This document shows, one piece after another, positions 1 through 64,000 of a DNA stretch of 64,000 nucleotides. Each line of letters begins with the position of its first letter. Position 1 is the first letter of the stretch. Source of the stretch: Escherichia phage vB_EcoM_JN03; sequence record OR885871. One strand, written 5' to 3'. The translations under genes and the position numbers were made by a program. Under the pieces are notes generated by a model. It saw nothing but the letters and a program-made list of their open reading frames with translations. It made no database searches and was not told the DNA's origin.

Positions 1-1
1 T

Positions 2-2509
2 TCTACAATTACCTGGGTCTATAATGGGGGTTCAGCGATTGGCGGTGAAACCGAAATCACGTTAGACATCGTTGTTGATGATGTTCCAGCCATTGATATA
101 AACGGAAGTCGCCAGTATAAAAATCTGGGGTTCACATTCGATCCATTAACCAGTAAAATCACTCTTGCGCAAGAACTGGATGCGGAGGATGAAGTTGTTG
201 TAATTATCAATGGAACGCCAAACATCTATAATCAAATTGATTATACTTTGCGGGAAGTGGCTCGTGTAACCAATGTTAAAGATACAGAGGTCATTTATTT
301 TAGTGTTGGTGCTGTGTTAAGTGGATATAAAGTTATCTATGATAAAGTAACACAGAGATCATATTTTATTCCAGAGTTACCGACTGGAACCACGGCGGTC
401 AGCCTTAGTTCTTCGGCTGTACTTGTGCATTCTGCTGGTAGTGTTGATCTGGGCGCATTAGCTGTATCTCGTGAAGAATACGTAACATTGTCTGGGACAT
501 TTGATTCTGGTGCTGTCATCAATGTTAAAAATGAATTACTCACCCACACGGATGGAAAGTATCGCTGGGATGGGGAATTCCCCAAAATCGTTCCGGATGG
601 TTCAACTCCGGCGACGTCTGGTGGCATTGGTATTGGGTCATGGGTTGCAGTAGGTAATGAAGCAATACGTGTAGAGCTTGCAAGTCCTGCAAGTGGGTAT
701 GGTGCTGAAATGGTAGCACTGAAACAGCCAGTTTCTGGCTCAAAAGAGCGCACTGTTTACGACTGGATTGCTGATATCATAACTGCAAAGGATGGGGATA
801 GTATTGTTGCAGATGGTATTAATAATGATGCTGTTGGTATAAACGCTTTCCTACCTGTACTGGCAGCAGCGCAGCGTGAACTCCTTTTAGTTCCTGGCGT
901 TTATTTGATAAACGATGACATTACAATAGATATTCCGGTAACGATCCAGCCAGGTGCAATCCTGAAGCCTAGAAATGGTGCGCAACTTACGTTCAAATCA
1001 GAGATAAGAGCTGGATGCTATAAAATATTCGACACCGAGGATGATTTTTACACGTCACCTGTCGCCGTGCCATCTGTAAAGATAGCAAAAGGCGGAGTAA
1101 AACCAGAGTGGTTTGGTGCTGCTACGGTGAGTTCTTATGATGAGATTGCATCAGCGGTTAACTGCTCTCCGGCATTCATGAAAGCGTGGAGGGCAACAAC
1201 TGGGGAATATACCGCAAACGTTACGGCATCATACAGGCAGTCTGAGTACATGCACTCGTATATAGACCTATCCGCTGGAAAATACCGCATGGATAAAGAG
1301 GTATTCCTTGGTCACACTGATTTCACACCAACAACTGTAAGATACAACAAAAACGGTGGTGGCGTTATAGGGCAAGGTGCAGGTTTATCTATTCTGGTAT
1401 TCACTGACAGCGAGTATGCTGGGAACGCATATTTTACCGCAAATGATATGTCAGGAGAAATGCACACGTTTAAAGGATTTAAATGTACAGCATTCGATCC
1501 ATCAAAAACAGGCACTGCTCAGTATGAAACAAAAGTTGGCGCAATGATTCTGATTGGTAGCGCTGATTCCATAACTACTTCTGATTTATGGGCCGCTGGA
1601 GCGACTACTGTCGTTGCAGATACTAATGGCTTTGGTAGAGGTGGTGTTGGCATTCAGTTTGATTCTCTTGTAGACCATCAATTTTCTGACCTGTTAGTTG
1701 AACATTGTGTGCATGGGGTGGCATTCAGTTCATGCATTTCAACAGGAAATAACATTAAGGGGTTTGCAAACAAAATTAGTGATTTGTCATTCGGAAACTA
1801 CATCCCTGACTGGCCTCAAATGGTATCACAAACAACTAAGAATACTATAGGGGTTAACGGTTTCGAGTCTAAATTCTGCCTGAATAACCCAATAACATTT
1901 GGCACATATGACAACATGGTTGATATAACCGGTGTTGTTGTTGATGGTCGTGCAGAGTCCTCACTGTCAGTCGTTACCAACCGTGTGATTGGATTTGGTG
2001 TTGGTGGTGGTGTGTCAGGCACTATTTCTGGGTCTGCCAGGAATCTGCTTTTAGGACTAATTGCAGATTTCGGGGTCTCATTTGCAGGAAGGGACGGCGC
2101 ACCATTAAGACTTAATTTCGATATCGAGAATATTGTTGGGGCCTCATCTTCTGAAAACGCCGTTGTCGCTGTTGATAAATCTGACTCCAATTTAATTGGT
2201 TCGATTGGTATCTCATCATCTGTGTTTCCTATATTGAGGTCATCTAGCACCACCACCACAATTGAAATAAATGCTAGCGACATAACACTAACAACAGGAA
2301 GCCCTTCTGGAACAAATGCAATCTTATGTAAAGGTGGTAACTTAAACGTCACGGCTTTAAAGATATCAAACTCAACAGGAATAACTGGGTTAGTCTACGC
2401 AGAAAATAGTTCTGTATTACTACCTACACACACTATAAGCCCAACAAGAGCAGTGACAAAAGTTGGCGGAGCGACTATTAAATCGTACTCTATAACTGAT
2501 TTTGCTTAA
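2..2509 (+). CDS. Tailspike / receptor-binding protein TSP-A, 5'-partial (continues upstream of window)
   Basis: Frame is open from nt 2 to the stop at 2507-2509; the ORF-track start at 248 is an internal TTG. Upstream translation (...GGETEITLD...NIYNQIDYTLREVARVTNVKDTEVIYF) parallels the first ~175 aa of TSP-C. Carries the conserved module (NVKD-EVIYF, SGYKVIYD, GSVDLGALAVSREEYVTL, NVKNELL, YRWDG, GSTP..SGG.G.G.W) followed by a Gly/Thr/Asn/Ser-rich divergent C-terminal region. Confidence 0.75.
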   Translation, partial: STITWVYNGGSAIGGETEITLDIVVDDVPAIDINGSRQYKNLGFTFDPLTSKITLAQELDAEDEVVVIINGTPNIYNQIDYTLREVARVTNVKDTEVIYFSVGAVLSGYKVIYDKVTQRSYFIPELPTGTTAVSLSSSAVLVHSAGSVDLGALAVSREEYVTLSGTFDSGAVINVKNELLTHTDGKYRWDGEFPKIVPDGSTPATSGGIGIGSWVAVGNEAIRVELASPASGYGAEMVALKQPVSGSKERTVYDWIADIITAKDGDSIVADGINNDAVGINAFLPVLAAAQRELLLVPGVYLINDDITIDIPVTIQPGAILKPRNGAQLTFKSEIRAGCYKIFDTEDDFYTSPVAVPSVKIAKGGVKPEWFGAATVSSYDEIASAVNCSPAFMKAWRATTGEYTANVTASYRQSEYMHSYIDLSAGKYRMDKEVFLGHTDFTPTTVRYNKNGGGVIGQGAGLSILVFTDSEYAGNAYFTANDMSGEMHTFKGFKCTAFDPSKTGTAQYETKVGAMILIGSADSITTSDLWAAGATTVVADTNGFGRGGVGIQFDSLVDHQFSDLLVEHCVHGVAFSSCISTGNNIKGFANKISDLSFGNYIPDWPQMVSQTTKNTIGVNGFESKFCLNNPITFGTYDNMVDITGVVVDGRAESSLSVVTNRVIGFGVGGGVSGTISGSARNLLLGLIADFGVSFAGRDGAPLRLNFDIENIVGASSSENAVVAVDKSDSNLIGSIGISSSVFPILRSSSTTTTIEINASDITLTTGSPSGTNAILCKGGNLNVTALKISNSTGITGLVYAENSSVLLPTHTISPTRAVTKVGGATIKSYSITDFA

Positions 2510-2513
2510 CAAA

Positions 2514-2540
2514 AACCCCGCTTCGGTGGGGTTCTTATTA
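2514..2540 (+). terminator. Rho-independent terminator (aaccccgcttcggtggggtt + U-tract)
   Basis: GC-rich perfect hairpin immediately after the TSP-A stop, followed by a T-rich run. Confidence 0.7.
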
Positions 2541-2571
2541 TACCTTTGTTCATAAATTTTATTAGTTCAGA

Positions 2572-2579
2572 CTAAATAC
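2572..2579 (+). promoter_or_regulatory. Late-promoter-like box CTAAATAC upstream of TSP-B
   Basis: 7/8 match to T4 late promoter TATAAATA; the same box recurs upstream of several structural genes in this window. Confidence 0.45.
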
Positions 2580-2611
2580 CCCATATTGGTCATCCTTTAT
2601 GGGGTATTATC

Positions 2612-4525
2612 ATGATTTCTCAATTCAATCAACCACGCGGCTCCACTTCCATAGAAGTTAACAAACAATCTATCGCTCGAAATTTCGGTGTCAAAGAAGA
2701 CGAAGTCATTTATTTCACTGTCGGTATTGATCTCAGCGGATTTAAAGTAATTTATGATGAGTCTACCCAACGGGCTTATTCTCTTCCTTCGGGTATTGTT
2801 TCAGGAACGATTGCGATAAGTCTGAACGAACAAGCCATCCTTACTCATTCTTCTGGCTCTGTTGACCTTGGGGAATTAGCAGTAAGCCGCGAAGAATATG
2901 TGACTTTACCTGGTTCTTTTAATTTCGGTCATACCATTAATGTGAAAAATGAACTTCTTGTTCACGATGATAAAAAATATCGATGGGATGGTTCTTTGCC
3001 AAAGGCAGTTGCCGCTGGTTCTACACCCGATAACTCAGGCGGTGTTGGTTTAGGTGCATGGTTGAGTGTTGGTGATGTATCATTGAGAGCGGATTTGGCT
3101 AGTGGCACACTTGGTAAAGGTGCGAATCTTTTGACATATAAGTCACAAGTATCAAACTCGGTTGCTATAAGCCAACAAATTAAAAATAGTGAAAGGGTTT
3201 CTGTTTTTGAGTATTTGGCTAAGCCTATTCCTGGTTTTGATAATGCATCAGCATTCGCTGCTATGAAAGCTGATGCTGAAGCAGGTGTTGTAATAACAGT
3301 ACCTTCAGGAGTATATGAAACATCTGAACCACTGAGATTCACAAAACCTGTTCAAATATGGTTTGATGTAGGAGTGCGAATAAAACTTACATCTGGTGCA
3401 CATGACCATGTTGTGGAAATAGATTTACGTGGACAAGATGAGGGGTATTGGGGGTATAAACCTTTCTTTGGTGGTGGCAGGGTTATTCTTGATGGTCTTG
3501 GTCATGCTAAGTACGGGCTATCACTTCGTGGCGTAATATCTGGTGGTTTTCCTGGTATTCAAGCAACCAATATAACAACTGCTGGGTTATATCTGGCTTG
3601 GACTCAATGCTGTACATACACTGATTTTATTTGCTCTAATAACGTGGAGGTTTTCACAACAAAACCCCTGCACGGTATTTTAGTAGATAAAGATAACAAT
3701 CCGTCAAATCCACGTGGTACATCATGCGATATCTTTATTAACCCATGTGTAGAGCACACTGCGGGTGATGGGTTTGTAGGACTAAGCCTGATGAACTCAA
3801 TGGTTATAAACGGAACAATCGAGGGAAACCTTGGCGCAGGCATTTCATTGGGGCATCCTACAGATAATACTTACACTGCACTGGGTAATACATTTCTTGG
3901 TATTGACCTTGAGGTGAACACGCTAACTGATATTGTGATTAACAAGTTTTCACACATGAACGAGTTCATAGGACTCAAATCAGGTTATTCATCTCCATCA
4001 GTTCAGGTCAGAGGTTTTCGTAACTATTTCTCTGGAGGTACTGTTAGCGATTTCGACTTCAGGCCAGATAGCCATGACAACCACGTACAGGATGTAACAC
4101 TTTTAGCTGAGTTTCCTGTTGTTAATGATGAAGGGATAAGAAACACTTATGAAAGATTATGGAATCTTAACAATGCTCAAGTTAACGTAAGCACAAACCC
4201 TGTTAACACAAGAAGCAATCAGCCTATAGCGGGAGGTGAGACAGTAACGTTAGACCCATATAAAGCATCCTATGTTGTATGCACCGCAACAGGAACACCT
4301 ATTAATATAGTTTCTGCCACCAAAAAATTAGATGGAGCAAGAATAGATTTGACAATTCACAATGCATCAGGAACAGATTCATTAGTCATTAACTGGGCAT
4401 CAGATATTAGAGTTGGCAATTTTACTCCTCCACCAGCAGGTAAACATAAGGGGTTATCACTAAGATATGATGCTAATTACGGTTATTGGACTGTAGTTGG
4501 TGTTGGACTGGACGCTTTATCGTGA
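2612..4525 (+). CDS. Tailspike / receptor-binding protein TSP-B (637 aa)
   Basis: N-terminus carries the conserved module shared with the other three genes (GVKEDEVIYF, SGFKVIYD, GSVDLGELAVSREEYVTL, NVKNELLVH, YRWDG, GSTPDNSGGVGLGAWLSVG); divergent C-terminal domain. Confidence 0.75.
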   Translation: MISQFNQPRGSTSIEVNKQSIARNFGVKEDEVIYFTVGIDLSGFKVIYDESTQRAYSLPSGIVSGTIAISLNEQAILTHSSGSVDLGELAVSREEYVTLPGSFNFGHTINVKNELLVHDDKKYRWDGSLPKAVAAGSTPDNSGGVGLGAWLSVGDVSLRADLASGTLGKGANLLTYKSQVSNSVAISQQIKNSERVSVFEYLAKPIPGFDNASAFAAMKADAEAGVVITVPSGVYETSEPLRFTKPVQIWFDVGVRIKLTSGAHDHVVEIDLRGQDEGYWGYKPFFGGGRVILDGLGHAKYGLSLRGVISGGFPGIQATNITTAGLYLAWTQCCTYTDFICSNNVEVFTTKPLHGILVDKDNNPSNPRGTSCDIFINPCVEHTAGDGFVGLSLMNSMVINGTIEGNLGAGISLGHPTDNTYTALGNTFLGIDLEVNTLTDIVINKFSHMNEFIGLKSGYSSPSVQVRGFRNYFSGGTVSDFDFRPDSHDNHVQDVTLLAEFPVVNDEGIRNTYERLWNLNNAQVNVSTNPVNTRSNQPIAGGETVTLDPYKASYVVCTATGTPINIVSATKKLDGARIDLTIHNASGTDSLVINWASDIRVGNFTPPPAGKHKGLSLRYDANYGYWTVVGVGLDALS

Positions 4526-4573
4526 CATCACCAACATTATAAAATGATGTTGTTGCTGTTAAAATTTAAATAA

Positions 4574-4598
4574 CCCCGCTTTGGCGGGGTTCTTGTTA
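4574..4598 (+). terminator. Rho-independent terminator (aaccccgctttggcggggtt + U-tract)
   Basis: Near-identical copy of the hairpin at 2514-2540; part of a ~100-bp repeated intergenic cassette. Confidence 0.7.
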
Positions 4599-4629
4599 TA
4601 CCTTTGTTCATAAATTTTATTAGTTCAGA

Positions 4630-4637
4630 CTAAATAC
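4630..4637 (+). promoter_or_regulatory. Late-promoter-like box CTAAATAC upstream of TSP-C
   Basis: Same cassette as at 2572-2579. Confidence 0.45.
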
Positions 4638-4672
4638 CCCATATTGGCAAATCCTTTATGGGGTATTTTCAA

Positions 4673-7438
4673 ATGACCAGAAATGTAGAAGAATTATTCG
4701 GCGGCGTAATCACAGCTCCTCACCAGATTCCTTTCACGTATAAATCAAATGTCGGTGGAGAAACTTTCCTTTCTTTGCCGTTCCATCCCGTCACTGGTGT
4801 TATCACAATCAACGGTGGTATGCAAGTTCCGTTAGACAACTTTGAAATCGAAGGAAATACGTTGAATCTCGGGCGCGCATTGTCCAAAGGCGATGTTGTG
4901 TATTGCTTATTCGATAAAATTCTTTCGCCAGAAGATACAGCCAAAGGTATCCGCATATACAAATTTCAGGCCGTGGGAGGTGAAACCGAGTTCACTCCTG
5001 ATTTCACATCCTATGGTGTCCAATCTCTTTATATCGGTGGCGAGTACAAAACACCCGAAATTGAATATTCCTATAACAGCACGACAGGGAAAGTGTCTTT
5101 GCAAACTGCACTGACTGCAGGCGTTTGGGTAGTCGCTGAAATGTCTGTTAAACAACCGAATATCAGTCCGGCGTTTGACCGAAGTATTCAAGAAATCGCC
5201 CGTTCTGCTAATGTAAAAGACTCTGAAGTCATCGTTAGTACGGACACCATATCTTTGTTGGATGGGAAGAAAGTTGTTTATGATATAGCGACGCAAACCA
5301 GTTATGGTTTACCAACCATTCCTGATGGTTCTGTCATTTCTTCTGTATCTGCTGGGAAATTGAATTACAACCCAGGTGATGTGCAGGTTGATTTGTTGCC
5401 TTTAGAAGATTCATTTATTAATGTGATAAACACTCTGGGGCGCAATGATGGTGCCAAGTATATTGGAGAATGCCATTCTGTTGCTGATCTCAGGAATACT
5501 GAACCCACTATGGATGGACAACGCATTATTCTTAAGCAACACACTGCGGGTACTCTTCTTGGCGGAGGGGTATTCCGTGCGTTAATTGATGGTACAGGAA
5601 AGACTGATAATAACGGTACTGTGATCAAAACTGTTGGCGGCGCGGCATGGTTACGTGTTAATGCTGATAGAGTTAACCCATTCATGTTTGGTGCTTTGGG
5701 TGGTTCTAATGATGATACTATTCCAGTACAATCTTGTGTGGATAGTGGTAAGGCCACACAATTAACTGATGCACATTACGTTAGCAATATCCAGTTAAAA
5801 TATAATACGTCGTCTATTTATGGGTCTGGATTACATTACTCAAGGTTGCATCAGTTGCCTTCTGCTACTGGGAATTGTATTACCATAAAAGATACATGCT
5901 CCCTTATTGTATTAGACGCCTTTGGGGTATATGGCACAGGTGCACAACAAGGCATGCCATTTACTGCGGGCACAACAGGTATCTATGTAGAAACTCCTTC
6001 AGGTCTCTCAGCCGATTATCCGTTCCACACTACCGCAGACCCAAGACGCGACTTGTGTATTTCTAAGGTCCATATAGCAGGTTTTGATGAATATGGGTTA
6101 AATATTGATAGTGGTAACTTTAGTGTTACTACAGATTCTCTTTTAGTCAACCACATCAATCAGGTGGGTGTCCGTTGTGCTACTACTGATTGGACTTGGA
6201 CAAATATCCAGGTTAATACCTGCGGTAAACAATGTCTGGTTCTTGATGGTTGTGGTAATGGTCGTATTATTGGCGGTAAATTCATTTGGGCTAACTGGCA
6301 ACCTTATGGTACAGTAGGACAGTTCCCAGGCATTACTATTAATAACAGCCAGAATATGGTTATTAATGGTATTGAGGTACAAGATTGTGGCGGGAATGGC
6401 ATTGAGATTAGCGATTCATATTCAATTTCCATGAACGGATTGAACACCAATCGTAACGGCATCAATGCTAACAACACTTTCTACAACATCGTATTTAACA
6501 AAAGCGATGCAGTTATCAACGGATTCGTAGGACTCAATTATGCCGCGAATAGTGGTTCAGGTGCTAACTCTAGTGCAGGCAATTTTCAGTTCCTGTCTAA
6601 TGATTGTAGTGTCACCATTAATGGTGTGGTTGAGACTGGTTATATGGGCATTAACTTTATTGGTGATAACAATATTATCAACCCCACCAATTCCGACCTG
6701 AGCATTAACGGATTGGTTAATTATTCCAAGACTGGTTTGCAAACCATGAACGAGACCCCTACATTTGATGGTGTTAGCACTACACCTGTTTATGTAAGTG
6801 TCCCATCTTCTGTAGGGCAAGTAAATGGTCTGAGACTATCACAAGCCAACAAAGATAAATTACTGTATTCAAGAACAGCAGGTCCAGAAGGTATTACCAT
6901 GGCTGCTGTTGTAGTACCCACCATATCTGGAGCTGAAGTATTTAACTTCATGGCCATTGGTTCAGGGTTTAGTGATACATCCAACAGTCTTCATCTTCAA
7001 TTAGTTATAGACGCTTCTGGAAAACAAACAATTGCTTTGCTATTGGGGGGCGATGGTACAACCCAAATTTTATCTGGGGATTTACCTAACGACCTTAAAC
7101 TACAAAGTGGTGTACCATATCATATAGCTATTGGTGCTAAACCTGGATATTTCTGGTGGAGTATTCTTAATATTCAGACGGGTAAGAGAATCAGACGGTC
7201 ATTCCGAGGCGCTTATTTAGCCGTACCATTTAATTCTATATTCGGATTAACTTCTTCATTAACATTCTTCTCGGATAGCAATGCTGGTGGGGATGCTTGT
7301 TCTGGGGTTGGTGCTAAAGTGTATGTTGGTATGTTCTCTTCTGAGAACGATTATGTAGCTTCACGATACTACAACCTGATTAATCCTGTAGACCCTACTA
7401 AGTTAATTAGTTACCGTATATTGGATTCTTCTATTTAA
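4673..7438 (+). CDS. Tailspike / receptor-binding protein TSP-C (~921 aa) with long N-terminal extension
   Basis: Start moved to the ATG at 4673 because the ORF-track ATG at 4658 lies inside the conserved hairpin. The conserved module is internal (IQEIARSANVKDSEVI ... from ~aa 175), preceded by an N-terminal domain like the upstream part of TSP-A. Confidence 0.7.
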   Translation: MTRNVEELFGGVITAPHQIPFTYKSNVGGETFLSLPFHPVTGVITINGGMQVPLDNFEIEGNTLNLGRALSKGDVVYCLFDKILSPEDTAKGIRIYKFQAVGGETEFTPDFTSYGVQSLYIGGEYKTPEIEYSYNSTTGKVSLQTALTAGVWVVAEMSVKQPNISPAFDRSIQEIARSANVKDSEVIVSTDTISLLDGKKVVYDIATQTSYGLPTIPDGSVISSVSAGKLNYNPGDVQVDLLPLEDSFINVINTLGRNDGAKYIGECHSVADLRNTEPTMDGQRIILKQHTAGTLLGGGVFRALIDGTGKTDNNGTVIKTVGGAAWLRVNADRVNPFMFGALGGSNDDTIPVQSCVDSGKATQLTDAHYVSNIQLKYNTSSIYGSGLHYSRLHQLPSATGNCITIKDTCSLIVLDAFGVYGTGAQQGMPFTAGTTGIYVETPSGLSADYPFHTTADPRRDLCISKVHIAGFDEYGLNIDSGNFSVTTDSLLVNHINQVGVRCATTDWTWTNIQVNTCGKQCLVLDGCGNGRIIGGKFIWANWQPYGTVGQFPGITINNSQNMVINGIEVQDCGGNGIEISDSYSISMNGLNTNRNGINANNTFYNIVFNKSDAVINGFVGLNYAANSGSGANSSAGNFQFLSNDCSVTINGVVETGYMGINFIGDNNIINPTNSDLSINGLVNYSKTGLQTMNETPTFDGVSTTPVYVSVPSSVGQVNGLRLSQANKDKLLYSRTAGPEGITMAAVVVPTISGAEVFNFMAIGSGFSDTSNSLHLQLVIDASGKQTIALLLGGDGTTQILSGDLPNDLKLQSGVPYHIAIGAKPGYFWWSILNIQTGKRIRRSFRGAYLAVPFNSIFGLTSSLTFFSDSNAGGDACSGVGAKVYVGMFSSENDYVASRYYNLINPVDPTKLISYRILDSSI

Positions 7439-7444
7439 AAATAT

Positions 7445-7468
7445 ACCCCTCTTCGGAGGGGTCTTTAC
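7445..7468 (+). terminator. Rho-independent terminator (acccctcttcggaggggt + U-tract)
   Basis: Perfect hairpin right after the TSP-C stop. Confidence 0.6.
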
Positions 7469-7489
7469 TAGAAAAACAATGAGGTACTT

Positions 7490-9535
7490 ATGAACGAAAT
7501 GTTTAGTCAAGGTGGTAAAGGTTCGACTGGAATCTTAACCAATAAACAAGCAGTAGCCAGACACTTTGGTGTTAAACAATCTGAGGTTGTTTATGCCAAA
7601 TCAGGACAGTCCTTGTCTGGTTATAAAGTGATCTACGATAAGGTATCTCAACGTGCCTACGCTCTCCCTTCTAACATTGGTGCTGTAACGGTCACCAGTT
7701 TGGTCGACGGCATCCTCACGCACTCTGGAGGCACCGTAGATTTGGGTGCATTGGCTGTGTTAAGGGAAGAGTATGTTACTCTTGTTGAAAATTTTACTTC
7801 TGGATTTACGATTCGTGTCAAGAACGAAGTCGTGAGCGATGGGGTGAGTCTATATCGTTGGGATGGTGCTTTACCTAAAACCGTTGCACCTGGCTCAACA
7901 CCTGAAACAACTGGTGGAGTTGGTTTAGGTGCATGGTTGAGTGTTGGTGTTGCCACATTAAGAAGTGAATTAACATTGAATGTTTCAGATATTAATGGAT
8001 TGATTAACGTTAATACAAGAAACAAAAATTTCATGTATGTTACATCATCGTTTCGAGGGGGTGGAGGTGCTGGTGTATATGTATGGAATCCCACAAAAAA
8101 TAAATCATTACATAACGGAGCGACTATCATAGACCCATCAAGGACTCTACCGATAAACTGGGATTCTCAGTCGCAAATAGATGATTGGTTTACAATTTCA
8201 TCCACAGATGGGGTGGGATGTTTTGAATTAATTGAGGGGGAGAGCTCGGTTAATCCATTGCAGTGGGGCTGCTTGGGCGATTCATCAAAAGACAACCCAC
8301 ATAGTGGGTATGATAACTCTTTAATATCTGATTATGTTGATGACTACGCTGAATCAGTAAATAAAACAGTATTTTGGCCTCACGGTATATTTAGATTCAC
8401 TGGCCCACAGCAAAGAAAGACAAGGCATGATGGACATGAATACATTAGAATGAATAGTGAGTTTTCTACTGTTTTTATTATTGATAATCAGACGCCAATA
8501 ACTTTTCTAAAAGGAAAAGGGATTGGGACCGACCATCAGAAACTGTATGCCCACGGTTCAAGAGGAATAGAATATATTGGCAACCCTAAACGAATCCATA
8601 CTCTTCTTGATGCATACATGTACACGACATCATGGGAGCATTTTGCTGTTCGTGGATTTAAATATGGATTTGATATAAATTTTGTTTCTTTCCATATTCA
8701 GAATTTCTATTTTACTGATAATGAAATTGGAATTTACCCAAAACCACTAATGCCGCCATTGCAAGCTGCCGCACCAAGTACAATGCTATCATTATCTTAC
8801 GGTGCATTTGATTTCAGTAAGAATGGAATAGTATTCACTGAGAGATTTGGGCTTGGCGAGGCAGAAAACGTCATAAACGTAAATCTATCTTCTGTTGTGT
8901 TCGAACAAAATGAATTTGACGGATTCAGTTGTGCTAACTATCCATTACCTGTCGGTGTGAAAAATGCCAACAACAGGGTTATGAACCTTACAGTAAATAA
9001 TTGCTGGGCTGAACTTAACGGTAGAGCTGGTTTCAATTTCGAGAACGCTGACGTAACTGCGAATTCATTGAGAATAAATGAAGCGGATGAATTGATTTAT
9101 CCAGCAGGGGCAAGGACATACTCTATTGATGTAAATGGTGTAAGGGAAACAAACGTACTAAAATCGTCACTTTATGGAGCGCATAATATAGAAGCTCCGG
9201 TATCTGGTCAAATGATAATAAAACCAGATGGTAGCATTTATTCTGGTGCGACAATGCCTTTTACTGTTACAAAGACATCGGAAGGTCAATTTAAATTAAC
9301 GAATGCATCATCTACTCAGGGGTTTCAATACGTATCAATAGAGGTTATGCCATTCGATAGAGCAAGGATTGATACTGTTGTGACATGTGACCCATCAGAT
9401 GTCGCAGCGTTCGTTCAGTTTGGTACAATATCAAGCTATAAGATTGAATTTACATCGAGAGGCACATCTACATTTGTAACTCCAGAGGCTGGTTTCGCAG
9501 TTAAATTCTCATGGGTTCACCCTCTTAATAATTAA
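7490..9535 (+). CDS. Tailspike / receptor-binding protein TSP-D (681 aa)
   Basis: RBS gagg 7 nt upstream. N-terminal conserved module present (GVKQSEVVYA, SGYKVIYDKVSQRAY, GTVDLGALAVLREEYVTL, RVKNEVV, YRWDG, GSTPETTGGVGLGAWLSVG); divergent C-terminus. Confidence 0.75.
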   Translation: MNEMFSQGGKGSTGILTNKQAVARHFGVKQSEVVYAKSGQSLSGYKVIYDKVSQRAYALPSNIGAVTVTSLVDGILTHSGGTVDLGALAVLREEYVTLVENFTSGFTIRVKNEVVSDGVSLYRWDGALPKTVAPGSTPETTGGVGLGAWLSVGVATLRSELTLNVSDINGLINVNTRNKNFMYVTSSFRGGGGAGVYVWNPTKNKSLHNGATIIDPSRTLPINWDSQSQIDDWFTISSTDGVGCFELIEGESSVNPLQWGCLGDSSKDNPHSGYDNSLISDYVDDYAESVNKTVFWPHGIFRFTGPQQRKTRHDGHEYIRMNSEFSTVFIIDNQTPITFLKGKGIGTDHQKLYAHGSRGIEYIGNPKRIHTLLDAYMYTTSWEHFAVRGFKYGFDINFVSFHIQNFYFTDNEIGIYPKPLMPPLQAAAPSTMLSLSYGAFDFSKNGIVFTERFGLGEAENVINVNLSSVVFEQNEFDGFSCANYPLPVGVKNANNRVMNLTVNNCWAELNGRAGFNFENADVTANSLRINEADELIYPAGARTYSIDVNGVRETNVLKSSLYGAHNIEAPVSGQMIIKPDGSIYSGATMPFTVTKTSEGQFKLTNASSTQGFQYVSIEVMPFDRARIDTVVTCDPSDVAAFVQFGTISSYKIEFTSRGTSTFVTPEAGFAVKFSWVHPLNN

Positions 9536-9540
9536 TATAA

Positions 9541-9568
9541 AAACCCCGCTAATGCGGGGTTTTATTTC
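9541..9568 (+). terminator. Rho-independent terminator (aaaccccgctaatgcggggttt + U-tract)
   Basis: Hairpin plus T-run directly after the TSP-D stop. Confidence 0.7.
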
Positions 9569-9589
9569 TATCTGTTTGTTGGCTGTATA

Positions 9590-9597
9590 CTAAATAT
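9590..9597 (+). promoter_or_regulatory. Late-promoter-like box CTAAATAT
   Basis: About 33 nt upstream of the ATG at 9630. Confidence 0.4.
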
Positions 9598-9629
9598 CTC
9601 TATAAAATGGCACTCGATGGAGCATCAAA

Positions 9630-12600
9630 ATGCAATCTACAAATTTAAACCGTCGCCCGTATTGGGATGACTGGAATCCTGGGAAACGTTTTTCACGGAT
9701 TCTTTTTCGTCCGATGCCTATCAAGGTTCAGACTCGCGAACTGAACCAGATGCAGACTATTCTTCAGGATCAAATTGAAAAACTGGGCAACCATTTGTTC
9801 AAAGATGGTTCTATGGTTATCCCTGGCGGTCTGACGATCACTAACGCCGCAGTCTCTTTGAAATTCACTTTGGCGGGTGGTACTGAATTCACCGATCTGG
9901 AAGGTATTTCTGAACTCTACGTTTTGGGGAAGGACAATAATGCCAAAGCGCGTGTGTTGTCTCTTGAACGTGATCTGTCTGCTCCTGATACGATGCTGGC
10001 TATCCTTGAGATGACTGAAGCGGGTAATGCTGACGGATTCCATGTTAACGATAATCTGTATTTCCAGACTTACGACGTGAATGATAATTTCATTCGTATT
10101 GGTTATGGTATCGCAGCTGCGGTGACTGGTTCTATCGTCGCTCGTATGACGAAAGGCGTTTACTTCATTCGTGGGATGTTCCTAGACGTTGATGACGCAA
10201 CTCTTATCGTTGATAAAACTTCGAACACGTCTTCCCACCGCATCGGATTTAAAGTCACCGAAACCATTGTCACTGAAACAGAAGATGAATCCCTTTATTC
10301 AAATGCTCAGGGAACGATTAACTCCAAAGCCCCAGGCGCTCATCGTCTTCGAATAGATCTGGTCTTATCTCGATTTGATTATGATGCTGTGGTTGAAGAC
10401 TTTGTTGAACTGGCCAAAGTTCGTGATGGTAAAATCCAGTCTATGGTGACTCAGTCTACCTATAATATTCTGGAAGACACGTTAGCCCAACGGACTTATG
10501 AAACCAACGGCGATTATAACGTTTCAACGCACCAGATCGACATCCGCGAACACCTGAAAGTCAATAACAATGGTGGTGTATTCAATGCTGCTGATGGCGG
10601 TGACGAGAGCAAATTTGTTTCTGTGATGAAACCAGGTATTTCCTATGTTCGCGGTCGACGTATCGAAAATGTCGGGGAAGAACTGGTTATTGTCGACAAG
10701 GCGCGGGATACCGATGTCCTGAATAACACCCCTGTTGCGGTGGCCACAGGCAATTATCTGGTCACTAAGAATTCTAAAGGTGTGCCAGTGATATCCCGCA
10801 CCGTTCGATACAAATTACTGAATGCTTCAGGCGTTACCCAGGCTACAGCACTTTGTATATCAGCTGAACGTAATTCAACAGAATTTCGTCTGTATATGCG
10901 CGACCTGGTCGTTACTGGCGATGCATCCACTATCACCAAAGTGTCTTACGAAGAAAGCGGTATCACCATGTTCTCTGCTGAACTGGAATCCAATCAGTTT
11001 AACCAGAGTTCTATGATAGATCTGATCTTCTCTCTTCCGGTATTCGGTGTCAAGACTTTAGCACCAACTGGCTCCGTGGATATCAACTACACTGTTCTCA
11101 GAACGTATAAAGTGACGTTGGACAACAGCGGCGCGGGTTCTATTTCTGCTCCATTGGGATATAGTTTTTCCCCAGAATTTTCGTTGTACTCTGCAGCGAA
11201 ATCTGATGGTTCTGAAGCGCAGTTCGATATCTCTGGTTCTTTGTCTTTGACTGGTTCTCCGGTCGGTTCGGCGCTGCAGATTTCTCTGGGTAGTGGTAAT
11301 GCTAACCAGTCAATCAATTTGCTGGCGCTGATGATTCGTACCACGGCCACAATCAAAACGAAGACCATCACTGAAACAACTGAAACAGTGACGTTCACCT
11401 CGCAGACTAGCCGTCCTTTGGCGAATCACGATGGTTGGAAATTGGTATCGGTCAAAAACGATACTGGCGCAGACGTGACCTCCAGCTTCGTCCTAGATGG
11501 CGGACAGCGTGATGCAGGGTATTACAAGTCTAACTTGTTATCCAGCGCTGGAGCAATCTCAGGGACGTATACAGTGGTGTATCAATACTTCGCCCACAGT
11601 TCCGGTGATTTCTTCTCTGCTGATTCGTATACTTCGATGGATTATAAAGATATCCCGAATTATACATCTTCTACATCAGGCGCGGTGTACGGCCTGGCAG
11701 ATAGTTTGGATTTCCGTCCGAAAATCACCAACGGAACTTCTGACACAGATATGGTTCGTCCAAACACTGCAGTTATTCTGGACACAGAATATTATCTGCC
11801 GCGTATTGACGCGATTTATCTGGCAGACAACGGTGTGTTTGGTGTGGCTCGAGGCATTAGTTCTAACAACCTGGCTTCTCCAGCAATCCCAGCGAACGCC
11901 ATGCGTTTGTATGAATTGTTGATCCCACCGTATACGCCGAATATTGATGATATACAAATTCGCACTATTGACAATCGTCGTTATACGATGCGCGATATCG
12001 GTAAACTGGAAACCCGTATTTCCAATGTTGAATACTATACCTCTCTGTCACAGCTGGAATCTTCGGCGATGACACAGCAAGTGTTCGACCCCATCACGGG
12101 TAATCCCCGTTTCAAAAATGGTATTGCGGCTGATCCGTTCAAAGACTTCCGGTTGATTGATGACTTGTCTGAAGATTGGATGGGTTCTATCGATACCGAA
12201 AACGGACGTCTGCGCCCGTTTGTACAACAAAACGTTGTTGACATGACTCCTGTTGGCTGGAACAAAGTGATGGATGGGATGGTGGTTTGCAATTACACGC
12301 CTGAAATCTCAGTGAACCAAGAATATGCGACGACGACGATCAACGTTAACCCGTACGCAGTATTCAATTGGGAAGGTTTCTTGAAGATTAACCCGACCAC
12401 AGACTACTGGTTCGAAAACTATTATGTTGCACCGCGTATTATCAATGAAACGATCAACACCCGTGGTACTGTACAAGAAGGTTCAGTGTACGGAACATGG
12501 CGTACTGTTTCTGTTTCTGATCGTGTTTGGGAACCGCATGGTGCTGGTGGTGTGTGGTGGGGATATCGTTACCGCACGACTGTTTCTGCCCGTGATGTCA

Positions 12601-14468
12601 CCACATATACATACACGGACAAAACAACCACGACCATGACTGGTGAACAGATTGTGGAGACGCAAGTTATCCCATACATGCGCGAGATCGATATTTCTTT
12701 CGACGCATCTGGGCTGCGACCTTTCACTCGTATGTATGCGTTTTTCTCTGGTCGTGACGTTAATCTGTATTGCAAACCGAATGGTGGTAATTTCGGAGAC
12801 CCAATCACCACTGATGCCAATGGTGCTGTTAAAGGTGTATTCCGCGTTCCACAGAACGATACAATCAAGTTCAACACAGGCGACAACGTGTTCCGCTTAA
12901 CGGATAGCCCTGTTGACAGTAAATCTGCGGATGATACACTGACCAATGCAGAAATTGTTCATAAATCTTTCGGTAAGAAACAAGGTATTCAAAAGACCTT
13001 TGTCAACACTCGTGTCCTTGGTTACACTGCCAGTACTCGCACCGAAACCAGCACTTCTGAAGTTGTGGTCGACCAATGGCGTGATCCGATTGCCCAATCG
13101 TTTATGGTGGCGACTAAGAATGGCGGCGAGTATATCGAAGGCGTGGAAGTATTCTTCTCTACCAAGTCACGTGATGTTCCGATCACTCTGGAAATTCGCG
13201 AGATGGAGAATGGCTTACCTTCTCACACAGTCATTACTCGTAAGACTTTGAACCCATCTGAAGTGACGATCTCTACAGACTCTTCCGGCGGTACGAAGTT
13301 CACCTTTGATTATCCGGTGTATCTGCAAGCATCTACTGAGTTTGCTATCGTTTTGTTGGCGAATACTCAGGATTACAACGCGTATATCGCGGAAATGGGC
13401 AAGAAAAACCTTCTGTCCAACGAATATATCGCCAAACAACCGTATACGGGGGTGTTCTTCACTTCTTCAAACGGTTCAACTTGGTCTCCGAACCAAATGG
13501 CCGATATGAAATTCCGCATATATCGTTGCAACTTTGCGGCTGGTCAGAACGTTGTAACATTTGATCCGAAGCTCGGGCCAAAACAACGTCCGTTGGGATT
13601 GAACACTCTGAACTGCGTAAGCGGGTCTTCTGTTGTGACTGTGTTTGCACCTGGTCATGGTTTGGTTGCTGGGAACAATGTCACTCTTTCTGAATTGACA
13701 GGCGGTTGTGGCTTTACTCCTGAACAACTTAACAAAACGTTTACTGTGACAGATGCGAGCTATACTTCATTCAAGATTGACGTCGGTACGGCAGCAGACA
13801 GCAATGGGCAAATCGGTGGAGATAATGCTTCTTTCTTGGGCAATTATCTGGTTGATATGTTCTATGCCAGCGTTACCAATTCGGCTCTGGAAGGTTCAAT
13901 TCTGAAATTGGAATACCGTTATCGCGATGCCACTTCAAATTCTATGTCTGATTGGGCTGAGTTTGAAACTGACACTGACGTGGCGTTACCGACTGAAGGT
14001 ATCTATCGTCAGGTTGGTGACTTCCAGATTCGTGCTACTATGACTCGTAGTGAAAACAACGTGTACACAGCACCGATGATTGATGGTGATGACCTGAGCG
14101 TGATCTTCAACTCTTATGGCGTAGATCCTTTTGAAGACGTTTTCAAATATGTCACAAAGGACATTGGTTTCGATAACCCATGTTCGACTGTGAAACTGTT
14201 CTTCGGGGCGATGCTGCCTTCTCAGTCTTCGATGAAGATGCAGGTGAAACTTCTACGAGCAGGGCAAGAGATGGATAGTGTGGCTTGGGAAGACGTCGCC
14301 CCAACTTCGCCTTTGGTTAACGACGGTTCCACATTCTTTGAATATGAGTATGACAAGACTGTGGCAAGCAACAATCCGTTCGTTGGATTAAAAGTCAGAG
14401 CACTTGTAAGGGGGAACCGAGTTGCTCCTCCTTCGTTCAAAGACTTCCGTCTTATTGCTCTGGCATAA
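9630..14468 (+). CDS. Large (1612 aa) putative virion structural protein, tail/baseplate-associated
   Basis: Long uninterrupted ORF between the tailspike cluster and the neck genes, preceded by a late-type box. Ser/Thr/Gly/Asn-rich composition typical of fibre or baseplate proteins. No catalytic motifs recognised; function is positional inference. Confidence 0.45.
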   Translation: MQSTNLNRRPYWDDWNPGKRFSRILFRPMPIKVQTRELNQMQTILQDQIEKLGNHLFKDGSMVIPGGLTITNAAVSLKFTLAGGTEFTDLEGISELYVLGKDNNAKARVLSLERDLSAPDTMLAILEMTEAGNADGFHVNDNLYFQTYDVNDNFIRIGYGIAAAVTGSIVARMTKGVYFIRGMFLDVDDATLIVDKTSNTSSHRIGFKVTETIVTETEDESLYSNAQGTINSKAPGAHRLRIDLVLSRFDYDAVVEDFVELAKVRDGKIQSMVTQSTYNILEDTLAQRTYETNGDYNVSTHQIDIREHLKVNNNGGVFNAADGGDESKFVSVMKPGISYVRGRRIENVGEELVIVDKARDTDVLNNTPVAVATGNYLVTKNSKGVPVISRTVRYKLLNASGVTQATALCISAERNSTEFRLYMRDLVVTGDASTITKVSYEESGITMFSAELESNQFNQSSMIDLIFSLPVFGVKTLAPTGSVDINYTVLRTYKVTLDNSGAGSISAPLGYSFSPEFSLYSAAKSDGSEAQFDISGSLSLTGSPVGSALQISLGSGNANQSINLLALMIRTTATIKTKTITETTETVTFTSQTSRPLANHDGWKLVSVKNDTGADVTSSFVLDGGQRDAGYYKSNLLSSAGAISGTYTVVYQYFAHSSGDFFSADSYTSMDYKDIPNYTSSTSGAVYGLADSLDFRPKITNGTSDTDMVRPNTAVILDTEYYLPRIDAIYLADNGVFGVARGISSNNLASPAIPANAMRLYELLIPPYTPNIDDIQIRTIDNRRYTMRDIGKLETRISNVEYYTSLSQLESSAMTQQVFDPITGNPRFKNGIAADPFKDFRLIDDLSEDWMGSIDTENGRLRPFVQQNVVDMTPVGWNKVMDGMVVCNYTPEISVNQEYATTTINVNPYAVFNWEGFLKINPTTDYWFENYYVAPRIINETINTRGTVQEGSVYGTWRTVSVSDRVWEPHGAGGVWWGYRYRTTVSARDVTTYTYTDKTTTTMTGEQIVETQVIPYMREIDISFDASGLRPFTRMYAFFSGRDVNLYCKPNGGNFGDPITTDANGAVKGVFRVPQNDTIKFNTGDNVFRLTDSPVDSKSADDTLTNAEIVHKSFGKKQGIQKTFVNTRVLGYTASTRTETSTSEVVVDQWRDPIAQSFMVATKNGGEYIEGVEVFFSTKSRDVPITLEIREMENGLPSHTVITRKTLNPSEVTISTDSSGGTKFTFDYPVYLQASTEFAIVLLANTQDYNAYIAEMGKKNLLSNEYIAKQPYTGVFFTSSNGSTWSPNQMADMKFRIYRCNFAAGQNVVTFDPKLGPKQRPLGLNTLNCVSGSSVVTVFAPGHGLVAGNNVTLSELTGGCGFTPEQLNKTFTVTDASYTSFKIDVGTAADSNGQIGGDNASFLGNYLVDMFYASVTNSALEGSILKLEYRYRDATSNSMSDWAEFETDTDVALPTEGIYRQVGDFQIRATMTRSENNVYTAPMIDGDDLSVIFNSYGVDPFEDVFKYVTKDIGFDNPCSTVKLFFGAMLPSQSSMKMQVKLLRAGQEMDSVAWEDVAPTSPLVNDGSTFFEYEYDKTVASNNPFVGLKVRALVRGNRVAPPSFKDFRLIALA

Positions 14469-14520
14469 ATAATGTTGAAAGGTGGGCGTAAAGCCCACCA
14501 AACCAATAGAGGATAAAAAT

Positions 14521-14769
14521 ATGCGTGGAGTGAAAGTACAGGGGCACGCATCCATGTTGAGAAGCAGTTCTTGCCCTGGCGCGATTATTTGCACCGATCA
14601 CGCCGCTGGCATGGCTGCATTGCAAGCCCGTCAACGCAATGAAACTCGTGAAGCCACCATTGTTGAACAATCAAACCAGATATCTAATCTGGAGGCGACA
14701 ATCAAAATGATGGCCGAAAAGTTGGGGATCGAAATCCCCGAAGGAGGTCAGAATGGCGACGCAAGCTGA
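14521..14769 (+). CDS. Hypothetical small protein (82 aa)
   Basis: ATG with RBS agagga upstream; the ORF-track start at 14482 has no RBS. Confidence 0.45.
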   Translation: MRGVKVQGHASMLRSSSCPGAIICTDHAAGMAALQARQRNETREATIVEQSNQISNLEATIKMMAEKLGIEIPEGGQNGDAS

Positions 14770-15094
14770 AAGAACGGGGCTTGACATCCGTGGTATCTTA
14801 ACCGCTGTCGTGGCTTCTGCATTGGTCTCGGCAGCATCGTTCCTTTGGTTCATGGGCGGGATGGAAACGCGCGTGAATGTATTGGAACGAGATTCCAACA
14901 AGATGGATCAAGTTCTTCAGAAAGTGAATGACATGAGTGAACGTATGGCGATCATGAATACTGACCTCGCATATGTCAAACAAAACATGGCTGAGTTAAA
15001 ACTCAATAGCAGCAGTCTTTCAGATGATGTTCGCACACTGCGGATTACTGTATCTGATTTGCAGCAAAAGGGGAATAACAATGGCCGTCAATAA
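14753..15094 (+). CDS. Membrane-anchored coiled-coil protein (113 aa)
   Basis: RBS gaaggagg. One hydrophobic helix (ILTAVVASALVSAASFLWFMGG) followed by a heptad-like segment. Confidence 0.5.
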   Translation: MATQAERTGLDIRGILTAVVASALVSAASFLWFMGGMETRVNVLERDSNKMDQVLQKVNDMSERMAIMNTDLAYVKQNMAELKLNSSSLSDDVRTLRITVSDLQQKGNNNGRQ

Positions 15095-15833
15095 GATTCG
15101 AGACAAAAAATCTTTTATGAATTATGTCTTGCGTAAATTGGGCGCTCCTGTGATCCAAATTAACCTTGACAGTTCACAAGTCGAAGATGCAGTCGATGAT
15201 GCTCTGCAGAAATTTTGGGAATATCATCGTGATGGTAGCCAAGATGCGTTCTTCCTGTACCAAGTTAAACAAGAAGATATCGACAAGGGATATATAGAAT
15301 TTCCCGATGATATTGACGATGTGATTGAAGTTATCCCTGGACCTCCTATTGAGTCAATCGGAAACTGGGCAACTCCTCAATGGCAAATGGCTCAAGCAAT
15401 GCTTGTCCCCAAAGCAGCGCTGGTTTCTATTCGTCTCATTGATTATGTTTCCATGCAACAACGCCTGTCGGATATCACAAGCGTCTTAAATGTTCGCCGT
15501 AATTTTGTGTACAAGAAGTTCCAGCGACGCCTTTACCCGCAGTTTGCTGCCATTGTTGATGAAACTCTGGCTTTTCGTTGTTATCAAAATATCGACCCCG
15601 AATCGGAAGAAAACGCTGAAGCATGGAATGATATGTGGTTGAAAGCGTATGCGACTGCATTGGTCAAGCGCCGTTGGGCAGAGGTGCTTAAGAAGGCAAG
15701 AGGCATCCGTCTCCCTGGTGGTATCGAACTGGATGGTGATAGTATGTTCAGTGAGGCCGAGACCGAGATAGAGCGGCTGGAGGAAGAATTGCGTACTGGT
15801 CAGCAATACCCTATCGATTTTATGATGGGATAA
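15081..15833 (+). CDS. gp13: Neck protein gp13 homolog
   Basis: N-terminal RKLGAPVIQINLDSSQVEDAVDDALQKFWEYHRDG resembles T4 gp13 (recalled from memory); sits immediately upstream of gp14/gp15 as in T4. Confidence 0.65.
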   Translation: MAVNKIRDKKSFMNYVLRKLGAPVIQINLDSSQVEDAVDDALQKFWEYHRDGSQDAFFLYQVKQEDIDKGYIEFPDDIDDVIEVIPGPPIESIGNWATPQWQMAQAMLVPKAALVSIRLIDYVSMQQRLSDITSVLNVRRNFVYKKFQRRLYPQFAAIVDETLAFRCYQNIDPESEENAEAWNDMWLKAYATALVKRRWAEVLKKARGIRLPGGIELDGDSMFSEAETEIERLEEELRTGQQYPIDFMMG

Positions 15834-15837
15834 GAGA

Positions 15838-15868
15838 AGGCGGGTTATCCCGCCTTTCTTTTTATAAC
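15838..15868. terminator. Bidirectional terminator hairpin (aaggcgggttatcccgcctt flanked by A/T runs)
   Basis: Lies between the convergent gp13 (+) and the minus-strand ORF 15862..16074. Confidence 0.6.
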
Positions 15869-16074
15869 TTGATGTCGCGTCCGGAAGGATCTGAATTTGC
15901 TAGAATATAACCATCAACCACGTTCTTTTCGTCCCACCATTCAATAAAATCATTATCCTTTTCGCCTTTGATAAGACCCACAATGTTATATGAACCATCG
16001 GCGATTTTAGCATCTACACAGATAATTCTCACACGCCTTCCGTCACGAGTTTCTTTAATATCTTCAACCTTCAT
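15862..16074 (-). CDS. Small minus-strand protein (70 aa), function unknown
   Basis: Occupies the 300-bp gap between gp13 and gp14. Strong RBS on the minus strand (ttgaggaattgataaATG). No similarity recognised. Confidence 0.5.
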   Translation of the reverse strand: MKVEDIKETRDGRRVRIICVDAKIADGSYNIVGLIKGEKDNDFIEWWDEKNVVDGYILANSDPSGRDIKL

Positions 16075-16105
16075 TTATCAATTCCTCAAAAGAATTAATG
16101 ATTGA

Positions 16106-16113
16106 CTAAATAC
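16106..16113 (+). promoter_or_regulatory. Late-promoter-like box CTAAATAC upstream of gp14
   Basis: About 22 nt upstream of the ATG at 16136. Confidence 0.4.
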
Positions 16114-16135
16114 CTTCAAAATTGAGGGTAAAGTC

Positions 16136-16777
16136 ATGGCTACTTCAAAATATTTCAACTATACAGCACATCAAGGTACTCAAAAATTAATTGATGACTT
16201 GGTGGTCGAGATGATACAATTGCGTGGGATTGACGTCAAGTATATCCCACGTTCTATTGTTGAAAAATACCCAATTTTAAACGAGGCCGAACACAAATTC
16301 GACCAAGCGTTTGACATCGAAGTGTATATGCAGGATTATCAAGGCTTCAACACACAGATGTGGGAAAAGTTCGGCGGTATCCAATTACAAGATGAAGTGA
16401 CCTTCACTATTGCTCGTCGTCGTTTTTCAGAAGTTATTGGTAATGGTCCAGGCCTTGAACAAATGCCTCAAGAAGGTGATTTGATATATCTGCCTATGGC
16501 TAACAAAATATTTAAAGTGAATAACCCGAACAACGATGAAGAATTCATGCAATTTGGGAAATGGTACACATATTCCCTACCATGTACGTTGTTCCAATAC
16601 GGTAACGAAGATTTCGATACAGGTGTATCTGAAATAGACGATATCGATAAACGATTGCAGGATCTGGAAGGAGACGGTGTGTACAAAGACGCCAGCCTGC
16701 AAACGGATAACCAATTTGCGGACGAAATAGAGAAAGATCTTTCGCCCAATAAAATGAAGATAGACTTCGGGGAATAA
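16136..16777 (+). CDS. gp14: Neck protein gp14 homolog
   Basis: EKYPIL, PQEGDLIYLPMANKIFKV and LPCTLFQYGNED segments resemble T4 gp14 (from memory); position between gp13 and gp15. Confidence 0.7.
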   Translation: MATSKYFNYTAHQGTQKLIDDLVVEMIQLRGIDVKYIPRSIVEKYPILNEAEHKFDQAFDIEVYMQDYQGFNTQMWEKFGGIQLQDEVTFTIARRRFSEVIGNGPGLEQMPQEGDLIYLPMANKIFKVNNPNNDEEFMQFGKWYTYSLPCTLFQYGNEDFDTGVSEIDDIDKRLQDLEGDGVYKDASLQTDNQFADEIEKDLSPNKMKIDFGE

Positions 16778-16779
16778 TC

Positions 16780-17478
16780 ATGGCCAGACCATTTGAAAAA
16801 TATTTCTACCATGAATCGTTGTTGAAATATATCCATGTTTTCAACGCTATCATGTCGGATTTAAAAGTCAAAACCGAACGTGGCTTGATGGAAATCCCGC
16901 TGCATATGGCCATTGGCCGCCGTAATGACCTCAACAGGAACGTGCCAGCCAATATGCTGCCATTTGCAACAATGTCCTTTGGTCAGTTCGAAATCAATAA
17001 ACAGGTGACCAAGTCGTATCATAATCAGATATCGACTGCAACTGCGCGGTCCAAACAACGAATTCCGATCATTATAGATTTTGAATATAACATCAGAACG
17101 AAGAAACTGGTCGAAATGCTACAGGTGTTGGAACAAATTTATTCTGTGTTCACTCCTTCTGTTGACTGTCAGATAAAGGACAACGACACTTTATCTCAAG
17201 ATCAGAACGTGAAGATAATGTTGGTAAATCACACGATTTCTGACAACTGGGAAGGAGACGCAACAGAATCACCACACATAGATTGTTCATTCAATTTTCA
17301 ATTACATGGTCACATCTATGGAGAAGATTATTGGGTTGATGATGGTTCGGGCGGTGGGGATCCAAACGTCATCAAAGAGATAATTATTGAAATGTCTAAT
17401 GATTTGAACATGCCATGGTCGGAACTTCCTGAATGGTTCCGAGTTGATAAAGACGGCATACATCATCCGGAGGATTGA
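16780..17478 (+). CDS. gp15: Tail sheath stabilizer / tail completion protein gp15 homolog
   Basis: LLKYIHVFNAIMSDLKVK and VKIMLVNHTISDNWEGD...FNFQLHGHIY resemble T4 gp15 blocks; starts 2 nt after the gp14 stop. Confidence 0.65.
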   Translation: MARPFEKYFYHESLLKYIHVFNAIMSDLKVKTERGLMEIPLHMAIGRRNDLNRNVPANMLPFATMSFGQFEINKQVTKSYHNQISTATARSKQRIPIIIDFEYNIRTKKLVEMLQVLEQIYSVFTPSVDCQIKDNDTLSQDQNVKIMLVNHTISDNWEGDATESPHIDCSFNFQLHGHIYGEDYWVDDGSGGGDPNVIKEIIIEMSNDLNMPWSELPEWFRVDKDGIHHPED

Positions 17479-18161
17479 TCATGAGCAATATGTCAGAAAG
17501 GTTACTCGCCACACTTGATGCGGTGACTGCCCGAGACGAAGTTGGGAAGGAGGCAATGGAGGCTGTCGCCCCTCGTCCAGGTATTGACTTCGATGAAAAT
17601 ACAGGTGAATGGTTTGGTGAACGTCCGGAAGGGTATCAGCCGATTCCTGAACCGCCTTCATTGGAGGATATTGCTTCCAAGGAATCCAAAGTACCTGAGT
17701 TTGCGGACACTGATGCTACAACGGATTACAAACGGATACGCGACACAACATATGCCATGCAAGAAGCCACAATGTTCATGATGGGACAAGCCGCTAAATT
17801 GGCTGCATCCACAGAAGCTCCGCGAGCATTTTCTGTTTTCCGTGAATTGGGTGAACTCATGCGAGGTCTGAATAAAGACTTGATGGAAAACCAGAAAACC
17901 ATCAAGGCAGTAACAGGTGATAAAGAACCACCTGTTGATGACACGACAGTGGATGTTACAACTTCACCAGACGGAACAACAACAGTATCGGTTGGGAAAA
18001 AGGCGCGATCTTCTCGCGATTTATTGAAGACGATCGAAGATGCACGCCGCCGCGCTGAAGAAAGAGCACAAGCAAAGGCCGCACAACAACCAGAAGATGA
18101 AATCATTGATGGTGAAACAGTTGATGTGAAGGAAGAAGACGATGGCGTATCAGAAGCGTGA
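17475..18161 (+). CDS. gp16: Terminase small subunit gp16 homolog
   Basis: Immediately upstream of and overlapping the large terminase. Segment EAPRAFSVFRELGELMRGLNKDLMENQKTIK resembles T4 gp16; acidic C-terminus. Confidence 0.65.
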   Translation: MIMSNMSERLLATLDAVTARDEVGKEAMEAVAPRPGIDFDENTGEWFGERPEGYQPIPEPPSLEDIASKESKVPEFADTDATTDYKRIRDTTYAMQEATMFMMGQAAKLAASTEAPRAFSVFRELGELMRGLNKDLMENQKTIKAVTGDKEPPVDDTTVDVTTSPDGTTTVSVGKKARSSRDLLKTIEDARRRAEERAQAKAAQQPEDEIIDGETVDVKEEDDGVSEA

Positions 18162-20352
18162 TATAGAATATGCCCCAATTAAAACGGGGTTCAAAATAGA
18201 CGATGTGAAATTGCGTATGGACCAAACGTTCATGCGCAAACCTTCTGTGCGTGCTCCTCGAGTCGAGTTAATGCTGACAGATGAACAAGAAGACGAATTC
18301 GTTGAATGTTCTATGGATGCACACTACTTCGCCGCCAACTATTACAAGATAACCACGATCGATAAGGGCTTTATCCTTTTCGATATGCATGATTATCAGA
18401 AGCAGTTGTTCCACGACTTTCAGGACTATCGATTCAATGCGGTCGTCCAGGCTCGTCAGTCCGGTAAATGCGTCCGTGGTGATACTCTTGTTTATGTCTA
18501 TGATACAATCAGTCAACAAGAGTTGCATCTCACCATAGAAGAGCTTCACAAGCGCTTCGAAGGACCGAACCATGCTGTGCCACTGAATACCATTGGCAAC
18601 CACAATAAGTTTGTAGACAGCCGTTTCGGGAAACGATATTTTGTTGAGTCCGACACTGGCTGGGTTCCGGTTATTGCCGCTCATAAAACGAAAGAATACG
18701 CTGAATACGTTGTCAGGACTGAAACCGGACGCACAATTCATGTCGCAGATGAGCACATGTTCTTCAATGAATATGGGCGCGAAGTATTTGCTAAAGACAT
18801 GGAGGCCGGAGATGCCATAATGACCCAGGAGGGAATAGAATTCATCTCTGAGATCTGGGAGACTGGTGAGTACCACCACATGTATGACTTGCAAGTCAAG
18901 TCCAGCGATCAACGTTATTACACGAATGGGTTCCTCAGCCATAATACCACGGTCGTGGCTGCGTTTCTTCTTTGGTATGCGATGTTCCACTCAGACAAAG
19001 AAATCGCGGTACTGGCAAACAAAGAGAAACAAGCGATTGAAATTCTTGACCGTATCAGGAAGGCGTATCAGGACCTCCCATTCTTCCTTCAGCAGGGTTG
19101 TGAGAAGTTTGGTTCTACCCTGATAGAGTTTGAGAATGGTTCTAAGATATACGCTTATGCCACGTCTTCGGACTCCATCCGTGGTCGTTCTGTATCGCTC
19201 TTGTACGTTGACGAAGTCGCGTTTATCGAAAACGACTTTGAATTTTGGGAATCAACTTTCCCAGCCATTGCATCTGCCGATACATCACGCTGTATTTTGA
19301 CAAGTACTCCGAAAGGCCAGCGAGGGTTGTTCTATGATATTGTCACCAAAGCAGATCCGCGCCATCCACAATACAACGACTTCCACCTAACTGAAGTCCC
19401 ATGGTATAAGGTTCCGGCATATACCAAAGATCCAGATTGGGAAACCAAACAACGTGCCCGTCTGGGGGATGCTCGTTTCGATCAAGAATTTGGCATTAAG
19501 TTCCGTGGTTCCGTGGGTTCATTGATTCCGGCCAAATGCTTAGATAAAATGACGTCCAAGTTATATCGGGAACCTAATGAATTCACCAAGATTTATAAGG
19601 AATACGACCCACAACGTCTCTACTTTGGGATTGCGGACACTGGGAAGGGGGTGGAAGGAGATTATTCCGTCTTAACAATTCTGGATATAACTGAATATCC
19701 GCATGTTATAGCAGCCAAGTACAGGAATAACACGATACCTCCTATGATGTATGCATACACGATAGCTGATATGTGCACCGAATACGGGGAATGCCCTGTC
19801 CTTGTTGAAACAAACAACGACGTCGGCGGTCAGGTTATTACAATTCTTTATCAAGAGATAGAATATCCAGAAATCATATTCACATCAACAGATAACAAAG
19901 GGACGGGGAAACGGATTGGTGGACGTAAACCGGAACCTGGTATCAATACCAACAGAAAAGTCCGATCTATCGGTTGTGCTAACCTGAAAGCGCTCATTGA
20001 GAAAGAAATGTTGGTGATAGAAGACCAGGACACGATAGATGAACTCAGTACATTTGTGTTCAAAGGCGCTCGGTATGAAGCCGATGACGGTTGTCACGAT
20101 GACTGTGTCATGCCGTTGGTCTTATATTCTTGGGCAGTTAAACAAGAATGGTTCAGTGATTTGACATCTACAAGTATTTCTCAGGACATGAGAAACCGAA
20201 TGTCTTCAACTGAATCTCAGCAGGTATTCCCATTTGGTGGTTTAGTCGTTGGAGACACCCCATCCGAAACTGAGCATTTGCCTGGTTTCGGGGGTATTCA
20301 AGTTTTCAACGAAATGTCAGGGATGACCATGGATGAGTGGTTTAAGAATTGA
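18142..20352 (+). CDS. gp17: Terminase large subunit gp17 homolog, interrupted by a mini-intein
   Basis: Extein sequence QARQSGK/TTVVAAFLLWYAMFHSDKEIAVLANKEKQ matches the T4 gp17 Walker A region (SRQLGKTTVVAIFLAHF...). Downstream blocks (LLYVDEVAFI, TSTPKG) fit the ATPase/nuclease. 736 aa in total, 577 aa after excision. Confidence 0.9.
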   Translation: MAYQKRDIEYAPIKTGFKIDDVKLRMDQTFMRKPSVRAPRVELMLTDEQEDEFVECSMDAHYFAANYYKITTIDKGFILFDMHDYQKQLFHDFQDYRFNAVVQARQSGKCVRGDTLVYVYDTISQQELHLTIEELHKRFEGPNHAVPLNTIGNHNKFVDSRFGKRYFVESDTGWVPVIAAHKTKEYAEYVVRTETGRTIHVADEHMFFNEYGREVFAKDMEAGDAIMTQEGIEFISEIWETGEYHHMYDLQVKSSDQRYYTNGFLSHNTTVVAAFLLWYAMFHSDKEIAVLANKEKQAIEILDRIRKAYQDLPFFLQQGCEKFGSTLIEFENGSKIYAYATSSDSIRGRSVSLLYVDEVAFIENDFEFWESTFPAIASADTSRCILTSTPKGQRGLFYDIVTKADPRHPQYNDFHLTEVPWYKVPAYTKDPDWETKQRARLGDARFDQEFGIKFRGSVGSLIPAKCLDKMTSKLYREPNEFTKIYKEYDPQRLYFGIADTGKGVEGDYSVLTILDITEYPHVIAAKYRNNTIPPMMYAYTIADMCTEYGECPVLVETNNDVGGQVITILYQEIEYPEIIFTSTDNKGTGKRIGGRKPEPGINTNRKVRSIGCANLKALIEKEMLVIEDQDTIDELSTFVFKGARYEADDGCHDDCVMPLVLYSWAVKQEWFSDLTSTSISQDMRNRMSSTESQQVFPFGGLVVGDTPSETEHLPGFGGIQVFNEMSGMTMDEWFKN
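18469..18945 (+). other. Mini-intein (159 aa) within the terminase large subunit P-loop
   Basis: Begins with Cys (CVRGDTLV, block A-like), ends with ...NGFLSHN followed by a Thr +1 residue. Removing it restores the canonical GKT Walker A. Too short for an endonuclease domain. Confidence 0.8.
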
Positions 20353-20355
20353 TCA

Positions 20356-20363
20356 CTAAATAT
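20356..20363 (+). promoter_or_regulatory. Late-promoter-like box CTAAATAT upstream of the sheath gene
   Basis: About 42 nt upstream of the ATG at 20405. Confidence 0.4.
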
Positions 20364-20404
20364 CTTTCAAATTGAGCGAAACTCTACCGAGAAGGAATGA
20401 TATT

Positions 20405-22300
20405 ATGGCAACTCAAAGCTTCAGCGTTGCGCCGTCCGTTCAGTGGACTGAGCGTGATGCCACGCTTCAGACGTCCCCGTCCGTTGTTGTTCAGGGCGCG
20501 ACCGTCGGAAAATTTCAATGGGGTGAAGTTGAACTTCCAGTGCTGGTGACTGGTGGTGAGACAGGTTTGGTGAAGAAATTCTTCAAACCCAACGACAGTA
20601 CTGCGACCGATTTTCTCGTAATCGCGGACTTTTTGTCTTACAGCTCTATGGCATGGGTGACCCGTGTTGTTGGTCCTCTGGCCAAGAACTCTGTTACCAA
20701 AGGTCAGACAGCGATTGCGATCAAAAACAAACTGGATTTTGAAACAGCAAGTCCTTCGGCGTCCATCACTTGGACTGGTCGTTATCCAGGTTCCCTGGGT
20801 AATGATATTGCTATCAATGTTTGTGATGCTGCTGGATTCTCAACTTGGGAATTCCGTAATAACTTTGCATACGCACCTCAGTCTGGTGAATTCCATGTAG
20901 TTGTCGTAGACAAAGTTGGTCGCATTACCGACTCTGCTGGCGCGGTCGGTCAGGTTGACCGTATCTCCGTTTCTGGTACGGCTACTGCTGCTGGCACCAT
21001 CAGTGTGGCAGGTGAAGATATCGCATATCTGGATACTGATACTCCAGCCGATTTGGCAACCAAAATCGGTACAGCACTAACTTCCCTGACAAGTGTTTAT
21101 TCTTCTGTTGTCGTGAAGTCCAACACTGTCATCGTGACCCATAAAGCTATTGGTCCCCAGACAGTTACTGCTATTGTTCCAGATGATAAGGGGCTGACTG
21201 CAACCGCCGTGATTACCACTGTTGGCGCATCTGGTTCTATTATCGAAAAATACGAACTCATGCAGAACACACAGGGTTCCAAAAAGTCCGATGGCGCGAA
21301 TGCGTACTTCAAAGATGTCATCAATGATACATCAAATTGGGTGTACACCTTCGCTACCGCTCTGGCAGCAGGTGTTGTTGAATTAGAAGGCGGCGTAGAC
21401 GATTATAACATCAACCGCGTGGCAGCTATCCAAGTCTTGAACAATGCTGAAGCATATGATGCGAAGCCAGTATTTGCGTACTGTGAAGAACTGATTGAGC
21501 AACAAGCATTGATCGACTTATCTACTGAGCGAAAAGATACGGTATCTTTCGTATCCCCGCTCCGTGATACGGTTGTTGGCAACCGTGGTCGTGAAATGGA
21601 TGATGTCGTTGCTTGGCGTGAAAGCCTTGTTCGCGACTCTTCTTATTTCTTCATGGATGATAACTGGGCATATGTGTACGACAAGTACAACGACAAAATG
21701 CGTTGGATTCCGGCTTGTGGTGGCACCGCAGGTGTTTGGGCGCGAAGCATTGAAATCGCGGGTATCTACAAATCTCCGGCGTTCCACAACCGTGGTAAAT
21801 ACAACAACTATAATCGAATGGCGTGGTCTGCTTCTTCTGATGAACGTGCTGTGTTGTACCGCAATCAGATCAACAGCATCGTAACCTTCTCCAATGAAGG
21901 CATCGTCCTGTATGGTGACAAAACTGGCCTGACCCGCCCGTCGGCGTTTGACCGCATCAACGTTCGTGGTCTGTTCATCATGGCTGAGCAGAACATCGCC
22001 GCAATCGCCAAATACTATCTTGGTGAGAACAATGACGCGTTTACACGTGGTCTGTTCAGCAATGCGGTTCGTCCATATATCCGCCAGCTGGCAAATATGG
22101 GCGCGATTTACGATGGTAAAGTCAAATGTGATGAAGACAACAACACTGCTGATGTCATTGCGGCAAACCAAATGGTTGCAGGCATTTGGTTGAAGCCTGA
22201 GTACAGCATTAATTGGGTCTACTTAGATTTTGCTGCAGTTCGACCAGATATGGAGTTCAGCGAAATCGAATCCGGTGGCGGCATCGTTGCTGCTTCATAA
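20405..22300 (+). CDS. gp18: Tail sheath protein gp18 homolog
   Basis: Start set at MATQSF (RBS gaagga). GATVGKFQWGEVE aligns with T4 gp18 AGKFQWGPAF; size ~630 aa. Confidence 0.85.
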   Translation: MATQSFSVAPSVQWTERDATLQTSPSVVVQGATVGKFQWGEVELPVLVTGGETGLVKKFFKPNDSTATDFLVIADFLSYSSMAWVTRVVGPLAKNSVTKGQTAIAIKNKLDFETASPSASITWTGRYPGSLGNDIAINVCDAAGFSTWEFRNNFAYAPQSGEFHVVVVDKVGRITDSAGAVGQVDRISVSGTATAAGTISVAGEDIAYLDTDTPADLATKIGTALTSLTSVYSSVVVKSNTVIVTHKAIGPQTVTAIVPDDKGLTATAVITTVGASGSIIEKYELMQNTQGSKKSDGANAYFKDVINDTSNWVYTFATALAAGVVELEGGVDDYNINRVAAIQVLNNAEAYDAKPVFAYCEELIEQQALIDLSTERKDTVSFVSPLRDTVVGNRGREMDDVVAWRESLVRDSSYFFMDDNWAYVYDKYNDKMRWIPACGGTAGVWARSIEIAGIYKSPAFHNRGKYNNYNRMAWSASSDERAVLYRNQINSIVTFSNEGIVLYGDKTGLTRPSAFDRINVRGLFIMAEQNIAAIAKYYLGENNDAFTRGLFSNAVRPYIRQLANMGAIYDGKVKCDEDNNTADVIAANQMVAGIWLKPEYSINWVYLDFAAVRPDMEFSEIESGGGIVAAS

Positions 22301-22308
22301 AAATGACC

Positions 22309-22336
22309 AACCCCGCTTCGGCGGGGTTTTCCTTTG
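22309..22336 (+). terminator. Rho-independent terminator (aaccccgcttcggcggggtt + U-tract)
   Basis: Hairpin plus T-run after the sheath stop. Confidence 0.7.
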
Positions 22337-22358
22337 TCTTATTGATTTGAGTTATTGA

Positions 22359-22817
22359 ATGATATACGCATACAAAATTGAAACGATAACTAATGGAAAG
22401 GTCTACATCGGTGTGACCAATGACCCACAACGAAGATATGATCAGCATTTTGCGAATGCTTTTCATCATGGAGTCCAAAGTGAATTGTATGATGCCATGC
22501 GTAAGTATGGAACATCTGGATTTACTTTCGTTGTAATTGCTCAGACCGATGAAGTCCATAAATGGGAATTAGAGAAGCAACTCATCGCTCAATATAATTC
22601 TTATGAGATGGGTTACAACATGAATAAAGGCGGTAATGATGGAAGTCATATGCTGGGTAAAACTGCAGCAAAATTGACATCCACAGGTGAACACATTGGT
22701 CTTGTTTCTCTCATAGATCCCCGTTGGGAATTGTGTGAAATCGAACCCGTTTTAAGCAATGTTGACCACGGATTTGATTTTTCTTCCATGAAGATTAAAA
22801 GATTGACGACTAATTAG
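22359..22817 (+). CDS. GIY-YIG homing endonuclease (free-standing, short form)
   Basis: IYAYKIE...GKVYIGVT (GIY/YIG), RRYDQH (conserved Arg), YNMNKGGNDGSH (conserved Asn region). Inserted between the sheath and tube genes. Confidence 0.8.
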   Translation: MIYAYKIETITNGKVYIGVTNDPQRRYDQHFANAFHHGVQSELYDAMRKYGTSGFTFVVIAQTDEVHKWELEKQLIAQYNSYEMGYNMNKGGNDGSHMLGKTAAKLTSTGEHIGLVSLIDPRWELCEIEPVLSNVDHGFDFSSMKIKRLTTN

Positions 22818-22847
22818 AATTGTGTACTCTTATTTGGAGATATAAAA

Positions 22848-23381
22848 ATGGCGACAGTCAATGAGTTTCGCGCAGCCATGTCACGAGGGGGCGGCGTACA
22901 ACGCCAACACCGCTGGCGTGTGACTGTAAACTTTCCTTCTTTTGTTGCTGGTTCCGACACAATTCGTGACGTGTCCTTGCTGGCTGTAACCACCAACACC
23001 CCAACAGGTCAGCTGGGCGAAATTCTGGTGCCCTGGGGTGGTCGTGAACTTCCGTTCCCAGGGGATCGTCGTTTCGAAGCGCTTCCTGTGACGTTCATTA
23101 ACGTGGTGAACAACGCTCCATACAATGCTTTTGAAGTGTGGCAGCAATTCATCAACGGTAGTGAAAACAACCGCGCCAGCGCGAATCCAGATGATTATTT
23201 CCGTGATATCATCATGGAACTTCTGGACGCGAATGACAACGTGACTAAGACATGGACTTTACAGGGCGGCTGGCCTCAAAACCTCGGCCAACTGGAACTC
23301 GATATGTCGGCAATGGACTCTTACACACAGTTCACTGTCGACTTGCGTTATTTCCAAGCCGTTTCTGACAAGTCATTGTAA
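22848..23381 (+). CDS. gp19: Tail tube protein gp19 homolog
   Basis: C-terminus TWTLQGGWPQNLGQLELDMSAMDSYTQFTVDLRYFQAV aligns with T4 gp19 KGLWPTNVGELQLDWDSNNEIQTFEVTLALDYWE. Confidence 0.8.
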   Translation: MATVNEFRAAMSRGGGVQRQHRWRVTVNFPSFVAGSDTIRDVSLLAVTTNTPTGQLGEILVPWGGRELPFPGDRRFEALPVTFINVVNNAPYNAFEVWQQFINGSENNRASANPDDYFRDIIMELLDANDNVTKTWTLQGGWPQNLGQLELDMSAMDSYTQFTVDLRYFQAVSDKSL

Positions 23382-23448
23382 TGTCCTCGGTGCTGGGGGA
23401 ATGTTATTCCCCCTCACTAATTACAAGAAAACGTTGAGGACTTAGATC

Positions 23449-25131
23449 ATGGCTGGATACGGCATGGGGTTCTTCGGTTTGTTTGGTGGCGGCGGTTTAG
23501 TCAATGCCAAAGTCGACACCGATAAGTTAGCCCAAAAACAAGATGAATTGTTGCTCACCAAGGCGACAGTTGTTGCTCTGGACGATGCTCAAGACGGTTC
23601 TATAATCCTTCAGGGCGGTGCAAACACCTACAACTATGTTGGCGTTGAGAGTGAACTTCTCAGCGTTAAAACAGTTGTGGAAGAATATCAGTCCATGGCT
23701 CAACAGCCTGAAATTCGCAAAGCTGTGGACATTATTGTCAATGATGTTGTCACCTGTGAGGAAGATGAAACTCCAGTGACAGTAAACCTTGACAAAGTTG
23801 AAGGGATATCTGATACTGTTAAAGAATCTATCACCGAATGCTTCAAAGAAGTTATGCACTTGATGGACTTTGACAATACAGCATATCAGAAGATCCGGAA
23901 ATGGTATGTTGACGGTCGACAAGCATATCATGTCATCGTTGATCCCACGAATAAAAAAGGCGGGATCAAGAAATTGGTTATGCTTGATTCTCGTTGCATT
24001 CGTCCTGTCTATATCGTTGAGAAGGCGATGCGTGAAGGCGGTATTGAAGCAATAGAATCTGTAACATTGAAGTATTATTACAACCCGAATTATAATCGAA
24101 ACCAATTCACTGGCCAATCTGGTACTTCCCAGAACTTCCAGCCTTCACAGCAAGAACTCGTATTCGATGACGAAAGCATTGTTTACATCGATAGTGGTGA
24201 AGAGCCATTGGCCAATGGTATTGTCCCAGGCCTTTTAAATCCTGCTATCCGTCCGTTGAACAACCTGGTTACGACTGAAGATGCGACTGTAATTTATGCC
24301 ATCACTCGCGCCCCTGAGAAACGCGCATTCTATCTTGACGTCGGTACTCTCGGTAAGAAATCTGCTGAAGAATACATGACCATGATGATGGGTAAATTCA
24401 AAAACCGCAACGCATATGACCGCACCACTGGTAAGATAACAGGTAATGCCCATCTTATGGGTATTGCAGAGGATTATTGGTTGCCGCGCCGCGAAGGTCA
24501 GAATGCTACAGAGATTGCGACTGTTGGGGGTGGGAATCAATTGGGCGAAATGGATCACGTGAACTATTTCCGTGAAAAACTCTATGATGCTCTAATGATC
24601 CCTAAGAGCCGCCTCCAAGAGGAAGGATCTATTAACATTGGGGGTTCTAACCTTGCGGAGATTACACAGGAAGAGCTGCGCTTCAGCAAGTTCTGTGCTG
24701 GGTTACGACGCCGTTACTCCCATTTCTTTATGGAATTCTTGCGCCGCCAGTTAATTTTGAAAGGCGTTACGGATGAAAAGGATTGGAATGAGAAGATCAA
24801 ACCGTTTATAAAGTTTGAATTCACATCCGATAGTTACATTCGTGAACAACAAGAAAACGCTATCTTGAATGATCGTCTGGCTTCATTGAACACTGTTGAG
24901 CCATTTGTTGGTTCCATTTTCTCCATAGACTACGTCATGAGAAATGTATTGCGTATGTCTGATGAAGAAGTTAAAGAACAACAAACGAAGATCGCGGAAG
25001 AGAAAAAGAAAGGTCTCTATCCGAAGGTTCAAGCAGATGAAACTGGCAATTATAGCGGTTCAGATGTTAGTCCGTTGAAGTTTAAACCTGAGACTATCCC
25101 ATTCTCCGGTTCAACAGACGATAGTATTTAA
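23449..25131 (+). CDS. gp20: Portal vertex protein gp20 homolog
   Basis: 560 aa ORF in the T4 gp20 position, between tube and prohead core genes; acidic C-terminal tail. Assignment mostly by size and synteny. Confidence 0.65.
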   Translation: MAGYGMGFFGLFGGGGLVNAKVDTDKLAQKQDELLLTKATVVALDDAQDGSIILQGGANTYNYVGVESELLSVKTVVEEYQSMAQQPEIRKAVDIIVNDVVTCEEDETPVTVNLDKVEGISDTVKESITECFKEVMHLMDFDNTAYQKIRKWYVDGRQAYHVIVDPTNKKGGIKKLVMLDSRCIRPVYIVEKAMREGGIEAIESVTLKYYYNPNYNRNQFTGQSGTSQNFQPSQQELVFDDESIVYIDSGEEPLANGIVPGLLNPAIRPLNNLVTTEDATVIYAITRAPEKRAFYLDVGTLGKKSAEEYMTMMMGKFKNRNAYDRTTGKITGNAHLMGIAEDYWLPRREGQNATEIATVGGGNQLGEMDHVNYFREKLYDALMIPKSRLQEEGSINIGGSNLAEITQEELRFSKFCAGLRRRYSHFFMEFLRRQLILKGVTDEKDWNEKIKPFIKFEFTSDSYIREQQENAILNDRLASLNTVEPFVGSIFSIDYVMRNVLRMSDEEVKEQQTKIAEEKKKGLYPKVQADETGNYSGSDVSPLKFKPETIPFSGSTDDSI

Positions 25132-25172
25132 AGTTCAACTAAATATAGAAAATTAATTCGGAGATCAAAATC

Positions 25173-25343
25173 ATGAGCGCAATTGATATCGTTCGTGCAG
25201 TAATTGACGGTGACACTGAAACTGCTGTTGCAGAATGCAACATGGAACTTGATGCACGTAGTCAAGAACTATTAAACCAAGGCACAGCATATGTTCTGGA
25301 TTCTATCGCAGCTGATATGAATTCAAACAACAACGGCCAGTAA
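25173..25343 (+). CDS. Small prohead core protein-like ORF (56 aa), below the ORF-track size cutoff
   Basis: ATG with RBS ggag and a CTAAATAT box ~30 nt upstream. Acidic helical peptide MSAIDIVRAVIDGDTETAVAECNMELDARSQELLNQGTAYVLDSIAADMNSNNNGQ in the T4 gp67 position. Confidence 0.5.
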   Translation: MSAIDIVRAVIDGDTETAVAECNMELDARSQELLNQGTAYVLDSIAADMNSNNNGQ

Positions 25344-25351
25344 GGAGATGC

Positions 25352-25669
25352 ATGATGGAAATCACAGAGATCGCCACGTTCGCTGATTTCCTGGCCTCTC
25401 GTATGGACGAGCAGCGAGTCATCGATAAAGTGAACGCTCGTGGTAAACGCCGCCGCCGCTTGAAATGTGCCCCTGGGTTCAAATTGTCGGCTGATGGTTC
25501 ACGTTGTGAAGTTATGGACGCCAGCGAACGTCGTGTTCGCAAGATCGGCAACCGCAAAGCCCTCCGCTCTAAAAAGCGTATGGGAATGGGCTATCAACGT
25601 AAAATCGAGCGCCGCAAGAAAAAGGCTATGAAGTTCCGCAAAATGATGGGACTGAGTAAGAACAAGTAA
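25352..25669 (+). CDS. Highly basic Arg/Lys-rich protein (105 aa), putative prohead core / internal protein
   Basis: RBS aaggag. Runs of R/K (KRRRRLK, RKIERRKKKAMKFRK). Lies between portal and protease, like T4 gp68 and internal proteins. Confidence 0.45.
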   Translation: MMEITEIATFADFLASRMDEQRVIDKVNARGKRRRRLKCAPGFKLSADGSRCEVMDASERRVRKIGNRKALRSKKRMGMGYQRKIERRKKKAMKFRKMMGLSKNK

Positions 25670-25676
25670 GGAGTTT

Positions 25677-26345
25677 ATGATGAAACTGTTGCGTGAGATC
25701 ACAGCGATAGGGAAGGATCTTCAAATCGGTGAGGCCACAACCTCAACTGGTGGGAAGGCCATGTTCATCGAAGGTCCGTTTGTGATGTGTAACCAAGTCA
25801 ACCGTAACGGGCGTAACTATGATCTGCAGAAAGTGGGTATTCCTGCTGTCGAAGCATACGACAAAGAGTATATCCAAGATCGTCGCGCAATCGGTGAAGT
25901 CACACATCCTGACTATCCTTTCCCTAATCTGGTGGAAGCTGCGCTCAAAACCGAATCCCTTCGCTGGGAAGGCACCAATGCCATCGGTCGGGCGCGAATT
26001 TTAAATACACCAAAAGGCCAAATCATACGTGCATTGGCTGAAGCAGACTTCAATCTGGCCGTGTCTACACGTGGTCTGGGTGAGACCAAGTCAGTAAACG
26101 GTTATGACGACGTTCAACCTGGCTTTATGCTCACCGCTGTTGATGCAGTCGACCGTCCTTCTGGACAAGTTTGTTATGTTAAGGCTGTGAGTGAATCTGT
26201 TGAATGGCAGCTTGATGAGGCTTCTGGTATTTGGATGCCTCGGGATGTTAAAGGAAACGTTGTTGATCAGTTGGTGAAAGCCAATATTCAAGTAGAAGAC
26301 GACTTCCTGCGCCGCCTTGATGCAGCATTGAATCATCTGGGCTGA
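25677..26345 (+). CDS. gp21: Prohead core protease gp21 homolog
   Basis: 222 aa ORF directly upstream of the scaffold and capsid genes, as T4 gp21; called by synteny and size. Confidence 0.55.
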   Translation: MMKLLREITAIGKDLQIGEATTSTGGKAMFIEGPFVMCNQVNRNGRNYDLQKVGIPAVEAYDKEYIQDRRAIGEVTHPDYPFPNLVEAALKTESLRWEGTNAIGRARILNTPKGQIIRALAEADFNLAVSTRGLGETKSVNGYDDVQPGFMLTAVDAVDRPSGQVCYVKAVSESVEWQLDEASGIWMPRDVKGNVVDQLVKANIQVEDDFLRRLDAALNHLG

Positions 26346-26356
26346 ATTTCAGCTCA

Positions 26357-26364
26357 CTAAATAC
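26357..26364 (+). promoter_or_regulatory. Late-promoter-like box CTAAATAC upstream of the scaffold gene
   Basis: About 28 nt upstream of the ATG at 26392. Confidence 0.4.
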
Positions 26365-26391
26365 TGAAAAATCGTTCAGAAGGAAACTATC

Positions 26392-27225
26392 ATGAAACCT
26401 GAATTGCAAAAACTGTTTGAAGGCGTTAATGGCCTCAGCACCGATTTCTTGGACAAAGTATCTGGTCTGCTGGAATCTAAAGTTGAAGCCGCCCGTCTGC
26501 AAGCTATTCAAGAAACTGAAGCGGCTGGTAACGTTGAGCGCCTGACTCTGGTAGAAGCCCACCAGAAAGAAGTCGCAGACCTTAAAGAAAATTTCACTCT
26601 TCAGTTGGCGGAAAAAGTTGATTCGTTCCTCAACGCGGTGGTTGAAGAATGGGCTAACAAAAATGCCCCAGCTATTGACGCTCAGATCAAAACTGAAGCT
26701 GCTGAACGCTTCCTCACTGGTTTCTCCAACGTGCTGAAAGAAGCAGGTGTGAGTTTCGCTACTGACCCAGACGGTCAGATTGCCGCCCTCACCAGTCGCC
26801 TTGCTGAAGCAGAACAACGCGCCAGCATTGCCAATACTGAATTGGCTCAGCTCAAAGAAAGTGAAACCAAACGCCAGCGCACCGACGTAATTGATCGCAT
26901 TTGTGAAGGCATGGTTGACACCAAGAAAGACACTGTTGTCAACCTGCTGGAAGGTATTGAATTCCAGACCGAGTCTGAATTTGAATCCCGTGTGCGCACC
27001 TTCCGTAACCTGGTAGAAGGCAAAGATGACTTCTCTGATAAAGTCGGCAAAGACAATGAAAAAGGCAAGCCGGATGGCGACAAGTCTGAAAAAGACATCA
27101 AAGAAGGTAAAAAACCGAAGAAAGAAGGTGAAGCCGACGATGATGACGATGACGACAAAGACGAAGTTGGCAAAGAAGTCAACGAAGCCGTCCGTCGCCA
27201 GATCAGTGCTTTGCTGAACGGCTAA
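26392..27225 (+). CDS. gp22: Prohead core scaffold protein gp22 homolog
   Basis: Acidic coiled-coil protein with a poly-Asp tract (EADDDDDDDKDE). LNAVVEEWANKNAPAIDAQIKTEAAERF resembles T4 gp22. Confidence 0.7.
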   Translation: MKPELQKLFEGVNGLSTDFLDKVSGLLESKVEAARLQAIQETEAAGNVERLTLVEAHQKEVADLKENFTLQLAEKVDSFLNAVVEEWANKNAPAIDAQIKTEAAERFLTGFSNVLKEAGVSFATDPDGQIAALTSRLAEAEQRASIANTELAQLKESETKRQRTDVIDRICEGMVDTKKDTVVNLLEGIEFQTESEFESRVRTFRNLVEGKDDFSDKVGKDNEKGKPDGDKSEKDIKEGKKPKKEGEADDDDDDDKDEVGKEVNEAVRRQISALLNG

Positions 27226-27316
27226 TTTTAGCAGCCACAGCCCTCGAAAGGGGGCTTGATTTTGAACTACTAAGTAATTTCAACTTAACTGAATATCAAT
27301 GTAAGGAACGAGCATC

Positions 27317-28639
27317 ATGACTAAGAAACTTGTAACCGAAGAAATGCGCAAACAGTGGCTGCCAGTTCTCCAAAAAGAATCTGAAGCTATTCAACCTCTG
27401 TCTGCCGAAAACGTAACCATCCGTCTGATGCAGAACCAGGCTGAATGGAACGCAAAAAACCTGGGCGAATCTGACGCACCTGGTTCTGTGAACAGCACTG
27501 TCGGTAAATGGCAGCCAGTTCTGATCGACATGGCAAAACGTCTGGCGCCGATCAACATCGCGATGGACTTCTTCGGTGTTCAGCCGCTGTCTGGTCCTGA
27601 CGGTCAGATCTTTGCACTGCGCGCTCGCCAGGGTGTTGGTGACAGTTCCAACACCGCACAGTCTCGTAAAGAACTGTTCATGCAGGAAGCCGATTCCGGC
27701 TATTCCGGTGATGGTACTGTACAGGCTGGCGACCCGTCAGGCTTTAGTCAGGCTGAGATCGAAGGTTCCGGCTCTGTCGTGACCACTATCGGTAAAGGTA
27801 TGCCGTCAACCGACGCGGAACTGCTGGGTACTACCACCAATCCGTGGGCGCGTGTTGGTATCACCGTTCAGAAAGCGACCGTTACTGCCAAGTCTCGCGG
27901 CCTGTACGCTGATTACAGCCATGAACTGCGTCAGGACATGATGGCAATTCACGGCGAAGACGTGGACAATATCCTGTCTGACGTGATGGTAACTGAAATT
28001 CAGGCGGAAATGAACCGTGAATTCATCCGTACCATGAACTTCAGTGCTGTTCGCTTCAAAAAATTCGGCACCAACGGTGTTGTTGATATCGCGCAGGACA
28101 TCTCCGGTCGTTGGGCGCTGGAAAAATGGAAGTTCCTAACTTTCATGCTGGAAGTTGAAGCGAACGGTATCGGTGTTGACACCCGTCGTGGTAAAGGCAA
28201 CCGTGTTCTGTGTTCTCCGAACGTGGCATCCGCTCTGGCGATGTCTGGCATGCTGGACTATGCTCCGGTTCTGCAGGAAAACACTAAACTGGCTGTTGAC
28301 CCGACTGGCCAGACCTTCGCTGGTGTTCTGTCCAACGGTATGCGCGTCTATGTTGACCCGTATGCTGTAGCAGAATATATCACTCTGGCATACAAAGGCG
28401 CAACTGCGCTGGATGCCGGTATCTTCTTCGCGCCGTATGTGCCGCTGGAAATGTACCGCACCCAGGGTGAAACCACCTTCGCTCCGCGTATGGCGTTCAA
28501 AACCCGTTACGGCATCTGTGCTAACCCGTTCGTACAGATTCCGGCTAACCAAGACCCGCAGGTTTACGTGACTGCTGACGGTATTGCTCAAGACAGCAAC
28601 CCGTATTTCCGCAAAGGTCTGATCAAATCTCTGTTCTAA
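27317..28639 (+). CDS. gp23: Major capsid protein gp23 homolog
   Basis: MDFFGVQPLSGPDGQIFALRARQG aligns with T4 gp23 FDICGVQPMNSPTGQVFALRAVYG; high-expression codon usage. Confidence 0.9.
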   Translation: MTKKLVTEEMRKQWLPVLQKESEAIQPLSAENVTIRLMQNQAEWNAKNLGESDAPGSVNSTVGKWQPVLIDMAKRLAPINIAMDFFGVQPLSGPDGQIFALRARQGVGDSSNTAQSRKELFMQEADSGYSGDGTVQAGDPSGFSQAEIEGSGSVVTTIGKGMPSTDAELLGTTTNPWARVGITVQKATVTAKSRGLYADYSHELRQDMMAIHGEDVDNILSDVMVTEIQAEMNREFIRTMNFSAVRFKKFGTNGVVDIAQDISGRWALEKWKFLTFMLEVEANGIGVDTRRGKGNRVLCSPNVASALAMSGMLDYAPVLQENTKLAVDPTGQTFAGVLSNGMRVYVDPYAVAEYITLAYKGATALDAGIFFAPYVPLEMYRTQGETTFAPRMAFKTRYGICANPFVQIPANQDPQVYVTADGIAQDSNPYFRKGLIKSLF

Positions 28640-28657
28640 TCGACAGGGTTTGATAAC

Positions 28658-28687
28658 AAACCCCGCCGAAGCGGGGTTTTTCTTTAT
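28658..28687 (+). terminator. Rho-independent terminator (aaaccccgccgaagcggggttt + U-tract)
   Basis: Strong hairpin and T-run right after the capsid gene. Confidence 0.75.
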
Positions 28688-28733
28688 AGGGATATGTAAG
28701 ATAATAAAGCCTCATTTATCAAAGGAGGTTAAA

Positions 28734-28970
28734 ATGTCTCATCAATTATCCGGCGGTGCCGTCGATACTCTATTCGTTCTTTTCTGGTTTGGACCTCGTG
28801 AAGCTGGGGAAATACCTGCTAAATCTGGAGAAGCCGAATTGGCCTCCCTGGGGTTTTGTAAACGAGTTGATGTTAAAAACGTACCAAAAGGTCGAGATAC
28901 ACATCTGTGTGTACTCACCGAGGAAGGTTACAAATACGCATATCTGAAATATGTTTCTCAAAATACGTGA
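28734..28970 (+). CDS. Hypothetical protein (78 aa)
   Basis: ATG with RBS aaaggagg; the ORF-track start at 28650 overlaps the terminator. Confidence 0.5.
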   Translation: MSHQLSGGAVDTLFVLFWFGPREAGEIPAKSGEAELASLGFCKRVDVKNVPKGRDTHLCVLTEEGYKYAYLKYVSQNT

Positions 28971-29057
28971 TTGTTTATCGTAACGATTTAATACGCGAAT
29001 AGTTCAATAACAATTCCTGTTGTACGATATAACTTTCTTACAACAGGAGTATCAGTC

Positions 29058-29372
29058 ATGACAACCCGAAATATTACCTCTGAACAATCCGTGTCACAAA
29101 TCCTCATTAATTCCCGCACCCAAAAAGAACGTCTTTTTGACATCCTCACTAATGTGATCAATATTCGTCGACAATTAGATGGTGAATTTCCCGAATCTGA
29201 TTCTGAAGAAAAATCAACACACAATCCAGGTCTTGTTGGTGCTATCCTTAACATACAAGGAGAGCAGGACGATATCATCGATAGAATCAATGCTCACATG
29301 GACGTCATCCATACTAAACTGGGAACGTTTTATCACCCAAATTGTGAAGACGAGTCTAAAGATAATTGTTAA
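29058..29372 (+). CDS. Hypothetical protein (104 aa)
   Basis: RBS caggag 8 nt upstream. Confidence 0.5.
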   Translation: MTTRNITSEQSVSQILINSRTQKERLFDILTNVINIRRQLDGEFPESDSEEKSTHNPGLVGAILNIQGEQDDIIDRINAHMDVIHTKLGTFYHPNCEDESKDNC

Positions 29373-29433
29373 TGTTTTCAATAAATGGGTAATGAACCAT
29401 CATTACCCAACTTTCACAATAGGAATACAACTC

Positions 29434-29628
29434 ATGGCAAAAGAAACTCTTAACAATGAAAACTCCAACTTTGCAGAATGGCATACCGAATTAGAGCGCG
29501 TTGCCCGTTCTCAACATGGTTCTGCCGCTGATGCAGATGCTTGGCGTGAAGATTATGAATCTGGAAAAACTCCACGTCAGGCTTGGGAAGACGAATGGGG
29601 GTGGGATGATGCCGACTCTAATCCGTAA
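29434..29628 (+). CDS. Hypothetical small acidic Trp-rich protein (64 aa)
   Basis: Internal ATG of ORF 29179..29628, with RBS agga; the longer form overlaps the previous gene out of frame. Confidence 0.4.
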   Translation: MAKETLNNENSNFAEWHTELERVARSQHGSAADADAWREDYESGKTPRQAWEDEWGWDDADSNP

Positions 29629-29839
29629 GATATATCTGGATAAGAACTATTTGGAATCTAAAATCGAAGTTTTCACGGCTCAAAAAATATTTGAAGACGG
29701 TGAAACGAGATATTATCTGAATCCAGACCTTTATCTCCCAGGAAGTAATTTGAATCGCGACATATCCCAAATAGATGGCACAATCATTCGTTGGGAAATA
29801 GCGACGCAAGAAGACAACTGTCACAACATAACACTTTGA
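29606..29839 (+). CDS. Hypothetical protein (77 aa)
   Basis: ATG after a G-rich RBS-like stretch (ggggtggg); overlaps the upstream stop. Weak support. Confidence 0.3.
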   Translation: MMPTLIRKIYLDKNYLESKIEVFTAQKIFEDGETRYYLNPDLYLPGSNLNRDISQIDGTIIRWEIATQEDNCHNITL

Positions 29840-29854
29840 AGAGAGAACTACATC

Positions 29855-30301
29855 ATGTCTAAACAAAATTATATCTTTATTAGTCCAGGACGTTCCCAGT
29901 TTTTTCGTAGCGACATCGATACACCTATCGAAGGTTTTCGCATTTTCAAATGCTATAAATTGGCCAGCGGTGACATTGATTATCAAAGTCACGACAATGA
30001 CCGCCAAGACTTGGTTGATAACGGTTGGGAAGAAATAGATTCTCCTCAATATCTGACCGTCAACCTTTATTATATGAAGGAAAGCGGTAAATATTATTCG
30101 ACTGGGGAGTTGAAAATCCGAGTTTCAGAAGCCCAATCCAATCCAGCAAAAAGTTGGTATGACACGCAAGAGTTAGTGCGTGATCTCCTGAAGAAAGGCG
30201 AACTGCCTGGCTTGGTTAAAGGTTCCCGTTTTGATACCTTCATGTCCTGCGAACAACACCCGTGCTATGTTCCGACTTTATTTAAAATCAGCAACATGTG
30301 A
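29855..30301 (+). CDS. Hypothetical protein (148 aa)
   Basis: ORF with start close to the upstream stop; no motif recognised. Confidence 0.45.
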   Translation: MSKQNYIFISPGRSQFFRSDIDTPIEGFRIFKCYKLASGDIDYQSHDNDRQDLVDNGWEEIDSPQYLTVNLYYMKESGKYYSTGELKIRVSEAQSNPAKSWYDTQELVRDLLKKGELPGLVKGSRFDTFMSCEQHPCYVPTLFKISNM

Positions 30302-30312
30302 GAGATTAATAT

Positions 30313-30687
30313 ATGAGCAATTTACCACTGCTTCAAGTCGGCGATGTGTTCGTTCTCACAGAAGAAATGACCATTGAAACTCAGGTGCCTAAGCATTTCT
30401 TGTATTCTAATTGCAAGGGAGATTGGCAAACGGACTCTGGTTATATCACCCCTGAGGGATTCTTCGGTTACATGCAAGGGCATTATGTCGTTACCAAAAC
30501 AGCTCTACAAGGAGGTAGCGCTGGTCACGACCCATACCCAGACGGTCATCATGTTTGGGCACAGCATACCGAAAATGAACGCATCAGGATCTGTTTTTAT
30601 CAGACAGGCAGCTTCAGAAACATGCACCGTAACGTTCCAGTAGTCGGAAAAGCCAAGGCGCAAACATGGACTTGGGAGAAATTATGA
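30313..30687 (+). CDS. Hypothetical protein (124 aa)
   Basis: Compact spacing; no motif recognised. Confidence 0.45.
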   Translation: MSNLPLLQVGDVFVLTEEMTIETQVPKHFLYSNCKGDWQTDSGYITPEGFFGYMQGHYVVTKTALQGGSAGHDPYPDGHHVWAQHTENERIRICFYQTGSFRNMHRNVPVVGKAKAQTWTWEKL

Positions 30688-30920
30688 GAATCAAAAAGAT
30701 TGGAGCAAGCCCGTTGACGGGCACTATCTTCCAAGGTACATTGAATACCAAAACCAGTATGTGGGTAGGTGAGAAGACCGACGTGACTAACGACTGTGTA
30801 GCGGCTACGGCTGAACACATGCGCCACATCAAGAAAGACTACTGCTTCCCTACTAAAGACGGCAAGTTCCTGGTGCTGAGCGCTGAGGTTCACGACACTC
30901 TTCCTGATCGCTTCAAATAA
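30666..30920 (+). CDS. Hypothetical protein (84 aa; start may be the ATG at 30684)
   Basis: Overlaps the upstream gene; the ATG at 30684 has RBS ggaga. Confidence 0.4.
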   Translation: MDLGEIMRIKKIGASPLTGTIFQGTLNTKTSMWVGEKTDVTNDCVAATAEHMRHIKKDYCFPTKDGKFLVLSAEVHDTLPDRFK

Positions 30921-30945
30921 ATTTAAAATTTATTCAATAAACGGG

Positions 30946-30974
30946 GTTTACTTCTTCAATAAACCCCGTATACT
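30946..30974 (+). promoter_or_regulatory. Sigma70-like early promoter (GTTTAC - 17 nt - TATACT) embedded in a hairpin
   Basis: Same GGGGTTTAC -35 context as the cassettes at 49.7 and 50.05 kb; 17-nt spacer; upstream of the gene at 31008. Confidence 0.45.
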
Positions 30975-31007
30975 TCATTCCATAAGCAGCACAACACTGA
31001 CTCTGAA

Positions 31008-31319
31008 ATGAAGGACTACACCATGAACAACATGCCAACCACCAAAACTGCTCTGGAAATCGATTCTCGCTTTATCGTTGAAGCATGGGCCAACAGCCAA
31101 AACTCTTATGTGTATTCCCTTTATGTCGGTGACACTTATGTTTCTTGCCTCGGCATCGACGGCTCCAAGAACGAGCACGGCGTGAACGAGCGCTATACCA
31201 AAAAGCAGGCTATCGCTGATGCTACCAAATTCGCGACCGACATTCTGGGTCGCATCAATGCGGGTAAACCGTACAAACGCGGTGAAAAGGGCTATGTCAC
31301 CCAATTGCTTGGTGCTTGA
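31008..31319 (+). CDS. Hypothetical protein (103 aa)
   Basis: Start context gaaggactacaccATG, a recurring early-gene initiation motif in this window. Confidence 0.5.
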   Translation: MKDYTMNNMPTTKTALEIDSRFIVEAWANSQNSYVYSLYVGDTYVSCLGIDGSKNEHGVNERYTKKQAIADATKFATDILGRINAGKPYKRGEKGYVTQLLGA

Positions 31320-31388
31320 TTTGTTCTAAACCTTTGAACGGGGTATGTTAACCGCATACCCTATCCCCTACAAATAGAGGACTTTACC

Positions 31389-31733
31389 ATGACAGTCGAC
31401 ACCAAACTGAATAATTCCGTGGAGATCCCCAACATCGTCAAATTCGAAAAGCCGAGCGAGCGTAAGCCACGCAAAACGCGCCGCCTGGTCACCAAGCTGG
31501 ATCTTCTGAAACAGAAGTTCGGCGATCACAGTGTGTTCACTCGCATCCGTAACGCATTAAAGGAAGGGCGAACCGAGTTGGAGCTATATCGTCCAAACGG
31601 TTCCACTCGTGCGTATCAGACCACCGACGGCTTGCTGGAACTGATCCGCCTCTCGGGAATGAGCATAGAACCTCGTTCATCAGGGACTCCCTTGTGCAGC
31701 CTGTATGTAATCGGCAATCTTGGGGCGCTGTGA
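31389..31733 (+). CDS. Hypothetical protein (114 aa)
   Basis: RBS agagga; basic N-terminus. Confidence 0.45.
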   Translation: MTVDTKLNNSVEIPNIVKFEKPSERKPRKTRRLVTKLDLLKQKFGDHSVFTRIRNALKEGRTELELYRPNGSTRAYQTTDGLLELIRLSGMSIEPRSSGTPLCSLYVIGNLGAL

Positions 31734-31738
31734 GTTCT

Positions 31739-32161
31739 ATGAAGAAGTATATCGTTCTTATAACGGGTTCCCGTTCTATAACTGAGCGGGATAAAATATT
31801 TGCCAAATTAGATGAACTCTTAATCCCTCACGAGATAGAGACGTTTATTGAAGGTGAAGCAGTAGGTGTGGATCTGATATCCCGTGATTGGTGTGAAATC
31901 AATTATGTGCATATTACACCAATGCCGATTCCTCAAAATTACCATACGTTATATGGGAAAGGTGCGGGCAATCAACGTAACAAAGATATGCTGGACAAGG
32001 CTCTAACATTGGCGAAGCAAAAAGATCTTGAGGTCTTTGGAATTGCATTATGGGATGGTTCGTCTACTGGGACGCAAGACATGATCAAGCGCATGAAGAA
32101 AGCGGGAATAAATGTCAATATCACTCTCATGGGCAAACCCAAAACCAAACGATTGTTATAA
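31739..32161 (+). CDS. SLOG/LOG-like Rossmann-fold protein (DUF2493-like)
   Basis: N-terminal LITGSRS and downstream ALWDGSSTGTQDMIKR resemble the GGSR and PGGxGTxxE motifs of the Smf/DprA-LOG (SLOG) fold. Start uncertain (31694 or 31739). Confidence 0.45.
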   Translation: MKKYIVLITGSRSITERDKIFAKLDELLIPHEIETFIEGEAVGVDLISRDWCEINYVHITPMPIPQNYHTLYGKGAGNQRNKDMLDKALTLAKQKDLEVFGIALWDGSSTGTQDMIKRMKKAGINVNITLMGKPKTKRLL

Positions 32162-32191
32162 ATAAATTTGCCACCCATGAGGAGTTATACC

Positions 32192-32362
32192 ATGTTACAA
32201 ATACTGTTGGTGCTTTGTGTCGCATTTACCATGTACTTCATGGCGCGCATCTGTTTTATTACTTTAGATGACATGAAGGGTATCCCACGTGACCCCAAAT
32301 TCATCTTTCTGAAGAAGTTTGCCAAAAAGTTCTCAGAAAACTTTATTTATCATCTACCATGA
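32192..32362 (+). CDS. Small hydrophobic membrane protein (~57 aa)
   Basis: ATG with RBS gaggag; single TM helix LQILLVLCVAFTMYFMARICFI. Confidence 0.4.
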   Translation: MLQILLVLCVAFTMYFMARICFITLDDMKGIPRDPKFIFLKKFAKKFSENFIYHLP

Positions 32363-32392
32363 TTAAATACCCCCAAAATTGGGGGTATTTTT

Positions 32393-33121
32393 ATGAACGC
32401 ACAAATCTACGATGTCCTTTCCTCTGGTAACGCATTTAGCAATCCGCTTCCGTCCCTCTCCGGTCCCTCACAGGATTTAATCACCAGTGGTAGTACCAAT
32501 ATACCATTGATAACTGCCAACGCGACTCCGGAAATGCAGGTGGCTATGTCAGCAGGTGGATTAACACCAGATAAACTTACAGCAGCCACAAACATGTATA
32601 GCTCTGCCAACACGGGGATAACGACACTGAACACATATGGCGACCAGAGCATAAATGAAGCGTATTCAAGAATTGGGACTTCCGTTTCATATAAATCAGG
32701 TTTGAAAAGTATATCACGGGAACCAAACAATTGTGACCTGATCAACAAAGCATTCGGTGTTATTCAGGATCTAGGCCGCCAATGGTTAAACGCTATGGAA
32801 GGCGCTCTCCAGACTGTGACTAACAAGATATCGGAATTGTATGACATGATTATGGAAGGTGCCTCAGAAGGGATGGCAAAACTACAGCAATTGGCTGCTG
32901 AAGTAACAGGACATATCAATGAGGCAATAACCGCCGTCAATGGAGTTATAAATGATATCACCGATGGGATAGCTGCAGAACTTGCTCATATTGAAAGTAT
33001 GATCAAAGAATGTCTAAACTTCTCTTTTGCGAATGTTCTTGGAGAATGGGCCAAAGATCTCTGTGCTGGAGGCGTTATTGATAAAATAGGGACTCCAGAA
33101 TTAAAAGAGTCCCTGAAATAA
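32393..33121 (+). CDS. Hypothetical protein (242 aa), possibly virion-associated
   Basis: Preceded by the box TTAAATAC and a hairpin; Ser/Thr/Gly/Asn-rich N-terminus, helical C-terminus. Confidence 0.45.
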   Translation: MNAQIYDVLSSGNAFSNPLPSLSGPSQDLITSGSTNIPLITANATPEMQVAMSAGGLTPDKLTAATNMYSSANTGITTLNTYGDQSINEAYSRIGTSVSYKSGLKSISREPNNCDLINKAFGVIQDLGRQWLNAMEGALQTVTNKISELYDMIMEGASEGMAKLQQLAAEVTGHINEAITAVNGVINDITDGIAAELAHIESMIKECLNFSFANVLGEWAKDLCAGGVIDKIGTPELKESLK

Positions 33122-33820
33122 TCAATGTCTAGCGGGGAGAACTCCCACTGGTTCGATACCTTCCATCACCAGGGAGTTCACCCCAACATCACTCATTCGA
33201 ATCCATACTTTACCGCCTGGTCTTATTTCATAGATGTTCATTTCATTACCCACAGCAGATCCATTAACGAAAACACCCTGAGTGGCAATTCGGATCGGAG
33301 ATTTGGTGTTATTAACTATCTGAAATGATATTGCAACGTCTCTGGTGATTTCTACGTCCCTTGCTTGAGTATTCCTTCTGAGTTTGTCAAAGAAAGAAGG
33401 GTTGAAAGTCGCTATGATGCTATTATTCTGAGAGTAATAAATACTTGCGGATAGATATGGGATCTTTCCTTCGTCACCTTTCCTCAATAGGGGAATCGTG
33501 GTTTTCCAGTATGGTCTCAGTGACTGGTTGTTATCATCAAAACAACCAACAGCTTGAAGAGTCTGGAAGTTCTGAAAATCAGATACTACTTGATTCAGAA
33601 TATTTTTATTGCATTTATCAATGTCGGCTGAGATGTTAACAGGTATGGTTCTGATTTCAGGATCCCAGAGGTCGGTTACAGAAATGACGGACGTGACAAA
33701 GATACGGCAACTTGTGAGTGCAAGCACCATTATCATCGTCATGATCCATTTTCTGAATCCGCGTGTCAGGAACACTAAAACGTTCTCCACAGCAAAGGTG
33801 CTAACATGACAGGTGTACAA
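33122..33820 (-). CDS. Putative lipoprotein / membrane protein (minus strand)
   Basis: Positively charged n-region and hydrophobic stretch ending in lipobox-like LTSC (RGFRKWIMTMIMVLALTSC). True start may be an internal Met near 33742. Confidence 0.5.
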   Translation of the reverse strand: MYTCHVSTFAVENVLVFLTRGFRKWIMTMIMVLALTSCRIFVTSVISVTDLWDPEIRTIPVNISADIDKCNKNILNQVVSDFQNFQTLQAVGCFDDNNQSLRPYWKTTIPLLRKGDEGKIPYLSASIYYSQNNSIIATFNPSFFDKLRRNTQARDVEITRDVAISFQIVNNTKSPIRIATQGVFVNGSAVGNEMNIYEIRPGGKVWIRMSDVGVNSLVMEGIEPVGVLPARH

Positions 33821-34303
33821 TTCAAAAACGAAAATCCTAATTTCGCGGCTTCCGATAAATGGCGCTTAACTATCGGAGACCTGATATTGCTTACTCGTTC
33901 AATACATGACTTCAGTATTCCTGGAGTGTATTCTGAAGGTATCGAGGGTCCATCCCCTGGCGATGTGCTCAACTCCATACCTTCAGAACGTCTCACGTAT
34001 GACCCCATCGTATTTACGTTCGTTATCGATGAGAGTTGGTACAACTGGGAACAGATTTACAATTGGATTGCGTCTAATGCTGGATCTGATTTAGCTGTTA
34101 GCCGCGACATCACCATCGACCTTCTTGATAACATGAATCGACCTATTGGTCTACAATTGTTGTTGGAAGAAGCCCGTCCCACAGCTTTGGATAACGTATT
34201 GGTGGATGTGGATGCTGCGGTTCCCCAACTGGTCACGACTGTTACGTTCAAATATTTGAAACTGACTCCGACTCGCGTCACCCGCGAAATTGATAAACAA
34301 TAA
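33806..34303 (+). CDS. Tail-tube-fold paralog (gp19/gp48/gp54-like), putative baseplate tube protein
   Basis: C-terminus LVDVDAAVPQLVTTVTFKYLKL mirrors the tube protein C-terminus LELDMSAMDSYTQFTVDLRYF; adjacent to recombination genes as baseplate hub genes are in T4. Confidence 0.4.
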   Translation: MTGVQFKNENPNFAASDKWRLTIGDLILLTRSIHDFSIPGVYSEGIEGPSPGDVLNSIPSERLTYDPIVFTFVIDESWYNWEQIYNWIASNAGSDLAVSRDITIDLLDNMNRPIGLQLLLEEARPTALDNVLVDVDAAVPQLVTTVTFKYLKLTPTRVTREIDKQ

Positions 34304-34341
34304 GTTATAATACAGAGAGTTGAAACAGCAGGGAATAAATC

Positions 34342-34797
34342 ATGAGCGAAACAAAACTTGAAACGATGAAAACCGAAGATATAATGGCAGAATTGGAACC
34401 TCTTATTTCGGTAAATCCTGAAGACATGAACTTGGACCAAATGTCATTGAAAATTGGTCGTTCGTGGATGACTGTGCAACGCCATTATATTCGTGAAGGA
34501 AGATATCTGGAGTATCTAACTGGCAAATTCCGCCAAATAGATCTCTATTTACGCCGATTTTATGCAGGGGAATTGCCGCCCAACGTTTATGTTGAACGCC
34601 CATTAAAAGTTCGACCCCTGAAATCTGATATAGATGTATGGGTAAAAGCAGATGATGATTATATCGAATTGTCTAGCATGCTTCAAGAGCAGAAAGCCAA
34701 AGTCAAGTTCATCGAAAGTTGCTTAGATCGTTTGAACAAACTCGGATATGAAGTGAAGAATGCTATTGATTGGCGAAAATATTTGGATGGGATGTAA
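34342..34797 (+). CDS. uvsY: UvsY-like recombination mediator (tentative)
   Basis: C-terminal FIESCLDRLNKLGYEVKNAIDWRKY resembles T4 UvsY FCSGALDAIKSRGFAIKHIQDMR; next to uvsW; similar size. Confidence 0.4.
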   Translation: MSETKLETMKTEDIMAELEPLISVNPEDMNLDQMSLKIGRSWMTVQRHYIREGRYLEYLTGKFRQIDLYLRRFYAGELPPNVYVERPLKVRPLKSDIDVWVKADDDYIELSSMLQEQKAKVKFIESCLDRLNKLGYEVKNAIDWRKYLDGM

Positions 34798-35543
34798 TGG
34801 TTTCTCTACAGGCTTTGCGCAAACTTAATGACTTTGAAAATCGTCATCATACATTTCAGCAATATTCCTTGCCGTTTAAGGAACTGACTTGCGTAACTAC
34901 CGAAAATGGTCGTCACTATGTTTCTCCCACTGGAGTCAAACTGACTTCAGTGACGACCATGTTAGGGCGTACTGGTGACCACACATGGTTAGAAGCCTGG
35001 CGGGACAAGTTGGGGCATGAAGCTGCTGATATAGAAACGCATCGTTGCGCAGACCGTGGGGAAAAACTTCATTTGGCTTGTGAGTTGTATCTCAAAAACA
35101 GACCAATGAAAGAAGTTCTGGAAGCTGCAGGGGAATACGTGTTTATGTTCAAACAGGTTTTCCCCTACCTTAACAAAATGAGCAAGATATATGCACAAGA
35201 GATTCCATTATATAGCGAAGTCCTGGGTCTTGCTGGTCGTGTTGACCTCATCGGGGTTTACGAAGGAATTCCAAGCATAATCGATTTCAAAACATCCAAC
35301 ACCCTAAAAACTCGAAGCATGATAGAAGATTATAGTATTCAATTGTGTCTATACTCAGTCATGTTTCAACAAATGTTTAATGTCAAGATAGAGCGTTTAA
35401 TCAATATTATATCCAACGAAAATGCCCTTGTTCCCACCATAATCGAATTCGATCGCAAAGACGTTATTTCTAAAATGTTTGACCGTGTCCGTCTGTATCA
35501 CAAAATGGACAAAGAACAGAAAGGAATCTGGGCGGATCGCTAA
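34770..35543 (+). CDS. PD-(D/E)xK-type nuclease superfamily protein
   Basis: Motif GRVDLIGV...SIIDFKTS (D ... D-x-K) with an upstream acidic residue, typical of RecB/Cas4/lambda-exo-like nucleases. Confidence 0.5.
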   Translation: MAKIFGWDVMVSLQALRKLNDFENRHHTFQQYSLPFKELTCVTTENGRHYVSPTGVKLTSVTTMLGRTGDHTWLEAWRDKLGHEAADIETHRCADRGEKLHLACELYLKNRPMKEVLEAAGEYVFMFKQVFPYLNKMSKIYAQEIPLYSEVLGLAGRVDLIGVYEGIPSIIDFKTSNTLKTRSMIEDYSIQLCLYSVMFQQMFNVKIERLINIISNENALVPTIIEFDRKDVISKMFDRVRLYHKMDKEQKGIWADR

Positions 35544-35547
35544 ATAC
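35540..35547 (+). promoter_or_regulatory. Late-promoter-like box CTAAATAC upstream of uvsW
   Basis: About 25 nt upstream of the uvsW start. Confidence 0.4.
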
Positions 35548-35572
35548 TCCATAATATTGGGGGAAATTAGTG

Positions 35573-37072
35573 ATGTCTGAGATCCAAATAGTCAAAGTGA
35601 ACGAAGTTAGAATGCGGATCCTTGCCGAGGATTATATCCGTGAAGAACTCAACGATTACTTCAAATTTGAAGATCCTAATTTCCAACCGAATCCGTTCAG
35701 TAAATGGGACGGCGTAGTGCGGTTGTTCACAAAGAGTTCTGGGCTTATCGACATCGGCCTGTTATTTGAGGTGTTCAAATTCTGTAAGATGAACGGTTAC
35801 ACCATCAAATTAGATCCGGCCTTAAAATATATTCAAGATATTCCGGATGAAGAAATTCATGCGTTCATCGATACATTGAATGCGGTGTACCGAGACGAAA
35901 ACAAACAATATCAAAAAGCGATTGTCCGCGATTATCAATTTGATTCTGTTGCCACAGCAATACGCCAAAGCAGATGTGTCCTCGAAGCTGCCACGAGTGC
36001 TGGCAAATCCTTTATTTTGTACATCATGGCGCGTTACTACAGGCAACGCAGAGATGCCCTCGAAAGTAATCTGAGGACGTTAATCGTTGTACCATCCATT
36101 CATTTGGTGACTCAGTTGTATGACAACTTCGAAGAATATAGCCACGGGACAGAATGGAAACCATTGATGAATGTCCAGACAATATACGAAGGGGCAACGA
36201 AAGAGATTTTCAAACCCATAGTTATTTCAACTTGGCAAGGTATCCAGAACCAACCCAAAGAGTGGTTCCATCAATTTGGAGATATCGTCGTCGACGAAGT
36301 ACATACATCAAAATCAGATAAATTGTCTTACATCTTGAATAACTGTATTAACGCTGATCAACGTTTGGGAGTAACCGGAACCCTGGCGAATACAAAGGTC
36401 GCAGGGTTACAAGTCGTTGCTCACTTTGGCGCATATCATAAAATTATTACAGCGCGCGATTTAATCGATCTAGGATTTGCGGCGGACATCAATGTTAATA
36501 TGATTGAAGTCATACATCCTATGGCAGACTGTATTGAAATGCACGGTGCTGAGTATCAAAAGGAAATAGAATTCCTCATTGCTAACGAACGCCGCAATGA
36601 ATTGATAGCTCGAATGGCTCTATCTTTGAAAGGGAACGTCGCAGTAATGTTCGAACGTATCGATGCACACATGATGTTGGTTTATGAAATGCTATCGGCA
36701 GTCAAGAAAAACGTATTCGTCATCAACGGGGAAGTCAAGACAGAAGTTCGTAAACAGATTCAGGCTGCTATGGAAGAAGGGGAAGATATAACACTGTTAG
36801 CATCATATGGCACTATGCAACAGGGCGTATCTATCAAAAAACTCCATCATCTGATTTTGGCCCATCCCAGCAAATCTTATATCCGTGTTATACAGACATT
36901 GGGGCGTTTGATGCGTCAGCATTCCTCTAAGGATGTTGCGCGAATCTGGGACCTGGTAGACAACCTGCGCTACAACGGTTCTTACAACCATGCTCTCAGG
37001 CATTCTCATGAGAGATATAAATTTTATCTTATGGAGCGCCACCCTGTTAAAATGAAAAAAGTGGCGCTCTAA
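35573..37072 (+). CDS. uvsW: UvsW-like SF2 DNA helicase
   Basis: Walker A EAATSAGKS, DEVH box (IVVDEVHTS), ~500 aa like T4 UvsW. Start may be the GTG at 35570. Confidence 0.75.
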   Translation: MSEIQIVKVNEVRMRILAEDYIREELNDYFKFEDPNFQPNPFSKWDGVVRLFTKSSGLIDIGLLFEVFKFCKMNGYTIKLDPALKYIQDIPDEEIHAFIDTLNAVYRDENKQYQKAIVRDYQFDSVATAIRQSRCVLEAATSAGKSFILYIMARYYRQRRDALESNLRTLIVVPSIHLVTQLYDNFEEYSHGTEWKPLMNVQTIYEGATKEIFKPIVISTWQGIQNQPKEWFHQFGDIVVDEVHTSKSDKLSYILNNCINADQRLGVTGTLANTKVAGLQVVAHFGAYHKIITARDLIDLGFAADINVNMIEVIHPMADCIEMHGAEYQKEIEFLIANERRNELIARMALSLKGNVAVMFERIDAHMMLVYEMLSAVKKNVFVINGEVKTEVRKQIQAAMEEGEDITLLASYGTMQQGVSIKKLHHLILAHPSKSYIRVIQTLGRLMRQHSSKDVARIWDLVDNLRYNGSYNHALRHSHERYKFYLMERHPVKMKKVAL

Positions 37073-37077
37073 CTATT

Positions 37078-37443
37078 TCAAAGATCTTGGTTCACATAGG
37101 CGGGGGTTGCCTCGCCTTCTTTGTTGGAACCAAATAAACAGTCGATCGTGCCAATACATTGTTGTAGCACTTTCGGCTCAAGAATCTGAGAAAACAATTC
37201 TTCATTAGATGCCAGCAATGGAACAACTTTCACTTCCCGCGCCTGGCCTTGTTGAATAATGCCAACATACAGACCTTTGTTATTTGGGAGTAATGGTATC
37301 ACCATCATCGGTGTCACAACAAACCCCGATGTACAGAAAAGGCTTTGTAAATAAACGCCTTTTAATGACGAACGTTGTTCTGATATGGAAAGAATTGCTT
37401 CTTGGTCTTCCCCTACTGCGTATAAACCAACAAATTGCTTCAT
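37078..37443 (-). CDS. Hypothetical protein (121 aa, minus strand)
   Basis: Convergent with uvsW and divergent from gp45; no recognised motif. Confidence 0.45.
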   Translation of the reverse strand: MKQFVGLYAVGEDQEAILSISEQRSSLKGVYLQSLFCTSGFVVTPMMVIPLLPNNKGLYVGIIQQGQAREVKVVPLLASNEELFSQILEPKVLQQCIGTIDCLFGSNKEGEATPAYVNQDL

Positions 37444-37781
37444 ATGTATTTCTCGCGTGTTAGCAAACTTGGCTACATAATAATGTCATGCTCTGTTTAG
37501 ACCAAATAAAATATTTTACTTGTTGAATAAAAATCGCTTTCTTGTTGAACAATCCGTGCGTAATATACGAGTTGTGAGCTTTGCGAGCAACGAGTATTAT
37601 CACGAGCGAAGCGAGTAGACTGATAAAGAAAGGTTTTATTAAAACAGAATATTATAAATGCCGTCAGGCATTTATTTATCGCGCGTAGGGCAATTTATCA
37701 CTTGTTCTATAACTACAAACACGCGATACTAATTTGCGTCAAATATGACTTGAACCCCACTATATTTTGAGGATACAACTA
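37444..37781. promoter_or_regulatory. Long (~340 bp) divergent intergenic control region
   Basis: AT-rich; contains CGAG-rich repeats (cgagttgtgagc / gcgagcaacgag / cgagcgaagcgag) and a perfect hairpin aaatgccgtcaggcattt followed by a T-run. No tRNA-like structure seen. Confidence 0.5.
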
Positions 37782-38450
37782 ATGCAAGAGATCACTCTCT
37801 CCGAACGCACTTTACAACTGCTGGCTAACTTTGAAACCATCTGCCCCTCTATCGTTCTGGCACCTGGTAAAAAGTTGCGCACTGTTAACGATTCCAGTAC
37901 AGTTATCGCTATTGCCGACATTGACGAAGACTTCCCGTTCGAATTCCCGATTCTGGATCTGACCAAATTGCTGGCAATCCAGCGTCTGCCGAGTTTTAAA
38001 GGCGGTAAAATTGAAATGTCGGAAGACCACATTTTGCTGAAAGGTGAAAACTCCCAACTGCAATTCTGGCGTTCCGCTAAAGAACTGACTGTCGTTCCAG
38101 CAGACAGCATCGATCTTCCGTCTGTAGAATTTGAAGCAACAGTCACTCCTGAAAAAATGAAAGAGCTGACTCGCGCCTGTTCTACTCTGGGCCACAAAAC
38201 TGTACGCCTGGTGGCCAGCGGCGGTAAAACTCGTCTGGTGGGCACGACCACTACTATCGACAATTCCAACGATTACACTGTTGAGTTGGGTGAAACAACT
38301 CTGGGTGATTTTGCTATGCCTGTTGATGTGGTCAACCTGAAAATGATCGAAGGCAACTACGTGATCCGCGCCTGTGCCGAAATGCAACTGGTTAACTTCC
38401 AATCCGCAGACGGCACCATCAACTATTACGTCGGCATGCAGCTGGATTAA
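37782..38450 (+). CDS. gp45: Sliding clamp gp45 homolog
   Basis: Start at the ATG with RBS gagga; the ORF-track start is a TTG. 223 aa; N-terminus MQEITLSERTLQLLANFETI aligns with T4 gp45 MKLSKDTTALLKNFATI. Confidence 0.75.
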   Translation: MQEITLSERTLQLLANFETICPSIVLAPGKKLRTVNDSSTVIAIADIDEDFPFEFPILDLTKLLAIQRLPSFKGGKIEMSEDHILLKGENSQLQFWRSAKELTVVPADSIDLPSVEFEATVTPEKMKELTRACSTLGHKTVRLVASGGKTRLVGTTTTIDNSNDYTVELGETTLGDFAMPVDVVNLKMIEGNYVIRACAEMQLVNFQSADGTINYYVGMQLD

Positions 38451-38480
38451 TCAATAACGATTCGGCGCTTTATTATCGGT

Positions 38481-38505
38481 GGCGGGGGTTTCCCCGCCCT
38501 TTGAA
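38481..38505 (+). terminator. Terminator-like hairpin (ggcgggggtttccccgcc + T-rich)
   Basis: Immediately downstream of gp45. Confidence 0.5.
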
Positions 38506-38528
38506 ACGTTTTATCTAAAGAGGCTGCA

Positions 38529-39518
38529 ATGTCTAACATCACTATCGTCACAGATCAATACGCGTGGGAAAACAAATATCGTCCTGACAATCTGGATGAG
38601 ATCGTCCTCCCTTCAGACGTCCGTGCAAAAATCCATGGCTATGTTACATCAGGCAATGGAAACATCCCCTCAATGCTGTTCTATTCCCCTCAGCCTGGCA
38701 CGGGCAAGACTACTTCTGCTCTGGCTGTGTGCAACGAAATCGGTTGTATCAAACCGTTGATGATCAATGCGTCACTGGATAACAGCATTGATGTCATCCG
38801 TGACCGTGTTATTCAATACGCAACTGGCGTCAGTGTTTTCGGTGGCCGCAAAGTCGTTATCCTCGATGAAGTTGAGCGACTTTCCATGGCGGCGCAGGAA
38901 TCCCTGAAAGGCATCGTAGAGAAAGTCTCCAAAAACTGCTCCTTCATCCTGACGACTAATGCGAAACAGCGCGTTAACGAACCTCTGCGTTCCCGCTGTC
39001 GTGAAATTGATTTTATCTGGTCCGAAAAGGAAGCAGATGAAGTTAAACTCCAATTCATGCGTCGTTGCGCAACTATCCTGACAGAGGAAGGTATTCCGTA
39101 TGAAGCTGGTGTAATTGCTTCCATTGTGAAAGCATATTTCCCAGATAATCGCAAAATTATGGGAACTCTTCAGGATAATGCCACCACGTTTGGTAAAATC
39201 GATGAACGCGCTCTGGCACAGGTTAAAGCAGGGGAATTCCAAGCGCTGGTTGATTTCCTGAAAACCAATGATTGGGCTGGGATGAAGCAGTGGGTGACCG
39301 ACAACCAAAACTACATCACTGAAGATTTTTATTCCCGTTTCTTCCATTTCTGCGTTCCCCAGAACAAGGAAAAGACTCCTTTGATTCAAAAAGAGTCAAT
39401 CCCTGATCTGGTATGTGTCTGTGGTCAGTCTCAGATTGAACATCGTTCCGTCGGCGACGTCTGGTTACACGGCGTTTACTTCTTGACTAACGTCATGCTC
39501 AACATCAAATGGAAGTAA
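38529..39518 (+). CDS. gp44: Clamp loader large subunit gp44 homolog (AAA+)
   Basis: KYRPDNLDEIVLP...SPQPGTGKTT aligns with T4 gp44 KYRPSTIDECILP...SPSPGTGKTT; DEVE Walker B. Confidence 0.85.
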   Translation: MSNITIVTDQYAWENKYRPDNLDEIVLPSDVRAKIHGYVTSGNGNIPSMLFYSPQPGTGKTTSALAVCNEIGCIKPLMINASLDNSIDVIRDRVIQYATGVSVFGGRKVVILDEVERLSMAAQESLKGIVEKVSKNCSFILTTNAKQRVNEPLRSRCREIDFIWSEKEADEVKLQFMRRCATILTEEGIPYEAGVIASIVKAYFPDNRKIMGTLQDNATTFGKIDERALAQVKAGEFQALVDFLKTNDWAGMKQWVTDNQNYITEDFYSRFFHFCVPQNKEKTPLIQKESIPDLVCVCGQSQIEHRSVGDVWLHGVYFLTNVMLNIKWK

Positions 39519-39522
39519 TATT

Positions 39523-39945
39523 ATGGCCGCTCCGTCACTGTTCGATTACCTCGGTGCGTTGAATAGCACCAAAGAGAATCTGTTGATGACCGAAGACCCC
39601 GAAATCAGAAAGGCATTTGATCCTTTCATGACTCGGCGCGGCCTTGCTCAGAGTAAAGACACGCTTGTGGTTGCTGAACAAATGAACCGCTTCCATGCCA
39701 TTACTCCTTGGATGCAATGGAACCTGGCGTTTCATAGCATTCCGGCAAAACGTCGCTATGACAAGTGGTCTAAGAAGGGAGCTATGGATCCTGATGTAAA
39801 ATTGATTTCTGAGTATTATTACATCAGTCCTGAAAAGGCTTCAGAATATGTTCGATTCCTGCCGAAAGAAGTCCTGGCTGAAATCAAGGCGAAGGTCGAA
39901 CGTTCCAACAGCAACGAAAAAGCCAAACCGCGCAAGGCTAAGTAA
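39523..39945 (+). CDS. gp62: Clamp loader small subunit gp62 homolog
   Basis: SIPAKRRYDKWSKK resembles T4 gp62 AVPRGKRYGKWAKL; position after gp44. Confidence 0.7.
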   Translation: MAAPSLFDYLGALNSTKENLLMTEDPEIRKAFDPFMTRRGLAQSKDTLVVAEQMNRFHAITPWMQWNLAFHSIPAKRRYDKWSKKGAMDPDVKLISEYYYISPEKASEYVRFLPKEVLAEIKAKVERSNSNEKAKPRKAK

Positions 39946-39974
39946 TTCAAATAATTGTTAAAGGGGTATGAGTC

Positions 39975-40439
39975 ATGGCGCGTAATACGCTGGACATCTT
40001 AAAACTTTCAGCTGTCAACGATGAGGCCAGCATTGTTGACTGTATGGTTGAAGTTCAATTGAACCAAGACAAACCAGGGATTTTCCTGGGTATCAAGGAA
40101 ACGCTGAGTCGGATAGGGGTTAACACTCGTCAAGAGCCTAACACCTTGTATCAAACGTGCCATATTCTGCATAAATTTGGCAGATATCACATCGTGCATT
40201 TCAAGCATTTGTTCATGCTAGATGGGCACTACAACGGCTTTACGCGTGAAGATGTCCTGCGTATGAATCGGATTATACGGCTTCTGGAGCAATGGAATAT
40301 GGTTAAGATCTTGCATCCGGAACAAATAACCGAAGTGGCTGACATGTCTCGGATCAAAGTTGTAAAACATGACCAAGTTTCTGAGTGGAAATTGGTTCCA
40401 AAATACACCATTCGCCCAAGTCGGGCAAAAAGCGAATAA
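39975..40439 (+). CDS. regA: Translational repressor RegA homolog
   Basis: LYQTCHILHKFGRYHIVHFKHLF and EWKLVPKYTIRP match T4 RegA LYQSCHILQKKGLYYIVHFKEM and EWKLVPKYTIG. Has ~23 extra N-terminal residues if the RBS-supported ATG at 39975 is used. Confidence 0.85.
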   Translation: MARNTLDILKLSAVNDEASIVDCMVEVQLNQDKPGIFLGIKETLSRIGVNTRQEPNTLYQTCHILHKFGRYHIVHFKHLFMLDGHYNGFTREDVLRMNRIIRLLEQWNMVKILHPEQITEVADMSRIKVVKHDQVSEWKLVPKYTIRPSRAKSE

Positions 40440-40455
40440 CTGGAGTCGCTATATT

Positions 40456-41319
40456 ATGACAACTACATTTAATAAAAACGTGAGATTGAATTTGGCTTTT
40501 GGTAATGCGGCTGGAGATATTACAGCCCCTGACTTCGGTAAAATTCGCAATCAGGCCAAACTGGTTCTGGAAGAGACCCGCGAATTACTGGAAGCGGCTT
40601 ATTTCGATCATGACATCAAACTTGAGCTGGTGGCAACTCCAAAAGAAGACACCGATGATGTTGATATGGATAAAATCCTGAAAGCCATCATGGACGCTCA
40701 GGGTGATATCACAACTGTTAATGACGGCGTGGCCCATATCGCTGGGTTTAATGGTGATGAATGTTTACAACGCGTGTTTGCCTCTAACATGAGCAAATTT
40801 ATTCGCTCAGAAGATGAAGTCGGTCCGGCACTGGAATATTATTATTCACGCGGTTTCCCAGATGGCCAGTTACGCGTTGAAGGTGAATTCCCTCAGGCAT
40901 GCATCAAAGTGAATGAGACTGTGATGTGGAATGGCAAAGAATATCCGAAAGGAAAATTCCTGAAAAACATGGCTGTGTTCAAAGAGCCTGATTTCTCTGA
41001 TATGCTGACGAATACCCCTTCCCGTCAGATCAATGACATCGTTGCCAGCATGGCAATTGAAGAAGGTCAGGTATTTATTGATGATCTGAACGGCGTGGCG
41101 TTGGTATCTCCAAAAACGTTGGAAGTAATTCTTTCTATGGCAGTTGAAAAATCTTCTCGACCCGTAGATGTTAACGGCCAAATTGAAAGTTATGTGCCAG
41201 CGTATATCATTAACGATACCAATATGCCTAAGCTGTGTGGGGTGTGGGGTGCTAATGTTCGTGTATACGCGTGCGCACCTGTTCAAAACACTGTGACACA
41301 CCTCTCTCGCTTCGATTAA
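40456..41319 (+). CDS. MazG-like NTP pyrophosphohydrolase domain protein with C-terminal extension
   Basis: N-terminal helix with EExxE signature (AKLVLEETRELLEAAYFDHD) typical of MazG/HisE all-alpha NTP-PPases; ~190-aa uncharacterised C-terminal region. Confidence 0.5.
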   Translation: MTTTFNKNVRLNLAFGNAAGDITAPDFGKIRNQAKLVLEETRELLEAAYFDHDIKLELVATPKEDTDDVDMDKILKAIMDAQGDITTVNDGVAHIAGFNGDECLQRVFASNMSKFIRSEDEVGPALEYYYSRGFPDGQLRVEGEFPQACIKVNETVMWNGKEYPKGKFLKNMAVFKEPDFSDMLTNTPSRQINDIVASMAIEEGQVFIDDLNGVALVSPKTLEVILSMAVEKSSRPVDVNGQIESYVPAYIINDTNMPKLCGVWGANVRVYACAPVQNTVTHLSRFD

Positions 41320-41342
41320 TATAATCCGTTATTCACTAAACA

Positions 41343-41370
41343 ACAGAGGCTATAATGGCCTCTGTTTTTG
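41343..41370 (+). terminator. Terminator hairpin (acagaggctataatggcctctgt + T-run)
   Basis: Perfect 8-bp stem followed by ttttg. Confidence 0.6.
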
Positions 41371-41388
41371 TATTCTAGAGAGGATACC

Positions 41389-42612
41389 ATGAAAGATAAA
41401 CCATATGACATCCCATATTGCGGTGTCCGTGAAACCAAAATCAAATCAGCCCATCCTATGTTAAGTTCATTCCACCGCCAGCTGGCATATGAATGGATGA
41501 GGGATCGTTATGCGATACATGTCAAGAAGGACGTGCAATGCCTTCCAGCGCCATGGACGGATAATCCGGTATTACGCCAAGTCAAGTTTTGTAACGTGCG
41601 GAGAGAGCACGATAGGCAGTCTCGAAATTTGATCAATAATATCATCCTCGATCAGGATCTCACGCTATCTGACAAAATGTTCAACTGTGTATTGTTCCGC
41701 ATGTACAACATGTGGGAACCTATACAGGCTTTGGGTGGTCCATGGACGATCGAAGAATTCGGAAACATAAATCTTGAATGGTGTCGAGATGTTCTTCAGG
41801 AATTCGAATCTAAAGGTGGCAAAGTTTTCACCAATGCGTTTAATACAGGCGGTCTGAAACAATGCCTGGCTTTCCCTGAACTAGTTGTCAACCACAAGGA
41901 GCAACGCTTTGGCGGCATGAAAGTAAAAGTCCATCGGGTTGGCGGTGTTATAGATGAAATGGATTACAAGGTTGCCAAGAAGCTGGCCGAAGATAATCCT
42001 GGTGAATACAAAATAGAAGGCTGGGAACCATACATGCCGATGCGAGTCATCCGCTCTTTGAAGGCATTCGTCAACAAACACCCTCATTACTTTGATCGCC
42101 TCAGGGAATTTAGCCGTCCCGACTCTGTTTACCAGGCGATGTATGACGACATTGAGGGGCTTGGACCATTCTTGGCATACCAGATTTGGGTTGATTTTAC
42201 ATACATCGATGAATATCCATTCAGTGAAAACCACTTCACTATCGCTGGTCCAGGTTGCCGTGCTGGTATCGATCTGTTATTTTTGGACAAGGACGGCATG
42301 ACGCATGAAGAATGCATATTCTGGGTTCGTGATCATCAAGATCAATTGTTCGCTCAGTATGGGTATAAACGTAATGAATTTTGGTCGGCAGAAGAACCGG
42401 AAGATCGTTGCATGAATGTTATGCAGCTGGAGAACATGTTCTGTGAACTTCAGAAATATACCCGCTGCGTTGAGGCGGTGATGCGCGGGGAGAAACCTCG
42501 AGGAAAGGTGGGGTATGACGGGAATGGCAGTGCGTATAAGCAACGTTGTGATGAAGTCGTCCTCAAACGTGGTTCCGTGAATCTTTTAGAACGTTTGAAG
42601 AAACCTGAATAA
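41389..42612 (+). CDS. Hypothetical protein (~407 aa), function unknown
   Basis: ATG with RBS gagagga; the ORF-track start at 41368 is a TTG inside the terminator. No confident motif. Confidence 0.5.
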   Translation: MKDKPYDIPYCGVRETKIKSAHPMLSSFHRQLAYEWMRDRYAIHVKKDVQCLPAPWTDNPVLRQVKFCNVRREHDRQSRNLINNIILDQDLTLSDKMFNCVLFRMYNMWEPIQALGGPWTIEEFGNINLEWCRDVLQEFESKGGKVFTNAFNTGGLKQCLAFPELVVNHKEQRFGGMKVKVHRVGGVIDEMDYKVAKKLAEDNPGEYKIEGWEPYMPMRVIRSLKAFVNKHPHYFDRLREFSRPDSVYQAMYDDIEGLGPFLAYQIWVDFTYIDEYPFSENHFTIAGPGCRAGIDLLFLDKDGMTHEECIFWVRDHQDQLFAQYGYKRNEFWSAEEPEDRCMNVMQLENMFCELQKYTRCVEAVMRGEKPRGKVGYDGNGSAYKQRCDEVVLKRGSVNLLERLKKPE

Positions 42613-42727
42613 AGATTCCCTTTACTTCATTCTTCAATAACTCTTTTCAACGTATTATTGACCTCACTTAAACGAAGCGCCCTGGCAAACGGGGCGCACA
42701 TTTGAACTGAAACAGGAAGACTATACC

Positions 42728-44746
42728 ATGGCAGAATTCAAACCCTTCGCAACGGCAGTTAATAACAACGTGCTGGCGATGTCCGCAACTGGTCTGTTCA
42801 TGACCAATATCGATAAAGATGCTCTTTGGGATCTGTATCTGGAATCTTTCCCTGCTGGTACCAACCCGCTCTACCGTGAGCGTACCGAGCACGACTGTAC
42901 CTGCTGTAAACAATTCATCCGTAACATCGGCGGTGTGGTCACCATCGACTCCGACCTGAACGTGATTTCCATCTGGGACAACATTGATCTGGGTAATGAA
43001 TATGACGTGGTGGCTGCGGCGCTGTCGGCGTATGTCAAACAACACGCAATCGTCGATGTTTATTTTAACGATTCTGCCAAAGTCGGCCTGTCTCACAATC
43101 ACGAATCTGGTGAAGATGGCAAAATCCGTACTTATAATCATTTCCATACCCAATTACTTGGTAGCTATGTTCTGCGTCCGGACGCAATCGCTTCGAAAAA
43201 AGGTGAAATCCGCCAGGCTATTGAATTGTTTGAACGCGGTCTGCGTGAAATTACTCTGGAATCAGCTGAAATCGTTCTGGAACTGATTGACCAGAATTCT
43301 CTGTATCGCGGCGCAGAACACAAAGCAGCAGTGAAGGGATTTGTTGAAACCAAAAAGGCATATGAACAAGTCCCCGAATCAGCCCGTTCTCTTTGGGCAT
43401 GGCATACTGGATACCGTTCAAACAATCATGTTCCACACGGCATCCGTAACACAGTTATCGGCACTCTGCTGACAGATATCAGCGAAGGCGTGGAACTGGA
43501 AAAGGCTGTTAAATCGTTTGAATCCAAAGTTGCTCCGGCGAACTACAAACGTCCGACAGCGCTGGTTTCAAAATCCATGATCGAAAACGCTCAGAAAGAA
43601 GTTATTGCTCTGGGTTTGGAAGACTCACTGGCGCGTCGTTATGCGGTTTATGATGATCTGACAATCAACAACGTTCTGTTCGCAGATCTGGCTGCTCAGA
43701 AAGCGATGGATCCGTTTGCACAGCTGGCCGCCGAAGTGAAAACTCCGACCAAGTCCCTGGAAAAAGTTGAAGAGATCAGCGTTGATGATTTCCTGAGCAA
43801 TGTTCTGCCAAAAGCGCATTCAATGGAAGTGCTTGTAGAGAATTCTCATACTAGCAACCTGATGTCCCTGGTTGCTCCGGCGAACCCAGATGCGCCTAAC
43901 TTGTTCAAGTGGAACAACGGTTTCTCCTGGTCTTACAATGGTGAAGTGGCCGATTCCATTAAAGAACGTGTAAAGGCTGCTGGCGGTAAAGTTGACGGGT
44001 ATCTGCGCGTTTCCTTGGCGTGGCACAATAACGACGACCTCGATCTGCATATGTTCAACAACATGGAGCACGTTTACTTCCGCGATCGCCGCTCTATGAC
44101 AGGTGCCCATCTGGATATCGATATGAACGGTATGGATGGTATTGATCCAAACCGCGCTCCGGTGGAAAATATCATCTTTACAGATGAAAGCAAGCTGCGC
44201 GATGGTGAATACCGTTTCGAAATCCACAACTACAATCAACGTGAAAAAATCGACGAAGGGTTTGAAGTAGAAGTAGAATACAAAGGCGCAACGCATCGTT
44301 TCAGCCATCCTGGCCTGAAAGATCAGGGGCGTATCACTGCAGTCATCCTGACTGTTAAAGACAAACAAGTTGTTGGCATTAAGTCCGAACTGGCTAATGT
44401 TGATAAGTCTAAAGAAGTTTGGGGTATCAAGACTGCGACCTTCCAGAAAGTACAGCTGGTCCTGAACTCACCAAACCATTGGGATGGCGAGCAGACAGGC
44501 AACAAGCACGTGTTCTTCATCCTGGAAGGTTGTGCTAATCCTGAAGGTACTCGTGGTTTCTACAACGAATATCTGAAGCCAGAACTGGATAAACATCGTA
44601 AGGTTTTTGAAATGTTGGGTAGTAAAATGAAAGTCCAGCCGAATGAAAACCAACTGTCCGGTCTGGGATTCTCGACGACGCAACGCAACCACGTGTTCGT
44701 CAAAGTGTCCGGCGCGTTTAACCGTACTGTAAAAGTCATTTTCTAA
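42728..44746 (+). CDS. Large hypothetical protein (672 aa), function unknown
   Basis: Start context caggaagactataccATG. Cys cluster near the N-terminus (HDCTCC). No polymerase or P-loop motifs found. Confidence 0.5.
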   Translation: MAEFKPFATAVNNNVLAMSATGLFMTNIDKDALWDLYLESFPAGTNPLYRERTEHDCTCCKQFIRNIGGVVTIDSDLNVISIWDNIDLGNEYDVVAAALSAYVKQHAIVDVYFNDSAKVGLSHNHESGEDGKIRTYNHFHTQLLGSYVLRPDAIASKKGEIRQAIELFERGLREITLESAEIVLELIDQNSLYRGAEHKAAVKGFVETKKAYEQVPESARSLWAWHTGYRSNNHVPHGIRNTVIGTLLTDISEGVELEKAVKSFESKVAPANYKRPTALVSKSMIENAQKEVIALGLEDSLARRYAVYDDLTINNVLFADLAAQKAMDPFAQLAAEVKTPTKSLEKVEEISVDDFLSNVLPKAHSMEVLVENSHTSNLMSLVAPANPDAPNLFKWNNGFSWSYNGEVADSIKERVKAAGGKVDGYLRVSLAWHNNDDLDLHMFNNMEHVYFRDRRSMTGAHLDIDMNGMDGIDPNRAPVENIIFTDESKLRDGEYRFEIHNYNQREKIDEGFEVEVEYKGATHRFSHPGLKDQGRITAVILTVKDKQVVGIKSELANVDKSKEVWGIKTATFQKVQLVLNSPNHWDGEQTGNKHVFFILEGCANPEGTRGFYNEYLKPELDKHRKVFEMLGSKMKVQPNENQLSGLGFSTTQRNHVFVKVSGAFNRTVKVIF

Positions 44747-44784
44747 TTGATTTTGACCACAAATTCGTAATAAGGAACAATGAA

Positions 44785-45156
44785 ATGTTTGATCAAGCAA
44801 CCCGTTTAAAACTGCGTTTCAACTCTAACAAAGGTCTGCTGTCTGTTGAGCAGGTTTGGGATCTGAACCTGAATGCCCTAAACGAACTGGCGAAAGACCT
44901 CAGCCGTCAGGTGAAGGAAGCCGCCAGCGATGAAGAAGATTTCATCGGCGTGAAAAGCGCAGTCGACTCTCAGTTACAACTGCGTTTCGATATCGTGAAA
45001 GCTATCATCGGTGTTAAACTGAAAGAACGTGACGAAAGCGCAACCGCCGCCGAACGTAAAGCGAATAACCAGGCGATCATGGAACTGATCCAGCGTAAGA
45101 AACAGCAGGAACTGGAAGGTCTCTCTGTTGAAGAACTGGAAAAACTCCTGAAATAA
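44785..45156 (+). CDS. Hypothetical coiled-coil protein (123 aa)
   Basis: Charged helical sequence; terminator directly downstream. Confidence 0.45.
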   Translation: MFDQATRLKLRFNSNKGLLSVEQVWDLNLNALNELAKDLSRQVKEAASDEEDFIGVKSAVDSQLQLRFDIVKAIIGVKLKERDESATAAERKANNQAIMELIQRKKQQELEGLSVEELEKLLK

Positions 45157-45176
45157 TCTGTCGGCTCCGGCCTGAG

Positions 45177-45206
45177 CAACCCCGCCGTGTGCGGGGTTTC
45201 TTTTGG
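45177..45206 (+). terminator. Rho-independent terminator (caaccccgccgtgtgcggggtt + U-tract)
   Basis: Hairpin plus tcttttgg. Confidence 0.7.
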
Positions 45207-45215
45207 ACAAAGAAT

Positions 45216-45452
45216 ATGAAACAAATTACTAAGACAGTACAAATCACCCAATATCAAACGGATGACGGCAGAGTGTTCGATACTCTTGGTCAGGCCGAAC
45301 ATTATGAGAAGATGAAGTCCGGTATTCGCAAGGTATGCCCTTCTTGTGATGGCAAAGGTCGCGACTCTCCGTCTGGCGACGGGCGTGATATGACGACTTG
45401 TCATTATTGTGGTGGTAAAGGCTGGGTAGAAAAGAAAGAGATATGGGGTTAA
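45216..45452 (+). CDS. DnaJ-type zinc-finger mini-protein (78 aa)
   Basis: Two CxxCxGxG repeats (CPSCDGKG, CHYCGGKG). Confidence 0.5.
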   Translation: MKQITKTVQITQYQTDDGRVFDTLGQAEHYEKMKSGIRKVCPSCDGKGRDSPSGDGRDMTTCHYCGGKGWVEKKEIWG

Positions 45453-45862
45453 TGAAACCTGTCATCTGTGATTACTGCGGCCTTCCTGCCAAATACGTCA
45501 GTGGTGATGTACTCTACCCTCATCGCCCAGATCTACACAAACTGAAGTTCTGGGTATGCTCGCCATGCGACGCTCGTGTGGGTTGCCATACCCATGGGGA
45601 TGGTAGACAACCTCTGGGAAGGATGGCGAATGCCGCTCTCCGTGCTGCTAAGCAGGAAGCTCATAGGTCGTATGACCCTATCTGGAAAAGTGGGCAGAGG
45701 AGCAGGAGTGATGCTTACAGCTGGCTGGCTCATAATCTGGGGATCAAGAAGCGCGATTGCCATATCGGCTTGTTCGATATCGATATGTGCCGTAAAGTAG
45801 TCGCTGTGTGTAATCAACTAGAGGTGTCAAACGATGTCAAAGGAAATACAAGAATCTTTTGA
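45443..45862 (+). CDS. Cys-rich zinc-ribbon protein (139 aa)
   Basis: CDYC ... CSPC cysteine pairs near the N-terminus. Confidence 0.45.
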   Translation: MGLMKPVICDYCGLPAKYVSGDVLYPHRPDLHKLKFWVCSPCDARVGCHTHGDGRQPLGRMANAALRAAKQEAHRSYDPIWKSGQRSRSDAYSWLAHNLGIKKRDCHIGLFDIDMCRKVVAVCNQLEVSNDVKGNTRIF

Positions 45863-46085
45863 AAAGTTATCTCAGGTAATGACCGACTGCAACCGCCGAA
45901 ATTATTGCGATGAAGCGTATACGCAATTGAAAACCGTCGTCGAATCTGAGTTGAATAACCTTTCAACTTTTAAAGATATTCAGACCGAAGTGCTATATCT
46001 GTCGGATGAAGATTTAAGGCGTTGTCCCCGCAAGATTTACCAATTACTGGATCGTTTGGTGAAAGTGGGGGTGGATAATGGGTAA
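45834..46085 (+). CDS. Hypothetical protein (83 aa)
   Basis: Overlapping compact arrangement; no motif recognised. Confidence 0.4.
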   Translation: MSKEIQESFEKLSQVMTDCNRRNYCDEAYTQLKTVVESELNNLSTFKDIQTEVLYLSDEDLRRCPRKIYQLLDRLVKVGVDNG

Positions 46086-46803
46086 TCGTGAAGGGATTAA
46101 ACTCACACAAGAACTTCTGAAGTCACATATTGCTGAAGTGATTTATGAAGACCGTGAAGTCGGTGGCCATCGTGTCATTACATGCCACTTCAAGATGGAC
46201 AATGGCTTCGTCGTCTGGGGGAAGAATAGTTCAACTTCTATCGACCCAGCCAACTTTGATGAAGAGTTGGGTAAGAAACTGGCCTATGAAAAGACCTTCT
46301 CCCAGCTGTGGGAACTGGAAGCATATCGCGCGATGGTAGAAAGGCAGATTATCGATGTGTCCGTCAAAGATGCTAAGATCAACATTGATGAATATGTGTC
46401 AGAAAGGGAAGCGATACATGAGATGGGTGGTTCTGAATTCCTTAAGGGTAAAGGACAATCCGTCGTGTTTCGTCATCCCAAGGATCCAAGTCGGGGATTT
46501 CGAGTTGAATTTGTTCGCACCGATAATGAACGTTATAACGAACGGCGTAATGGTGAAGCAAGATCTTTGGTGGAAGCGTATCTTCGCTCATTCATGACTT
46601 CTGAAGAACTAAATTCTGAACTTGTCTTGCGTTTGGCGAAAACGTGTAATGCTGCTTCAGGGGATTATCCGTGGTGTGACCTGTCAGAAGACAAACGCCA
46701 AGCAGCTTGTGATCGTGTTAAGAAATTCTTGTTAGATCCGAAAGCCCAACCTGGTGATTCCGTGGGGGCGCTGTATAGAGCCATCGTGGTGTCCTACTTG
46801 TGA
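46078..46803 (+). CDS. Hypothetical protein (241 aa)
   Basis: No motif recognised. Confidence 0.45.
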   Translation: MGNREGIKLTQELLKSHIAEVIYEDREVGGHRVITCHFKMDNGFVVWGKNSSTSIDPANFDEELGKKLAYEKTFSQLWELEAYRAMVERQIIDVSVKDAKINIDEYVSEREAIHEMGGSEFLKGKGQSVVFRHPKDPSRGFRVEFVRTDNERYNERRNGEARSLVEAYLRSFMTSEELNSELVLRLAKTCNAASGDYPWCDLSEDKRQAACDRVKKFLLDPKAQPGDSVGALYRAIVVSYL

Positions 46804-46902
46804 TTTTCAAAAGTCTTTCAAAATCAATAACGTCCGGCAAATTGCTGGGCGTTTCAATTAACAAGCCAAGGTATAATGGTCTAATTGTAAAGCGAGGAAA
46901 TC

Positions 46903-47097
46903 ATGTCCGTAAAAATGAAAATTGATATGACCAAACCATTTTTGCGTTCAGGAGTTGACTCTCTTGACTCACAGTTTAAACCCAGCGAAGTTTTAATCCA
47001 ACAGATTGAGACTAATCGCGAATTCATAGAACACATGCTGGTGAAGCCGGAAGGTGAAGCCGTCCATACCACTAAAGAAGGTAATAACGATGATTGA
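46903..47097 (+). CDS. Small protein (64 aa) translationally coupled to the vWA protein
   Basis: Stop codon overlaps the downstream start (ATGATTGA arrangement). Confidence 0.45.
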   Translation: MSVKMKIDMTKPFLRSGVDSLDSQFKPSEVLIQQIETNREFIEHMLVKPEGEAVHTTKEGNNDD

Positions 47098-49306
47098 ATC
47101 ATTAACATTTAAGAATGCGGTTGCGACCGTCGCGCCGTCTAACCATGTAATCGTTGTGGATATCTCCGGTTCCATGTATCGTTCACTTCCAGAAGTCCGT
47201 AAGCATCTGAAGGAGAACCTGCCTTCCCTGGTGAAACCGGAAGATACTGTGAGCATCCTTTACTTTTCATCTCGCGGTGATTTCGGAACGGTATTTGCCG
47301 GACGTCAGATTAACAGTGCAACTGACCTCAGTGAGATCAATAATCTAATTGACCGTTTCCTGAAGCCTTCTGGTTGTACTGGTTTTGTTGAGCCGCTGAA
47401 ACTGGCTGCGGAAACTGCCATTAGCCTGAATAAACCTGGTTATGTTAACAACCTGGCATTCATGACCGACGGGTATGACAACTGCTGGCGTTCTAATGAA
47501 ATCCTGGATGCCGCTGAAGTACTGCCCAAAGCGTTTGATAACATTACCTTCATCGAATACGGTTGGTATTGTAATCGCGAACTGCTGGGGCTAATGGCAG
47601 AACGTTCTGGTGCGACCCACGTATTCGCCGAAGGACAGAATGAATATCAGACCGAATTGGAAAACGTGCTGAAAACTTCTTCACCGAAAGTTGTAGTCGA
47701 TGTTCCTCTGGTTTATACCCATGCCATTTATGTTGAAAATGGCGTGGCGACTGTTTTAGCTGTGCATCCTGATGAAGAGCACCCTATTGGCCACGTCAGC
47801 ATCCCTGAAAGCGTTTCTCAGCTGTGGGTTGTAAACCCCAACATGATCGACCAGCTGGATAATCTGGCAGACATCCAAGCGGCATACGTGCTGGCATTTT
47901 ACGGCGTGTATACCATGGACGCAGATTTGGTTTGGGCTGCGCTGAAGAAAACGGGAGATGTTCGTTTCATCAAACAATACAGCAACTGTTTCACCAAGCA
48001 GGACTATTCCAACATCAAAGTCGATCTGACCCAGGCTATCGTGGATGAAACTCTGCGCGGCGTAGATGGCATCGATTACAATATGGTTCCGGCTGAAGAC
48101 GCCACCACCATTGTTGATGTTCTGACGTATTTGGCTGAAGCAGATGTCTCTATCGTCACCAAGCATCCGCTATTCTCTTACAAGAGCATTGGGCGCGGTA
48201 CTATACAAAAAGTTGACGACACCGAAGACAAGTTGGCCGAAGAGATTGCGAATGCGACTTCTAAAGAAGAGCGTAAAGCCCTGGCGCTCAAACTGGCCGA
48301 GCACGAAGATTGGACGCCGGAATTCAATCCAGCAGATGATAAAGGGATTGTCCCGATCAGCAATTTGGTCTATAATTCAGAACGTCCTAACATCAGTGTG
48401 CAGACAGTTCAACACGGAACGGTTATTGTGCCTGAGTTTGTACAGAAGAAATATGAACTTCCTGAAGAGCTGGGAACCTGGCGTTATCGCAATTACACCA
48501 TTGTCAAGGATGGTATCATCAACCTGAAAACAATGCCTATCACTGCAGATTCTCCGATTGTTCGGGCTAAGGTGGCACAGGATTTGACTGCCATGGGTGT
48601 TCATGTGTTTGGTGGGCCGGAAGTCTTCATTGTAAATCTGGAAAGTGTCCCAATGGTTAACCGCGCCATGACAAAGAATATCAGTGCTGCTGAATTCTTT
48701 GCAGACAATGTGCGCCGTGAAGCATTGAAGGCAAAGCAAAAAGTTCTGAAATTCTACCGTGATGAACTGGTTGGCAAAGGCAACGCTACTGGTCTGGCTT
48801 CAAAATATGGCAAAGAAGCGGCTGATTTCCTGTCAGCAAACGGCATTCGCGACTATGGATTTTCACCGAAGACTTCTTCTGTAGAATCAACCGATGTCTA
48901 TATGAGTCGTGAATTGAATGTGAAAATCAAAGGCGCATCTTCACTGCCGAGCATCGCGTCTGTTATCAAAAAACAGACGGACGGTAAAAAACTGAATGTC
49001 GCTGATCAGCTGATCGCTAATGCCCTGGCCGAATACAATGCGTTTGTTAAATCGCCGATGATCACCAGCGTACCGGAAGAGACTCAGAAAAAGCTGATCG
49101 AAAGTTGGATTGGTGATGCAGCAAAAGCAGCTATCAACGAAGTTCGATCTCTGAACAAAACGCTGTCCAAGGTAGTTTATGGGATTGTTGCAGGCCATGG
49201 TTGGTTTACCGACCTGGATTTGGAAGAATCCACTATGGATGTGGAAGTTGATGGGGTGAAATACACTGTCACTGCCGAACTGGCTGAAAAAGAAGTCAAA
49301 ATCTAA
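47090..49306 (+). CDS. von Willebrand factor A (vWA) domain protein (~738 aa)
   Basis: MIDAS motif VVVDISGSM, conserved Thr region (SGCTGF) and FMTDGYDN, followed by ~550 aa of uncharacterised sequence. Start at the ATG with RBS aagaagg. Confidence 0.75.
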   Translation: MIESLTFKNAVATVAPSNHVIVVDISGSMYRSLPEVRKHLKENLPSLVKPEDTVSILYFSSRGDFGTVFAGRQINSATDLSEINNLIDRFLKPSGCTGFVEPLKLAAETAISLNKPGYVNNLAFMTDGYDNCWRSNEILDAAEVLPKAFDNITFIEYGWYCNRELLGLMAERSGATHVFAEGQNEYQTELENVLKTSSPKVVVDVPLVYTHAIYVENGVATVLAVHPDEEHPIGHVSIPESVSQLWVVNPNMIDQLDNLADIQAAYVLAFYGVYTMDADLVWAALKKTGDVRFIKQYSNCFTKQDYSNIKVDLTQAIVDETLRGVDGIDYNMVPAEDATTIVDVLTYLAEADVSIVTKHPLFSYKSIGRGTIQKVDDTEDKLAEEIANATSKEERKALALKLAEHEDWTPEFNPADDKGIVPISNLVYNSERPNISVQTVQHGTVIVPEFVQKKYELPEELGTWRYRNYTIVKDGIINLKTMPITADSPIVRAKVAQDLTAMGVHVFGGPEVFIVNLESVPMVNRAMTKNISAAEFFADNVRREALKAKQKVLKFYRDELVGKGNATGLASKYGKEAADFLSANGIRDYGFSPKTSSVESTDVYMSRELNVKIKGASSLPSIASVIKKQTDGKKLNVADQLIANALAEYNAFVKSPMITSVPEETQKKLIESWIGDAAKAAINEVRSLNKTLSKVVYGIVAGHGWFTDLDLEESTMDVEVDGVKYTVTAELAEKEVKI

Positions 49307-49314
49307 ATTCAACT

Positions 49315-49338
49315 GGCGGGGAAACCCGCCTTCATTTT
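49315..49338 (+). terminator. Terminator hairpin (ggcggggaaacccgcc + ttcatttt)
   Basis: Right after the vWA gene stop. Confidence 0.6.
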
Positions 49339-49349
49339 GAGATATGCTT

Positions 49350-49661
49350 ATGTCAAACAAACCAACTTATGTTGAAGTAATGCGTGTTCTGGCTCAGTAC
49401 GCTTGTGACAACCTGAACATGGAAACTTGGCGCAACGGGGATCACAAGGACAAGTTTGATAACATTGATGATAATATCGATGCTTTAGCGCCGTTACGGG
49501 TTAAGAATGATCTCGGCGGTGACGATCTTGACATGATTGAGCTGGTCATGGAAATCGAAGAAGAGTACGATGTAGAAATTAGTGACGAGTGGGTGGGTAA
49601 ACATGGAGATGATCCTACCCTCGGAGAGTTAGCTGAACTCGTCGTTGCCCTGCGCAAGTAA
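49350..49661 (+). CDS. Acyl carrier protein-like protein with Ser-to-Asp substitution at the phosphopantetheine site
   Basis: VKNDLGGDDLDMIELVMEIEEEYDVEISDE aligns with E. coli ACP [29 protein letters not shown]; the DSL serine is Asp (DDL). Confidence 0.7.
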   Translation: MSNKPTYVEVMRVLAQYACDNLNMETWRNGDHKDKFDNIDDNIDALAPLRVKNDLGGDDLDMIELVMEIEEEYDVEISDEWVGKHGDDPTLGELAELVVALRK

Positions 49662-49667
49662 CTGAAG

Positions 49668-49734
49668 ATCCCCAACGTTTGTTGGGGATTTTTACTTTTA
49701 GGGGTTTACTTCTATAAGGCAAATGCGTATTATT
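49668..49734 (+). promoter_or_regulatory. Terminator hairpin + sigma70-like early promoter cassette, copy 1
   Basis: Hairpin ccccaacgtttgttgggg, then GTTTAC - 18 nt - TATTAT; 53 bp identical to copy 2. Confidence 0.6.
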
Positions 49735-49782
49735 GAATTCATCGGGCGGGGCGTTCCCGTTCATTGAAAGAAGGTATATATT

Positions 49783-50013
49783 ATGTCTGCTGTATCACGC
49801 GTTGTTGACCTCACCCCATTTTGCCTGAACAATATTGCTAACCCTAAATTGGTATTGTTTAAAGATCCCTCTAATTTCTGCTGGCTGGCAAGTTGTGATA
49901 CCCACAACGGACGTCGTGCTGTTTGGGAGTTTCCCGCAACTGATGAAGGTAGAATTTCCGCTATAAGAAAATTAGAACTGGAAAATTCAAGCCGAGAAAT
50001 TAAACAGGCATAA
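49783..50013 (+). CDS. Hypothetical protein (76 aa)
   Basis: Sits between the two promoter cassettes. Confidence 0.45.
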   Translation: MSAVSRVVDLTPFCLNNIANPKLVLFKDPSNFCWLASCDTHNGRRAVWEFPATDEGRISAIRKLELENSSREIKQA

Positions 50014-50079
50014 CTTTTATTAAATCCCAACAAACGTTGGGGATTTTTACTTTTAGGGGTTTACTTCTATAAGGCAAAT
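50013..50079 (+). promoter_or_regulatory. Terminator hairpin + sigma70-like early promoter cassette, copy 2
   Basis: Hairpin cccaacaaacgttgggg (loop is the reverse complement of copy 1's loop), then an identical promoter. Confidence 0.6.
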
Positions 50080-50139
50080 GCGTATTATTCAATAACTGGC
50101 GAACGATGGGTTCACCAGGTTGAAAGGTAAGATTATATC

Positions 50140-50379
50140 ATGAAGAACAAAATGGTAGAAACTTCAGTGGAGATTGATCGTAATTGGGGCTTGCTCCGCG
50201 CTAAAGGGTTCCGTCGTGTGTATGCGACCAAAGAAGTATATGCCCAGCGCCGCGATGTTATCATCAGCAAGAAGGGAAAAGATTGGGTTGCCGAAGAAGT
50301 CGATGTCGAAACAGGCGTCGTCGGAAAGGTGAAAGCCAAGGCCGCGATCCTCTTCGCTCTTCTGAAGCACATCAGTTAA
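50140..50379 (+). CDS. Hypothetical basic protein (79 aa)
   Basis: Downstream of cassette 2; RBS aaaggtaag. Confidence 0.45.
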   Translation: MKNKMVETSVEIDRNWGLLRAKGFRRVYATKEVYAQRRDVIISKKGKDWVAEEVDVETGVVGKVKAKAAILFALLKHIS

Positions 50380-50438
50380 TTCTATAACTTAGGGTGGGGT
50401 ATGATTACCCCGCCTATTTGAAATGCAGGAACTATACC

Positions 50439-50945
50439 ATGACCGATCAACAAATTCAAGATTTATTTTACCTCGTCCATGATAAGTCCCATATTATGCG
50501 CCCTGGCACTGTTTCTCCTGTCGTCCGTGATCTGGTGCAAGAATTACGCGAACCGCAGATGACCACACTTTATCGTGGGTTGCCTAAAGAGGACGTTGTG
50601 CGTTTAGAGATGATGTTTGAACGAGGCGACATGTTCCAGACATGGGATTCTTGTCTTAGCTTCAGTGAATTGAAGCATGTGGCCAAAAAATTTTCTAAAT
50701 CGTATGGAACCAGAGCTGTTGCTCGCATTTGTTACAAACATCGAAACGGACTCCCAGAGGGGCTTAATGTCTTTGGTTCTCTAGAAAAATTTGTGAACAA
50801 AGACGATGAATCAGAAATGGATATGCTGGACTTGGCGTCCATGGAGAAAGAATGGATATTCTGCCAGCCTCGCGTCTTCCCAGTTTCAAGAAAAATGGCA
50901 ACAGATGGGACGATGGTTTTTACCGTATCACTTATTACTCTATAA
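50439..50945 (+). CDS. Hypothetical protein (168 aa)
   Basis: Start context tatttgaaatgcaggaactataccATG, repeated before the next gene; begins MTDQ. Confidence 0.5.
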   Translation: MTDQQIQDLFYLVHDKSHIMRPGTVSPVVRDLVQELREPQMTTLYRGLPKEDVVRLEMMFERGDMFQTWDSCLSFSELKHVAKKFSKSYGTRAVARICYKHRNGLPEGLNVFGSLEKFVNKDDESEMDMLDLASMEKEWIFCQPRVFPVSRKMATDGTMVFTVSLITL

Positions 50946-50998
50946 ACCCACGGCGGGGTATCTTTGCCCCGCCTATTTGAAATGCAGGAACTAATATC

Positions 50999-51277
50999 AT
51001 GACAGATCAAAGAAGTATTGCTCGTTCGGAAATCAAAGATATTATACAGAGCAAAACCAACGAAACTCATGCTCAATCCAGAATGCTATCTCGATTTGTT
51101 GAAATTAAGTTTGACATTGAAGAGAATAACAATCGGAGAGCGCTGGAGGGAATGTTGGCGATTATCTTGGGCCATGTCACCAATTCAGCATACGACATGG
51201 ATGATTTAACTCGTTTGTTGAACGCCCAGAATAACGTTGGGACTTCTGTTCGCGAATTGCTGTTTAAGTCCGAATGA
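50999..51277 (+). CDS. Hypothetical protein (92 aa)
   Basis: Same hairpin + tatttgaaatgcaggaacta leader as the previous gene; also begins MTDQ. Confidence 0.5.
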   Translation: MTDQRSIARSEIKDIIQSKTNETHAQSRMLSRFVEIKFDIEENNNRRALEGMLAIILGHVTNSAYDMDDLTRLLNAQNNVGTSVRELLFKSE

Positions 51278-51314
51278 ACTAACTAAGGGATAACCCTATA
51301 TCCCGAGGTGTGTC

Positions 51315-51764
51315 ATGTTCCTTACATCCTTTATTGACTGGATGAATATCATAAATGGTCTGAGGATCCCTGTTGGGAACCTCGGGCTTTCTCGTTCTTC
51401 TATGCCGCAAATCGATGCCGACAAACAAGAAGATTTTCACAAATATCTTGAAGACAACGGCGTGTCCATAGATGCTGCGCAAGTACCCATCAAAATGCTT
51501 CGTCTTACCCAGAACGAAATCAATAAAATGAAGGTCTGGAAGATTATGAAGCAGATCAGAAATAAGAAGCCCATGGGTCGAGTTTGGGTGTCTTCTGACA
51601 ATTACGTTGTTGACGGGTCTCACCGATTTGTCGCTGCGTTGAACATGGACGGCAAACAGCGCATGAAGGTCTACAAAGTTGATTTGCCAGCGATGGAATT
51701 TGTTAAACTCGCTAAACAGTTTCAGGGTGTGCGATACAGAACGGTCAGCGATACCCGTTTCTGA
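51315..51764 (+). CDS. ParB/Srx-like nuclease-domain protein
   Basis: Motif VVDGSHRFVAALN resembles the ParB N-terminal domain core (DGxHR...A). RBS gaggtg. Confidence 0.5.
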   Translation: MFLTSFIDWMNIINGLRIPVGNLGLSRSSMPQIDADKQEDFHKYLEDNGVSIDAAQVPIKMLRLTQNEINKMKVWKIMKQIRNKKPMGRVWVSSDNYVVDGSHRFVAALNMDGKQRMKVYKVDLPAMEFVKLAKQFQGVRYRTVSDTRF

Positions 51765-51843
51765 ATACGATAGTTTATTGAAACCCTTTACTCAACATGG
51801 TGACATCCCTATCATTTTATCCAATGAAATAAGGAGAATCACC

Positions 51844-52533
51844 ATGAAACGTTTAATCATCGGGGTTGTGCTGGCTGGTCTGGCACTTCCTGCCACCGCC
51901 AAGCTGAACTCCACAGGTGAAAAACTGTGGTCTGATCTTTCCTACTGTGCTGGGTTCTCCCAAGCTGTTGCTATAGACAAAACTGGTTCCATAGAGAACT
52001 TTGCTGAACTCTGGGCCACAGGTAACGTCACAGATGCCGTTGTAAACGCTGGTATTGAGTTTAATCGATATAAGCAAGGCGCGTTCAACCTGAAAGGATA
52101 TATGAACGACGAAGCATTTAACCGAGGAGGCATGGAGGCGAGCGATCTTATTATGACTGGTCGTATGGACACACAAGGACGAATGACCGTAAGACAGTGC
52201 CGTTCTCTCCCTTCTCCAGCATTACAAAAAGGTGTGCAGGTTGGCCGACGTCAGCTGGACCTCATCAATGATGGAAACCAATGTATCCGAGTATTTGAAT
52301 ATAGCGCTGATCAAGAATCTGATCGAAGACTGAAAAAGGAATGGCGGACTCGCGCCCTTGGCCTGAGAGCATGGCTGGTGGAAAATGATCATTATTATGA
52401 AGACCGTGTTCAGAATGGTTTGAAAGATCTTTCCACTAATTTGTCTGTCAATCTTGATGATCCCAGGCTTGCCCGTGAACTCAAGCAAACAAGAATTGAC
52501 TGTGATAATATGATGAAGGAGAACGAAAGATGA
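51844..52533 (+). CDS. Secreted (periplasmic) protein with signal peptide (230 aa)
   Basis: RBS aaggag. N-terminus MKRLIIGVVLAGLALPATA is a signal peptide with an A-x-A cleavage site. The ORF-track start at 51679 is upstream and unsupported. Confidence 0.55.
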   Translation: MKRLIIGVVLAGLALPATAKLNSTGEKLWSDLSYCAGFSQAVAIDKTGSIENFAELWATGNVTDAVVNAGIEFNRYKQGAFNLKGYMNDEAFNRGGMEASDLIMTGRMDTQGRMTVRQCRSLPSPALQKGVQVGRRQLDLINDGNQCIRVFEYSADQESDRRLKKEWRTRALGLRAWLVENDHYYEDRVQNGLKDLSTNLSVNLDDPRLARELKQTRIDCDNMMKENER

Positions 52534-52850
52534 AAATCAAAATCTTATTGTTATTCCTGTACACTTTCATGTCTTCCCAAGTATTGGCAGCTCCGGCCAG
52601 TAAGTTGAATATTTGTGCTGCTTGGTTGTCTACATATCAACAATTCCATCCGGATGATAAGGATACATCAATCCTTTTATCTGATTATGAAGGTGAATTG
52701 AAACGCCTTGATCTCTATAGTGTGGACCAGATAGAGAATGCGCTTGATTTACCCATGATGGAATCTGCTGCAGACAACAGCAAACAGACTATTAAAGATT
52801 TGACCATGTGCCGTGAAATTGCAACTAATTTCGTTGGAAATCAAAGATAG
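52530..52850 (+). CDS. Secreted protein with signal peptide (106 aa)
   Basis: MKIKILLLFLYTFMSSQVLAAPA signal peptide; start overlaps the upstream stop (ATGA). Confidence 0.5.
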   Translation: MKIKILLLFLYTFMSSQVLAAPASKLNICAAWLSTYQQFHPDDKDTSILLSDYEGELKRLDLYSVDQIENALDLPMMESAADNSKQTIKDLTMCREIATNFVGNQR

Positions 52851-52899
52851 TTTCAGGTTAAAATTTTATTCCCCATTGAACTGAAAGGTGTATTTCGTG

Positions 52900-53691
52900 A
52901 TGATCATTACCAAAAAGATCGCTGAGGCGATCGTTGAAAAGAATAAAATGTTCGCACCTAGCAAAGCAAAGGTTATTCTGATCCATGATGATGGTCGCGT
53001 GGTCTTCGCTGAAAAATTTGAGCAAGGGTGCGCTTTCTGGTTTGCAGACACTATGCGTGAAAGCAAGCTACAGGGCATCATTTACAAATTAACTCTGGTT
53101 GCCAAGCGCAACGATCAGGGTGACTGGGTTACGGTTTGTGATTTCAGCTCCAAGGTTGATACTCGACCAAAATCTCGCCAAGAGAGAATTCTGGAAGCTC
53201 AGGAAAAACTTGTTGCTGCTCGTACTTCACCAGTCATTAAGCCAGCAGTCATCTCCCCTTCTATTGATCTGCCGCCTGTCAGCCAAAAGGCTGTTGAGCA
53301 ATATGCAGAAAAACGAAAAGAAGAACCCGTGAAGTCTCCAGTTGAGAATAAAGAAGAATCTGAATTTATTTCAATCAGGCAGTTATGTCCGCAAGAAAGA
53401 CGATTTTCTTCACCAAATGATTTATTCGTGTCTTTCCGGTCTAATGGGAAGATTATATTGTGCAAAACCCTACGGGAACAATTGCAGTGGACTAACATCA
53501 ATATGATGGTGAGTCGGAACTTCAAACGATTCGCAATCGGTGAAGGTAAAGATTATCCTGTTAATAAGAGCGGAACATATGCAAATCGTCATATGTGCGA
53601 CAAATTGTCTTTCCCAAACGATTCCGGAACCATCCGCGTTCGTTTAGAATGGGATGAAAGTTTGAACATGTATGTCGGTGATATAAAATAA
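52900..53691 (+). CDS. Hypothetical protein (263 aa)
   Basis: No motif recognised; start ambiguous (52888 or 52900). Confidence 0.45.
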   Translation: MIITKKIAEAIVEKNKMFAPSKAKVILIHDDGRVVFAEKFEQGCAFWFADTMRESKLQGIIYKLTLVAKRNDQGDWVTVCDFSSKVDTRPKSRQERILEAQEKLVAARTSPVIKPAVISPSIDLPPVSQKAVEQYAEKRKEEPVKSPVENKEESEFISIRQLCPQERRFSSPNDLFVSFRSNGKIILCKTLREQLQWTNINMMVSRNFKRFAIGEGKDYPVNKSGTYANRHMCDKLSFPNDSGTIRVRLEWDESLNMYVGDIK

Positions 53692-53748
53692 TTCAATAAC
53701 ATTAGGGCGGTTATTATTAAACCGCCTTTTATTTGAGAGATCTATATT

Positions 53749-54417
53749 ATGAACAACAAGAGCCGTATTATCATCGGGGCTGACCAGGGTAATTTATATT
53801 TTGAAAGATCTGGTGTTGTCGCCCACGCTATCCTTCCCACTGGAATTTCCGTTTATTGTGTGGAACATCCTGACCCTGCAGTTAAACGTCTTTGCTATGT
53901 CTCCCGTGAAAATGGACTAATTGTATTGCCAGAAGGCGCGATTATGCGCGCTCGTTTTTGGCCGATCGATTTTAATTCCATGAGCAATAGGGAGATCGAC
54001 GCCCGTTTCTTCGTACATAATATGAACCGGACTCTGAAAAATGAAACTCAGAGAGTTGTTCATTTCGACAATGAAACTCATGGAGTGACGTTAGAATTCA
54101 GAACTCGTGGTGAAGCTCTTCAGGTGAAGAAATCAAGCTGGAAAACTGAAGGGACGTTCACATATGATTATGCGTTAATCGACAAATTGTGTAATCAGTT
54201 TCGCATTAGCCTGACTGCCAACGACGATTTAGGTCAGTATGTTGTATGGACAGCCCGTTCACCACATATGAACGGTATCATGATGGAGAGTGAAACTCGT
54301 AATCGCGCTGTGCTCCAACTGCTGCTGTTAGACGCGTATTCTCGCAACCCGTTGGAATATCTGTCTCGGGAACAGATTGATAACGCGCTTTCTCATTGTA
54401 ACCGTCTGGAGGTGTAA
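53749..54417 (+). CDS. Hypothetical protein (222 aa)
   Basis: No motif recognised. Confidence 0.45.
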   Translation: MNNKSRIIIGADQGNLYFERSGVVAHAILPTGISVYCVEHPDPAVKRLCYVSRENGLIVLPEGAIMRARFWPIDFNSMSNREIDARFFVHNMNRTLKNETQRVVHFDNETHGVTLEFRTRGEALQVKKSSWKTEGTFTYDYALIDKLCNQFRISLTANDDLGQYVVWTARSPHMNGIMMESETRNRAVLQLLLLDAYSRNPLEYLSREQIDNALSHCNRLEV

Positions 54418-54418
54418 T

Positions 54419-54706
54419 ATGTCCGGCGTATGGTGTGATGTATTGTTGGTAAGATTTTCAAACGGGATGGATAATCAGATCATTTCATTCTTTTATCCTG
54501 TTCCCTTTTCTTCTATGGGTCTGACTGTCAAGCGCGTTCTTGACATAGAAGAAAAACTCAACACGATGCCGTATATGGCGCGACCACACGTGCTGGGTTG
54601 TGAACTGTTAAACGAAATGATGATTGACGAGAATCTTGTTGAAACAATTATCACGCGTGAACAGATGAAAACCATACTGTCTCAGGGAGAACCCCATGTC
54701 GAATAA
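54419..54706 (+). CDS. Hypothetical protein (95 aa)
   Basis: ATG with RBS ggaggtg, directly after the upstream stop. Confidence 0.45.
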   Translation: MSGVWCDVLLVRFSNGMDNQIISFFYPVPFSSMGLTVKRVLDIEEKLNTMPYMARPHVLGCELLNEMMIDENLVETIITREQMKTILSQGEPHVE

Positions 54707-55016
54707 ACCGTTTGAACTTAAATTTCGCGTTTGGCATATTCCCCAGGTTCCTGGGATCGCTTTTCATGTTGAGGTTCCAACATTTGAAGAAGCGCAGCGC
54801 CTGAAGAATACTCTGGCTGATTACGACCTGTTTCAGTATAACAATAACATCAAGCCGGATTATTGTAATGCTTCCGGCGTTCAAATATACCAACATGATC
54901 TGACTGAAGAAGATCTAAATGATATGGGTCTGGATGATCGTTGGGTTGATATCGAAGATATTGACGAACTCAACGATTATTTTGATCATCTGCGTAGCAC
55001 AGGGTGGGAAATATGA
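54696..55016 (+). CDS. Small acidic protein (106 aa)
   Basis: C-terminal half is strongly acidic (EEDLNDMGLDDRWVDIEDIDELNDYFDHL). Confidence 0.45.
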   Translation: MSNKPFELKFRVWHIPQVPGIAFHVEVPTFEEAQRLKNTLADYDLFQYNNNIKPDYCNASGVQIYQHDLTEEDLNDMGLDDRWVDIEDIDELNDYFDHLRSTGWEI

Positions 55017-55222
55017 TCGGGTTAATCCGTTATCTGTTCATATTCGTAATTTCAACATTCATTTTATTTTTCTTTTTCAAATACTTGAAAGAGACTAAAA
55101 TCTACCGAAGTAAACGTTGGCGTAAACGGGTGAGGGTAACTTTCCTGCTGCTGATTTCTTCGGTTACAATAACTGCACTCACATTGGGTGCTTATATTTA
55201 CATTTTTGAAGGAGTACATTGA
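55004..55222 (+). CDS. Small two-TM membrane protein (72 aa)
   Basis: Two hydrophobic helices separated by a basic loop (KRWRKRVR); stop overlaps the start of the SPFH gene. Confidence 0.5.
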   Translation: MGNMIGLIRYLFIFVISTFILFFFFKYLKETKIYRSKRWRKRVRVTFLLLISSVTITALTLGAYIYIFEGVH

Positions 55223-56013
55223 TGTTCAAGAAACTGGTATTTGGCGCAATTATGGTCCTAGCAGCAAGCATTCTTTCGGGCTGCGGCGGTGTTATCGATG
55301 AAGGAAACGTCGGTGTTCGAACCCAATGGGGTGAAGTGGACATGAACCCTGTAACCGCAGGTATCTACACCAGTTTCGTTTCAAGTGTAGATGTCTATAC
55401 GACTAAAGAAGCCGTCGTGAGTCTGACGAAAATGACGCCAAAGGCCAAAGACAACCTGACCTTGGAAGATCTGGATGTGGATGTTTATTACACACCGAAC
55501 GTCGCAAAGGTTCCGTGGTTCCATACCAAATTTGCAGGTCAGAGCGCTGAACTCGGTGACGGCACGATAGCGGTGGGATTCAACCTGGTTAAAACCGCCG
55601 CAGCATCCTCAACGATGGACGCCGTTTCCTCTTTGGATTCTATGACAATTCACACCCAACGGGCTGAGTTAGAAAAGATGATCAAGGAACGCACCCAGCA
55701 GCAATTGGAAACTGCTGCGCCTGGCATGTTCACAATCACACGTGTGTTGGTGAAAAAGGCGCTGACAGATCCTTCGATTGAGCAATCTATCCGTGATAAT
55801 GTCATGGCCGACAAACGTTTGGATACAGCAAGAAAGAACGTTGAAATTCGCGACCAAGAAGCCAGGGCGAATCAGAAACTGACGACATCTCTGACACCTG
55901 AATATTTACAACACGAATATAACATGGTGTTGCAATCTTGCGCCAACAGCGGGAAATGTACTCTGATTGTTGATGGTTCTGGCTCAAGTAAAATGCTAAA
56001 CGTCGGCAAATAA
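55222..56013 (+). CDS. SPFH/band-7 (stomatin/prohibitin-like) domain lipoprotein
   Basis: Lipoprotein signal with lipobox LSGC. VIDEGNVGVRTQWGEV start resembles SPFH domain proteins, followed by a coiled-coil-like region. Confidence 0.55.
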   Translation: MFKKLVFGAIMVLAASILSGCGGVIDEGNVGVRTQWGEVDMNPVTAGIYTSFVSSVDVYTTKEAVVSLTKMTPKAKDNLTLEDLDVDVYYTPNVAKVPWFHTKFAGQSAELGDGTIAVGFNLVKTAAASSTMDAVSSLDSMTIHTQRAELEKMIKERTQQQLETAAPGMFTITRVLVKKALTDPSIEQSIRDNVMADKRLDTARKNVEIRDQEARANQKLTTSLTPEYLQHEYNMVLQSCANSGKCTLIVDGSGSSKMLNVGK

Positions 56014-56096
56014 ACGCTTTATTCAATAGTATTTGTTAGGTAAGCTGTAGTCCTCTTGTAGTGAAACATCGTAAACAACCAACTGGAGTAATCCGA

Positions 56097-56375
56097 ATGA
56101 ACCGTACTGATTTTATCGCCCACATCGCCCAAACCCAGGGTATGACCAAAGGCGAAGCAGAGAAGATCGTGGCATCCTTTATCAACGGCGTGAAAACTGC
56201 AGTCGCAGCTGGCCAATCTGTCCAATTCGTAGGCTTCGGCGCGTTCGAAGTTAAACATCAGGAAGCGCGCACTGGCCGCAACCCGCTGAACGGACAACAG
56301 ATCCAGATCGAAGCGAAAAATGTAGTTAAATTCAAAGTCGGTGAAGGTCTGAAAGCTGCTGCCAACGGCCAGTAA
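56097..56375 (+). CDS. HU/IHF-family histone-like DNA-binding protein
   Basis: MNRTDFIAHIA...VQFVGFGAFEVKHQEARTGRNPLNGQQIQIEAKNV aligns closely with E. coli HU ([35 protein letters not shown]). Confidence 0.85.
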   Translation: MNRTDFIAHIAQTQGMTKGEAEKIVASFINGVKTAVAAGQSVQFVGFGAFEVKHQEARTGRNPLNGQQIQIEAKNVVKFKVGEGLKAAANGQ

Positions 56376-56424
56376 TCACATCCAGAGCGGTCGCGCCTAG
56401 CACAGCGTGTTAGGCTAAAAGAGA

Positions 56425-56453
56425 AAGCCGAGGTTAATGCCTCGGCTTTTTCG
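56425..56453 (+). terminator. Rho-independent terminator (aaagccgaggttaatgcctcggcttt + ttcg)
   Basis: Strong hairpin plus T-run after the HU-like gene. Confidence 0.7.
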
Positions 56454-56500
56454 TTGTTGGGATTCGGGTAAACTATAACAGAATCCAAAGGAGGAACAAC

Positions 56501-58222
56501 GTGACAGCATTTAATCAACACCGAAAGGCGATTGACGCCATAGGCCGTAAGGTTCCTATGGAAGAAATACAACGCCTTGCCAAAGATGAATTCCCATATG
56601 ACAAAGCGAACCCAGGCCAGATGGAATGCATCGTCGAAGCCATAGATGCGCTTATCAACAAAAAGGTTAAACATGTCATCATTGAAGCTCCGACAGGCGT
56701 CGGTAAATCTTTGATTGGCACTACCATTCATAAAGTGATTCGTCATCTGGTTTTACAGGCTGATCCTTATGGGCAATTTCGCACTTCTATCAGCACCCCG
56801 ACCAAAGGTCTGCAAGATCAGTATGCTGCTGAAAAAGCAGTATCGATCGATATCCTGAAAGGCAAGAAGAATTATCGTTGCCACGTACATCCAGATGTGT
56901 ATTACAATGCTGTCCAATGCCGTATAGCATGCCGTGACGGGCATTGTAGCAAACGCCGCTGTCCTTATGTACAGGCGCGTAATTTGTGGACGGATATTTC
57001 ATCATTGCGTTGTACTAATGCTGCCATGATGATCGAAATGTGTACAACAATCTGCATGAAGCCCGAAAACCGTTCCGATATGCTGATCCTTGACGAGTGC
57101 CATAAAATGCCCTCTACGCTCCTAGAGCACACGATCATGGAATACAATACAAAGGCCGTGGAGGGGCTGCGTTCTATCCCTGAGGGCAAGGAGATCGTCT
57201 CTACCATTGGTGATATCGTAGAACGCACCAAGGACTATGTCCTGGGCAAGTTATATTCTTTGTCTGGTGAACTACATTCAATGTTTGAAGACCTCCATCT
57301 CAAAGTAGAAAATTTGTTGGAAGTCCTTGAAGAATTGGTCGAAGATGATCGCTTGAGTGAAAGCCAAGTGATGAAACTCGCAGACATTATAGATGTCTTG
57401 CATAACTTGAGTGATTATTGCGGTATTATGTCACAAACCCAAGCAAGTACATTTATTGTGCAAGAAAAGGGGGAAGATTTTATCCGGTTTAAACCTGTTA
57501 TGCCTTCTGATGTAAGTGAATTCGGGTTATTCCGAAAAGCCGATTATCACGTTCATATGTCAGCAACGATCTGTGGTATAGATTCTTATGCTCGTTCATT
57601 GGGTATTCGACAGGGGGATTATCATTCCATTCAGATCGGCAACCCTATCCCAATTGAAAACAGAAAAGTCAACTATATGCCCATAGTGAAGATGACTAAC
57701 AATATGGGCGACTATGAAATGAAAAGGTTGACGGAATATATTGATGAAATAATCGCGTTCCACCCAGGTCAGTCCGGCATTATCCATACAGTGAGTTATG
57801 ATCGCGCCTTGGCAATACAAAAATTTAGTAAATATCAGAATTTTATCCATGTTCCGCGCACCCGAAAGGCGTTGATGGATATTATGGAAAATGCTTTTAG
57901 AACAAAGTCCCCATGTGTCATTGCCAGTCCGGCTATGGAAGAAGGTTATGATTTCAAAGGGGATTACAGCCGTTTCCAAATACTGATCAAAGTCCCTTAT
58001 GATTATCTGGGTGATCCACTGATAGCACATATCAATTCAGTGGATCCGTCGGCATACTTCCGCAACGCAGTACTGCGCATTGTTCAAATGTGTGGGCGTT
58101 CGGTCAGGGGTGTTGATGACTGGGCTGCGACATACATCATTGATTCATCCTTTGAATCTCTTATGATGCGCAACCCAGAATTCTTCCCAACCTGGTTCAC
58201 CGATGCAGTGTTTGAGGTTTAA
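56501..58222 (+). CDS. DinG/XPD-like (Rad3-family) SF2 helicase with Fe-S cysteine cluster
   Basis: GTG start with RBS aaaggagg. Walker A APTGVGKS, DECH box (ILDECHKM), Cys-rich insert (CHVHPDVYYNAVQCRIACRDGHCSKRRC). Confidence 0.7.
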   Translation: MTAFNQHRKAIDAIGRKVPMEEIQRLAKDEFPYDKANPGQMECIVEAIDALINKKVKHVIIEAPTGVGKSLIGTTIHKVIRHLVLQADPYGQFRTSISTPTKGLQDQYAAEKAVSIDILKGKKNYRCHVHPDVYYNAVQCRIACRDGHCSKRRCPYVQARNLWTDISSLRCTNAAMMIEMCTTICMKPENRSDMLILDECHKMPSTLLEHTIMEYNTKAVEGLRSIPEGKEIVSTIGDIVERTKDYVLGKLYSLSGELHSMFEDLHLKVENLLEVLEELVEDDRLSESQVMKLADIIDVLHNLSDYCGIMSQTQASTFIVQEKGEDFIRFKPVMPSDVSEFGLFRKADYHVHMSATICGIDSYARSLGIRQGDYHSIQIGNPIPIENRKVNYMPIVKMTNNMGDYEMKRLTEYIDEIIAFHPGQSGIIHTVSYDRALAIQKFSKYQNFIHVPRTRKALMDIMENAFRTKSPCVIASPAMEEGYDFKGDYSRFQILIKVPYDYLGDPLIAHINSVDPSAYFRNAVLRIVQMCGRSVRGVDDWAATYIIDSSFESLMMRNPEFFPTWFTDAVFEV

Positions 58223-58986
58223 TAACCCGCAATAAACGATAAATGGCACTTGATATTTGGTTCAAGTGTCGTTATCGTGATAATCATATTGTCCACATCT
58301 TGGCTGAAAGATATATTTGCGATCGGTTTGGTTTGAACATGATTATACAGGCTATAAATCAGATCTTCACCACGATAACCGATTTTGCCATCAGTGTCCT
58401 GCCAATGACCGAGGGTAGACTCTCGAGCGTGTACTCGGAATTCGACCATATGAAACAATGCTTTTGGGATGGTCTTCAGTATGCTGGTCCCAACAACCGG
58501 AATATCAATAGAAGAGTCGTTGGAGTTTCCTTCATAAACAGATTCCCAACCAAATATTGGATCACCTCCTGCCACAGGAGTTCTTTTCCAGTATTGGAAT
58601 TCTGGGTTGCCCGAAGCGTTCTTTTGTAGGAGGATTACTTCACCGCCTTCAAAATTGGAAGTGTCTATATCGTCCCTTGCTAATAAATCTGCCGGAGAAC
58701 CAATAAATTTCCAAGTTTCGCGATCTAAAATAGACTTATAATAATCGGTGAATACGTTGCTGTCGTTAGCTGCATTGATTGCGTCTTTAAGACCTTCACC
58801 TGTGACCATCTCATTAAGTTTTAGCCACATGTTTTTGACAGCTGACGCAGCTGCGACTTGACCTTCAGTCCCACCCGCCGTGTAGTCATAAATGATGTCC
58901 AGCTTTTGTATGGAATCATTTATAGACAAGAGCAAACGCTCAATTTCTGGGGCGGTCAGACTGAAACGATATGCGCGTTCTGACAT
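58219..58986 (-). CDS. Hypothetical protein (255 aa, minus strand)
   Basis: Minus-strand RBS gaggaa; a TATAAGTA-like box lies upstream on the minus strand. No motif recognised. Confidence 0.5.
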   Translation of the reverse strand: MSERAYRFSLTAPEIERLLLSINDSIQKLDIIYDYTAGGTEGQVAAASAVKNMWLKLNEMVTGEGLKDAINAANDSNVFTDYYKSILDRETWKFIGSPADLLARDDIDTSNFEGGEVILLQKNASGNPEFQYWKRTPVAGGDPIFGWESVYEGNSNDSSIDIPVVGTSILKTIPKALFHMVEFRVHARESTLGHWQDTDGKIGYRGEDLIYSLYNHVQTKPIANISFSQDVDNMIITITTLEPNIKCHLSFIAGY

Positions 58987-59028
58987 GATTCGTTCCTCAT
59001 CGATAAAACCAGTTTGGGATACTTATAC

Positions 59029-59556
59029 ATGATTGAAATATACACTGACGGGGCATCGTCCCCTCAGAAGACACGAGCCGCTGGTTGGGCATTTGCCATC
59101 AGTCCAATCACTGGAGAGCAATGGAAAGTGTTTTATGGGTATTTACCCCCGCCGTCAACGAACAATATAGCTGAGTTACTCGGGGTTATAAACGCAATGA
59201 AGATCCTATGGAAATTCTCTAATTGCGGTGAACGCTGCATTCCCCCAGCCCGCATCATATCCGACAGCCAATATGTTATCAATAGCGTTTTGGAGTGGCG
59301 TCGTAAATGGGAATATGAAGGAATGCCGCCTAAGAACACAGAACTTCTGCTCGAGTTGTTCGATTATTATGACAAAGTTTGTTCAATTTGTGAACTTGAA
59401 TTAAAATGGGTGAAAGGTCATGCAGGAACGATGGGCAACGAAATTGCGGATCAGTGGAGCGTTAGAGCCAAAGAAGATAGTTCAATGGTTCTTGAAAATA
59501 ACCGTTTCTCGGTCAAGAAAGTCGTTGGTTCTTTCAATGAATTCATTGGTATTTGA
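59029..59556 (+). CDS. RNase HI-type ribonuclease H
   Basis: IYTDGAS, GWAF, NNIAELLGVINAM and KGHAGTMGNEIADQ are the canonical RNase HI catalytic blocks. Confidence 0.85.
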   Translation: MIEIYTDGASSPQKTRAAGWAFAISPITGEQWKVFYGYLPPPSTNNIAELLGVINAMKILWKFSNCGERCIPPARIISDSQYVINSVLEWRRKWEYEGMPPKNTELLLELFDYYDKVCSICELELKWVKGHAGTMGNEIADQWSVRAKEDSSMVLENNRFSVKKVVGSFNEFIGI

Positions 59557-59567
59557 GGATTATCACG

Positions 59568-60359
59568 ATGGGTATGAATTTTGTAGACAGGGGTGATAAC
59601 GTCACCAAATATTTCACAGACGAAGATAATGACCGTGTTGTTGGAATATTGAGAGATTGGATTCCGGCTCGCAAAAAGGCTTTGGCCGAAGGAACACCCC
59701 TACCAAGAATCCCCAATTATGTGGCCATGAATGTTCAGATGATTATTAAGAACATGAGTATGCGCTACAACTATCGTGATTATCCATACCGCGAAGACAT
59801 GGTCAGTGAGGCCGTTGTCAACATCCTTCGTTACCTCCATACATTTGACGTCAGTCATATCGGCAAGAAAGGAAAAATCAATTTCTTCTCTTGGGTAACG
59901 ATGTGCGCCGACCGTTCATTCGCCAAGAAACTCACCAGTGAAGAAGAACACAATTATATCAAGTTGCGTTCATTTGAAGAAGCAGGTGGTTTCGCTGCAT
60001 TATCAGATGACCCAGACTTCCAGCAACAGACATTCGTAGACAGCACTGGTATAACAATGGACTTCCGTGAGCGTATCGGAAATTTTGAAACTAAGAAAGA
60101 AGCCCAGCGCGAAAAGGAACGCCAAAAGCAAATCGCCATCAAAGAAGAGGAAAAGAATAAGAAAATTCCTCGCGGTATACTTCAATGTCTCACAAAGAGT
60201 GAAAATACCATTACCGCCGACGCCGAAGATAATTCAGACTATGACTTCGGCTCTACTCAATTCAATCTGGAAGACGAAATATGTTCTATGGAACCAGATT
60301 GGGAAGAAGCAAAGAAACGAGCATTAGAACGGGAGCAACAAAATAATGGCGATTGCTAA
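59568..60359 (+). CDS. gp55: Late sigma factor gp55 homolog
   Basis: NYRDYPYREDMVSEAVVNILRYLHTFD resembles T4 gp55 [29 protein letters not shown]. Start at the ATG with RBS gagga. Has an acidic/basic C-terminal extension. Confidence 0.65.
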   Translation: MGMNFVDRGDNVTKYFTDEDNDRVVGILRDWIPARKKALAEGTPLPRIPNYVAMNVQMIIKNMSMRYNYRDYPYREDMVSEAVVNILRYLHTFDVSHIGKKGKINFFSWVTMCADRSFAKKLTSEEEHNYIKLRSFEEAGGFAALSDDPDFQQQTFVDSTGITMDFRERIGNFETKKEAQREKERQKQIAIKEEEKNKKIPRGILQCLTKSENTITADAEDNSDYDFGSTQFNLEDEICSMEPDWEEAKKRALEREQQNNGDC

Positions 60360-61461
60360 AATTGGCGATTTACATATCGGGAGCCGTAATGGTTCCCGTT
60401 ACGTTCGAGAATTCATAAAGAATTATCTCATCAATTATTTTATTCCAGAATTGGTTGACGCCGATATTAAAGAAGTGTGGCAATTTGGTGATACGTTTGA
60501 TGTTCGCAAATTCATGTATGGTCGTGATAAAGATTGGTTGAAAGATGAATTGACGCCAGCGCTGCGCAAAGCAGGTATTAAATGGAATGGCATCGTAGGC
60601 AACCATGATATCACGTTAGAAGAGTCCAATCGCATTAACTGGCCTTCTTATCTTAATGAATTGGCACCAGATGTTTATCATTATTACAGTGAACCAACTG
60701 AAGTAATGATTGAAGGTGTCAAGACCCTCCTACTGCCGTGGATTAACAAAGAGAACTATGATGCGTCCATTAAAGCGATACAAGATACAGACGCCAAGTA
60801 CTGTTTTGCGCATCTGGAGTTGGCAGGGTTCAAAATGTACCAGTCCTCTGTATGTGATAAAGGTCAGATCGACTTGGCGCTCCTTTCGAAATTCGAGCGC
60901 GTGGATACCGGACATTTCCATACCCGTTCGATGGAAGGTAACATTCAGTATATTGGGACTCCTTATCATCTTACCTGGGAAGACCACAAAGACGGGACGA
61001 ACCGAGGATTCTATGTAGACGACATGAATGGCGGGGAATTGTTTATCCCCAACAACGAACAACAAACGTTGTTCCGGTTCGTGGAATACGACTACACACA
61101 AATGTCTTCTGATACTGAAGGTAATTGGATCGACCCCGATTGGTTAAACAATGTTTTGGGCATTGAAGGGCAAATCGTTAAGGTGATTGTACAGAACCGT
61201 GACAATGCCAAGCATTATGAAAAGTTCTGTGACGCATTGAAGCGCTGTAAATGCATCGATTACAACTTCATCGATCGGACGATTACTGTTGCTTCCGAGA
61301 AGGTAGAAGTCACTGAAGAGATGGTGGCCACTGATGCTGTGGAAGTCCTGAAGAAAGATATCCGCGCCGCCAATAATATCCAGCGCCCTGAAAATGTTTG
61401 CAAATTAGCAGAACAATTCTATAATGCTGCCCAACAACGCCTGAACACATTGGATGCATAA
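60346..61461 (+). CDS. gp47: Recombination nuclease subunit gp47 (Mre11/SbcD-like)
   Basis: Phosphoesterase motifs GDLHIG, GNHD and a downstream GHFH motif; N-terminus aligns with T4 gp47 MKILNLGDWHLG. Confidence 0.85.
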   Translation: MAIAKIGDLHIGSRNGSRYVREFIKNYLINYFIPELVDADIKEVWQFGDTFDVRKFMYGRDKDWLKDELTPALRKAGIKWNGIVGNHDITLEESNRINWPSYLNELAPDVYHYYSEPTEVMIEGVKTLLLPWINKENYDASIKAIQDTDAKYCFAHLELAGFKMYQSSVCDKGQIDLALLSKFERVDTGHFHTRSMEGNIQYIGTPYHLTWEDHKDGTNRGFYVDDMNGGELFIPNNEQQTLFRFVEYDYTQMSSDTEGNWIDPDWLNNVLGIEGQIVKVIVQNRDNAKHYEKFCDALKRCKCIDYNFIDRTITVASEKVEVTEEMVATDAVEVLKKDIRAANNIQRPENVCKLAEQFYNAAQQRLNTLDA

Positions 61462-61463
61462 TA

Positions 61464-63797
61464 ATGAGCAATGTAGACCTATTATCAAAATTTGGTTCGC
61501 TGTTGAAAGAAGCGGACACTCCTGTTTCTGTTGAAGCACCATTTGAAATCCGTGGGGAAATTACCCACAAACTGACTTTCCATCGCGGTCGCGCTAAAAA
61601 CTTCCGTTCCATCGGTAATGAATTCATGGAAATTGATTACCAACGCAATTCGGCAACCTTGGTTACATCCGATGACAATGGGGCGGGCAAATCTACAATG
61701 CTTGTTTGGCTGTTGTTCTTCGTTCTGTATAATGACACATACAGCAAGAAAGAAAAGAAAGCCGGATTAGTCAATTCCCAAAACAAAAAGGAATGCGTGG
61801 GTGAAGTTGAGTTCTCTACTCGCGGAAGTGAATGGAAAGTCCGTCGTGGTATCAAACCTGATTTCGTAGAAGTCTATCAGATGGTAGACGGTGAGTGGAA
61901 GAAGGTCGTGAATGATGCGGCCAAAGCCGACATGAACAAATATATCGTGAACCTGATTGGCGTAGACCAGAAGATGTTTGAGAACTCCCTGGTTCTGGGC
62001 AAAGAGAAGTTCATCCCATTCACGGAAATGTACACTGCCGACCGTCGCGCTATGGTAGAGACAATCTGGGATTTGGGGTTCTTCAGTCTGATGAATGAAG
62101 ATGTAAAAGCATCTATCAAGACAGTAACGAATGAACTCACGACGGTCACCAATGATTACGCCTTTCATGATGTGAATCTAAAAGGCCAGCAAGCGCAGTT
62201 GGAACAGATCAATAATTCCAATGCGATGATCCAGCAACAATCTGCGGATATTCTTGTCCAAGAGAAGGAACGTCTGAATAGCCTGAATTCAGATATCGGC
62301 GCAGTGCAGGAACAACTGACAGAGTCCCGTGCTCAAGACTCTAAATTGGAATCAGAATTATCAGATGTTCGAAATAGACTGAATGCCGAAATGAAAGGGG
62401 ATATCGATGCCATCAATGAAGAGTATGCGGCCAAAATCCAAGCGGTTCAGGATGAGGCTGATACCAAGGCTGAAGACTATGAGCGTATCGAGGTGTCTGA
62501 TGGCGAACGTTCATTACAAGAAATTCGGGAGAGAATGGCGGTAGTCGCGGAACGTAAAAATGATCTGGTCAGCCAACGGAATGCTAACCTGGATGAACTG
62601 AACAAAGCATTAGCGCGGCGTCAGCAGGGTGAGAACTTCCGTATCAAATTCGTAACAGAAATGGAAGGACATGAATCTGCCATCAAACGTTTCCACGATA
62701 TGGGCACTTGCCCTACGTGTACGCAATTAGTGTCGGACGATACCAAATCACGCATTGAAAGTCAATATTATCCACAAATCAGTGAACTGACTGACAAGAT
62801 TCTTCAGGTTGATACAGCCCTAGAAGAAGTGAATTCCCTGATTGAGAATTACAATGTCAGAGATTCAGAATTATCTTCTCAGATTTCGGTTATTGACAAA
62901 GAACTGGATGCTTTGCGCAATGAAATCCGAGAAGCGGAATCAGCGATCGCTACATTAAAACGCGACATCCAAGGATTCTATGATGTCGCTGCTGTTGAGA
63001 AAACATCTTTACAGCGGGAACAACAGTCCAAAATTAACGACGTCCTCAAGGCCGTAGACACCCGTTACGAAGATATCACGACGTCAATCCGTCAAGCGCG
63101 TGAGCAGCTCTCTAAGAGTATCAACGACACGGCTGATAAACTCACCAGCCTGAAATCACGCCGTGCCCCTCTGGAGGCATCCATTGCCGATTTAGAGCGT
63201 AAATTGGCGGTTAAGCCGACACCAACTGACGCCCTGGAAGGAGAGATCGCTCGCATCACGGCATTAATGGAAGATCTGAATGCGCGGCGCGTAGAGTTGG
63301 ATGAGAAATTGCAAGACCTGAACCATCTTCTGTTCTTCCTAAAAGATGATCAGACCAAGGCTCGAATTATCAGCCTGTATTTGCCTTTCCTCAATAGTAA
63401 AATAAACGAGTATCTTGAAGCACTCAATATGTTCTTGGATATTGCTGTTGATGATACATTTGAAATCACCATGAGCGCTGCAGGTCGTAAAGGGCAAAGC
63501 ATCTTCTCGTTATCTACTGGTCAGCGTAGTCGCCTGAACCTGGCTGTGACATTAGCTTTACGAGATGTTGCAAACCTCAAGGCGTCGGTGCAATGTAACC
63601 TGTTTGTGCTAGATGAAATCCTTGAGAACATGAGCGAGCGCGGCGTACAAGAATCGGTTGAGATGCTGAAGCATAAATTTGGCGGGAACAATCTGTTCGT
63701 TATCAGTCAACGCGAGCAGGAATTCCAAGAGTATTTCCAACACAACATCCGTTATGGTCTGCGTAATGGCATGACTGAAGTGATTAAGAAGGATTGA
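61464..63797 (+). CDS. gp46: Recombination ATPase subunit gp46 (Rad50/SbcC-like)
   Basis: Walker A DDNGAGKST, long central coiled coil with CPTC zinc hook, signature LSTGQRSRLNLA, Walker B LFVLDEILE. Confidence 0.85.
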   Translation: MSNVDLLSKFGSLLKEADTPVSVEAPFEIRGEITHKLTFHRGRAKNFRSIGNEFMEIDYQRNSATLVTSDDNGAGKSTMLVWLLFFVLYNDTYSKKEKKAGLVNSQNKKECVGEVEFSTRGSEWKVRRGIKPDFVEVYQMVDGEWKKVVNDAAKADMNKYIVNLIGVDQKMFENSLVLGKEKFIPFTEMYTADRRAMVETIWDLGFFSLMNEDVKASIKTVTNELTTVTNDYAFHDVNLKGQQAQLEQINNSNAMIQQQSADILVQEKERLNSLNSDIGAVQEQLTESRAQDSKLESELSDVRNRLNAEMKGDIDAINEEYAAKIQAVQDEADTKAEDYERIEVSDGERSLQEIRERMAVVAERKNDLVSQRNANLDELNKALARRQQGENFRIKFVTEMEGHESAIKRFHDMGTCPTCTQLVSDDTKSRIESQYYPQISELTDKILQVDTALEEVNSLIENYNVRDSELSSQISVIDKELDALRNEIREAESAIATLKRDIQGFYDVAAVEKTSLQREQQSKINDVLKAVDTRYEDITTSIRQAREQLSKSINDTADKLTSLKSRRAPLEASIADLERKLAVKPTPTDALEGEIARITALMEDLNARRVELDEKLQDLNHLLFFLKDDQTKARIISLYLPFLNSKINEYLEALNMFLDIAVDDTFEITMSAAGRKGQSIFSLSTGQRSRLNLAVTLALRDVANLKASVQCNLFVLDEILENMSERGVQESVEMLKHKFGGNNLFVISQREQEFQEYFQHNIRYGLRNGMTEVIKKD

Positions 63798-63800
63798 ACA

Positions 63801-63974
63801 TGAACTGGGATCATCTGTGGTTGGCTATCAGTGTCTTTATGTTCTTTGATGCGTTGTTGGGAACGTACGAGATGAGTAGGGAGTCCAGAGTCGGGGTGAT
63901 GGTTTGTTGTTCCCTTATCGGCGTGGTATCCCTTTATTTCGCTATTGGGTTTGCCGCAGAGATCTTCAAATGAA
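63801..63974 (+). CDS. Small membrane protein (57 aa), below the ORF-track cutoff
   Basis: ATG with RBS gaagga; two hydrophobic segments (LWLAISVFMFF, VMVCCSLIGVVSLYFAIGF). Confidence 0.45.
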
Positions 63975-64000
63975 AGTTGTCCACTTCAAGAAGGAACCAT

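What the first reader, a model, noticed from the sequence alone, without database searches (positions are those of the whole stretch)
55004..56013. Coupled small 2-TM protein and SPFH-domain lipoprotein: a phage-encoded membrane module
A 72-aa protein with two transmembrane helices overlaps the start of a lipoprotein with an SPFH/band-7-like domain. Bacterial SPFH proteins typically pair with small membrane partners (NfeD/YuaF-like) and organise membrane microdomains or regulate membrane proteases. A phage copy of such a pair, next to two signal-peptide proteins, suggests a module acting on the host envelope (superinfection exclusion, lysis timing or protease control).
Basis: inference. Interest (0 to 1): 0.65.

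Follow-up and report, generated by a model that had tools for sequence, protein, structure and literature searches.

The report
Phage SPFH lipoprotein with hairpin partner
A Salmonella/E. coli phage of the CBA120/Vi01 group carries a small two-helix membrane protein coupled to a lipid-anchored prohibitin-like scaffold protein; the scaffold gene was already annotated, but the small partner turns out to be a strictly phage-specific companion across very distant phages, and the pair's function is still unknown.

Summary
The window is a Kuttervirus (CBA120/Vi01-like) genome. A 69-aa two-TM gene (true start ATG 55013) is translationally coupled to a 263-aa lipoprotein (ATG 55222, lipobox LSGC, Cys21). 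The mature lipoprotein is a complete SPFH protomer: Pfam Band_7 E=1.2e-12, and the AlphaFold model matches full-length prohibitin, erlin, HflK/C and stomatin at E~1e-12.

The NfeD analogy fails. The partner has no OB-fold domain and no NfeD hit in 22 family members. The SPFH domain faces the periplasm, a class that does not pair with NfeD.

New here: all 19 distinct lipoprotein-type lineages from phage contigs have the hairpin gene immediately upstream or nearly so. 79 of 80 chromosomal bacterial homologues lack it. Every hairpin homologue whose context was read is followed by a Band_7 gene.

Neighbours are replication and early genes, not lysis or virion genes. Natural Kuttervirus isolates carry deletions or frameshifts, so the pair is dispensable.

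The SPFH annotation dates from 2011, and no held paper reports a function. Best reading, by inference: a phage-built periplasmic SPFH ring or cage over an inner-membrane hairpin, acting on the host envelope. Moderate interest.

The parts
54696..55016 (+). Upstream gene for a P22 gp17-like protein (Pfam PF17420, named 'superinfection exclusion gene product 17'). It is context only. Its stop overlaps the hairpin gene's ATG (ATGA).
   Evidence: Pfam E=1e-49 and PHROG 1510. It is linked to the pair only in Ackermannviridae.
55013..55222 (+). Hairpin partner gene, 69 aa plus stop (CBA120 orf127A equivalent). TM1 is aa 3-22 (55019-55078). The basic cytoplasmic loop is aa 23-41 (55079-55135). TM2 is aa 42-61 (55136-55195). 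The short tail IYIFEGVH is aa 62-69 (55196-55219).
   Evidence: PHROG 11680, E=1.2e-46, positions 1-69 of 69. Family alignment A2. Charge distribution across the family: loop 112 K/R, termini 15 K/R in 22 sequences.
55210..55214 (+). AGGAG ribosome-binding site for the lipoprotein gene, lying inside the end of the hairpin gene.
   Evidence: Sequence. It lies 7 nt before ATG 55222.
55222..56013 (+). SPFH (Band 7) lipoprotein gene, 263 aa plus stop (CBA120 orf126 equivalent).
   Evidence: Pfam Band_7 E=1.2e-12, PHROG 200 'lipoprotein' E=1.7e-57, 58 homologue clusters.
55222..55284 (+). Signal peptide with lipobox L18-S19-G20-C21. The Cys21 codon is 55282-55284. Residue +2 is Gly, so there is no Asp inner-membrane retention signal.
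   Evidence: The lipobox is conserved in the alignment.
55285..55767 (+). SPFH1/SPFH2 alpha/beta domain, aa 22-182.
   Evidence: AF2 secondary structure, Foldseek PDB hits.
55771..55947 (+). Long helix (aa 184-223) and second helix (aa 226-242). They correspond to the wall and roof helices CC1/CC2 of SPFH cages, but are short.
   Evidence: Longer relatives carry an 11-residue insertion here.
55939..55959 (+). Conserved C-x5-C pair (Cys240, Cys246), followed by the conserved strand T-L-I-V-D-G (aa 247-252). It is a candidate periplasmic disulfide at the crown.
   Evidence: Alignment A1, residue positions.
53704..53728 (+). Terminator-like hairpin. It probably marks the upstream end of the five-gene, overlap-coupled unit 53749-56013 that ends with the pair.
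   Evidence: ORF overlaps are shown.

Best explanation
This is a non-essential, two-gene accessory membrane module of a virulent Kuttervirus, expressed together with early and replication genes.

Shown:
- Gene 1 encodes a 69-aa helical hairpin. Its strongly basic loop should sit in the cytoplasm. Its few-residue N- and C-termini, the tail being acidic with a His, should face the periplasm.
- Gene 2 encodes a lipoprotein whose mature part is a complete but compact prohibitin/HflK/C-type SPFH protomer in the periplasm: lipid anchor, SPFH1/2, one long wall helix, one roof helix and a C-terminal strand with a C-x5-C pair.
- The two genes are translationally coupled. The pairing is strictly conserved in phages and absent from bacterial homologues.

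Inferred:
- The lipoprotein oligomerises, like every structurally solved SPFH protein, into a closed ring or cage. The cage sits on the periplasmic leaflet of the cytoplasmic membrane.
- The hairpin is its membrane-integral subunit. It lies under or within the ring and probably keeps a lipoprotein that has no Asp(+2) retention signal at the inner membrane.
- Together they fence off a patch of host inner membrane during infection.

Most speculative step: the output. I judge it most likely to be protection or insulation of the infected cell's envelope. That could mean exclusion of superinfecting phage DNA or envelope-damaging agents, or preservation of membrane integrity. Lysis and virion structure are less likely.
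For: Fold and architecture.

Periplasmic orientation:
- Lipobox conserved in nearly all of the 48 closest clusters.
- More distant relatives are TM-anchored in its place.
- The conserved C-x5-C pair is consistent with an oxidising compartment.

Hairpin topology: 112 K/R in the loops against 15 in the termini across 22 sequences.

Coupling: ATGA and TGATG overlaps.

Linkage:
- All 19 lipoprotein-type clusters (70% identity) from phage contigs have the hairpin. It is immediately upstream in all but L031, where one ORF intervenes. In L032 it was identified by its two-TM architecture and position only (profile E=0.2).
- 79 of 80 bacterial chromosomal homologues lack it. The exception, L040, is a 113-kb phage-like contig.
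- Fisher p=1.7e-12 for lipoprotein-type only.
- A reverse search with the hairpin profile found 11 clusters. Those whose context was read are all followed by Band_7.
- Synechococcus phage B3 also has a 54-aa hairpin directly upstream of its SPFH gene.

Timing and role:
- Neighbours in 19 diverse loci are RNase T-type exonuclease, RNA ligase, phosphoesterase, RegA, clamp loader and helicase. No lysis or structural family is among the listed ones.
- Only 3 spectra against 924 for the capsid protein in CsCl-purified Sajous1 virions.

Dispensability:
- The GG32-type deletion removes both genes.
- The bering frameshift breaks the SPFH gene.
- The pair is absent from Taipeivirus, Agtrevirus and Limestonevirus.
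Against: - No experiment or structure prediction of the complex was possible. Oligomerisation, physical contact and membrane localisation are all inferred.
- By the E. coli +2 rule (established knowledge), Gly at +2 predicts Lol-dependent transfer to the outer membrane. A hairpin with almost no periplasmic exposure could not reach it there.
- 28 bacterial lipoprotein-type homologues manage without a hairpin.
- One lipoprotein-type phage SPFH (Acinetobacter phage Herod, 24% identity) has none.
- The TM-anchored cyanophage B3 protein does have one. So 'the hairpin replaces the missing TM anchor' cannot be the whole story.
- Nothing ties the module to exclusion. The only hint is the adjacent gp17-like gene, which is linked to the pair only in Ackermannviridae.
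Confidence: 0.4

Rival explanations
1. FtsH-directed mimic. The lipoprotein acts as a phage-made HflK/C or prohibitin analogue. It caps or corrals the periplasmic side of the host FtsH protease, possibly with the hairpin inserted beside the FtsH TM helices. This would change degradation of host or phage membrane proteins and regulators.
For: - The best structural matches are the FtsH or m-AAA-associated cages prohibitin and HflK/C.
- The weak N-terminal profile match in PDB is to HflC.
- It has the same periplasmic orientation as HflK/C.
- The prokaryotic periplasm-facing SPFH3/4 subfamilies are the ones linked to FtsH (PMC2636767).
- Small hydrophobic peptides are known FtsH modulators (my own knowledge, not tested).
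Against: - Only 14-17% identity to HflK/C.
- No NCBIfam HflK or HflC hit.
- It is a single SPFH gene, whereas HflK/C is an obligate heterodimer.
- The wall helices are much shorter than in HflK/C, so the cage may be too shallow for the FtsH periplasmic domain.
- Bacterial homologues show no FtsH or hfl neighbourhood.
Confidence: 0.2
2. Two separate exclusion factors that merely travel together. The lipoprotein is sorted to the outer membrane and blocks a receptor or entry step from the periplasmic side, in the manner of T5 Llp, Cor or TraT. The hairpin acts on its own at the inner membrane, like T4 Imm.
For: - Gly at +2 predicts outer-membrane sorting.
- T4 Imm is likewise a roughly 83-aa two-TM protein.
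- A prophage SPFH protein of Pasteurella is reported in outer-membrane vesicles (PMC9872710). Its relation to this clade was not tested.
- A gp17-like 'superinfection exclusion' gene sits next door.
Against: - Strict co-occurrence, fixed gene order and translational coupling over 19 lineages argue for one machine rather than two independent factors.
- There is no sequence similarity to Imm.
- More than half of the bacterial relatives are TM-anchored, that is inner-membrane proteins.
- The known receptor-blocking lipoproteins are small and are not SPFH proteins.
Confidence: 0.15
3. Lysis-timing device. The hairpin is a holin- or antiholin-like protein whose oligomerisation in the membrane is restrained or triggered by the SPFH scaffold.
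For: - Small two-TM proteins are typical of holins.
- SPFH proteins regulate channels in other systems (my own knowledge).
- One of 22 hairpins gives a marginal LydA-holin hit at E=0.03.
Against: - The pair is never found next to endolysin, holin or spanin families among the listed neighbour families of 19 loci. It is embedded among replication and early genes.
- The predicted N-out/C-out topology with a very basic loop is unlike class II holins.
- Natural deletants are viable plaque-forming phages.
Confidence: 0.07
4. A canonical SPFH-NfeD operon captured from a host.
For: Two adjacent membrane genes, one of them SPFH. Many bacterial SPFH1/2/5 genes pair with nfeD.
Against: - The partner has no NfeD domain in any of 22 members and is too short for one.
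- The SPFH domain is periplasmic, whereas NfeD-linked SPFH proteins face the cytoplasm.
- The closest bacterial homologues have no partner.
Confidence: 0.02

Closest known systems
E. coli HflK/HflC cage (with FtsH) and mitochondrial prohibitin PHB1/2 cage
   Same: Full-length protomer architecture: membrane anchor, SPFH1/2, wall helix, roof helix and C-terminal strand. Foldseek E about 1e-12 over roughly 240-250 columns. The domain lies on the non-cytoplasmic side of the energy-transducing membrane.
   Different: It has a lipid anchor instead of an N-terminal TM helix. It is a single gene rather than a heterodimeric pair. The helices are much shorter. Identity is only 14-17%, and there is no HflK/HflC family hit. 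It comes with a dedicated hairpin partner. No link to FtsH has been shown.
Stand-alone periplasm-facing SPFH proteins of Betaproteobacteria, Steroidobacteraceae and Gammaproteobacteria (unnamed clade; 124 clusters at E<=1e-30 in 1.84 billion representatives)
   Same: True homologues at 33-44% identity over the full length. They share the same length and the motifs GNVGV, TPKA-DNL and TDPSIEQSI. Some are also lipoproteins.
   Different: They are chromosomal, with ordinary and variable neighbours such as a sensor kinase, ABC-2 permease and PgpA. 51 of 80 are TM-anchored. None has the hairpin partner, except one phage-like contig.
QmcA(YbbK)-YbbJ and other SPFH-NfeD pairs
   Same: A two-gene operon of an SPFH scaffold plus a membrane partner. 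QmcA matches the fold at E=1e-8.
   Different: QmcA-YbbJ protrudes into the cytoplasm. NfeD has an OB-fold domain, and long forms also have a ClpP-like protease. The phage partner has neither.
T4 Imm and Sp (superinfection immunity and spackle)
   Same: Early, dispensable membrane and periplasmic proteins of a large virulent phage. Imm is an 83-aa two-TM protein.
   Different: There is no sequence relationship (hhalign probability 0.1%). The T4 genes are not adjacent, and neither is an SPFH protein.
Other virus-encoded SPFH/Band 7 ORFs (T4-like 44RR, Aeh1 and RB43; RaK2-like jumbo phages; Schitoviridae GIB1; Vibrio, Rhizobium and Streptomyces phages; giant viruses)
   Same: The same superfamily, annotated but with no known role.
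   Different: Most belong to other SPFH clades. Whether they have hairpin partners was checked for only two: B3 has one, Herod does not.

Membership tests
SPFH / Band 7 superfamily (PF01145) | Profile match above the curated threshold | tested here: met
   48.6 bits against a cut-off of 23.6, E=1.2e-12, residues 24-208.
SPFH / Band 7 superfamily (PF01145) | SPFH alpha/beta fold followed by a long C-terminal helix, as in the solved cage protomers | tested here: met
   AF2 pLDDT 87. Foldseek hits to prohibitin, erlin, HflK/C, stomatin, QmcA and flotillin at probability 1.00.
SPFH / Band 7 superfamily (PF01145) | N-terminal membrane attachment | tested here: met
   A lipobox here, replaced by a TM helix in more distant relatives.
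SPFH / Band 7 superfamily (PF01145) | Assembly into a large homo- or hetero-oligomeric ring or cage | not testable with these tools
   Only single-chain prediction is available. The conserved C-terminal strand and helices are compatible with it.
Bacterial lipoprotein (signal peptidase II substrate) | Basic n-region, hydrophobic core, lipobox [LVI][ASTVI][GAS]C within about 15-25 residues of the start | tested here: met
   MFKK, then the hydrophobic core, then L18-S19-G20-C21. Conserved in nearly all of the 48 closest clusters.
Bacterial lipoprotein (signal peptidase II substrate) | Inner-membrane retention signal (Asp at +2 in Enterobacteriaceae) | tested here: not met
   +2 is Gly. Among homologues only P0026 has Asp. 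Default sorting would be to the outer membrane.
Bacterial lipoprotein (signal peptidase II substrate) | Actual lipid modification | not testable with these tools
   Needs globomycin sensitivity or palmitate labelling.
NfeD family (partner protein) | C-terminal OB-fold (NfeD) domain | tested here: not met
   The partner is 55-69 aa. No NfeD or other credible Pfam hit in 22 members and no PDB hit.
NfeD family (partner protein) | Operon with a cytoplasm-facing SPFH1, SPFH2 or SPFH5 protein | tested here: not met
   The SPFH partner is a secreted lipoprotein. No NfeD homologue is known for SPFH3, SPFH4 or SPFH6-12.
HflK/HflC | Match to the HflK or HflC equivalog models | tested here: not met
   No such NCBIfam hit at E<=1.
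HflK/HflC | Two paralogous SPFH genes forming a heterodimer | tested here: not met
   There is one SPFH gene, in the window and in all related loci.
HflK/HflC | Binding and enclosure of FtsH | not testable with these tools
   Needs a pull-down or a structure.
Two-component spanin (Rz/Rz1) | An i-spanin with a large periplasmic coiled-coil domain, plus a small o-spanin lipoprotein, in a lysis cassette | tested here: not met
   The hairpin exposes only a few residues to the periplasm. The lipoprotein is a 243-residue SPFH protein. No lysis families are among the listed neighbours.
T4 Imm family | Sequence or profile similarity to Imm | tested here: not met
   hhalign probability 0.1%.
Known anti-phage defence system proteins (PADLOC) | Match to any PADLOC model | tested here: not met
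   No hit for the hairpin, the SPFH protein or the gp17-like protein.

The most novel reading that the evidence does not exclude
The hairpin defines a previously undescribed, phage-specific class of SPFH partner unrelated to NfeD. Large virulent phages of Proteobacteria, and at least one cyanophage, would use it with a lipid-anchored mini-prohibitin to build a virus-made cage on the periplasmic face of the host inner membrane. That cage would control a host membrane process, such as FtsH proteolysis or DNA entry by competing phages, during infection.
Probability: 0.35. Interest if true: 0.65.

Novelty: new variant of a known kind. Interest (0 to 1): 0.45.

Why it matters
SPFH/Band 7 genes are scattered through phage and giant-virus genomes. 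The papers that mention them say their role is unclear.

This analysis shows that one clade comes with an obligatory partner that its bacterial relatives lack. That gives a concrete handle: a two-gene cassette that can be cloned, co-purified and deleted, with natural deletion mutants already in collections.

If the pair forms a cage on the inner membrane, it would be a compact model (a 243-residue mature protomer plus a 69-residue hairpin) for how SPFH scaffolds recognise clients. It would also be a new way for phages to manipulate the host envelope.

Kuttervirus phages are widely used for Salmonella and E. coli O157 biocontrol. An exclusion or envelope-protection function would bear on cocktail design.

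Tried and rejected
- **NfeD-like partner:** rejected.
- **Homology of the hairpin to T4 Imm:** rejected.
- **Known defence or anti-defence family:** no PADLOC hit. NCBIfam gave only noise.
- **Direct sequence match of the SPFH protein to solved structures:** only marginal. phmmer gave E=1 to an unrelated capsid protein. The profile gave E about 0.1 to HflC and stomatin. Fold comparison was needed.
- **Conserved neighbour of the bacterial homologues** (NfeD, FtsH or other): none. The frequent 'clusters' were shadow ORFs over the SPFH gene itself. The real neighbours occur in at most 11 of 80 loci and are housekeeping genes.
- **Module including the two upstream signal-peptide proteins:** rejected. 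They are separated by 2.2 kb and a terminator-like site, and are not conserved elsewhere.
- **Virion component:** rejected on spectral counts and gene context.
- **'The hairpin simply replaces a missing TM anchor':** weakened by bacterial lipoprotein homologues without a hairpin and by cyanophage B3, which is TM-anchored yet has one.
- **Promoter scan:** the number of sigma-70-like sites equals the shuffle expectation, so it is uninformative.
- **Literature searches** for a function of phage SPFH proteins or for Kuttervirus transcriptomes found nothing usable.
- **My first greedy gene-calling of neighbours** failed in high-GC loci because of shadow ORFs, and was redone on the + strand only.
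Full report
**Identity of the window and the genes.**
The region 54000-57000 is 97-98.5% identical to Kuttervirus genomes (Ackermannviridae): Salmonella phages SPTD1 and SJ3, and Escherichia phage CBA120. In CBA120 the two genes are orf127A ('hypothetical protein') and orf126 ('lipoprotein'). They lie between a gp17-like 'superinfection exclusion' gene and an HU-like DNA-binding protein gene, followed by a helicase gene.

Both ORFs are present in the window. The starts need small corrections.
- The small gene starts at ATG 55013. This gives 69 aa and a full-length match to PHROG 11680. Its ATG overlaps the gp17-like stop (ATGA).
- The lipoprotein starts at ATG 55222. It is preceded by AGGAG at 55210-55214, and its ATG overlaps the small gene's TGA by one base.
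- Five genes from 53749 to 56013 are packed with overlaps, downstream of a terminator-like hairpin at 53704-53728.

**The lipoprotein.**
Pfam Band_7 is matched at E=1.2e-12, well above threshold. The signal peptide ends in L18-S19-G20-C21 with Gly at +2.

A homologue search returned 58 clusters. Nearly all of the 48 closest are 259-273 aa with a lipobox at the same place. The more distant ones carry an N-terminal TM helix instead. That is what one expects if the domain works outside the cytoplasmic membrane.

An AlphaFold2 model built on 40 homologues has mean pLDDT 87. It shows the beta-rich SPFH domain (residues 21-182), a 40-residue helix (184-223), a second helix (226-242) and a less confident C-terminal strand.

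Foldseek against the PDB aligns 230-257 of the 263 residues at E 1e-12 to 1e-8. The targets are whole protomers of the prohibitin, erlin, HflK/C, stomatin and QmcA cages. So this is a complete, unusually compact cage-type SPFH protomer, not just an isolated SPFH domain. Sequence similarity to those proteins is marginal, and no HflK or HflC equivalog model is matched.

A C-x5-C pair (Cys240, Cys246) just before the conserved strand TLIVDG is retained through most of the lipoprotein clade. This fits a periplasmic disulfide.

The clade is small. An exhaustive profile search of 1.84 billion representatives found 124 clusters at E<=1e-30.

**The small protein.**
It has two hydrophobic helices (3-22 and 42-61) joined by a loop with ten Lys/Arg. 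The tail is IYIFEGVH.

I collected the ORFs directly upstream of SPFH homologues in other loci and aligned 22 of them. They are 55-69 aa and only 8-28% identical to the window protein. They share one plan:
- M-x-x-R at the start;
- TM1;
- often T-P-F/Y-F-K;
- a basic loop;
- TM2;
- a short tail, usually with Asp/Glu followed by His/Arg/Gly.

Across the family the loops hold 112 Lys/Arg, against 15 in the two termini. By the positive-inside rule the loop is cytoplasmic and both termini are periplasmic.

No member hits NfeD or any other Pfam family credibly. The profile hits nothing relevant in the PDB. It is also unrelated to T4 Imm.

**Linkage, the main new result.**
Contexts of four homologues at 45-49% identity all showed a 63-68-aa two-TM ORF immediately upstream.

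A scan of IMG/VR gave 32 loci. Together with the other phage-like loci they fall into 20 clusters at 70% identity.
- All 19 lipoprotein-type clusters have the hairpin.
- It is directly upstream in all but L031, where one ORF is inserted between the two genes.
- In L032 it was identified by its two-TM architecture and position only (profile E=0.2).
- The one TM-anchored cluster (L037) has none.

A scan of one genome per bacterial species gave 80 loci at 33-44% identity. They are mostly Betaproteobacteria, Steroidobacteraceae and Gammaproteobacteria, on contigs up to 4 Mb.
- 51 are TM-anchored and 29 are lipoproteins.
- Only one has the hairpin: L040, a 113-kb Massilia contig whose pair closely resembles those of roughly 110-kb viral contigs.
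- Fisher's exact test gives p=1.7e-12 for lipoprotein-type loci and p=3e-18 overall. The lineages are not phylogenetically independent and the bacterial set was not de-replicated, so these values overstate independence.
- The bacterial genes have no conserved neighbour. The commonest real neighbours occur in at most 11 of 80 loci: a PAS/GAF sensor kinase, an ABC-2 permease and PgpA.

The reverse search with the hairpin profile found only 11 clusters, all labelled 'hypothetical' where a source names them. The one new context I read again had Band_7 directly downstream.

Further away, Synechococcus phage B3 has a 54-aa hairpin (MLARTLSLL...) directly upstream of a TM-anchored SPFH protein of 22% identity. 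Acinetobacter phage Herod, a lipoprotein of 24% identity, has none.

**Context and dispensability.**
I scanned 148 neighbouring ORFs from 19 diverse phage loci. The recurrent families were RNase T-type exonuclease, RNA ligase and metallophosphoesterase. Clamp loader, RegA, RecA, DNA ligase and helicase each occurred once. No endolysin, holin, spanin or structural family is among the 25 most frequent PHROG or Pfam families listed.

In CsCl-purified Sajous1 virions the protein gave 3 spectra, against 924 for the major capsid protein. That is the level of replication enzymes and other likely contaminants.

Within Ackermannviridae the slot between the gp17-like and HU genes is variable.
- Most Kuttervirus genomes carry the pair.
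- Phage bering has an extra 102-aa LysM ORF, an intact hairpin gene and a frameshifted SPFH gene.
- GG32, and by the same partial match SeHz-1 and BRM 13314, carry the LysM ORF and a remnant. The remnant fuses hairpin codons 1-17 to SPFH codons of about 197-263.
- Klebsiella Taipeivirus has only the LysM ORF.
- Agtrevirus and Limestonevirus align only from just past the SPFH stop, so they lack the pair.
- Erwinia phage Bue1 has the pair, with the hairpin unannotated.

The module is therefore accessory, and it has been lost repeatedly.

**Literature.**
- The SPFH domain of this gene was listed for PhiSH19 in 2011.
- SPFH ORFs were noted in T4-like phages in 2006.
- They have also been noted in jumbo phages, a Schitoviridae phage and a Burkholderia phage. 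The authors say the role is unknown or offer guesses.
- Foldseek against BFVD shows Band 7 proteins in many phages and giant viruses.
- I found no paper in the held library that mentions the hairpin partner or reports a function.

**Interpretation.**
The structural part of the best explanation rests on solid sequence and fold evidence, plus the general behaviour of SPFH proteins. All those solved form rings or cages (entries; summary).

The strict and phage-specific linkage, the fixed order and the translational coupling make a physical complex the most economical reading.

Where the complex sits is uncertain.
- For the inner membrane: the hairpin must be there, and more than half of the bacterial relatives are TM-anchored.
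- Against: the lipoprotein lacks the enterobacterial Asp(+2) retention signal.
- One attractive idea is that the hairpin holds the lipoprotein at the inner membrane. However, bacterial lipoprotein relatives manage without it, and the TM-anchored B3 protein has one.

The functional output is not constrained by any data here beyond three points: envelope-directed, expressed with early and replication genes, and dispensable in the laboratory.
- I rank envelope protection or exclusion first.
- An FtsH-directed HflK/C-like role comes second, because the nearest structural relatives are the FtsH-associated cages and share the orientation.
- An outer-membrane blocking lipoprotein with an independent Imm-like hairpin comes third.
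- Lysis timing comes fourth.
- A canonical NfeD pair and a virion role are effectively excluded.

**Verdict.**
The SPFH annotation is already known. The NfeD analogy is wrong. The conserved phage-specific hairpin partner appears to be undescribed and makes the module experimentally tractable. It is a new variant of a known kind, of moderate interest.

Noticed in passing
window 54696-55016: The gp17-like gene shares 68-72% nucleotide identity over about 160-230 bp with gene 17 of temperate P22-like phages (P22, ST160, SW-70). It seems to be a gene shared between temperate podoviruses and virulent Ackermannviridae. It is translationally coupled to the hairpin gene.
   Followed up: partly
window 55016-56118 slot; L120 (GG32), L129 (bering), L128 (Klebsiella phage May): The slot between the gp17-like and HU genes is a hot spot. 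A 102-aa LysM-domain ORF, labelled 'endolysin' in RefSeq, is inserted in some Kuttervirus genomes and is the only occupant in Taipeivirus. GG32-type phages keep an in-frame hairpin-SPFH remnant of 83 aa.
   Followed up: yes
window 51844-52533 and 52530-52850: These are two overlapping genes for proteins with cleavable-looking signal peptides (229 aa and 106 aa). The second matches PHROG 3843, labelled 'Rz-like spanin'. It has neither a lipobox nor a TM anchor, so the label looks doubtful.
   Followed up: no
L121 (Erwinia phage Bue1, MG973030), between annotated CDS 2042-2341 and 2998-3777: The 64-aa hairpin ORF directly upstream of the Bue1 SPFH gene is not annotated in the GenBank record. The gap also holds other small unannotated ORFs.
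   Followed up: partly
L127 (Synechococcus phage B3) 1276-1440 and 1486-2304: gp43 is a 54-aa two-TM hairpin beginning MLAR, as several proteobacterial-phage hairpins do. It precedes a TM-anchored SPFH protein (gp44). The pairing may therefore extend to cyanophages.
   Followed up: partly
L006 2334-2549 (and phage 44RR ORF097c/098c in PMC1524935): In a T4-like lineage a 71-aa pilin-like protein with an N-terminal methylation motif follows the SPFH gene directly. This may be a third envelope component in that lineage.
   Followed up: no
hit H48, OR844945.1: A 7.9-kb record named 'Enterococcus phage Efm 3-10' carries an SPFH gene 98.9% identical to the Kuttervirus one. It is probably a mislabelled or contaminant contig.
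   Followed up: no
L040 (Massilia sp. TN1-12, 112,962-bp contig) and L003 (Burkholderia gladioli, 111,078-bp contig): Contigs in bacterial isolate assemblies carry the phage-type pair among phage genes (L003: RNA ligase, RNase T). Their size matches viral contigs of about 110 kb. They are likely phage genomes co-assembled with, or carried by, the isolates.
   Followed up: partly
alignment A1, columns 238-248: The Kuttervirus clade lacks an 11-residue segment of the long helix that is present in many relatives. That is a hendecad-sized indel in the presumed cage wall.
   Followed up: no

What the first reader, a model, noticed from the sequence alone, without database searches (positions are those of the whole stretch)
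56501..58222. DinG/XPD-like Fe-S helicase in a T4-type replication/recombination neighbourhood
Walker A, a DECH box and a four-Cys cluster between them define a Rad3-family 5'-3' helicase with an Fe-S domain. This is not one of the classical T4 helicases (Dda, gp41, UvsW). It sits between the HU-like gene and RNase HI / gp55 / gp47 / gp46, suggesting a role in recombination-dependent replication or R-loop processing together with the RNase HI.
Basis: partly seen in the sequence, partly recalled or inferred. Interest (0 to 1): 0.5.

Follow-up and report, generated by a model that had tools for sequence, protein, structure and literature searches.

The report
Phage XPD/DinG-type iron-sulfur helicase gene

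Summary
An ORF at 56501..58222 (+), 573 aa, starts at GTG behind a strong AAGGAGG ribosome-binding site. It carries Walker A (63-70), DECH (198-201) and all other SF2 helicase motifs. Of the eight cysteines between Walker A and DECH, four (C127, C140, C149, C154) are 98-99.5% conserved in 217 relatives of 27-49% identity.

The window is a Kuttervirus (Ackermannviridae), 99% identical to published phages where the gene is already called "DNA helicase" or "ATP-dependent helicase".

The proposed partnership with RNase HI is not supported:
- A gene on the opposite strand lies between the two.
- The gene order holds only within Ackermannviridae and close allies.
- The two genes have different distributions across phages.

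These phages have gp41-like and UvsW-like helicases but no Dda. The best guess, which is inferred, is a 5'-3' accessory replication/recombination helicase that fills the Dda role. The finding is ordinary, with low-to-moderate interest.

The parts
56501..58222 (+). Coding sequence of the XPD/DinG-family helicase (573 aa, stop codon included)
56488..56494 (+). Shine-Dalgarno sequence AAGGAGG, 6 nt upstream of the GTG start
   Evidence: Read directly from the sequence. The N-terminal 19 residues are conserved in relatives.
56591..56620 (+). Q-motif region (F31...NPGQ40), upstream of Walker A
   Evidence: F31, G39 and Q40 are invariant in 32 homologues. Some public annotations that start at Met41 cut this region off.
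56687..56710 (+). Walker A / motif I, APTGVGKS (residues 63-70)
   Evidence: G68 and K69 are present in 217 of 217 relatives.
56879..56968 (+). Predicted Fe-S module: C127-x12-C140-x8-C149-x4-C154-P-Y156
   Evidence: The four cysteines are invariant in 32 sequences and present in 212-216 of 217. Y156 is Y in 213 and F in 4. The median span from first to last cysteine is 28 residues. In the HMM alignment C127, C149 and C154 fall on DinG C120, C199 and C205, and C154 falls on Rad3 C191.
57092..57103 (+). Walker B / motif II, DECH (residues 198-201)
   Evidence: D and E are present in 217 of 217 relatives and H in 214 of 217. Position 200 varies: C 130, A 59, S 16.
57107..57535 (+). Insertion between motifs II and III (about residues 203-345), predicted Arch-like domain with two long helices (256-280 and 287-312)
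   Evidence: Secondary structure of the AF2 model. Full-length structural alignments to DinG and XPD. The distance from DExH to SAT is 123-202 residues across the family, median 155. The boundaries are approximate.
57560..57568 (+). Motif III, SAT (residues 354-356)
   Evidence: S in 211, A in 193 and T in 211 of 217.
57893..58198 (+). Helicase_C_2 region (residues 465-566), including motif V (S476...D488) and motif VI, QMCGRSVRG (529-537)
   Evidence: Pfam PF13307, 46.1 bits against a cut-off of 25.3. Q529, G532, R533 and R536 are present in 217 of 217 relatives.
56424..56449 (+). Terminator-like hairpin (AAAGCCGAGG-TTAATG-CCTCGGCTTT, followed by a T-rich tract) between the HU gene stop and the helicase start
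   Evidence: It suggests the helicase is not simply co-transcribed with the HU gene. No sigma-70-like promoter was found in the remaining 50 bp.

Best explanation
The gene encodes a compact (573 aa) superfamily-2 DNA helicase of the XPD/Rad3/DinG family. It belongs to a large, mainly viral clade (PHROG 2488) and is a conserved core gene of Ackermannviridae phages.

Shown here:
- All SF2 motifs (Q, I, Ia, II, III, IV, V, VI) are intact.
- Four conserved cysteines form a short module inserted between motifs Ia and II.
- A helical Arch-like insertion lies between motifs II and III.
- The predicted fold matches DinG and XPD along its whole length.

Inferred from what is established for this family:
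- The four cysteines hold a [4Fe-4S] cluster.
- The enzyme moves 5'-3' on single-stranded DNA using ATP. The strand passes through the pore between helicase domain 1, the Fe-S module and the Arch, and the Fe-S module acts as the wedge that splits the duplex.

Inferred from context:
- The phage has gp41-like and UvsW-like helicases but no Dda.
- Related viruses also place this gene among DNA-metabolism genes.
- The helicase therefore most likely serves as a monomeric 5'-3' accessory helicase in replication, recombination-dependent replication or repair. It would clear obstacles or unwind D-loops and other branched intermediates, the role Dda has in T4.
For: Family identity:
- Pfam Helicase_C_2 is above its gathering score.
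- The A1 profile against PDB finds DinG at 6.3e-18, then Rad3, CHL1, archaeal XPD, FANCJ and human XPD. These are the 15 best hits.
- NCBIfam's best hits are DinG, YoaA, dinG_rel and rad3.
- Foldseek's first 43 hits are all DinG, XPD, CasDinG or Hna. The best is 6fwr, E = 1.3e-25, TM 0.66.

Fe-S module:
- The four cysteines and Y156 are conserved in 98% or more of 217 divergent relatives.
- They align with known DinG and Rad3 ligand positions.
- A family review states that the Fe-S domain lies between Walker A and Walker B and is required for helicase activity (PMC3378879).

ATPase competence: all catalytic motif residues are invariant.

Role:
- UvsW-like, gp41-like and gp59-like genes are present elsewhere in the genome.
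- T4 Dda has no homologue in the whole Kuttervirus genome (best E = 0.48).
- Dda homologues (2,186 records) include only 49 Salmonella phages and no Dickeya among the ten most frequent names. The XPD-like helicase occurs in 165 Salmonella and 19 Dickeya records.
- In a Rhizobium phage the gene sits among primase, exonuclease and DNA polymerase genes.
Against: - No biochemistry exists for any member of this clade in the searchable literature. Cluster binding, polarity and substrate are therefore all inferred.
- The cysteine geometry in the model could not be measured because coordinates are not exposed. Four cysteines within 28 residues could bind zinc instead.
- The Pfam model for the XPD-type N-terminal half (DEAD_2) does not hit this protein and hits only 3 of 32 relatives.
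- Curated DinG, YoaA and Rad3 cut-offs are missed by a wide margin.
- The Dda-replacement idea rests on absence at BLAST sensitivity and on coarse organism counts, not on a per-genome tally.
- No transcription-timing or essentiality data were found.
Confidence: 0.8

Rival explanations
1. One reading: the helicase works with the neighbouring RNase HI as an R-loop or RNA:DNA-hybrid processing pair. The helicase unwinds hybrids and RNase HI degrades the RNA, for example to regulate origin R-loops or to resolve transcription-replication conflicts.
For: - E. coli DinG is proposed to unwind R-loops and to help replication across transcribed regions (PMC2770101 abstract; PMC3378879).
- CasDinG unwinds RNA/DNA hybrids (PMC10450177 abstract).
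- The two genes lie within 1 kb of each other here.
- This order is kept down to 34% helicase identity in Vibrio phage YC and in K364.
Against: - The genes are not in one operon. A convergent minus-strand gene (58219..58986) lies between them.
- In Aeromonas phage TSW001 six genes intervene.
- phiW-14, Rhizobium TM40 and Halorubrum HRTV-8 carry the helicase with no RNase H within 6 kb.
- RNase HI homologues are in 887 records with a different taxon profile.
- The shared order extends to gp55, gp47 and gp46, so it looks like inherited gene order rather than a two-gene module.
- RNase HI has a simpler role in removing Okazaki primers. No T4-type FEN 'RNase H' is annotated in the genome. This last point is an inference.
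Confidence: 0.12
2. The four-cysteine module binds zinc, or is purely structural, rather than holding a [4Fe-4S] cluster. The protein would still be an XPD-fold motor but not an iron-sulfur enzyme.
For: - The module is far shorter than in characterised family members. It spans 28 residues, against about 50-86 in SaXPD, human XPD and E. coli DinG (from prior knowledge; the DinG positions agree).
- The family tolerates loss of the cluster. CasDinG has a 'vestigial FeS' domain (PMC10450177 abstract).
- The Pfam DEAD_2 model does not recognise this region.
Against: - Three of the four cysteines align exactly with DinG cluster ligands.
- The C-P-Y...A-R signature after the fourth cysteine is shared with Rad3, FANCJ and DinG.
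- Near-absolute conservation of exactly four cysteines across more than 200 divergent sequences mirrors the family pattern.
- Family members that lost the cluster also lost the cysteines.
Confidence: 0.12
3. The helicase is mainly a counter-defence or conflict factor rather than a replication or recombination enzyme. It would act as a DinG-type motor like those used in type IV CRISPR and Hna systems, turned against host immunity or competing elements.
For: - The best curated profile outside PHROGs is PADLOC PDLC01439, 'typeIV_DinG; CAS-IV-A associated', E = 3.7e-50 and end to end.
- Structural neighbours include CasDinG, type IV-A DinG and Hna.
Against: - No Cas or other defence genes flank it.
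- It is a syntenic core gene across a whole phage family, unlike fast-turnover accessory anti-defence genes.
- Only 1 weak hit was found in 72,556 plasmids, where type IV systems live.
- The true Csf4 models score poorly: 8.5e-7, and TIGR03117 at 12.8 bits against a cut-off of 400.
- Its neighbours in other viruses are DNA-metabolism genes.
Confidence: 0.05

Closest known systems
E. coli DinG (PDB 6fwr) and bacterial DinG/YoaA helicases
   Same: - SF2 core with a four-cysteine module inserted between motifs Ia and II and an Arch insertion between motifs II and III.
- The last three cysteines are closely spaced and followed by C-P-Y/F..AR, as in DinG (C194-x4-C199-x5-C205).
   Different: - 573 aa against 716.
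- Only 12 residues separate the first and second cysteine, where DinG has about 73.
- 57.7 bits against the 598-bit equivalog cut-off, and YoaA 54.3 against 680.
- About 15-17% identity in structural alignments.
- Encoded by a virus, and largely absent from the cellular genomes (8 loci found) and plasmids (1 weak hit) scanned.
Archaeal and eukaryotic XPD/Rad3 (PDB 3crv, 2vsf/4a15, 5fmf; TFIIH subunit)
   Same: - Same four-domain plan: helicase domain 1, Fe-S, Arch, helicase domain 2.
- Helicase_C_2 domain present.
- The fourth cysteine aligns with Rad3 C191 in the CPY motif.
   Different: - TIGR00604 rad3 scores 27.4 bits against a cut-off of 246.95.
- The Fe-S module is much shorter.
- Pfam DEAD_2 is not detected.
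- There are no TFIIH-type partners in the phage.
CasDinG / Csf4 of type IV CRISPR-Cas, and PADLOC profile PDLC01439 ('typeIV_DinG, CAS-IV-A associated')
   Same: - Compact DinG-type proteins of about 575-600 aa.
- PDLC01439 matches end to end at E = 3.7e-50.
   Different: - Characterised CasDinG has a vestigial Fe-S domain (PMC10450177 abstract), whereas this protein keeps all four cysteines.
- Csf4 equivalog models are not met.
- No Cas genes are nearby.
- Essentially absent from plasmids.
Phage T4 Dda (SF1B 5'-3' helicase)
   Same: - Proposed role only: a monomeric 5'-3' accessory helicase in a T4-type replication and recombination system.
- Complementary distribution: Straboviridae carry Dda, and Ackermannviridae carry the XPD-like helicase and no Dda.
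   Different: - No sequence similarity (E = 4.3 over the helicase region).
- Different superfamily and fold, and no Fe-S module.
- This is analogy, not homology.
Annotated viral homologues (PHROG 2488; 'Rad3-related DNA helicase' of Halorubrum tailed viruses; 'DinG' of Aeromonas phage TSW001; gp070 of Delftia phage phiW-14)
   Same: - Same clade, aligned over the full length at 28-100% identity.
- Same four cysteines.
- The product in this window is 100% identical to the NCBI protein 'DNA helicase [Salmonella phage SenASZ3]' (P0001).
   Different: Nothing substantive. This is a member of that clade. Names in the records range from 'hypothetical protein' to 'DinG'.

Membership tests
XPD/Rad3/DinG family of SF2 Fe-S helicases | SF2 helicase core with intact motifs Q, I, Ia, II (DExH), III, IV, V and VI | tested here: met
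   Motifs located. Catalytic residues are invariant in 32 homologues and in 217.
XPD/Rad3/DinG family of SF2 Fe-S helicases | Four conserved cysteines in a domain inserted between Walker A and Walker B (definition in PMC3378879) | tested here: met
   C127, C140, C149 and C154 are present in 212-216 of 217 relatives. Three of them align with DinG ligands C120, C199 and C205.
XPD/Rad3/DinG family of SF2 Fe-S helicases | Arch domain inserted in helicase domain 1 between motifs II and III | tested here: met
XPD/Rad3/DinG family of SF2 Fe-S helicases | Pfam Helicase_C_2 (PF13307) above its gathering score | tested here: met
   46.1 bits against a cut-off of 25.3. All 32 relatives match.
XPD/Rad3/DinG family of SF2 Fe-S helicases | Pfam DEAD_2 (PF06733) covering the N-terminal Fe-S/Arch half | tested here: not met
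   No hit at E <= 0.01 for this protein, and only 3 of 32 relatives hit. The N-terminal half is too divergent and too compact for that model. The fold evidence covers this region instead.
XPD/Rad3/DinG family of SF2 Fe-S helicases | Actual binding of a [4Fe-4S] cluster | not testable with these tools
   Needs purified protein (UV-visible, iron and sulfide content, EPR). The model coordinates are not exposed, so not even S-S distances could be measured.
XPD/Rad3/DinG family of SF2 Fe-S helicases | 5'-3' translocation and unwinding polarity | not testable with these tools
   Inferred from family membership only.
E. coli-type DinG (NCBIfam NF008729 equivalog) | Score above the curated cut-off of 598 bits | tested here: not met
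   57.7 bits.
YoaA (NCBIfam NF053712 equivalog) | Score above the curated cut-off of 680 bits | tested here: not met
   54.3 bits.
Rad3/XPD (TIGR00604 subfamily) | Score above the curated cut-off of 246.95 bits | tested here: not met
   27.4 bits.
CasDinG / Csf4 (type IV CRISPR-Cas) | Match to Csf4 equivalog TIGR03117 (cut-off 400 bits) and a position next to csf genes | tested here: not met
   12.8 bits. No Cas genes are annotated in the region. PADLOC PDLC01439 ('associated' DinG) does match at 3.7e-50, but it has no curated cut-off and no locus context here.
T4 Dda (SF1B) | Sequence similarity to T4 Dda | tested here: not met
   tblastn E = 4.3 over the helicase region, and best E = 0.48 in the whole genome.
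PHROG 2488 (phage 'DNA helicase') | Full-length match to the family profile | tested here: met
   E = 1.7e-265, residues 19-573 against profile positions 2-579 of 579.

The most novel reading that the evidence does not exclude
The Ackermannviridae helicase represents a virus-specific 'minimal XPD' clade. It has the smallest Fe-S module known in the family (about 28 residues from first to last cysteine ligand). It has displaced the SF1B helicase Dda as the 5'-3' accessory helicase of a T4-type replication and recombination machine. The phage's DNA replication would then depend on the host's iron-sulfur cluster assembly, and the protein would be a small, tractable model for how the cluster supports unwinding in XPD-type enzymes.
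Probability: 0.3. Interest if true: 0.45.

Novelty: new member of a known kind. Interest (0 to 1): 0.25.

Why it matters
As it stands, the result mostly improves an annotation. A gene labelled generically as "DNA helicase" or "ATP-dependent helicase" (or "hypothetical protein") in hundreds of Vi01-like phage genomes can be called an XPD/DinG-family helicase with a predicted iron-sulfur module.

Several further points follow:
- Many Ackermannviridae are therapy and biocontrol candidates, so knowing their core replication proteins has practical value.
- If the cluster is real, replication of these phages depends on host Fe-S assembly, which would be a testable vulnerability.
- The very short Fe-S module would make this a convenient minimal model for XPD-type helicases, whose human relatives (XPD, FANCJ, RTEL1, DDX11) are disease genes.
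- The complementary distribution with Dda is a small but clean example of one helicase type replacing another in T4-like replication systems.

None of this overturns current understanding.

Tried and rejected
1. Functional coupling with RNase HI. I compared neighbourhoods in six increasingly distant viruses and the phage-wide distribution of RNase HI. The link is lineage-level gene order only, so I rejected it as evidence of coupling.

2. A conserved small partner gene next to the helicase, by analogy with YoaA-chi. All-against-all BLAST of the flanking small ORFs from six viruses gave no hits between them. Rejected.

3. CasDinG or another defence role. The PADLOC hit prompted a plasmid search, which gave 1 weak hit, and a check of the neighbours, which include no Cas genes. 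Judged unlikely.

4. Promoter assignment.
- No sigma-70-like site lies in the 50 bp between the hairpin and the start codon.
- The T4 late-promoter motif TATAAATA occurs once in 64 kb, against 2.1 expected.
- Expression timing is therefore unresolved.

5. Literature on phage XPD/DinG helicases, or on Ackermannviridae transcription and essential genes. Only generic annotations turned up and no functional work. The review of Fe-S proteins in viruses (PMC13255074) does not mention phage helicases.

7. Measuring the cysteine geometry in the model was not possible because coordinates are not exposed.

8. The alternative start at Met20 (ATG at 56558) has only a weak ribosome-binding site. The start at Met41 used in some records removes the invariant Q motif. 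Both were rejected in favour of GTG at 56501.
Full report
**What is at the coordinates**

The ORF list shows an open reading frame at exactly 56501..58222 on the + strand, 573 aa, starting with GTG.
- A strong Shine-Dalgarno sequence (AAGGAGG, 56488-56494) lies 6 nt upstream.
- The first 19 residues are conserved at the amino-acid level in relatives down to about 50% identity. The GTG start is therefore well supported.
- An internal ATG at codon 20 has only a weak ribosome-binding site.
- A start at Met41, used in some public records that give a 533-aa product (P0012; the PhiSH19 table), would remove F31, G39 and Q40. These residues are invariant in homologues.

**Motifs**

Read directly from the translation:
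- Walker A, APTGVGKS, residues 63-70.
- DECH, residues 198-201.
- SAT, residues 354-356.
- QMCGRSVRG, residues 529-537.

Eight cysteines lie between Walker A and DECH (127, 140, 144, 149, 154, 171, 181, 185). The four-Cys cluster is therefore not self-evident from this one sequence.

**Where the window comes from**

The stretch 55000-61500 is 99.2% identical to Salmonella phage vB_SenA_SM5 and 98.5-99% identical to many other Kuttervirus genomes (Ackermannviridae, the Vi01-like phages). In all, 243 phage records cover at least 80% of it.

In those records the gene is annotated "DNA helicase", "ATP-dependent helicase" or occasionally "hypothetical protein". The product is 100% identical to the NCBI protein "DNA helicase [Salmonella phage SenASZ3]".

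Published genome papers on these phages list it as "ATP-dependent helicase". The 2011 PhiSH19 paper lists its Pfam assignment as "None".

**Are the cysteines conserved?**

- In a 32-sequence alignment spanning 32-100% identity, C127, C140, C149 and C154 are invariant and the other cysteines are not.
- An exhaustive search of 1.84 billion cluster representatives found 5,541 relatives at E <= 0.001 and 1,046 at E <= 1e-30, mostly 520-600 aa long.
- In a MAFFT alignment of 217 of these (27-49% identity to the query), the four positions are cysteine in 216, 212, 214 and 216 sequences. Y156 is Y in 213 and F in 4. C144, C171, C181 and C185 are not conserved.
- The commonest spacing is C-x11-C-x8-C-x5-C. 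The query has C-x12-C-x8-C-x4-C. The median span from first to last cysteine is 28 residues.
- The catalytic residues of motifs I, II, III and VI are invariant or nearly so.

**Which helicase family?**

- Pfam gives Helicase_C_2 (PF13307, the C-terminal domain of XPD/DinG-type helicases) above its gathering score.
- A single-sequence search of PDB gave only weak hits, but all were to DinG, FANCJ, Rad3/XPD or CHL1.
- A profile of the 32-sequence alignment gave DinG at 6.3e-18, Rad3 at 4e-12, then CHL1, archaeal XPD, FANCJ and human XPD. These were the 15 best hits.
- In those alignments C127, C149 and C154 fall on DinG C120, C199 and C205. C154 falls on Rad3 C191, within the shared C-P-Y..(A)R signature. 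The assignment of those DinG and Rad3 cysteines as cluster ligands comes from prior knowledge.
- NCBIfam's best hits are DinG, YoaA, dinG_rel and rad3, all far below the curated cut-offs (57.7 against 598 bits; 54.3 against 680; 27.4 against 247).
- An AlphaFold2 model built on the alignment is confident (mean pLDDT 89.9, pTM 0.89).
- Foldseek against PDB returns DinG, XPD, CasDinG or Hna for the first 43 hits. The best is E. coli DinG 6fwr at E = 1.3e-25 and TM 0.66. UvrB and RecQ follow at about 1e-10.
- The model's secondary structure shows the family's layout: a short insertion holding the cysteines between motifs Ia and II, and a 143-residue, largely helical insertion between motifs II and III where the Arch domain sits.
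- One negative result: Pfam's DEAD_2 model for the XPD-type N-terminal half does not hit this protein and hits only 3 of 32 relatives.

In summary, the protein is a member of the XPD/Rad3/DinG family in architecture and fold. It is somewhat closer to bacterial DinG/YoaA than to XPD, and it is not an orthologue of any curated subfamily.

**A mainly viral clade**

- It matches PHROG 2488 ("DNA helicase") end to end at E = 1.7e-265.
- tblastn finds it in 497 phage records: Ackermannviridae of enterobacteria and Vibrio, Delftia phage phiW-14, Rhizobium phages, Halorubrum and Haloarcula tailed viruses (there annotated "Rad3-related DNA helicase"), Prevotella Lak megaphages and others.
- A pattern-based scan of one genome per species for 185,579 species returned eight loci, mostly MAG contigs and haloarchaeal genomes.
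- 72,556 plasmids gave one weak hit.
- The viral structure library holds about 14 proteins with this fold, including one from Sulfolobus virus Kamchatka 1.
- PADLOC's profile PDLC01439 ("typeIV_DinG; CAS-IV-A associated") matches end to end at 3.7e-50, while the Csf4 models proper score poorly. No Cas genes are nearby.

**The neighbourhood and the RNase HI idea**

Three things weaken a specific helicase-RNase HI partnership.
- A minus-strand gene (58219..58986, PHROG 3833, annotated "putative structural protein") lies between them and overlaps the helicase stop codon by 4 nt. The two are therefore not in one operon.
- The order helicase...RNase H-gp55-gp47-gp46 is kept in Vibrio phages YC (34% helicase identity) and K364 (47%), and more loosely in Aeromonas phage TSW001. 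It is absent in phiW-14, Rhizobium phage TM40 and Halorubrum HRTV-8. In TM40 the helicase lies among primase, exonuclease, dCMP deaminase and DNA polymerase genes. This is what inherited gene order looks like.
- RNase HI homologues occur in 887 phage records, including T5-like, ICP1 and jumbo phages that do not appear among the helicase hits.

No conserved small partner gene flanks the helicase across distant viruses.

**What else the phage has**

The annotated genome of the close relative phage moki has a UvsW-like helicase, a gp41-like primase-helicase, a gp59-like loader, UvsX, UvsY, gp32, gp46/47 and a RuvC-like resolvase.
- T4 Dda finds nothing significant anywhere in the Kuttervirus genome (best E = 0.48; positive control E = 0).
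- Across phages, Dda homologues (2,186 records) include only 49 Salmonella phage records and no Dickeya among the ten most frequent names. The XPD-like helicase is in 165 Salmonella and 19 Dickeya records.
- This suggests, but does not prove, that the XPD-like enzyme fills the 5'-3' accessory-helicase role that Dda has in T4.

**How it most likely works**

- Shown: an intact SF2 ATPase core, a conserved four-cysteine insertion, an Arch-like insertion, and an XPD/DinG fold.
- Inferred from the family (review PMC3378879; abstracts): the cysteines hold a [4Fe-4S] cluster that is needed for unwinding but not for ATPase activity. The enzyme moves 5'-3' on ssDNA that threads between helicase domain 1, the Fe-S module and the Arch.
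- Inferred from context: an accessory role in replication, recombination-dependent replication or repair.

My confidence is about 0.95 that the protein is an XPD/DinG-family helicase and about 0.8 that it binds an Fe-S cluster and moves 5'-3'. It is roughly 0.3-0.4 for the Dda-like role and about 0.1 for the specific RNase HI/R-loop pairing.

**Transcription**

A terminator-like hairpin (56424-56449, followed by a T-rich tract) lies between the HU gene and the helicase. No sigma-70-like promoter was found in the remaining 50 bp. No transcriptome or essentiality data were found.

**Novelty and verdict**

However, the gene is a known, annotated core gene of a well-sequenced phage family. Relatives are already labelled "Rad3-related" or "DinG" in some records, and the family has a PHROG.

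What appears to be undescribed, within the searchable literature, is any functional or structural study of this viral clade and its very short Fe-S module.

I rate it a new member of a known kind, with low-to-moderate interest (0.25).

Noticed in passing
window 58219-58986 (- strand): A 255-aa gene convergent with the helicase overlaps its stop codon by 4 nt. It matches PHROG 3833 (unknown function, E = 4e-165), has no Pfam or PADLOC hit, and is annotated 'putative structural protein' in relatives. A minus-strand gene occupies the same position in the Vibrio phages YC and K364, but I did not test whether those genes are homologous to this one.
   Followed up: partly
window 56424-56449: A perfect 10-bp-stem hairpin (AAAGCCGAGG-TTAATG-CCTCGGCTTT) followed by a T-rich tract lies between the HU-like gene and the helicase. 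It looks like an intrinsic terminator, possibly working in both directions. No sigma-70-like promoter lies in the 50 bp that follow.
   Followed up: partly
window 56501-56620, compared with public records (PhiSH19, Klebsiella phage T751): Some public annotations give the helicase as 533 aa, starting at Met41. This removes the invariant F31/G39/Q40 Q-motif region, so it is a probable start-codon mis-call.
   Followed up: yes
Public records that match window 55000-61500, e.g. OR844944.1, 'Enterococcus phage Efm 3-10', 38.5 kb: A record labelled as an Enterococcus phage holds a 100% identical copy of the Kuttervirus RNase HI gene. Two 'Enterococcus' records and one 'Pseudomonas' record also match the 6.5-kb region. 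These are probably contaminated or mislabelled entries.
   Followed up: no
whole window; single match at 32157-32164: The T4 late-promoter motif TATAAATA occurs only once in 64 kb (2.1 expected by chance), although the phage has a gp55-like late sigma factor. The late-promoter consensus of these phages must therefore differ from T4's.
   Followed up: partly
window 59553-60359 (gp55-like gene): The late sigma factor homologue is 264-268 aa long. The PHROG 234 profile (181 positions) aligns only to residues 17-212. The remaining C-terminal tail, rich in lysine and acidic residues, has no counterpart in the profile.
   Followed up: no
window 55000-61500 compared with Se_EM4, SeKF_19 and 3384-D8 and the PhiSH19 table: Some close relatives carry about 720 extra bases in this block. 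In PhiSH19 a putative homing endonuclease gene lies between gp55 and RNase H. That insertion is absent from this window.
   Followed up: no
window 55219-56013 and 54696-55016: Just upstream of the HU gene lie an SPFH/Band-7 lipoprotein gene (Pfam Band_7, 1e-12; PHROG 200) and a gene annotated 'superinfection exclusion protein' in relatives. They form a membrane-associated pair within an otherwise DNA-metabolism stretch.
   Followed up: no
window 41491-41901 and 51330-51749: Genes that flank the helicase in distant phages have homologues elsewhere in this window. phiW-14 gp072 matches at 27% identity (E = 1.6e-7) and Vibrio phage K364 gene 0029 matches at 49% (E = 4e-43). This shows rearrangement of a shared gene pool.
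   Followed up: no
helicase protein against PADLOC: PADLOC profile PDLC01439 ('typeIV_DinG; CAS-IV-A associated') matches the phage helicase end to end at E = 3.7e-50. That profile therefore seems to describe this compact viral DinG type rather than Csf4 proper, and it could produce false 'type IV CRISPR' calls on phage genomes.
   Followed up: partly
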